Under the pieces are notes generated by a model, which worked only from the letters and a program-made list of their open reading frames with translations, was not told the origin of the DNA and searched no databases. A stretch of 61,144 nt of DNA, from contig KZ538592.1 of assembly GCA_000934665.2 (NCBI GenBank), positions 1 to 61,144 on the forward strand, in the 5' to 3' direction. This DNA is from Catajapyx aquilonaris. Lineage: Eukaryota. Shown piece after piece: positions 1 through 61,144 of this stretch (position 1 is the stretch's first letter; every line of letters begins with the position of its first letter). A program made the position numbers and the translations under genes.

Positions 1-168
1 TCAAATATTTTATGGTGATTGTTGAATTGTACAAATTCCCGTAGAAAATATACAAGGATATATTATGAGAATTTATTTGGCAAATGACACTACATTGGGA
101 TTAATGGTATTTTGTGTGGCGCCCTTTCCTTACAATAAGTACATGCTGGAGAGAGTGTCAGCATCGAA

Positions 169-1029
169 GGAGCGCAGTGGTCTAGTGGCTAAGGCGCTTT
201 CTTCGTAACCTGAAGGTTGAAGGATCGAATCCTGAAAGAAAGGAAGAAGTCGTTTCTTTTTATCGCTGTGGACCTTTCTCGCTGTTACTTGGTCTCTCGT
301 TTCACATTTATTTCTCTTTGAACTGCATCTGGTAAATAGGCTAGACCCTTCCAACACCCATAACTTCGTTACCACAGAGCGTGGCACTGTGGTAACGCAT
401 CAGACCAGTCGGGAGATGTGGGTTCAAATCCCGAATCTCCACAGTTGATGAGTCAGAAAAAAAATTTGCAGCCGACATCTCTGGCCAAGATGGCGACTGT
501 TTCTTCGCAGTTTCCCAGACACTTCTTCAGAGGTGTCAGAGGAGCAGCGAAGAGGGGGGGAGGGGTGGAGAGGGGGAGGAAAGGGGGGCAGGGGAGAAAA
601 ATTTTTTGGAAATTTTTAAAACGCCTGCTTAATGGGAGGGGGCGGTCACTTTTTTCGAAGAAAAAAGTCTTAAATTTAATCATTCAAAGAATTGAGGTTT
701 GTGTGGGCCATCCCCAGCCCCCGCCCTACCGCTGCCCAAGTGGGTGCATTTACCTTATACCTGGGAGTTCCATTCTCAAACCTATCATCCCCCCAAATAT
801 TTAAGTCTACAATTTAAACTATAGGTCCAATGAAATCACCAGCACATGCAAATGAATCGGCACAATTTTTAGGTCATTTTCAATGTTTTGTTACAGCCTG
901 ACCTTTGACCTGAAAGGCCCTAATATTAGGTTTTTGGTCTGGGGCCAGGCCCTACCTCGGTCTCCATCTGTCGGGTCTCTCGTAATGAGACTGTATACAG
1001 AGCACGGTACAGTATACAGTATATCTCTC
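169..1029 (+). mobile_element. tRNA-derived SINE-like repeat, copy 1
   Basis: 331-1029 is a high-identity reverse complement of 1266-1977. Two tRNA-like A/B-box modules: about 169-238 (tggtctagtgg...ggatcgaatcc) and about 385-440 (tggtaacgc...ggttcaaatccc). No coding capacity. Confidence 0.6.
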
Positions 1030-1265
1030 TGTGTGAGGTAGTAATGCCCCTATCCAAACGTACGTAGTTGGCAGGTATCAGTATGAATGTGACGTAGGCG
1101 AGTGGTTCGTTCGACGCGGTTTTACTTGGGCACTGTAGGCTTGGTGACCTTCATGTCTCTTTGACCTTATACATATTCCCCCCTTTCCACCCCCGCCCCG
1201 CTACCCACAAGGACAGGCGGACTGCTACATTTGGCTAGCAGGCTAGGGGCATACTTGTTCACATC

Positions 1266-2130
1266 GAGAGATATATACTGTATATCTATGTACTGTGCTC
1301 TGTACAGTCTCATTACGAAAGACCCGACAGATGGAGACCGAGGTAGGGCCTGGCCCGAGACCAAAAACCTAATATTAGGGCCTTTCAGGTCAAAGGTCAG
1401 GCTGCAACAAAACATTGAAAATGACCTAAAAATTGTGCCGATTCATTTGCATGTGCTGGTGATTTCATTGGACCTATAGTTTAAATTGTAGGCTTAAATA
1501 TTTGGGGGGATGATAGGTTTGAGAATGGAACTCCCAGGTATAAGGTAAATGCACCCACTTGGGCAGTGGTAGGGTGGGGGCTGGGGATGGCCCACACAAA
1601 CCTGAATTCTTCAATTCTTTGAATGATTAAATTTAAGACTTTTTCCTTCGAAAAAAGTGACCGCCCCCTCCCATTAAGCAGGTGTTTTAAAAATTCCCAA
1701 AAAAAATTTCTCCCCTGCCCCCCTTTCCTCCCCCTCTCCACCCCTCCCCCCCTCTTCGCTGCTCCTCTGACACCTCTGAAGAAGTGTTTGGGAAACTGCG
1801 AAGAAACAGTCGCCATCTTGGCCAGAGATGTCGGCTGCAAATTTTTTTCTGACTCATCAACTGTGGAGATTAGGGATTTGAACCCACATCTCCCGATTGA
1901 GAGTCTGATGCGTTACCATAGTGCCACGCTCTGTGGTAACGAAATTATGGGTGTTGAAAGGGTCTAGCCTATTTACCGGTCCAGTGAAGTTACGGAAAAT
2001 GAAATATAATGAATGCAAGTAATGAATATATGAGAAAAAATGAGAACGAATAACACGCTGAGAGGGATTCGATCCTACAACCTTTGCATCAAGCGGCCGA
2101 CATCTTATCCAGTAGACCAAGCCACCACTT
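1266..2130 (-). mobile_element. tRNA-derived SINE-like repeat, copy 2 (inverted)
   Basis: Reverse complement of copy 1. It has its own diverged tRNA-like head at about 2055-2130 (minus strand: tggtctactgg...ggatcgaatccc). Confidence 0.6.
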
Positions 2131-3370
2131 TCATATACCAACCTTCAAATACATCTACTGCACATTCCATCAGAAAATAGGGGGAAAAATAACTCACGAA
2201 TTCAGCAAATTTGTGAGAAATCTATCGATCGGTATATTTAATGAGTGTTTGCATTTTTAAATATGTGCTTATTTATTAACAAATTATGCACAAATTTTGT
2301 GGACCTGTAATTACATGAGTACACGAGATGTGTTGATGGCAATGTTCTTCTTCAATTGCATCAGTCCAACCTCCAGCGTCCCTGTAATGCAACAAGTAAA
2401 AATTATTTTCATTAACAATTAAGTAGGCTAAGCTGTACCCGTCACATCCGATCCTATAAAATTTAGTGAAAAACAAACCATAACTTGAACCCAATCCAGG
2501 CCGATAATACTAAGTTTTAAAAGAAGAAAAGAGAGGGCCATATGCTAGCAGCAAGTAGGTGGCATTGTTACGTGTCCAACCATCCGTGGGGAGGGATGTG
2601 ACCCGCCAGAAAATGCAAATCAATGGAAGTAATTAGCATCGGAATGGAAGAGGATATGGCGCCAGGTGAAACTCACCCAGCCATCGTTGCCACTCCAAAA
2701 ATAAAAATAAAAATAAAAAAAATAAAAAAGGGATTGACCTCTCCCAGAAAATTATTCCAAGAAAAACCTTTAAGAATAGACACATCTGCAATAAGAATCC
2801 GCCACTTACCACGTCATGGAATTTGCATATTGTACAAATTTCCAGGTGATGTCTTCATATACCTTCTGAAGACAGCAGAAACGTGGCAAATAAGTCTGAT
2901 TGAAATGGAAAGTATTTGGCGAGTCTGATGAAAGGTTCCCACGGTTCGTGGATGACGCAACAATCGTCCCCCCCTCCTTTTTTTCCTCTTTCTTTTTGTC
3001 TTCGGCGGTGTTTCCCAGAGTCGTCACGGCATGTTGGGGACTCCAGTCGTCTCCCCCCGGGTGTCTTGACTCTAATGGAATGGAAGAGAAAGAGAGAGAG
3101 AGGTCCTATTGTCAAAAACCCTAATCAAATGTTGCTGCGTGGGAATATGTAAAAAAAATTTATCCGGCTTCCTGCTTCATTTACAAACACCATTATGTGC
3201 AAATATTCACCAAGAAAAACTCCAGAGGTACAGTAGATGCAAGTGCTGTCAATCACTTCTTAACATGCAGACAAGTACCCAAGTAGTCATTGAAGCGTAC
3301 TTTATGATTTCCGACTACAGGTGTTTCATATAGAAATTACAGCACACCCACTGCTGAAACCTACCCCGAG

Positions 3371-3912
3371 TAATAATATATTATTATAAATGAATAAGTA
3401 CATATTAATAATCATTAATAAATATTAATACATACCGTACATATTAATAATCATTAATAAATATTAATACATACCGTACATATTAATAGCCATTAACACA
3501 TATTAATATGTGCACTTATATTAATAAGCTCTAAAATTAATTTTAAATGATAAATAAAGTACAGTATTAATCTATAAACCAATATTAACCATTAATAAAT
3601 ATCAATAAAAATTAATTAATACTACATTAATAAGCTACAAAATATTTTAAATGCCAATTAAATATTAATCTATAAACGAATATTAATCCTTAATCTTTCA
3701 ATGAATATTAATAATTACTTACATTAATAAATAAACACTACAAGTTCAAAATGAATTGAAATATTGACCTATAAATAAATATTGATAAATATATTAATTA
3801 AATGACTGAAAGAATTGATCAATATTAATTAAAATAATTACAAACTATTGACTAAATATTAGTAAATTAATAAACATAGTAATGCCAATGACAAATTAGG
3901 ACAATTAATTAA
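3371..3912. repeat. AT-rich degenerate tandem repeat (attaata-based)
   Basis: Reiterated atattaata/attaat units, including an exact short duplication (catattaataatcattaataaatattaatacataccgta). Confidence 0.7.
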
Positions 3913-5299
3913 AACACTGCTGCTCGCATCTGACATGTCATATTCCATCAGTACTGTATAGTCATTGACTTATTTTTAATGAGGGAATCAACAACTTGTG
4001 CGTGGTCATACAATAATGACGATAATTTCCTATTAAGAATTGATTATTTTTGTGGAGAGGCGAGTCGCACAGATGGCAGCAGGCCCTTTGCGGCCATGGC
4101 GTCAGGTTATGGTGGCAGGCAGTAGGTGGCACTACAGAGGCGGGTATACCTAGTAACTCGATTTTAACTCGGGGTAATGAAATATGTAGCCTAATCATAT
4201 CGCCTTATCAACACAGAGGGATCGGAGGGCTTTTTGTGAAGAAAAAAAAAATCCATCAGTAAGGTGATAATTACAACTTTTTTTTTTCCTTAACCTCATT
4301 AGCGCCCTCTTCTAAACTTTGACAATTAAGTATCCCCCTATACCTTTTTGAGCTGCAACAATCGGCGCTCGGAGTCACGCCAAGGTTCTTAATTGGACTG
4401 CTCATTATGCTAATGAGCGAGGGATCTGGAGAGAGAGAGAGAGAGAGAGAACTTGACTCTTTATGATGAGTTCAGCTCAAAAAAGAAAAACAGACCAAGT
4501 TTCATTAGCTAATCAGAAAGTTATATCCTCAAGAAGTTTGGCATCTTCATCAACAATCAAAGCATTTTTGATGCCAAATTTGGCACAAATCTGCTGCTTT
4601 CGACGTAATTGTTTACTCTGGCAACCAGTTTTACACCAGCACACAAGTGTTGTTTACTCCCCCATCAACCAACCAGTTTGAAACGTGTAACTATTAGTTG
4701 CTTCTCTTTTAAACTGGGTTGCCAGAGTAAACAACCCGATCGGGATGGCATATAAGTTTTCCTTGATTATTCCCCGTTTGATGGCAGGCTCGATACATTT
4801 TCCTGCAATAATTATCCCCAGCAGCAGTACCAATGATTTGCAGCCTGCACTTTCTCTCTCTAGTTTTTATTTTATTTTATATGAGTACATTCCAGGTTTG
4901 TCCAGCATTTTGAACCATTGGTAGGGTTGTGGCCGTGCACAGCGATATCGCACAGAGCTAGTTGGGGGGGGGGGNGGAAGTAGGTTGGAAGCTGGGTGTT
5001 GGGTTGGGTGGTGTGGGGAGGGGAGGTTTGTCGCCTGGACTTGGAAACGGCAAACCAACCAACAGCGAGAGGGCTAATTGGATTAAGTTCGCTGGGCTGC
5101 TCTGTCGCCTGCATTGCACCAGCTTCTGGGTTGGGTGGGTTTGGGACACACACTCACACACACTAGACAAAAAAATGTTCCCTATATAAATGATAAGGCT
5201 CGAGCCTTGTTTCTAATTATACTAGGATCCAATCAGGACCAGTGACAACCAACAAGTGTTTACTATACCACATGCAAAATTAGGCCTCTTCATTACCTA

Positions 5300-5499
5300 C
5301 TAGCACAATGCCTGTCTGGCGAAGCCATGTGCCGCAATTGCCCCAGATGAAACACCAAAAATAATCAAAACAAAAAAAAAAATACTGAATTTTGGATATT
5401 CAAACTCAGCGGCACGTTTTGCACTCTCAGTAGTCTAAAAGTGGGTCTAAAATCCGTGGCATACGTACCAACAAACTTTCTACCTTATATATGTAGAGA
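5300..5499 (-). mobile_element. non-autonomous Helitron-like element
   Basis: Minus strand starts a|TCtctacatatataaggtagaaagtttgttgg and ends CTAG|t. The 5' block is shared with copies at 19264, 25361 and 38509. Confidence 0.5.
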
Positions 5500-6234
5500 T
5501 ATAGACACCATGCAAAACAACCCCCTCAAAAAAATTCACCATCATAAGTAATGCCATAGGCCGTGAACTACAATGGTTATCACTCATCTTCACAATGACA
5601 CAAACACGATCCCTCCCCATCCCTCCCACAAGTCAATTATTGCATCCCAGTAATGATTCTCATCACTTCTGGTTGCACGCATCATATTGACTGCCCCCAG
5701 CGTTGGAATGACAAACAGGGGCTGGCCATGTAATAATGTCACCTGTCCTTTTCATCTGATGCAAACATAGCTGCAGTTGACCACAACACAGATACCTTTT
5801 CGATTGCGCTTGTCCGCAACATTTTTTTTTTTTTTGGAGGGGGACATAATTGTGGATAAGTCATCAGCATGGTTACGCCCCTGCACTGTTCGTTTTCCAT
5901 TTGGGAGATTGCTGCGGAGAAGCCAGAGGAGGAGAGGCCCATTTGGCTAATCGTTTTCCGAGGGACTACGGGGGAACTTGGAAGAGAAGAGAGAGGATGA
6001 CAGGGGGTAGGGAGAGGAAGGGGGGGGGGGAGTGTTATCCGGGCAATTTCTTTTCCGGGGCAGAAATGGCCATCTGGGCCTCACAGGGTTTTTGGTCCTC
6101 CCAGCAGCCCGCCAAGGTCTGCCCAAAAATTTATGGGAGTCGGGTCTCTCGTGGCATCACAGCTGTGGCATGTACACCTGATGCATTAAGGACCACCACG
6201 ATGCGGTCTGCCAGATTCACCAACCGATGGCGAT

Positions 6235-6445
6235 AGATGGCAGAAAGTGTGCGAATAATTCGTGGGAATGACAGCAGATGGCCCCTCTAGTGATTACTGC
6301 TGACGTAAACGGCGATAGATGGCAGCAACAGTCATAACAGTTTACATATCTGACGAAAGATGTCGCCTCGAGTCATTACCGTTTCCATTGACTGCTGATA
6401 GATGGCACGCTGCTTGTAATGATGACGTGAATCGGTAGATGTCGC
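6235..6445 (+). promoter_or_regulatory. phased array of six CTCF-like motifs (AGATG[G/T]C)
   Basis: Cores at 6235, 6276, 6317, 6358, 6400 and 6437, all in the same orientation, with divergent intervening sequence. Confidence 0.45.
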
Positions 6446-8030
6446 TTTAAGACTCAAGTTATGTTAACTGTAGCGTTGATAGAAGCTCCCCCCAATTTAT
6501 GGACTACTATTACAATGCACCAGTATAGGTGGTTGGTATGGCGCCCAGGCACATCAGAGCCAAGAGTGACGCACAACGATTTTAATTTCGATAATTGCTG
6601 CTTGGGTCTCCCATCAGAGTCAACATTATGGGTAATGGAGGGCGCTCCCAGCAGGAGACGCAATCTGTCCCTCGGACCCGAGGAGACACATCCCAGCAGC
6701 CTGTCCTAAATCATCCGGGGAAGGGAAAAGGGTGGGCAACTGGAGCCAAAGGGGGTGGGGAGATGCCCGATCGGGATGGACGATCACCATCTCAGGGGAC
6801 ATGTACCCGCAGAGGTCACCTCGGGTCACCTCGCAATGTGGGAAGACAACATTTTCCCACGCTTTACATTTCCCACCATTGCAATAATTAGCTATATATG
6901 TGATAGCATGGTGCCACCTTCGATGAGTTCTCTCCGTGTTTGCGTGGAATTTCTCGGGGGTTCACCCATCAGTTTCAAAAGGCGCCAACAGCCGTCGCAG
7001 GCTACTAAAATCCTTCGTTATTTGTATAGGGCTTCTGATTGGTCCGCCGCATATTGTTACCGCGACGCTTCCGATTGGCCCCCTCACACAACACTAATTA
7101 TTACTGTTTGTATTGTTCAGATCATTTCCATGTAAACTTGAAAAGTGGGAAGTTCTGAAGTCCATTTGATTAGATAGATGGGGGTCGGCAATTAACAATA
7201 TGTCCTCCAGCAGGCCGAGAAAAATGTGAGAGTATAAGCGAGGGCTAGGCAAAAAAAATGCGTTGTTATTGCCTAAATTATTATTAAAATTATTGTCATT
7301 TTCTCACAATAAAATCAAATCACGGAAGCCCCGTAGTACGGGTTTGTGTATAACAATCCAATGCTTAAGTAGTATGCGATAATCCGTAACGCAATTAAGT
7401 GCATTCCGCTATATTATTAATGAGCGACTGTTGGCATAACGACGCCTGATTTAAGAACCAACCATCCAATGAACTTGGCCCCTCCTCCTCCTCTTTCCAC
7501 CCATCCACCCTCCCCATATACGGTAGAGAAGCGACACTCGAGCTAATTGCAGTCGGACAGGGCCGCTTCTCTGCCAGCTCCAATTAGCCGGCTGTGAATT
7601 AGTCATGTGCTGCTTGCCAAGTTTCGCATATTTAAATCTCCCCTCCCACCATCCGCTTTTCCTCCCACCCACTATGCACCCAAAAAAAAAGAGTAGGTTC
7701 CGCCATTATCGGTTGCAACGTGAATGATCTGTTGACGACACCTAGTGCAAAAGTGTCACCTGAATTTGAGGGCGGTTTCCAAAAACATCAACCGCATACT
7801 TCCAACACACGACCGCATCCATCTCTCTCTCTCTCTCTCTCTCTCCCTCTCTCCCAAAAATTTTTATGCCATCCCCCGCTACATCTATATACCACCCACC
7901 CACCCCTCTCTGGTCCTGGCTGTAGGCTGCTCGCGTCGCTGCTCTGTTTGCTCAACTAACGAGGCTCCCCTACTGCCTGCTCCATCCCCTACCTCCCCAC
8001 TGCTCCCAACCCAAAAAAGGGGAGGTGGAA

Positions 8031-8031
<1 letters not shown>

Positions 8032-8101
<70 letters not shown>
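8032..8101. repeat. (GA)n microsatellite
   Basis: About 35 AG units. A complementary (CT)n tract lies at about 7822-7853. Confidence 0.95.
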
Positions 8102-8105
<4 letters not shown>

Positions 8106-11019
8106 GGGTAGGGAATAAATGAAGCTCTCCCCGTTTCTGCTCGGGGCTTGCCAATTGTCCTGTTTGCTCAAGGAAGACTTGTCCCAATCGACACGCTCTT
8201 TGCTCTTCACAAACAATATTCCCTCCCAGCACAGTCACATGCAAGCCAACCGGGATTCCTGCATGGTATTCAGCCTCACACGGTCATACCTGTGCACTTT
8301 TTATCGAGAGAGAAAAAAAAAAACCGTCCTTATTGTCCGTCCGTCCGTCTGTGGACATGTATCAGGGCCTAAACTAGTCAAGAAATTGCGACAAACTGTT
8401 TTCGGATTCGGATTCAGCGGACCCTAAACATGTTTCATAGTCAACTTCCGGTTACCCGCCACTTCCGGTTTTTTGGATACACTCTATCCTCCAAGGTCAT
8501 ATATACAGGTAGGTAACCGTACTTGGGTTCCTTGGCAATAAAAAATGAAGACCGACAACAATCAATGTCATTGTTGTCAAATTAGTATCGCGGGATTGTT
8601 AGCCTAATTTCCTCCTTCCCAATGAGAAAAAGTATACTCGAATCACGCTCGCCTGATTTGCCAATCTTCTTTTTGTAAAAAAAATAAATCGACTGGGCTA
8701 AATATTAATGAATAGGCGGAATTTGGAGGTCTGCTTAAAATGTAAGTGACCCTGCATTGTGGGGTTATAAATCCAGTGCATGCATAGCCTGCACTGGCTA
8801 CGTACAGTACATACAGTACATATTATAGCCATACATTTTTCCTTACAATGGGATGAGGCGCCAAGTTAACCCTAATTATAATTTTGCTGCGTTTTACTAT
8901 GTAATCGTAGTAAACGTAGGTGCGATTTTAATACAATCGGCTGATTCAATTCCATTTGCTATCAATCTTTCAAGGCGATCGCGTCTAATCAGGCAAGATT
9001 GTGAGTGTCTGGCGGTTTCAATTAGCATGCATATCCTTGCGGGGGGAAACAGACAAGTTCGCATTTGACTTGTCTGAAGCGATTCGTCATCGTGTCGACC
9101 GCGTGCGAAACTATGTCGGAGGCTGCAAAATGACGGGATTAATAAGGGTCCTCTGTGTGTCTGGATTGTGTCCCAGCACGACACCCTATACATCCTCCCC
9201 TACAGTCTGTCTCTCTTGGGGGAGGAGGAGGAAACTCTGGTGCTGCACGGCACTTGTGTTTGGGGGATGTGAAACAGCATTGAGGGGATGATCGCAATTC
9301 AATTAGGATTGGGGTAGGGAGGAGGGGGGGGCCTACGGCCTTTTGTGTCTTTCCATGCACCAGTAAATACTAAACGAATGACCGGGTGCCACTTGGGGAG
9401 AGGGGAAATTCCGCCCACATGATGGACTCCATTTGCAGGTCAAAGTTTATCCAAGGCAGGTATCGCGATTGATTTTACGATTGCTCAGATTTCTCAGAAC
9501 AATTAGTAATAACTAGTGAAAACCCGTTCCCAACAGCGACAATTAAACAACGTTAATGAGAAGGCCCGCAGATTTACCACATAGTGTTATACTTCACGCA
9601 TAGATGGCGCATACTTCCTATGCACACTTCTGCCACCTTCAGGTAGATAGCATACTATCAGTTCGGACAAACATCCGACGGAGAGAATAAGCCTATTAGG
9701 CAATATCTTGCTGCTTACAAGTAATCGACGTATTTCAAGCTAAAACTAGAACATTTAAAGTACGAGTATGGAACTTAATTAGGCTACTGTAACAAGGAGT
9801 TACTTGTATTTTAATTGGGGGACTGTAATGTTAGCTATCAATTTTGCACAGTTTCAGTAATAGTAGGCTTACTGTACAAGTTTTAAAAATAACACCTCTA
9901 TTGATTCAATAGGTACTGTACTACTATAATTAGATATTTTAGGCCTTCATAAATATGTGTTTTAATATTGTATTGTTTTATTACACACAATTTGAGTTAA
10001 TATTATTAACAAAACCGAGTGGCTAGTAGCTCATCCTGGAAAGCAGGCTTCCCTAAGAACAAGAGTGTCTTACGTGTAGCCCTGAATAGTCAGGATAAAC
10101 TCTGTACAGAAAGTTGACCGGGCCAAATCCGTGCCACTATAATCCGATAGACGTTACGCAACATCTGTGTAACTATTGCAATTTTGATCAGTTCCCCGCA
10201 GCCTTCACAGAGTCTATTACCAGCATGTTCAACAACCTTTCCCAGGTTATCAACAGCTACAAAATTATTCTGGGCGCATGACCACACTTTCCGGATATCG
10301 AATTATAGCATTACTATTACACACGGCGAGTCGTAGCATAGTCAATAGACCCGGATCCGTTCCGGAACCGGTTCACTTTGCAATTTGCGCTATTGCTTTC
10401 ATTATTTATTAATACTGCGAGCGTGATAAACCTCTGTCAGTGATTAAGACGCTACTTCACATCAGGGTCTATCCTAGATTGGCCGTAATGTCAGGTAATG
10501 ATAGAGGACATGTCGCAGGCGTCGCAGGCGTCGCGGTGCTGCTTCGGAGCAGGAAGTAGGGGAGGGGAGGGGGGAGAGGCTCAGGCGACGGCGCTACCGA
10601 CGGACCAATACGACGAGGCCTTGCTCCACCAGCATTGCCATTGGAGGTGGGTGCGTCGGTGGGTGGTGGGTACGATTCAAAAGCCAGGGAAGGGCTACTC
10701 CCATCCAACCAGACATGCCAACCCCCCCTATCTGTTGAAATAATCAGAGGAGCCACTGTAGGATTGCGCAATGTTATTGCATTACACATGATCGGCGGCT
10801 TGCAGCATCAAGTAATAATAACAACCCAGCTCTTACAGTACCAACTTTTTCGGGATTATATCCATGATTTTTCAACAGTCCAACTCATAATTTTATGAAC
10901 AGCATGATGCCAGGCTTCACGCTTAAATTTTAAACGTACTTGACATACGGTGCAAATTGTGCAAAAATTCTGGTATTCTTACAGCGCATTGCAGTGCAAA
11001 AAAAAATAAAAATGTGGGA

Positions 11020-11735
11020 GGTCGAATTTTCGTCCCACTGCTAGATACTGCTAAGTACCAGTGTTGGAAGTGGTATAAGTTAGCAGTAAGTATAGCAGTA
11101 GGACTTAAATTCCACCCTGGATTGCTAGTTACTTCTAACTTTGCACTACCAGTGTTGGCACTACTAAGTTAGCAGTAACTATTAGTGGGACGAAAATTAG
11201 ACCCTGGATTTCTAGTTACTTCTAACTTAGCAGTACTAGTGTTCGTAGTGGTACTTCTAAGTTAGCAGTGACTAGTAGTGGGACGAAAATTAGACCAGCT
11301 GGATTGCTAGTTACTTCTAACTTAGCAGTACTAGTGTGCATAGTGGTACTTCTAAGTTAGCAGTGACTAGTAGTGGAACGAAAATTCGACCCTGGATTGC
11401 TAGTTACTTCTAACTCAGCAGTATAATCGGGGTGTTGGTAGTGATACTGCTAAGTTAGCAGTACCATGGTTGGAAGTGATACTGCTAAGTTAGCAGTTAG
11501 CCTACCTATCAGTGGGACGAAAATTCGACCTTGGATTGCTAGTTACTTTCCAGCAGTACCAGTGTTGGAAGTAGTACTTTTAAGGTAGCAGTACCAGTGT
11601 TGGTAGTGGTAGTTCTAAGTTAGCAGTAACTATTAGTGGGACGAAAATTCGCCCCTGGATTGCTATAGTTACTCCTAACTTAGCAGTACCAATGTTGGCC
11701 CTTCTTCTAGCCTAGCAGTAACTAGTAGTCGACCC
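11020..11735. repeat. tandem array of about 6 palindromic 90-140 bp units
   Basis: Unit: ctggattgctagttacttctaacttagcagtac...gtacttctaagttagcagtaactagtagtgggacgaaaattcgacc, starting near 11116, 11203, 11299, 11391, 11530 and 11654. Confidence 0.85.
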
Positions 11736-11844
11736 CCCCTCCCCCCCCAGTTTTTACAGCCCTTTTCAAGCTATAATTGGAGCTCCCGCGAGATGGATGT
11801 TAAAATGCTTCCTGATAGTCTTGATATTACACCCCCCCCCCCCC

Positions 11845-11943
11845 NNNNNNNNNNNNNNNNNNNNNNNNNNNNNNNNNNNNNNNNNNNNNNNNNNNNNNNN
11901 NNNNNNNNNNNNNNNNNNNNNNNNNNNNNNNNNNNNNNNNNNN
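11845..11943. other. assembly gap (N run) between poly-C and poly-G
   Basis: Run of about 100 N. Confidence 0.99.
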
Positions 11944-12384
11944 GGGGGGGGGGGGGGGGGGCGCTAAGCTGGCTTGGGCTTAATCGAGTTGGCGCCCGGC
12001 TCCTTCGTGGCCTAACCACGTTAGCGGCTGAGGATGGGCTCAGGAAGGTCTATCGGGGGGAGGTGGGGTGGGGTGGGGTTTATAGCAAAAGCGACCTGTT
12101 GCCCCCCATCCATTTGACTAGGTCAGATTGACCTGTTGAGGTTGGTAGACCTGGTGTCGCCTTGAGGGGCGTCTGGGGCGTCGCCGTAGCGTCAGTCGAC
12201 ATCCATCCGACGCTCAGTGCGGGTCCGGCCGCGACCCAATTAGACCCGGGTTTTCCGGCATGTGGAGGGGCGTCGGTGGCGTCGGGGGCCGTCGGGGCCT
12301 CTCGGAAAGTGGTAGTGGAGGGGGGGGGGTGAATCCGGAGGGGGGACCCCCGGATATGAGGCCCCCCCGCGCCGCCACCGCCCG

Positions 12385-12452
12385 TAATTGGATCTCCGGC
12401 GCTGATTGGATTAGAGCTCCGTCCGCGACACGGCCGCCGTTTTTCTGATTGG
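12385..12452 (+). promoter_or_regulatory. Phox2 proximal promoter: P3-type homeodomain sites / CCAAT boxes
   Basis: TAATTGGATCT (12385), TGATTGGATTA (12403) and TGATTGG (about 12446) in a GC-rich region 120-190 bp upstream of the ATG. Confidence 0.45.
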
Positions 12453-12574
12453 GGATCCCCCGGTCCGCTCCGGTGTTTTTTGAAAGAAAAAAATTCCGCG
12501 GAGGCAGACACTAGTGTGTTTCGGACTGATCAGCCACGTGCCGGATGCTGCTGTGAAGTTAAAAGTGCACAAAG

Positions 12575-29433
<16,859 letters not shown>

Positions 29434-30238
29434 TAAAAAGCCCCGGCACATGTCCATTTTTCCCCCCCTTTTTTAAATAGATTCCACCGTTGAACAATGG
29501 TGAAGGCACACAGGAAGAAGCCTGCAACAATCGCAACTGTGTATTTGTGCGTGTACATGTGTGTGACAATGCTGCACCATTTTGCCGTTTGCATACATCT
29601 CCCAACTCACCGAAGGGAGCTGAAAATTTGAAAAAAAGTTATTTTCTACGAGTCGTGCGGTCATTTTAATGGGAGATGGGACATTTGCCGTTATGGGAAG
29701 AAAAAAAACAAGGCGAGGCATATCATGATTTTAAGAGTTGAAAAAAAAAAGAGGTTGCCCAATGGGAGCGTCCAAACTTAGAAGTTCTAGTCAGTGTTCT
29801 CAAGTGTCGTCATATATGTGTAAAAGAGAGAAAAAAAAATAACCATCCAAAACTTTTATTCCAGTCCCCCCCCCCCCTCACCAAAACTTTCCAACATATA
29901 AATAGACCGCCCATACGTAATCTCTTTTCCGAGGGCAAAGAAAACCTACTTTTTATCACAATGTATAATATGTATAACCAATGTAATTGTCATACCAAAA
30001 AAAAAAAATTGTGTAGGTTTTCTGCGTCCTCATACCCACAATAGCTAGACCCCACCATTTAAAGAAAAAAAAAAAACACTTTTTTCATGTAATCTATGCC
30101 GGGTCTTCTATTCATAGATCAACCCTGGAACAAGACAGCAGCAAAAACCGAGAGGATTTTTCCCCCCCACAACAAACTGTCAGAGTCAGTAGTTAGTTTT
30201 GTAACTGGAAATCCCCCTCGGTGTAACAATTAGCTGTT

Positions 30239-30244
30239 AATAAA
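30239..30244 (+). terminator. candidate Phox2 polyadenylation signal AATAAA
   Basis: AATAAA about 800 nt after the stop codon, at the end of a UTR-like tract. Confidence 0.4.
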
Positions 30245-33200
30245 CAGTTCGAGCGGGAAGTGTCTGCAGTTCTTTGCATTCCTTAAGTGTACTAACAAAA
30301 TGTCAATTAGGCCTGGTGAGGATGTTGATACAATCTTAGAAAAATTATATCAAAAAAATCGCACTTGTACTTGTTTAAAACAAAATTTAAGCCCAATTTT
30401 GGTTCGTTGTAAGTGTCGAAATATGGCCTGAAGATACGGTATTATTTTATGGATTTTCCTAAGACCTTCAATGTTGTAGTAGTTTACTTTATGGACGTTC
30501 GGAGCGCCACATATTTGCGCCATATGCAACACTAGCGCCTCTTCAGGGCCGTGTGACTAATAGCAATCCAAAGTATTACAGTATGTTCCCATATTTTTAA
30601 TACGCGGAAACCGAGAGAAAAAAATTTGAGTTTAATGCACGCGAAACGAATATTAAAAAAAAAAAAATGATGCCAAGAATAGCGTCACTAAAGGGCCTTC
30701 ATATTTTGTGCCATGTCGGTTTTTATTCGAGAAAGTACCGGAAATTCCGTCCGCAATATTTTAATACGGATTTTACTGCTGGGTGTACACGCGACGTTAG
30801 AGTACCAGTCTAATTTGTCATAAATCACATAGAGTACCATGGCGGAAAAGGGCAATAGTTCTTCCAGCTTTTCTTATGCATTTCCTCAATAATTGCATCT
30901 AATTGCTGGTGCCTAATGCAAGGTCAATGAGCTGTATATCAATTATTTAAATTCATTGCTTAACGCATGTGGATTAATGCAATTATAGTCATATTACAAA
31001 ATTTTATCTTGGGTTGAGACATATCGCTTCATTCTTGGGAAGACACGCGATGATTTATTGCCAATAATGTGTGATAACACAATAATATCGTGTTTGCTTC
31101 AGCGAAAAGATAACTATCAGTCTATAATGAAAGTCACAGAGTACACGCGACGAGTCACCAGTGATACATGCATTTATTACTCAAATGGTGTGCACATATA
31201 TTTCCGCTATATACCAACACTTATAGTGTTAGAGAATTTATTGTGATTATATAGCAGGAAATGTGGTTTCTCTGTGTGTATTCTTACAGGATAATAATAT
31301 CTTGCTTAACCGTATAATCAAATCAGACTTTTCAACAATTTTAGCAATTAATATTAAAACAGTTTGAAGATGGCGTAATACCGCATAGTCCATTATAATG
31401 GGATCCATTATTTTCAGTCATTTTTTTTAAACTGGGAGACTTGTAATTACTGTGGAACCAATTAATATTTAGAGTAACTATTACAAGTACGTTCAGAAAA
31501 ATATAAACAGTCAATGCTCCACGTTTAGGCCCCACATTTAGGAATCAATATTATATAATTATCATTTGCATAACAATCACCTGTTACAACTTGAAAGTCA
31601 CCATTACTAATCCCGCATCAACTGCATGGCGCAGATAATCAGCTACGGTTACATTCCATTATATTTACGACAATTTAGTGGCATTGGAAAATTAAGCATA
31701 AAATTATCGCATTTACATGCTCGTTTAGTTACTGTACTCAGGAACTGCACGGAATAATTGCGAATATCAGTAACAAAAATAAAGGACCCAATCCCTGTGC
31801 ACCTCTTCATCTAGTCAGCCTTTTATCAACAACTACACTTCTCAAGAGTACAAAATTAATTTAAATAATAGCACTCTCTTAGGGAATAATTAGTTGAAAT
31901 TAACATCCTGAACCCGTCACTTGACAATAAATCACAGTGACGTCTCCGTCTGTTCGAAAATACACATCTGTCACAAACATTCGACAGTCCACAAGCATGA
32001 CACTTTACACTTCAGTGACTAAAACTAGCGAACTGTTCCGTAAACAATGCTGGTTACTATTTTAAATTTTAAGAACAGTTCAATATAAACAGGAAGGCTA
32101 TAATAGTGCCAATGGAAGAAAAACAATGACCAGACATAGGAAGTACTATTCGCAGCTACGTCAAATTATTTTAGTTTGTTGACTTATACTACTATAACTA
32201 CACTGTTCAGCTGTGAGTGGGCGTACTAGTTTTTGTGTAAACACATTGCTGCATTATGTAAGTCGTAAATACTACCAGACAGCCAGAGTCTATATTGTGC
32301 AGCTAAGTTTACTCCTTTCTGTAAACATGGGTAAAGTATATACTGACCACTAAATTATGTGGCCTACCGCTAATGAACTTTCCAACATTACAATGCTGCA
32401 TATGGTGCATTTTTTTTTTGCATCAGCGTCATGATTATTATACATAATAGATACGCACGTAAAAAAAAAGTAACGTGTTCTACCGGGTATGAAATTGAAG
32501 GAATTACCCGCAGGAAAGAAAAAAAAGCATATGACAATGAATCATATGGGAATCTCCATGAAAATTTTAATCACGCCCACGATGCACCTGTCGCATATGC
32601 ACAAAAAAGTGATGATATGAAAACGAAGATTCCGCGATCCATGGACGTTGCCAGCTGTGTCATTTATAATAGACTACCCTTGTTTTTTTTGTGACAGCAG
32701 CGCCCCTACGAGGGGCCTTACGAGAGACTAAACCGGAATAGTGAAGGTCAAACATGGCATCGTCGCCGCAACAGGAAAGACTTGCAGGGCTCCTACCGTG
32801 GAGGAGGAGGGGCCCACCACCACCACCACAAAAAACCACACAACATCATTCCAGTTTGACGCACAAATCCAGGCTGAGAGGAGGTGGGTTCACATTTCTC
32901 TGTCTTTCAAGTGCCGTTTGCATTTACACGCATTGTTACCAGCGAAAATTATTCGGGTAAGAAAGATACAAAAATTAACAATCTGAACCGCATGCTTCAG
33001 GCAGTTAGATTGAAACTTCCGCGTCTGAACACAGATAGCGAGAGTAATCAGGCATGTATTTGCACAAGTAAAAGCACGCTACTGTGAAATGTTACAAAAG
33101 TTTCGCCTGCAAATACTGGTACTTTAGTTGCTGCCGTTTGAGATGAAAATATACTCCAAGTGTGGCTACTGTGTACGACTACTAGACGTCAATTGGTTGT

Positions 33201-35225
33201 TTAAAATTGTGTTTATTTTTTTGCTTAACATTCCTGACCATTTCAGTGTACATTGGATTTGTGGGATTGGCATAAGGACTTTTGGAGATTTATGGCAGGG
33301 ATTTGTTATTACTAGCAGGGTTTCCATGTTGTTTATTTCGCTGCCATGGTGACCCTGTTGCCATTTGGGCAAACAAACAAACAAACTGCGTCTTTTATAT
33401 ATGTAAGATATGTGACCAAGCAGTTACTCCTGGTCAATGTTACATTTTGCGCTTTTTATGTGACATACTCGACAACCCATAAGCTACATATTCTGTGTAA
33501 TCAGTATATTTTGATGTAAGCGAGTGAACATTTTCTTCAGGTTGACTCTAATATTCCATAATTCCATATTTCCCCTATATTTGCTATATTTAAAAAAATG
33601 ATCGAATCCGTCAAATTGCGCGTGTATTTGAAGTGACCACAAAATAATGAATATAATTCAGACAGTCATAAGCACACTGCAGGGCAACATGAAATGTTAT
33701 CGGATGATTGGGTCTATCACTTGCATTGTCTCCTCTCACTTCCATCAACCAACTCTGACATAATGAGCAAAAGGGTCAACACTCTCAACTTTCTCCTACT
33801 ATATAGTTAATAGTCTGCAACATACGAGTGTGGGTCAGCTTCATTTGCATGTGAAATCCTAAAGTGCAGTCCCAGGTATAGCTCGAACAACACACAGGTA
33901 TGTTACTATGGTTGAGTCTCCGGAATTTCCGGTGACAACATTTTATCGATAACTTTTCTACGCCTTGAGGTTATGGGGATATTCGGCGGAAGTCCTACGA
34001 CAATGTTTTATCACCATGCGAGGAAATGACGCATTTTTCATAACGTAACAAAAAAAAAACTGAAACAAAGTTGTATGTTGGGATATGAAGGTCTCGTATA
34101 TGTTTCCGTAGTGATTATCGTGCCCCTTGCAAGGTTGGAATGCGAGATAAGTGCATGTGTGTCAATATAGTGTGATGTTCAAAGTGATACTAATTCCATT
34201 GCGGTAAGCTGTGGGATTTTAAGTTATCGTGTATAGCAGCAGGGTACTTTTTGTGCGAAATTTTGCAATGTGTGCAGTGTAGCCCAGTAAATTCCTTCAG
34301 GTGCCGCAAATGTTCGCCAATATCATACGTCGCATTCATCCGCGTACTCAACCAGTTCATGGTATGTAACAATATATGTGAACGTGGCGTCACGTGTTAC
34401 ACTTTTTCATGCCAGACTGTTATGATTAAAAGGCAAAAATGCGGTATGCACACAAGTGTGCAAAATAACATTTACAAGCATTGAAGGGTCTAATCGCACC
34501 TTACACAACCTCTGACGTACATACTTGTACATGTATTTAATTTCAATTCCAGGAAATTGCTTTTGTGTGCTGTCTAAGTACCCAGTTTATGACTCTTTAT
34601 ACCTGAGCTGACACTTTACGCAAGGACATATTCATTTTGTCGTGATTGATGCTTCTGCAATTGTTGGTTGACCTAGGCATACTGCCTTACTTTACGCCAA
34701 TTACACGCTGCCGCAGCCAAGTGCGCGTCATGAGCTCAGAGAGGTTTAACAAGTCTAATTTTATCAAACATCGTGACAATACTGCAAGCAAAAGTCATCA
34801 GAGGTCACAAATGCTAATTACGTTTCTACTATCTTTCGCCAATAACATCCTATAGAGCGTCCACGCAGAAAATTATGCATCATCCTGTTTTTTTATTGCG
34901 AATAGTAACATGACCGGTTTTACATGGAAGGAATTGTCTATTATGCACTAGACACGTTTGCTATGTCCGAGGTTCCCGACCTTTTTCAAGGCAATCTGGT
35001 CCCGCACTCGTGCAAAAGATGCTGCACATCATAATGCAGATGCGAAAAGGTCAAACGTCAGACGCAGCATCCATCCGAATCGCTATCTTATCAATAAGGC
35101 TAATAAATTCTGCTGGGAAAGATTAGGGTCTTAAAATTGTCTTCGATAAACTACAGAGTGTGTCCATCATCTTAAAACCATTTTTCGCTATGTCACGTAC
35201 ACAACACGGATGTTGCTTTACAGCA

Positions 35226-38886
<3,661 letters not shown>

Positions 38887-39712
38887 AGCACTGCAATTAC
38901 TTCCAATGAAAAGAAGAAGAAAAAACACAATTTGGCAGCTCTTTTAATTAGCACAGGTTATGGAATCGAACCATCTAATTTATGGCTAATTTTAATGCAA
39001 GAGATCAATTGCAAACAAATTGCTTTTAAGACTTTCCAGCTTTTAAATCGTTCCGTCAATGGCACTTGTCTGAATTATGAGTGAGAGACAGCAGTATAAT
39101 ATTGCAGGTGCGGCTTCAAGTATTTTATGGCATTTTCGTATGTGCACACATTTTTAAAAATGCAATGTATCGTCACCCAAGAAAATATACTGTGTGTTTT
39201 ATTTTACAAAACTCTTATTATTTGACGTACTAACTGCAGCCATTAATCTCAAGCTATTTTTCAGCCAGAATTGTAGGTGTACCGGTACTTTAGGAGCAAA
39301 ACTTTTGCCCAGGAATAATAGAGTCGTTGTCTTTGACTCTAAAGGTCAGGTGAGCAATTAGTCAAAACAGCAGACTCACCACATTCACATTCTAGTATTT
39401 CAAGTTTGGAAATATTTATGTAAATGCACAAATTTTAAAATACAGTCACAACAACGTTTGATGTGGAACACATCTCTATGTTTATTTCCTTTCTTAAATG
39501 GAGAAGCCATTGTTTTATTGGATGCAGATCGTGACAAATAATAAGGTAAGCATGTTTTTGTTGTTTGCTATACGTATGAATGCGGAAGATAAGCCAAGTT
39601 TTTCTTGGTATTGTTCAATATTCTCAGCAGAGGCACACTGTTTTTTTTCAGGGTTCCAGCACACCTTAGTACAGTGGATCCTACTTGCAGAATCAGACGT
39701 ACTTTTAGGACC

Positions 39713-40530
39713 ATGGCCAAGATGCTGGACTGCTGTAGATTAGTATTGCTTCTACTCGCATTCATCTTTGTTCAAGGCAACAAGCATCCAGTCTACACGT
39801 AAGTAGGCTATAAGCAGTAACCTATGCATTTAGGCCACTTCATTTAAATCACATTGCAACGTCAACTTTCACAACAAAAACATTTAAAAAGCTAATTAGT
39901 ACCACTGCACTGCAGCGACAGTGGGCTACGCCAAAATAACGCCTTTCCTATATGTACACAACATCATTGTTTCCGGCATACTGTAATCATAATAGCCCTG
40001 AGATATCTCAGAACATGCATGCTGAATCATTGCAATAAATCATTTTGCTAATTTCCTGACAGAGGCGAGGAAATCTGCAACTGCCGTTACCGCATCTTCA
40101 GCAAACCAAACAAAACCAGTGTCTACCTGACAGAAGTGGTCAAGATATTTTCATGCGAAGACGACGGAGACTTTTTCGACTGTCGGATGCACTGCCAAAG
40201 CCAGGTAAGGTCACAAATCAACACTATATGTATACAGTATGCCTATACAATAGAGCAACATTCTGTTATTGACAGCCGATGACCAAATATTACGACCCGG
40301 CCTTTTTGGCAATGGCATACTTCGGTGACGTAGATGACGACGTGGACATAGCAGAAGCGGCCTGCATGCTCCAGGAAAATAATAAGGCGACTGTGAACGT
40401 GTACTTCAAAGTGTGCCAACTGCACGAAATGCAGGCCGGATCCTTCCAATTTTGTTGCAAAGAAACTCAAGAGTACGCATGGGTCCACACCGGAGACGAC
40501 AGATGCAATCCGACCAGATCCATCATATGA
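39713..40530 (+). CDS. secreted 10-Cys protein, paralog A (divergent, 3 exons, about 160 aa)
   Basis: Exons 39713-39798, 40063-40204, 40276-40530. Signal peptide ..RLVLLLLAFIFVQG. Core CNC..FSC..FDCRMHC..EAAC..KVC..FCC..WVHTGDDRC. AATAAA near 40557. Confidence 0.85.
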
Positions 40531-41395
40531 ACACATCATCAATTTATATTGTTCTAAATAAAATTCTCACTTACCTCCACCGCACTGTTTGATTGTTGCA
40601 TTTGGATAGCCTTCAGCAGGTACACTTCAAACACCAGTCCTGAGAGACACAATTCAGATGAATGCATCTACAGCAGCACCTTCAGGAGATCAATAAAAAC
40701 GTCATGACATTCCATATAAACCGGCTTGGGAGTTATATCATTCATGAAAATATCACTTTCATCTGTTGCATTCCTGAATGCAAATCAGAACAATGAACAA
40801 AGGAATAGTCATCCCAACAATCATTAGCACAAGCATTGTAAAGTCTATTATTATAATAAGTAACCTTTTGTCCTAGGTAGGAAGTGATAGGAACAGTTCA
40901 GCAGATGGAGTCGGACAGGCGATACAGGTTGTGCACATGTCATCTTTAAGTTATATGTAATGTTTCATACGGGCAGAGAAATGCTTCATGCTCATCAGTA
41001 GGTAGTTCATTATGAAACCTAAGGCTTGGTTGGGAGCTTCTTCATAATGAGTTTCTCCACATTTGCAATGGGCATATTTGCGTGATAAACCCATGCAGGC
41101 ATTATCGACACTGATTTCAACATAACATGATCCTTCTAAAAAATCATGATCAATAAGTAGCTGCAATAACTAATTATATTTTTTAATTACTGCTGTAACT
41201 TGTCAATTTTATGCTTGTTCACCATCATATGACAATGATCACAGGATTATCTGATTCATAAGAATTTATTGCTTCGTTACACATCTATCATTTTCACTTC
41301 TGCTAATCTACTATAGTTAAGGTTGCATAAACTTCTCATTGCAAATTCAACAGATGTTTTCATGCAAACAGGTATTTTTTTTCCAGCCCCCAACG

Positions 41396-42239
41396 ATGCT
41401 GTGTTTGACATCAACCACCATTTTAGCGACATTCCACTTGATAACTGTAGTACACAGTGAAATGCAATTACAAAAAGTGCCTCTGTCCAAGCCCAAGTTA
41501 GTCACATGATTATTATTACACAATCCAGTTTGAATGATCTCACTTTCCCACCTAATGACTGGGTTTTTCTCTTATTTTTTTTAAAGGGAAATTTGTTTGT
41601 GCCTATTTCAAGTGCAATTTGGAGAGACAGAAGAAGACCAAAAGTTTCTCAGCAAACAACACAAAGTGTTCACCTGTGACCATGAAGATGATTTCTACGA
41701 GTGCAGACTGCTCTGCGCATACCAGGTGACAATTATTGCGCATTTTAATCAGAATGAGAACAACACAATGCCTGGCATTGTTGCCAATATTTTTCCCTCT
41801 CAGATGATGAACCCCAGGACACATAACCCCCACGCCAGAGGGAGAGCCCTCAATGAGGATATGGGTGAAACAGTGAACATTGTTCAGGAGGCTTGTCGGT
41901 TGCAAGAAATGAACAGAGTCACGGTAAGTTGCTCAATGTGCCCCCATCTCACTGTGCTCTGACCTAAAAAAAACACACACACACACTTTTCAGGTGGACA
42001 TACGTTACCAGCTGTGCGACGAAGCAGCCAGAAAGTTCGTCTCTTTTGTCTACTGCTGCGAACCATATCTATTCATACCAGAATCAAGTCACGATGAAGA
42101 AGAGCACATGGCCAGATTGGCCAATAAGGATGACCATGGTCACTCACACGAGCACTCGCACTCACACGAGCACATGGACTCACATGAAGCGAGAATGTGC
42201 TGGAGACACACTACAGACGATGACTGCTACCTTCAGTGA
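41396..42239 (+). CDS. secreted 10-Cys protein, paralog B (His-rich loop, about 201 aa)
   Basis: Exons 41396-41496, 41587-41725, 41804-41923, 41994-42239. Hydrophobic leader, then CLC..FTC..YECRLLC..EAC..QLC..YCC..WRHTTDDDC. Confidence 0.88.
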
Positions 42240-43953
42240 CGAAAGAAGTCACCAACACGCGTAGCATTTCATCAGGACAGTGAAACAGTGAAGATTTTTT
42301 TAAATGCAGTGCATCCTGCTGTACATGATGTTCAATGTTAACTTTTCAGTAAGATCTAAAAAATATATAAATATTTTTGAGACGATCTGTGTTCACTTCA
42401 CCATTTGGCTTAACCCAAATATCGACTTTATCGACCGGCTTCTTTTTAAAGACGCTTTTCCCATTTCCAAATAAATATTATGATGATCTTCCAGATTTTA
42501 CAGCTATTGTCACCCTGTCACAGACTATATTATCCTATGTCCGTTTCGAATGCCAAGATTATTTTGTTAACATGCTTGTAGTATATTTTATAAGTCAAAA
42601 AATGTCAGGGTTCCTGAGAAACAAAACATGTACGCGCAACCATCAAAAGAATAAATTAGGTGACCAAGTAAATGCAAGCATTTGAAGCCTCGATGTGCAG
42701 AATATTATCAGTCATGTTTTGGTTGAAATTGAGTTAGTCATTGTGTATTATTGTCCCTGGCCATCAAGCTAGTGTTCTTGTTAGGGCACATACGGTCAAG
42801 AAAAATATGTAAAAGAAACTAGACTGATCATTCTGCATTTCCGGTATCACCTTGTTTTGGCAAATGGATAGTTAATAGTACAAATAATTATCGCCGAAGA
42901 TGGCATGAAATTACGTGTACGTGAACAACAGCATTCGAGTCATGGCCTTATAACTCACAATTATTTAACTGTACAGAAATATAATAGCAAGATCACCTAA
43001 AAGAGATGTGCAGGAGCAATATTAGTGTAGTTTAGATGAGTGGATAGCTTCATGTTTCGGCAAATAATTTAAATTAATAGCAAACGTAGAACGCAAAATA
43101 CCTTTGCGACGAAAATTGAAATTAATTTGCCATATAATTATAATAGTTGAACAAAAACTCTCTGCAAATGGGTTTTCAGTATTTCGGTATAAAATACTTC
43201 CGACGTGAATTATTATTCGTAGTTGAACTTTCAAATCATAGAGTAATGCTATAAACGTGAGGTAATGACAATTAAGCGCAGGGGGGGGGGGGGGAGTGTC
43301 TCCCATATAGCCTACGGATGATTTATTCGATCCCTTATAAACTATTTCCATCCTTTGCAAGGCGGAATACAAGTCGGAACAATGAACAAAGGCGTCGTTA
43401 GACCTTCAATCATTAGCACTGAATATGGTGCATTGTAAAAATTAATGAGGTCCATTTGTCCTATAGGCTGCAGTAAGAGATATAGGAAGCGAATAGTTCA
43501 GCAGATGGAGTTGGACAGGCGATACAGGTTGTGTGCACTTATTAACATTTCATTCAGACAAAATTACACGTTTCATTATGTGAGGGAAGGATGCTGCAAT
43601 ATATTGTCATATTTTGAGTGACAATCCCTGGCAATATCGATAGACATGACACTAACTCTGATTTCAACGTAGCATGAGCCATTCCGAACACCATTATCAG
43701 AAAGTATAGGGTGCAATAACTAATTATACTTTTTCTACTGCTGTAACTTGTCAATGGCATGTACAACTTTATGCTTGATCACCATCAAGTGACGAAGCAT
43801 TTGGCAATGATTACAGGATTACAATATTAAGAAAATTCAGTGTTGCGTTATGCATTTTCACTTGTGTTTAGAAACTCGTCGTCGCCATAAAACACCTAAC
43901 TTCAAATTCAACAGATCTTTTCATGCAAACAGGTATTTTACCGGCCCCCAACG

Positions 43954-44803
43954 ATGCTGTCTTTGGCAACCACAATGTTAATGACATTCCACTTGATGAC
44001 AGTAGCAAGTAATCAAGTTCAAATGCAAAAAGTGCTTCTGTCCAAGCCCAAGTTAGTCACATGATTATTACACAATCCAGTTTGAATTATCACACTTTCC
44101 CAACTAATGACTCTTTTTTTTCCTTTAAAAAAAAGGGAAATTTGCTTGTGCCTATTTCAAGTGCAGTTTGGAGAGACAGAAGAAAACCAAAAGTTCCTTA
44201 GAAGAGAACACAAGGTGTTCACCTGTGAAAATGAAGATGATTTCTACGAGTGCCGCCTGCTGTGCGCATACCAGGTGACGACTGCACATTTTAATCATAT
44301 ATCTGGAGCACAAAATTTCCCCACTCATTGTTAACTAAATATACTAGATAATAATAATGTTAATTCCACTACCACTGTGATCCTGGTTATGACTCGGACC
44401 TTCCTCACAGATGATGAACTCTAGGACACACCATCCCCATGCCAGAGGAAAAGCCTTCAGTGAATATACCCAGCAATCAGTGAACATTGTTGAGGAGGCC
44501 TGTCGGTTGCAAGAAATGAACAAAGTCACGGTAAGTTATTCGTCAGATCCCAACTGTACTTTTGACCTAAAAGACACGCTTCAGGTGGACATACGTTTCC
44601 AACTGTGTGACGAAGCAGCCAGAAAATTCGTCTCTTTTGCCTACTGCTGCGAACCATTTCTGTTCCTACCAGAGGAAAGTCACGATGAAGAAGAACATGC
44701 GGAGAAACTTGAACAGGGAAAGATTAAAAGCACTGCCGGTGACTCGCATGAAGTGAAAATGGCTTGGAGATACACTCCAGACGATCATTGCTACCTTCAA
44801 TGA
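43954..44803 (+). CDS. secreted 10-Cys protein, paralog C (about 191 aa)
   Basis: Exons 43954-44051, 44136-44274, 44411-44530, 44585-44803. Close duplicate of B. Confidence 0.88.
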
Positions 44804-45505
44804 CGAAAAGACAGTAATAATAATAATAAACCACTCGTGAAATTCTCAAAGTCATTCAGTAATGAGCACTCGATGAAGGCAAATAAGGCGCCAGATTCTT
44901 ACAACTATCACTTATACGGACGGTATTTATTTTGAAAATAGTATTAATGCAGTACTTCAAGCGCGCCTTAATACTACACATTAAAAATTGGTTCGGGATA
45001 AGCCCATGTTCAAAATATTTGAAGACATGAAATACAGAGCGATCTCCTAAAGTATGCGTGCCATTAAACAATTTCCCTTTTGCATATCAAGTTTTCATTT
45101 CATTTTACTTGGCATTTTGTGAATAAACATTATGACTGTGTATCACTTATCCTGCACTATAATAATTATCCTAATTTCTACAATGAGAGTAAACATGGAT
45201 TTAGCAGCACACAATGGCCTGCCAGAACACACGTATCACACTGAACTTGGTTTTTCACGTTTACAATGACATTTTTAGTTTACTATCAAACCAACTGGGG
45301 GGAAAATACAGCACAACAATCAGTCATTGTCTGCAGCTTCAATCGCAATGAAATATGGCCCAGATAATAGCCGAGAATGTTGGTGTTATCACAGGCTATA
45401 TCACATCACATAATATGTTTTAAGTCTTCTGCCCTTAACTCCAGCTGTTATAATTGTACGAGGGCATAGACTGCTGTTTACCACGCTTCCTCACATTGTT
45501 ACAAC

Positions 45506-46298
45506 ATGCTGTGTGTGTGGGCCACTATTTTAGTTTCAAGTGTTGCTGCAACAAAATTAGATCCTTCCTCTTCTATGGAGCACACGGACATCATCTCAAT
45601 GGCCAAGTAAGTACTTCACTTCCCTCAAATAGAGCTGTAACACTTAATCTGCCTTTTTTAAAATATTTATAAAAGGGTAAGTTGCATGTGCTGGTATCAA
45701 GTACAGTTTGGAAAGCATCCTGAAAACCAAGTGTACCTCGTCAAGGAATACAAGGTGGTTACCTGCGCAGAAGAAGATGACGTGTACGAGTGTCGATTGC
45801 TATGTGCCAACGAGGTATGATTATTCAGCATCCACTTGAGCTGATAAATCATCCTGATTAATAATAATCGTTGCACTCTGTCCATTGCAGATGATGAACC
45901 CAAGGACTCATTTGCCCCATGCAAAAGGATTAGCTTACGACATGCAGTTCCAGAGAGAGGTCAACATTGTCAGCGAAGCATGTCGATTACAACAACGAGA
46001 GAGAATTACGGTAAAATGACTCAATATCACCCTGAATGGTAAGATTACCATGTTTGAAATGTGAACTCAATTATTCCAGGTGGACGTGAGATATCAGATG
46101 TGCAACGACAGTAACTTCAAGTTCATCTCTTTCGACTACTGCTGCATGCCGTTTTACTTGTACAACACGGACGGAAATTCAGAAGAGTACAAGCATCTGA
46201 AGAAGCTGTCTAATGAAGAGCTGCCTTTGGACTCTCATAATACAAAGGTGGTCTGGAAATTCACACCCAATGATCACTGTTTTGTCACCGAAGAATGA
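45506..46298 (+). CDS. secreted 10-Cys protein, paralog D (about 192 aa)
   Basis: Exons 45506-45606, 45676-45814, 45891-46010, 46080-46298. CMC..VTC..YECRLLC..EAC..QMC..YCC..WKFTPNDHC. Confidence 0.88.
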
Positions 46299-46909
46299 AG
46301 GACGATTCATTTGCATGTTCAAGGCTTAATTAGTGACTAGTGCATTGGATGGTAAATTAAGATCAATAATAAATGGTGCACTAACCTTTGGATGAATAGT
46401 CAGAAGGTGAAAGGCTAACTGGCAAGCTTCTCCAGCAAATGAAGCAGATGATAAGTTTCGCTAAGCCATCTTGACATCTAAGCAAATCAAGAAGAAGCCA
46501 ATATGAAATTCGGTGTCTGGTACAATTTTACATAATAAAATGTAACTTCCTTTCATGCATTGAAAATGTTTTATATGTACAGTATTAATAAATCCATTTC
46601 ATCAGCAACATGTCAAGTGAGAGTATGACTTTCTCAGTACTGCACAAAGAAGAAGCTAGAAAATTCACGGCCAGGAATTTCATTGTGCTGTATCAAATTG
46701 CAACACACTGATATCACCTTCAACCTTCATGAAACAATCCGCATAACATAATGACCAAAAAGGGCAAGGAGGGAGGTCAGTCGCATGGCATAAAACTCCT
46801 TAAACTGTGTAATAGGTTGAGGTTGAACAACATCAGTGCCCTGTGTGAAGGAACATCGAAAAATAGACTCTTCCACTTGTCACATCTGCTACCGACAATC
46901 TTTTTTAAA

Positions 46910-47758
46910 ATGTTGTGGATATGGACCTCGGCATCATTGGTTCTGTCACTGTTTGTTACAGATACTTCATGTGGCAGTCCAAAATTTACCTTCTTAAATG
47001 CCAGGTTAGTTCCACAGCCAGAACATACTTATACGGCATATAAACAAGCTGCTATGTATTTGGACTAAATTAATTTTCTTCTCCCCTGCTTCTGCGAAAA
47101 TAGGTCAGAGTGCAAGTGCTTGTATCAAGTGAAGTTTAGTGATGATCCTAAACATGCGATTTTTCTCACCAAGGATCATAAGGTGTTTAGTTGCAGCCAT
47201 CAAGAGGATATCTATGAGTGCCGACTAATGTGTGCATATGAGGTGACATTCGAGGCAGTTTAATTCGTTCACTGCCAGAATAATGTTAAGCGGTTCTTTC
47301 AGATGATGGGCGTCAAGACCTACATGCCTCATCCTAATGGATCTGCCTACAGCAAAGAATTGAACAAATATGCGAACATAGTGAATGAAGCCTGTCGACT
47401 GCAACAAATGGCCAAGGTTACGGTAAGCCATTCTCAAAGTGTTACGTGCACTACTAGCACATGAAAAGCATAATTATTGCAATCCTACTATTGTATTATA
47501 CGAGTAGTTAAAAAATACTCCTTTATGGATGCCACAAACATCTAATCATTTCAGGTGGACATACGGTATGAAATGTGCAACAACGGTGATCGCAAGTTCA
47601 TTTCATTTTCTTACTGCTGTGAATCATATCAGACCTCAACCGCTAATTCTGATCATGACGGCATGAAACACTCTAAAAATAACAACACACTGCAAGGGAA
47701 AGATGTCAAGTTATCCTGGAAGTACACTAACAACAACAGTTGCTTATTGTATCATTAA
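46910..47758 (+). CDS. secreted 10-Cys protein, paralog E (about 185 aa)
   Basis: Exons 46910-47004, 47104-47242, 47303-47422, 47555-47758. CKC..FSC..YECRLMC..EAC..EMC..YCC..WKYTNNNSC. Confidence 0.88.
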
Positions 47759-48157
47759 TTCATGTGGAATTATTTTCAAAACTCTGTATTGTTTTACTAA
47801 TATTCTTTGTAGAATGCATAATGGACTGTGCATAATTAAGCAACTTGGTACGTTATGTCAATTGTACGCTATACAAAAACTCTGAATATTGCAGAAATTA
47901 TTTTCACCCTCACCTATCGCATTGGGAACAGTTAGAGAATACATGAAAAGTTGGGTTCACACAGGGAAAAACATTCTAATCATAATAATTATCAGTCTGG
48001 CCACTTCTCTTGCACGTAAAGAAGCGGCTGCACTGAGCAGTACAAAGTCACAAGTGTCAATAATTGCACTGAAATAGAGTTGAACATTTAACTGTTACCT
48101 TTGGAGACCCTGACAAATCACCGTAGAAACACACAACAACACTTTCAGTCGTCAAAA

Positions 48158-48973
48158 ATGCGGTTTGTATTTTCCAGTGTGCTTCTTTTGAGCACAGTCA
48201 TCATAGCCAATGGGTTGGAGGTTTCAGTGCCAAATAACGACACATCTACAACTTCAGTCCCTGAAAGGACTGCAAGCCAGGCTAACAAGTACATCCTGGG
48301 ATTCAGTTAATATCACTGGGATCGTAAAACATTATCTTTCTTTTTCCAGAGACTGCAACTGCCAGTATCAGGTAAAATTTGGAGAAGACAGCAGAACCAA
48401 TGTGTACCTGGAAGGTAGCTACGAGGCATTTGGTTGCAAATCAGAGGAAGATGTGTTTGAATGTCGCCTGCTGTGTGTCTACAAGGTGAGACTATAGGCA
48501 CTTGAAAGATTCAACAATCCATAAATTAAATCCTGGCATGCAGGTGATGAATCGAAATACCCAGTTGCCCCACGCCAAAGGATTGGCCTGGCTGAAAGGC
48601 GACAAAAATAAAACCAAAGTAAATATTGTGAGTGAGGCTTGTCGCCTGCAGAAGAAGGATCGTGTCACCGTAAGTCTATCGCCAGACTCTTGTAGTTGAG
48701 AATGACCATGCCTTTAAAATCTAATTGCAGGTCGATGTTCGGTACCAACTGTGCAATGGTCCCAACAAAGTTTTTCTATCTTTTGATTACTGCTGCGAAC
48801 TTGAGGATCTCCTAATAGAAAATTTTTTGAAAAAAGGTGTCCACAAAAATGCTCCCAATTCGAGTTATTACTTCAACACCCATGAACATGAGCTGCAGCA
48901 GGACGACTTCACCTCCCAAGGCTTTCCAAGGATTTGGAAGTACACCCCCGACCAGTCCTGTCTCTCAGCCTAA
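48158..48973 (+). CDS. secreted 10-Cys protein, paralog F (about 211 aa)
   Basis: Exons 48158-48288, 48350-48485, 48544-48669, 48731-48973. Clear signal peptide MRFVFSSVLLLSTVIIANG, then CNC..FGC..FECRLLC..EAC..QLC..YCC..WKYTPDQSC. Confidence 0.88.
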
Positions 48974-49427
48974 GGTGCCCAATGCATTTTTACAGTGGCA
49001 CTACCAAATATGTGTCTTTTCATTGCACAGCATGAGTAGCTCAGTTGTCCGGAGAAACCAAAATTTTTGATTGCCCAAAAAATGCACCAAATTACAATAA
49101 AAATCGAAATTCCAGCATGGAAATCAAAGACACTGGTTTTGATTTCTTTCAGTCAACCGCTGGAATTACTCTCAAATTACACATCAATATTATATTTAAG
49201 TGCCCAAACTACTCAACATACCCTCTGCTTACCTAAATACGTCTCAATGTCTCATGTGCATCTCAAAAATGTTAACCTGTGCAGCACACACACTGCAGGT
49301 CATTCAGTTGGAATGCCCTGATTCGCATTCATCATCATTTATTTCATCATCATCCTGATTCGCATTCAGGACAAATGACAAGTGCCGTTAATAGATGCAG
49401 ACTTTTTAATGAATGTGCCTGTGCATG

Positions 49428-51519
49428 TCAAGGAAGCCTTTCGAGGAAACCCGAGGTCTTGCGCACACCGCTCCATAAGATGACCATTATTGCTATGTAG
49501 AGAACAAACCAAAGCAGGAGGGCTGACAGCAAGTAGTAGAGGTAGATGACGAAACCTGTAGGAAACCAAGGAAATTAATTAGAGAACTGTCATGCTTTTA
49601 GTGAGGTGACACATACGCAGGGTTACAATAACATCACCGTCACTTTATGCGTACAGTGCGTGATCTTGCCAACCTTTAGCCTGATGACTTACGTCTGCTG
49701 TGAATCAGATGAAGCCTGTTCATTGGCGACACTCTGTATACTCCAGTCGGTATGCCATCCACAAAGCACCTGTAGGTTCCTTGGTCCTTGACTACTATTG
49801 AACTTATACGCAGCCTGTGTGCAAGATCAATTCGCGCCCTGCCTCCGAAAAGGCGTTTCAGATGCTTCGGAGTTAGGGTTTGGGCTCCTACGGTCCACTT
49901 CACTGTCGACTCCAGTTTTGCCCTGAATAATCATTTTAAAGACACGTCAGTACATAATCATTGCAATTACAGTAATCGATGTGGTGAACAAAAAATGTCA
50001 GAATACGATTTTGTTTAAATTGTTCAGGAAAGTATGCATTTGAAAATAGGTAAATCACATTTGTTAATTATTCGAATTTTCAAAAACATTACAGCTGGAC
50101 TTTAAATTATTATTATCACAAAATGGACTCAGCTTCTTGACTACTGGGCAAGATATTGCAATAACATTTTCACTTTTATTTTTGTAACTTTTCTAATATT
50201 CATTGTGTTTACTGCATTACATTTGTTGGAATCACTCACTGAGGGCAATGGAACGAAATGTCCTTGTCTTCAATAAATTCCAGAAAAAACTGTTCCTCCT
50301 TGGGTAGAGCCTTCTCGGATCCACTGCCCAGTTCTGGATGACTTTCCGAACCTGCATCGCTGCCTGAACCTGCACAAACAAGAATGCACTTAATTATTGC
50401 ACTTTAAACTGCAGTAATCTCCAACTGACTGCCGCCTTGGTCGCAGACCGCAATGCATTTTTCCTCCAGGATGAAATCCGGTATCTCCCTGAGTACGTCT
50501 GACAGGACAGGAGTGCTTTTGGCCAGTTCCATAGAGTGGCATGTAAACTCATGCGACAGCATACCAGCTTCCTCTTCGGACAGTTTCGCCAAAGCTCGTG
50601 ACTTGCTGTTCAAATCTGCCAATTTCTGAAAATATACGGCCATAAGGTTTTTTTATATTTTTTGTTATTACGAGTACATTCGTGCACCTACCTTGTTGTC
50701 CTCAGGCATGTCTCTGACTCTGCAGGTCCCCATTCTGGTTCTCCAACCAGGTGTGTCACCACATGAGCACTTGCTCCATGGCTCCCATCGGTTCGTTGCT
50801 TGAAGGTTATATCCTGCCTCTCGAAGTCGCTTGAAAGGCTCGTCTGTTGACTTCTCCAGCTTGTAGTTGATAGGATGCATATTGTCTATGTGGTACATTC
50901 TCCACACGTCCCAACCGCCATGCATCGGCTCCCTCGTAGCGCTCAGTTTGGCTGAAAAAAATATTAGCAGCAATATTAGCAGTCACATTATATATATATT
51001 TTAAAAACCAACAGGACGTCATATTATATGGAGCTGTGTGCATGCGTACTGTACAACTTACAGTCGACAATGTAATTGATTGTGCGTGAGGAGTCTTCTG
51101 CAGCCAGGACGCAGGAGTAAGTAGCAATCTTATGGTACATAAAGTTTAGGATAATTAGAGTTTTGTCTGAAGTAATTTCCATCTCATCGTCAGGGGTGAT
51201 CATAGTTGGATCGTTAATGAAGAAGCGATCGCTGCTGAACCACTGCCTGTCTAATCCCTCATTGTCATTGCTGTATTTTTTTAAAATAACAACAAATATC
51301 AGATTTCATAAACTGTTAATATATTCTACTGGCTAGCGATACTCACCAAAAATGGCAAGGCATTTCGACTCTGTCGCCAAGTGCAGCATCAATCAGCTTG
51401 TAAACCTTGCGCTGATCCTTTCCTAACAATTCCAAATCATCTACGCATGATTTTTCTGCATCACAGAACCATGGGAATAGCATGGCACATGTTGCAAATA
51501 TGCATAAGCACGAATGCAT
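49428..51519 (-). CDS. FAM187-like type I membrane protein (signal peptide, Ig, TSP1-like, Ig, TM), 7 exons, about 441 aa
   Basis: Exons (minus) 51519-51347, 51270-51062, 50951-50692, 50625-50430, 50369-50240, 49922-49693, 49555-49428 (1326 nt, in frame). Ig1: LGDRVEMPCHFC..RQWF..TLII..ATYSC. TSP-like: WEPWSKCSCGDTPGWRTRMGTC. Ig2: ISFHCP..VKW..RLRI..DQGTYRC. TM: FVIYLYYLLSALLLWFVLYIAIMVILW. The architecture matches my recollection of FAM187A/B, and the family name is less certain than the gene model. Confidence 0.8.
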
Positions 51520-52331
51520 ACTTGGTCCTGTGTGTGTGCAAAAGAAATGTGACAATGCTGCTAATTTAATCCATGTAATAAATTATTGCTTAGTTATTAA
51601 TCAGCTATTTTAGACTATAATAATTATGCACTTGAAATCGATATGGTAACTGATCCTTAACATCATTACAAGTCGTAGCGACGCCTTGTAATGATGTCGC
51701 CTCGATGCCATTAAGACAGATCGATATTTTTTTTAAATAAATGATCTCTGGTTACAGTGACTTACCACCTTTTGTTCTTGGTATCGCGTTTTTAAAAATC
51801 CCTGATTAATCGACACAAATTAATCTTGCTGGTGCTTCATCAGTTACGCCATATCTTTTGTGTCCCTTTAAAAAAAATAATGATTGAGAGCATGGTGCAG
51901 CAATCGGATGAATAAATGACTTCCCTGGATATTCGATCCCCGAACGTGCCAAAATAATGAGTGAAGCATTGTTTGCATGGCAACTATAGTCATGGTATTG
52001 TTATACCCGATCCAATAAACTATCATGTGACGTAAAGGGTTTGATCGTTACGCTCGCGAAGATTATTACTTCTAAGTGAACCCTAGATCACTTTGTGTAG
52101 ACGTATGCATTGTTCAGTAATGAGCAGTGTATTCATTACATCACAGAGCATCGCCTATACAAGAATATTATTTGTTCTTATTTCATCGACGAAGTATGCA
52201 GCTTTATTTTTGTTCCTGTAATCACCTTTCTATATTGAACACAGCAATAAAGATACTACAAATTGTCGCTTCTGGCAGTACGTACTGTACACTAGACAGT
52301 GCCATTGCATTTCTGAACATTCGGACGGAAT

Positions 52332-53107
52332 ATGCTGCCAGTATGGCCAATAATTGTGTGGGTGACAGCAGTGACTGTCACGTCTGCTAACAGAGACGAC
52401 AGTCCAGTGCCAGCAGACAAAACTTTACTGTCTAAAGCCAAGTAAGTTGTCATAATCCGCACAATAATTCAGCGTACAATTATTATTGAATTACCTCCTT
52501 GCTATTCAAGAGAATTATGCACATGCTTGTATCAAGTCCAGTTCGGAGACAGCCTTGGAAAGGAAAGGTTTATGCTAAGTCAGCATAAGGTGTTCACATG
52601 TTACGAAGACGACGACTTCTACGAGTGCCGTCTTCTGTGCGCCTATCAGGTACAGTACACAGCAATGAGTATGTATACAGTACATGTATTGTAATAACTC
52701 GCAGATGATGGACAGGAAGACTTACTTGCCCCATACAAACGGGGAAGCCTTCAGCTCCATACTAAGGGCAGAACTGAACATTGTCGAGGAGGCCTGCAGG
52801 CTTCAGAAAAAGGACAGAGTCACGGTACTGTAAAGTCAACAACCAGTTGCATATGCTACAGGTACTTTTTCCTTTTTTCCAACAGGTCGACGTCAGGTAC
52901 CGTCTCTGCGACGATGCCGATCGTAAGTTCATCTCATTTTACTACTGCTGCGATCCATATTTCGTGACCGCAAAACCATCATCCAGGGAAAACTTTGAAG
53001 TCACAGAACCAACAGACGTAACGGAAACCAAGCCCGGATTCAAAGGACACGAACTTAAGGAAATATCGTGGCGGTACACAGATGAAACAGCATGCCACGA
53101 TCAGTAG
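52332..53107 (+). CDS. secreted 10-Cys protein, paralog G (about 196 aa)
   Basis: Exons 52332-52441, 52511-52649, 52705-52824, 52886-53107. CTC..FTC..YECRLLC..EAC..RLC..YCC..WRYTDETAC. Confidence 0.88.
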
Positions 53108-53407
53108 ATGGCTCTGTGGGGTCCAATCTCCCCCCAAAATATTGGGAACCGACGTCGACGACGCCTTGTTGAGTACGTCGACGCCAGGTGGCTCGATATT
53201 CCCAACTCTGCGGCTGATACTGCAGTCAAGTTCAAGGGCGTCAGGACGTTCAACCTTTCGACCTCTGCAGGAAACACTCTGTAAACGCCCCGCCAAATAA
53301 ACCACACCACTAACCCTCATATTAAACCACTCCCCATTTTAATTATTCCAACACTAAAACCTGCAACTATTGAACAATTTGCCGAAATTTGGCAAAAATA
53401 ACACTAC

Positions 53408-53710
53408 TTTAATGAGATTTACCACTTAGTGCCATTCTTCACGCATAGATGGCTCTCTCCTGCCACCCTCAGGTCGTGCGAGAGATGGCGATACTATCAG
53501 ATCAAACATCCGACGGAGAGAATAAGCCTTTTAGGATTGTGTCGTACTGATGGCAATACTATCAGATCAAACATCCGACGGAGAGAATAAGCCTTTTAGG
53601 ATTGTGTCGTACTGATGGCGCCACCGGACTATTTCTGAAAAAAGAGCGAATCAAAAGTGACTGAATTCTCTCTTTTGCTGCCATTGTTTCGTGGCGCCAC
53701 CAGTACCAGC
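53408..53710 (+). repeat. dispersed repeat with an internal tandem duplication of about 67 bp
   Basis: atactatcagatcaaacatccgacggagagaataagccttttaggattgtgtcgtactgatggc occurs twice. Homologous to about 9555-9700 (cttcacgcatagatggc...caaacatccgacggagagaataagcct). Confidence 0.75.
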
Positions 53711-56700
53711 ACATATTCTTTGCACAGATGTTTGCATTGTGAGCTGGGAATCCTGCAATACCTTCCCTCCCCCCAAAATTTGAAAGCGTCGGTGGCGTCT
53801 TGGGCGACCATATTGATCGGGTAGGGGGAAGCTTTCGGATGGGGAGGGTCGGTGACCTGGCCACGTGGCTTGCCGAGGGTCGAATGAGGTGGTTCCACCC
53901 CCTCCCCCCCCGAAAAAAAAAAAGGTACAGAGAGGAGGGTAAATGACCGAGTCTCTCCCGGTTTCCAAGCGAACAAAATATCTTTATTGAATCCATCGCA
54001 ATACAATTTTTTTTTTGTCATCATTATTTTTATTATTTTTGCAATAAACTCAGTTGAAAGACAATAAACCTTTTTCATCGTCAAAAAAAAGCAAAAACTG
54101 TATAACTTAATAGAGTAGCTTCCAAAAAAAAACACTATTACATCAGGGATACGGGATTGGGATACACACAAAAAAAACATTAAAAACAGAAGACATTTCG
54201 TAACAAAAAATAAAACTACAAGTCGTCAAAATCGACGAGTTAAGTGAGCAGCTCTGCTAACAACATAGAGGGAATAAAATTATAAAAAAGACAATAAAAA
54301 CGTTCAAATAAAATTAAAAAATCGTACCGGTGGCAGGGGAGAACAAATAAACAAATTTAATAATAAAAAAATGGTTCGGGGGGACACTGGATAATAATAA
54401 TAATAATAATACAATAATAATAATAGGGGGGGCGTATACAATATTACAATATACATTGGGAGGTTCAATAAAAGGAAAAAACAACCAACTGGCAGTTTGA
54501 ATCAGACAATGCGGCTGTCCTGCTTTTCGTTCACCATTATTTTTATTATTTGGAAGTCTGTCATTTCATTGTCGCAATGAGATTTTCGAGGGGGACGTTT
54601 CTCCCTCCCAGTGAACGGGGGGGACGATTCTGCTGCGTCCCTCTAAAAAAAAAAACCACATACACACATACAAATCTCCCTTGGGCCCCATTCCCTGCTT
54701 ATTTGGTACCCTTATGTGGACAGTATCGCTTCCAACCCTATAATACAAAAAAAACGTAAACCTCCAAAACATGTGATTGAGGGGGAGAGAAAAACTTAGC
54801 AACAAATGGCCAGGCCCCTCTTTTTTTATTTTAAATAAAATAAAATAAAAATGTAAAAAAAAAATGGGGGGAGAAAAAAAATCACGACGAAAAAACTTTT
54901 CAACGATGGACGAAACGGGGTTCGTCCCTAATTTTATTTTTTGTATTATTTATTATTTGGAATGTCTGCTGCCCAGGGTGGGGGCTAGGATAATAACGGG
55001 GTGGGGGGAGATTACAGCATATTTTTTTTAAACCAATATGAACAATCAAAACTTGGCAGCCATCTTGTATGATAAATCCAAGATGGCGGCTGCCACTTTT
55101 TTTTACACTATAGATGACATACCTGTCCACTTGGTTAGCTGTGATTATTTTTTTTATTTATATTAGGACAAGGTTTTGGGATTGGGGGAGGAAATTGGGA
55201 AGTTTGGCTTGACAAACGCAACAATCAGGCCCCTCAACAATGGAGCGGCGGGGCGTTGGAAATAATGAGAAAAAACAGGAGCCTTCTGACGTCACCTTGG
55301 ACCCTGGGCGGCCCGCCGAGCGTTATTGTCGAGGAACAAGTGACGCAGCGGGCTTTATTTTTTTTATTTATTTTTTATTCTTTTAAAATTCTTCACTCAT
55401 TCATATTTAGCATCACCATCACCATTGTAATCATAAGAGCAGTAATAGTGGTCACAGTAGCTGTTAATAGTTAGTTAAAGACACTCAAGGGGCGGGGGTT
55501 GGTTAAGAAGGGGCAGCACATCATATCCTGGTTAAGTGTGTAATGTATAATGTTGTGTTATGTAGCCAAAAAAAATGGGAGCCACTTTGACATTTTCACG
55601 CGGAATGGATTTTTACTTTGGCACTTTCGTATTTTTTTAAATATATTTTTTTATATTGGAAATGTTAAAATTCCCTTGTCTTTACATAACCCCCCACCCA
55701 CCCTCTTCCCCAAGTTCACACACACGATGAGGAAAAAAAATTATCTTTAAAAAATGGCATATTGGAAATGTGACTCTTTACCCACTCGAAAGCAACGTGT
55801 TAACTGCAAAAATGCAAAGCGGGTCCCTTCTTCGGCCATTTTACCCATTGTTTAAGCATTGTTGGGAAGGGGTTAACAACACCCTTTTATAACTCAAGAG
55901 AGAAGAAAATGCTGGAAGTCATATGGTCCCGACGATTGTTGGGTTCTTAACCCCTTGATCATTTTAAAAAGGACAAAGAAATGATCTGGATGGAAGATTG
56001 TAATTTTTTTTTTGGAATGGAAACGACGGGATTTTACCCATTCATCGTACTCAACAATGCAGAGCACATTGCAGTGCAATTCTGCAATACATTTTTTTAC
56101 ATCCGACGAGTGGTAATGAGCTGCCCTTCATTATTATTATTTTTTAAATAAAACAAAACAACCCCACCCCTTCTGCCTCTATCTCGCGCCTTGCCGGAAC
56201 GGTCATTTATTTTCTCTCAAAAGGCTACTATTCGAAAAAGGCTCACAAATACACCAAAGCACAGGAAAAAATTCTTACAGTCTATCAGTCCCACATGATT
56301 GTAGCGCCCAGAAGGGGCCCACCGGGTACCCAAAACTCCTCCACAAAAGAAAAGAGTTGGGCCCCTGCATTTATTTATTTTTTACTTACGTTTCTCATAT
56401 AATGATTAATATTTCCTTAAAACGATTAGCATAGGCTAAGCAATCACCTTCCGATCATCCATCAAAAAACTACAGACAACAACGCTGGGCACCGGACTCA
56501 CCCCTCCGTATTTTTTTCCCCCCAATAAAATTCGTGGGTTCTTTTCAAAAATTGGGTTTATAGGGTGCAGGAGAAAAGGACGGGCAAAAATAATTTTTTA
56601 CCCAGCAATCTCCCTTTAAAATAAGGAGACCCAAACAATTTTTTTTTTTTTTGGCCAAGCCTGGCATCCCAGCTGTCACTAGAAAACACGCCTACACCAG

Positions 56701-59700
56701 CCGCTACTATGATCTACCACTAGGCCGGTTTTTTCCCCAAAAACTGGATATGTGTACGGAAAAGGAGGAGGAATAAAAGTACACGTCCTGGAAAGTTCCA
56801 CACACGAGTTATTTTTCTTTTCACTGATAAAAACCATCAGGCCCACATGTTCCTCTGTCTATTTAAAAAAAAAAAAAAGTTTTTACTTGTAAATGCTTGA
56901 CTAGAAGAACATTTACACTCACACATTTGTTTCCTCGTAACCAGTCTTTTGATTGCAACAGCTTTATATTTCATAAATTCCCCCCTAAACTCCCTTCCAG
57001 GTAAATATTTAAAAAAACAAAAAACGTACAATAAAATATAATCAAAAGACCCTGTTACTTTCCAGCACACATACTTTTTTCTTGTAGTCACTTTATTTAT
57101 TTTTTTGGAAGTGTTTAAAGAGTTTGGGGGAGAGAGCAACACACACTGTAAAGGTGATCCCACAAAATTAAAAATTGAGAAAAAAGAAATTCATTACCAC
57201 TATGCGCATTCACTCCAAGCACTGAGGCAAGTGAAAACATTCAAGGAGTATATAATAGTACAATGTCATCGCTATTATCAACCATGAACGTTTGCATTAT
57301 TTCGTCAAGTTCTTTTTTTTTCCACTATTTCCCCTTTTTTGAGGCCAAAACTGGGATACTTTAACAGTTAAAAAACTACAATAACAGTGAGGCACCACCA
57401 ACAGACTACTGTGTTTCCAAGATGCAGCAGCAGGAGAGGGGATGGGGAATTTGGACTTTGTAGGGGGAGGGAGTTAGGAAAAAGGGGGCAGAGGTTCAAC
57501 AAACAACAAAAGAAACAAAAATTGTTTGTATAATAATAATATTCTTAATCATCATAAACAGCGGCCTTGCCAGGAAACAACACAAAAAAAATACAAATGA
57601 GCCACCATCCCATTTTTAAATCCATTTTTGGGGGATTTTTCTTTAAAACCCGAGGGGGGGATTACACCCACAAAAAAAAAACAGAAAAAAATACTTTTCA
57701 AGTAGGAATCTTATTTTTTTTCGACAATAATATCTTTACATAAAACAATTGCTGCCGCTGCGGGGGAGAAAAATTAATACAAAATAGAAACATACAACCT
57801 ACGCTTCATATATATAAAAAAAAGAAAACTACCGATAATAATAGTTTCTTTTTCTTAAAAAAAATGGTACAAATGGCTTATAAACCAAGCACAAAAAAAA
57901 CCAAAACATAACAACAAAATGCCGGGAAGAAGCGTCCTGACTCTCGCTTGTGATTGTTGCGTCAGGCGCAGGACTAGGGTTTGCAGATTAATATTTCTTT
58001 AAAAAAAAATTATTAAAAAATGATTCAAAATGCTGGGTTAAGAAGGGGGAGGGTAAGGATCAGGAGGAGGGGGAGAAACAGGGCAGGGCGGAGATATATA
58101 ATTATTTTTATATACGCGTCCTTTTTTCAGCAGAGACTTGGCACTACGGACTGCTTTGTACAACTGGTGTATTTTTTCTTGGGATTTTTTTTTGTCAGTT
58201 TTACCACACAACAAGAGAATAATTCATAATCAGGCAAAAACTTTCCTGATTTTGAACAGAAGTCTTTTTTTTTATCCTTAATGAACAATAATGGGTAAGG
58301 AGGAGGCAGGTTGCTTTCAGGTAAATGGGGGGGATTATTTTAGGAATTACGGGCTAACAACACAAGGGTATCCTATTTTTTATCAATACCTATACCTTTA
58401 TCTTTCTTATAAAGAATTTCCCTGGCAGAAAACTTCACGTTCACAAACACTACGAGATAGTAAAGATTGCTACATACACCACTCAAAAGGAGGCAATTAT
58501 TGAGATTGTTGATACTTTTCCTCCAATTGCATTTTCCACATTTCCACCTTTTCCTTCCTATACTCAACTCTTATTTTATTATTTTTTTCATCATCTTTTC
58601 TTTCCTGCTCTACAACACAGAATCCACAAGTGATGCAGAATTGTACTAATAACCCATAATTGTTGTGAATTTATCGAATGGATTGGAGGGGCGTTTGGGG
58701 GAAGGGGAAAAAAAGGATTCAATAACAGCCAGCAACAATTTGTGCTTTGGGACTAATTTGTCGGACGGGCAGGGGCCGCGTAATACTTTCAAAGATATTT
58801 TTAAAAAATGATTTCATTAAATCAATGGGAAGATGAGTTCTTTAATTATTGCTGAGAAGTGAAACAAAATTAATAATTAATGATGAACAAAGTTTAACAA
58901 TCAAAGATAAGTACGCGCGACCCCCAAAAACTAACATGGACTTTTCAGTGACTAGTGTCATTTTTTGGGGGTTCAAGCCCAGGAGATAGGTTGGGGAATT
59001 GGGTTGGGATGGGATGGGATGGGGGGTAGATTGCATATTTTCGTCACAATTCAGTTTGCATGTGGTACACAAGACTTTAACCTTTGTAGGCACTTTTTGT
59101 TCCAAAAATTGGGGATGTTGCTTCCCTGATTTCAACGTGTTTTTTTCTTTCCTTTCTTTCTAGAACAGTTTAAAATGAACTTGGAAGATTAATTTTGTAA
59201 CATTTGTGATTTAACAATAGATTTAAAAATATGGCCTGAAAATCTCAACTATAACTGCAAGTGAATGATTACTTTGTGATTATTATTATTATTATTTCTT
59301 TAAAAGACAAGTGTAGGTTAACTACAACAGTATCCTACACACAGAATGGTAAATTCATATTACAAAAAATAAAATAAAACTAAGTCCAAAAGCCCTCAAA
59401 GGTTAAAGCGACTTCTTCAAAACTCAACTTGTGTCAACTGTAGTTACGTCCAAAGTGTCCCTTTGATAACCAACATTATTTTATCCTACACCTGGGATAT
59501 GACGGTTTAAGTTACTTTTTTTCTCTCTCACACACACACAACACGAGGGGAGGAAAAAAACAAATATTTATCTGCCACGACACAATGTTTCCTGGGCTTG
59601 GATTAACTTTGCATGTTGCATTGAGGTCAGGTTACTTTTTTTTTTCCTTCCTTAAAAGATGGGCATGCCAGGTCACATAAGGTCACTCCCACCGAAAAAA

Positions 59701-61144
59701 TTAATAATTTACACGGACCAGACGCAAGTACACTTTCCACACATGACACACACAAAAAAATTTATCAACAACCTTCGCTCTTAAAATGCGTTCCTTAGAT
59801 AAAATTAACAACAAAACGTGACACGATCCAAAAAAAAATGGCCTCTTGTGACCTGGGATGCTTGTTTAAAAAATTGGGGGCATTCTCAAAGGATGTTTGG
59901 TCCATGTGCAGATAAGTAGAAAAATAACAGCTCTTCAATTTTTTTTTGTGCTTTTTTTCCCTTGATTTTACAGTTAAGTAGAAGTTGCACTGTGATGGCG
60001 CCATAAAGGAGCAATGAGGTTGGTCAGCAGATCGGAAATTTGGGGAGTGGGTGGAAAGGATGGAAGGAGAAGGTAGGAAATGGAATTAGATATGAGATTC
60101 CCAGGCCTGCTAATGCAAACTACATTATAGATATGAGGTTCCCAGGGTTGGACCAACAAGTTTGCAGCGCGGTGGGGGGAGTAGGATTGTGTTAAATTTT
60201 TTTCTCTCTCTTCTGGATATGAGGTTCTCCCTAATTTTTTTTTTTTGCAAATCACGTATTGCACACATCGCATCACATGATTGTGACGACATGCATGTAT
60301 CAAATGCAACACGTGCCATGCTGGGGATAAGGAAAAAAAGGAAGGGACGAGGATAGAAATTGTGATAAAGGTACTCTTTTTTTTTTGCGGATTTTTATAC
60401 ATTTTTTTGTTCATTTTTCTGAGTTTATCTATCATATTCAGTCTTAAGGTGGAACAACAACACCCCACCTCATAAAATGAACTACCTATAATTGCAATCA
60501 TTATTATTAATTATCATTAGTATTAGTATTACTTTTTTTTTTGGCTCGCACAAAGACATAAAAAAGCAGCAAAAGGATGACAACACACCAGTCAGGGGCT
60601 TCTCTTATATTTTTTTTAATCTCCACCATTTGCAACAACAGGCTGCATAAATATTTAAGGGGGGGGAATTACTAAAAGGGGGGCAAAGGGTATGGTAACA
60701 ATGGGAATAAAAATTAAAAGTTTGGGAAAAATTGGCTGGGAGGTTTAAAAAAGGGGGTTCAAAATATCACGGCTGCTGACTTCACAAAACACAACAGCAG
60801 CAGGGATAACATTTTCCTTTTCTCTTTTCCCCTCCCCTGGTTACGTTTCCTTTTTTTTTTTTTTCTGTGCANATATATGCCATGGGCATTTTTGGGAAGA
60901 AGAAAAAAGAAGAGGGAGGGCAAAGGTTCGATTTGGGTTGGGGGGGAAGGATAGTTGGACAGTTCAGAAAAGTTGTAATTATCTTAGATCCTAAGTCCTT
61001 ACATTTGTAAGTGTATGTAATATGTATATATCTATATATAATAATTGTGGAATGGGGGGATACTTCGACAAATAAGATAAAAACATGTTTACTAAAAGCC
61101 TCAGCATGAAGCCGACAAAAATTATTTGGGACTCGGGGAGGGGG

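Follow-up and report, generated by a model that had tools for sequence, protein, structure and literature searches.

The gene array

Seven intact genes lie on the + strand between the first ATG at position 39713 and the end of the last stop codon at 53107 of the window, by which we mean the whole stretch of 61,144 nucleotides that was analysed. The gene models were set by hand from their coordinates and then checked for splice sites and reading frames; automated splice-site enumeration was too noisy, and the predicted junctions are based on consensus sites together with conservation among the paralogues. The first gene, g1 (39713..40530, +), encodes 160 aa in exons 39713-39798, 40063-40204 and 40276-40530, with GT-AG introns and an open frame. 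It is followed on the same strand by g2 (41396..42239, +), which encodes 201 aa in exons 41396-41496, 41587-41725, 41804-41923 and 41994-42239, and by g3 (43954..44803, +), with 191 aa in exons 43954-44051, 44136-44274, 44411-44530 and 44585-44803. The next two are g4 (45506..46298, +; 192 aa; exons 45506-45606, 45676-45814, 45891-46010 and 46080-46298) and g5 (46910..47758, +; 185 aa; exons 46910-47004, 47104-47242, 47303-47422 and 47555-47758). The longest protein, of 211 aa, is encoded by g6 (48158..48973, +; exons 48158-48288, 48350-48485, 48544-48669 and 48731-48973), and the array ends with g7 (52332..53107, +), whose 196 aa are encoded by exons 52332-52441, 52511-52649, 52705-52824 and 52886-53107. 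An unrelated gene on the minus strand lies between g6 and g7.

All 20 introns of the seven predicted models begin with GT and end with AG. The first-pass annotation had described seven intact, co-oriented genes of 160-211 aa, and the coordinate-based models reproduce this. The intron positions and phases (2,0,0) that it took to be conserved are found in six of the seven genes; g1 departs from the pattern, having phases 2,0 and no third intron, so that its exons 3 and 4 are fused. Exons 2 and 3 are mostly of 139 and 120 nt, as it had also noted: exon 2 has this length in five of the seven genes (142 nt in g1 and 136 nt in g6), and exon 3 in five of the six genes in which it is separate (126 nt in g6). 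A tblastn comparison of the seven proteins with the entire window returned the seven copies and no extra fragments.

Intron 2 of g2 (78 nt) is open in frame, and the three introns of g5 (99, 60 and 132 nt) are all multiples of three in length. For g5 an alternative start at an in-frame upstream ATG (46751) was considered and is disfavoured by comparison with the paralogues.

Cysteine framework, leader and tail

Ten framework cysteines are kept in all seven copies. Counted from the CxC onward, the gaps between them are 1, 23/24, 8, 3, 32-35, 16, 12 and 0 residues, followed by 15-54 to the final cysteine, and this spacing agrees in the seven genes with the framework proposed at first reading. 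The terminus W-x-[H/Y/F]-T-x4-C, which had been called invariant, is indeed present in every copy in the alignment. Between these landmarks the family carries the motifs YQVxFG, DDxYECRLLC, MMNxRT[HY]xPH, NIVxEACRLQ, VDxRYxxC, SFxYCC and WxYT.

Each gene had been credited with a hydrophobic leader exon, and within the first 30 residues the best 10-residue Kyte-Doolittle mean is 1.67-3.55, which bears this out; the weakest leaders are those of g3 (1.67) and g2 (2.08), where the hydrophobicity is weak, and that of g6 is classical-looking. Small residues can be seen by eye at the candidate -3/-1 positions of the leaders, and neither a hydrophobic C-terminal tail nor a retention motif was seen in the predicted proteins. 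Besides its ten framework cysteines g1 has two in the leader.

The tail differs from copy to copy. It is very short in g1 (6 residues) and longest in g6, where 54 residues separate the C-C from the last C. The tail of g2 is His-rich (HGHSHEHSHSHEH), with 15 histidines in the protein and one additional cysteine in the tail, and part of it is encoded by 2.4 tandem copies of an 18-nt unit (42141-42184). The mature pI is 4.7-5.4 in five of the seven copies, 7.0 in g6 and 8.0 in g5.

The MMNxRT[HY]xPHxxG loop is strongly conserved in six of the seven copies and could be read as the putative receptor-binding site of secreted signalling ligands, whether hormone-, cytokine- or pheromone-like, acting via receptors. 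Such a role would suit a conserved loop of surface type and a core under purifying selection, and the mature size of ~140-185 aa is that of many ligands. However, the predicted proteins contain no dibasic processing sites, neither cystine-knot nor other ligand families were matched by the exon pieces, and a set of seven old paralogues whose tails are of low complexity is more in keeping with a structural or defensive role; a ligand role would therefore seem very unlikely.

Paralogy and selection

In blastp all 21 protein pairs match with E values from 9e-16 to 2e-103, so the likeness among the seven proteins is not due to chance. The most divergent copy is g1, with E values of 1e-16 to 1e-20 against the other six. 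pN is below pS in all 21 pairs, none having pN > pS. For 12 pairs dS could be computed, which gives omega values of 0.18-0.45; in the remaining 9 dS is saturated. Synonymous sites are saturated or near-saturated in all pairs but g2/g3 (omega 0.38). The excess of pS over pN everywhere, together with the synonymous saturation, indicates on the sequences as they stand that the seven genes are old paralogues under purifying selection. In the paralogue tree none of the four inner branches is supported.

The g2/g3 pair stands apart, with 69-72% amino acid identity and DNA similarity that reaches ~290 nt upstream. Their exons 2 and 3 have identical lengths, the exon indels between them are of 3 and 27 nt, both multiples of 3, and their introns differ in length by 6, 58 and 16 nt. 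By this comparison g3 stems from the most recent duplication, with g2 as its partner.

An alternative to which we give hardly any weight is that the array is unexpressed or decaying, its frames being open by chance or because of recent duplication. It would fit with the lack of a TATA-like element in the 300 nt upstream of each gene, of AATAAA/ATTAAA within 700 nt downstream of g5, and of an upstream motif common to the array genes in excess of shuffled sequences. Against this, all seven frames are intact despite the saturated or near-saturated synonymous divergence (g2/g3 excepted), the 20 canonical splice sites and the ten framework cysteines are found without exception, pN is lower than pS in every pair, and the indels between g2 and g3 fall in introns only or are multiples of 3.

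The same evolutionary pattern bears on a possible role as immune or antimicrobial effectors, in which a stable disulfide core would carry variable loops that sequester metals or bind microbes, by analogy with His-rich antimicrobials of arthropods. A tandem array with old, diverged copies, a moderately relaxed omega of 0.18-0.45, secreted-looking products and tails that vary in length, that of g2 being His-rich, are all in keeping with such effectors. We nevertheless consider this role rather unlikely, as the His-rich tail occurs in one of the seven copies only, most copies are acidic and not cationic, and positive selection was not seen in any pair. Microplusin/hebraein of ticks is a secreted, acidic, disulfide-bonded, His-rich antimicrobial that binds metal and is all-helical with six cysteines. 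The array proteins are likewise secreted-looking, mostly acidic and probably disulfide-bonded, and the g2 tail has a similar His-rich segment; they differ in having ten cysteines, predicted beta-strands and a His-rich segment in one of seven copies.

Searches for relatives

An exhaustive HMMER search of 1.84 billion representative proteins was carried out with a profile of exons 2 and 3 (A4) that includes 26 intron-derived positions, and at an E cut-off of 0.001 it gave two matches, neither of them a relative. P0001 is a protein of 3305 aa with a proline/His-rich repeat, P0002 one of 653 aa in which a module of ~96 residues recurs, and for both the score is the sum of weak matches to repeats. 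As there was no self hit, the proteins of the source organism are evidently absent from this library, which does hold insect proteins from NCBI and UniRef. In a word-indexed protein search a neighbouring Phox2-like exon matched 1138 proteins, so animal proteomes are included in the collection, and its best named matches are all from arthropods. The same type of search with exons 3 and 4 of g3 returned none; a lipoxygenase exon likewise returned none, so this result is without calibration.

The first-pass annotation recognised no named domain, and this stands for the exon pieces, none of which reaches the gathering cut-off of a Pfam family. When exon pieces and read-throughs of the seven genes were searched against Pfam-A at E <= 10, no family was matched by more than one of the 12 pieces; the best match, to DUF2288, has an E value of 0.067 and 13.8 bits against a gathering cut-off of 25, and a single piece matching Toxin_6 at E 0.82 was taken as chance. 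Against the PDB sequence profiles A4 returned nothing and no match fell below E 0.3, that of exon 4 to the BTB protein 6n34 (E 0.33-0.38) being again taken as chance. In the ESM Atlas the two top scores (0.87, 0.84) and their recognition values (1323, 1886) were all under useful levels. A metagenome scan pointed to one locus, L001, whose similarity is limited to the word DDDFYEC and was taken as chance; the ORF concerned adjoins one of 935 aa, interpreted as a tape-measure-like tail gene of a phage. One viral scan returned nothing, and four motif strings of the family were not found in print in the literature searched (8.4 million papers and preprints). From the sequence comparisons, the seven-gene family is real and is without a match to a catalogued family. 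The proposal that the array is a lineage-specific expansion of secreted-looking, disulfide-rich proteins is supported in the form of a lineage-restricted expansion. The functions listed at first reading, namely egg coat, cement, seminal, venom or immune, are guesses.

The order of the cysteines was also proposed to resemble that of follicle cell protein 3C (Fcp3C). In the excerpts of two papers, which set out no cysteine framework for it, Fcp3C is described as conserved and found in insects only (PMC5493777, PMC10487570), and as a small protein of ~175 aa implicated in the chorion (PMC5493777). The array proteins share with it, as far as the excerpt goes, a small size and a putative extracellular role, in its case in the chorion (PMC5493777). 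They differ in showing no detectable sequence similarity, in a search with the profile of exons 2 and 3 against a library with insect proteomes in which Fcp3C entries were not confirmed by name, and in that those excerpts make no mention of a seven-copy array for Fcp3C (PMC5493777, PMC10487570). The resemblance was not upheld, in that this profile returned the 3305- and 653-aa repeat proteins alone and no Fcp3C-like protein of ~175 aa.

It might still be argued that the array proteins are very divergent members of a characterised Cys-rich family, be it the Fcp3C-type eggshell proteins of insects or another extracellular disulfide domain, that fall below profile detection on exon pieces. The profile was indeed limited to exons 2 and 3 and includes 26 intron-derived positions, the library was searched with exon pieces, the quality of both structure models is too low for fold searching to be informative, and the arthropod matches of the Phox2-like exon are compatible with an arthropod source and so with an Fcp3C-bearing lineage. 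Nevertheless, the exhaustive search gave the two repeat artefacts only, Pfam had no family in more than one of 12 pieces from either set even at E <= 10, and the PDB profiles had nothing below E 0.3. Since Fcp3C is well conserved across insects, a true member should have surfaced, and membership of such a family is in our view unlikely.

Structure models

Two AlphaFold models were obtained, with mean pLDDT of 45.5 and 52.0, the second of which (g5 exons 2-4) includes 64 intron-derived residues. In this g5 model pLDDT is 53-75 in most of the exonic blocks, 48 and 50 in two blocks that are exonic for the most part, and under 50 in the stretches derived from introns. Its predicted order, at low confidence, is beta-beta-alpha ... 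beta-beta-alpha ... beta-beta ... beta. The CxC and CxxxC, which are present in all seven copies, fall in a predicted strand and a predicted helix of this low-confidence model. A fold search with one low-confidence model gave no match.

Proposed organisation and comparison with known systems

We think it reasonably probable that the seven genes form a family of restricted taxonomic range, expanded by tandem duplication, whose products are small, secreted alpha/beta proteins with five disulfides and a presumed non-enzymatic binding or matrix role outside the cell. Exon 1 would supply the N-terminal signal peptide, followed by a short variable pro-stretch. Exons 2 to 4 would then encode a conserved core of ~106 residues, from CxC to CC, probably held by five disulfides. 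Judging from the low-confidence g5 model, this core would be mixed beta/alpha, the CxC lying in a beta-hairpin, the CxxxC in a helix and EACRLQ in a second helix, with beta-strands leading to the CC. Beyond the core a loop of 6-46 residues would vary in length and sequence by copy (mostly acidic, His-rich in g2 and near neutral in g5 and g6), and the final cysteine of W-x-[HYF]-T-x4-C presumably ties it back to the core. The core may serve as a scaffold and the loop as a diversified surface, and repeated ancient tandem duplications, with g2/g3 the latest, would have produced an array in which purifying selection kept every copy. An extracellular, non-enzymatic function as binding or matrix proteins is suggested by composition and analogy. 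The His-rich loop of g2 could putatively bind a divalent metal; a common role of the loops in binding metal or mineral is weak, because g5 and g6 are not acidic and g1 is nearly without a loop.

Lineage-specific tandem arrays of secreted Cys-rich proteins, orphan ones included, are frequent in invertebrate genomes. The present array is like them in having a predicted signal-peptide exon, a conserved scaffold of cysteines with loops that vary, tandem duplication of the birth-and-death kind and no relatives beyond a narrow lineage, and differs in a ten-Cys framework and motifs that are unmatched in Pfam, the PDB and the library of 1.84 billion proteins. The family is uncatalogued but ordinary in kind. 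It bears on no long-standing question. If the models are expressed they represent an uncatalogued protein family, and that old copies have no detectable relative in 1.84 billion representatives points to a lineage with an unexplored secretome; catalogues of folds could gain a new disulfide scaffold from it, and once the expressing tissue is known, the family may help to explain a lineage-specific secretion.

A bolder version of this proposal, which we regard as doubtful, is that the core is a new extracellular disulfide-rich alpha/beta fold from a poorly sampled animal lineage, built around a reversed CxC/CxxxC staple. It would display an acidic or His-rich lasso, closed by a disulfide and remodelled rapidly, that binds metal, mineral or matrix, possibly in a coat, cement or defence secretion. 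In the cysteine-stabilised alpha/beta (CS-alpha-beta) staple, known from defensins and scorpion toxins, a CxC in a beta-strand is disulfide-linked to a CxxxC in a helix; in the array proteins the CxC lies in a predicted beta-strand and the CxxxC in a predicted helix of the low-confidence g5 model. No defensin or toxin family in Pfam matched the array pieces, the chance match to Toxin_6 aside. In contrast to the CS-alpha-beta proteins, the order in the array is reversed, with the CxC 33-34 residues before the CxxxC, and the domain is ~3x larger and has six more cysteines.

Seven co-oriented genes for ten-cysteine proteins

Seven repeats of three peptide blocks were found on the + strand in the stop-to-stop ORF listing of 39000–54000. 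Exon borders were placed by reading the DNA near each block, at canonical splice sites that preserve the frame, and then checked. The models (g1 to g7, in order along the strand) begin with an ATG at 39713, finish at 53107 with the last base of a stop codon, and encode proteins of 160, 201, 191, 192, 185, 211 and 196 residues. All 20 predicted introns (54–264 nt) are GT…AG; the first is in phase 2 and the remaining ones in phase 0, with g1 lacking the third. Five of the seven genes have an exon 2 of 139 nt, and in five of the six genes where exon 3 is separate it measures 120 nt. Counted from the CxC motif, the cysteines are spaced by 1, 23/24, 8, 3, 32–35, 16, 12, 0 and 15–54 residues, g2 having one additional cysteine in its tail, and each of the seven proteins closes with W-x-[HYF]-T-x4-C. 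The seven-gene array described in the first-pass annotation was base-exact when the models were rebuilt.

The introns of g5 (46910–47758) are 99, 60 and 132 nt, every length being divisible by 3, such that the entire gene lies in a single frame and was returned by tblastn as one 846-nt match. These introns carry in-frame stops, which argues against their retention as coding sequence. AATAAA or ATTAAA occurs within 700 nt past the stop in six of the seven genes. No upstream motif common to all seven was found beyond shuffles. Immediately downstream of g7, at 53484–53619, a 65-nt unit is repeated 2.1 times with 98% identity. Between g6 and g7 is an unrelated gene on the − strand (49676–51582), one exon of which has weak Ig-like matches (I-set, E 0.004, under the Pfam cut-off); another exon has, by eye, a thrombospondin type 1-like W..W..CS…G pattern unreported by Pfam.

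Duplication and constraint

All 21 protein pairs match one another (E 9e-16 to 2e-103), and a tblastn search of the entire window with the seven proteins revealed no further copies. In Nei–Gojobori counting pN was lower than pS in every pair; dS was saturated in nine pairs and omega was 0.18–0.45 in the other 12. The youngest pair is g2 and g3 (dN 0.175, dS 0.459, omega 0.38). Their exons 2 and 3 are identical in length, exons 1 and 4 differ by indels of 3 and 27 nt, and the introns differ in length by 6, 58 and 16 nt. This is the only pair among the seven genes where DNA alignment is seen outside the exons, reaching ~290 nt upstream. An intergenic element upstream of g2 (40757–40933) recurs upstream of g3 (43346–43533; 71% over 190 nt), so the duplication unit took in intergenic DNA. 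Taken together, the pairwise matches, the excess of pS over pN, the saturation of dS and the indel pattern mark the genes as old duplicates retained as coding sequence; the array is neither newly amplified nor in decay. Set beside these data, the possibility that the gene models are non-functional carries the least weight of the four alternatives that we consider. On the best-supported reading, the family expanded by ancient tandem duplication, and its copies have been retained under purifying selection.

Searches for relatives

The homology queries were single exons, plus g2 exons 2+3 and g3 exons 3+4, two pairs that naturally read through the intervening intron in frame. Pfam at E ≤ 10 for all pieces gave no family common to two or more of them and no hit close to a gathering score. 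An exhaustive HMMER search of 1.84 billion representatives with A4, a clean alignment of exons 2+3, gave two proteins at E ≤ 0.001. Both were rejected as relatives, as they are long and internally repetitive and sum weak matches, leaving no true hit in that set. As a calibration of the library, an exon of the neighbouring Phox2-like gene gave 1138 proteins, many of them named NCBI or UniRef arthropod entries, the best at 78% identity over half of the query; animal proteomes are thus represented in it. Since this best match reaches just 78% and the cysteine family has no self match, the proteins of the source organism are evidently missing from the library. No relatives were found in a word-indexed protein search with g3 exons 3+4, in PDB sequences, or in a viral-contig scan, and ESM Atlas look-ups gave no usable match. 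A metagenome scan gave a single match, in a phage-like locus, which was judged to be chance. Hidden membership in an already known family, which would make the proteins divergent members of it, is given less weight than an immune role and more than non-functional models.

A resemblance to insect follicle cell protein 3C (Fcp3C) had been proposed. NlFcp3C is 175 residues long with orthologues in insects only (PMC5493777), and 70 insect Fcp3C sequences are highly conserved (PMC10487570); neither description includes a cysteine framework. The A4 profile search, in a library containing insect proteomes, returned no Fcp3C-like protein, so that this link is unsupported. The rest of that interpretation, an unassigned lineage-specific expansion, is supported. 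The ten cysteines define a real family that has not been catalogued; discoveries of this sort are ordinary in invertebrate genomes.

Protein features and predicted fold

Exon 1 encodes a hydrophobic leader (best 10-residue Kyte–Doolittle mean 1.67–3.55, lowest in g3 and g2) with, by eye, small residues at plausible −3/−1 positions. The seven proteins show neither a hydrophobic segment at the C-terminus nor a retention signal. In every copy 104–108 residues make up the core that runs from CxC to CC. Beyond the cysteines, the motifs YQVxFG, DDxYECRLLC, NIVxEACRLQ, VDxRYxxC and SFxYCC are conserved; MMNxRT[HY]xPHxxG is present in six of the seven. The stretch from CC to WxxT is 6 residues in g1 and 31–46 in the others, and its sequence varies among copies. 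Among the copies the core has stayed conserved, and a predicted disulfide-closed loop has been remodelled. Five of the mature proteins are acidic (pI 4.7–5.4), those of g5 and g6 close to neutral, and the g2 tail has an HSHEHS-type run deriving from an 18-nt tandem repeat.

An AlphaFold model of g2 exons 2+3 with A4 had a mean pLDDT of 45.5. As the g5 introns are all multiples of 3, exons 2–4 of this gene can be read through in frame, and a second alignment, A7, registered all pieces well on this read-through with X at the four intron stops. The resulting model had a mean pLDDT of 52.0, with most exonic blocks at 53–75 and intron-derived stretches below 50. The prediction starts with a beta-hairpin and a helix, continues with a pair of short strands and another helix, and closes with two long strands followed by a last one. 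The model places CxC in a strand and CxxxC in a helix, which suggests a defensin-like staple with the order reversed. An immune effector is the heaviest of the four alternatives; a signalling ligand carries less weight. From composition and analogy, we favour a role outside the cell, in non-enzymatic binding or in a matrix. The best-supported reading is a taxonomically restricted family of putative secreted, predicted five-disulfide alpha/beta proteins.

Neighbouring features

The window derives from an animal genome. A Phox2-type paired-like homeobox gene is on the + strand (20046–20558 and 26109–26441; Pfam Homeodomain E 1.2e-14), its homeodomain interrupted after …ARVQ by an intron of ~5.5 kb. 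Its best named relatives bear the name paired mesoderm homeobox protein 2 and are arthropod throughout, a result biased by the range of lengths that the search admitted. Within the long intron are three tRNA-Leu(CAA) genes with equal Rfam scores, at 22737–22821 (−), 23587–23671 (−) and 24065–24149 (+). An animal-type lipoxygenase is represented by exons at 35127–36329 (+); it has a PLAT domain at its N-terminus (E 1.4e-10), and the best PDB sequence matches, at E 1e-5 to 2e-4, are human 5-lipoxygenase and coral lipoxygenases. At 37219–37732 there is an unbroken run of 514 A, an extreme homopolymer if it is not an artefact of the assembly. Inverted repeat copies at 364–804 (+) and 1481–1912 (−), whose longest frames encode an almost identical peptide (…LQPTSLAKMATVSSQFP…), are probably a transposable-element remnant.
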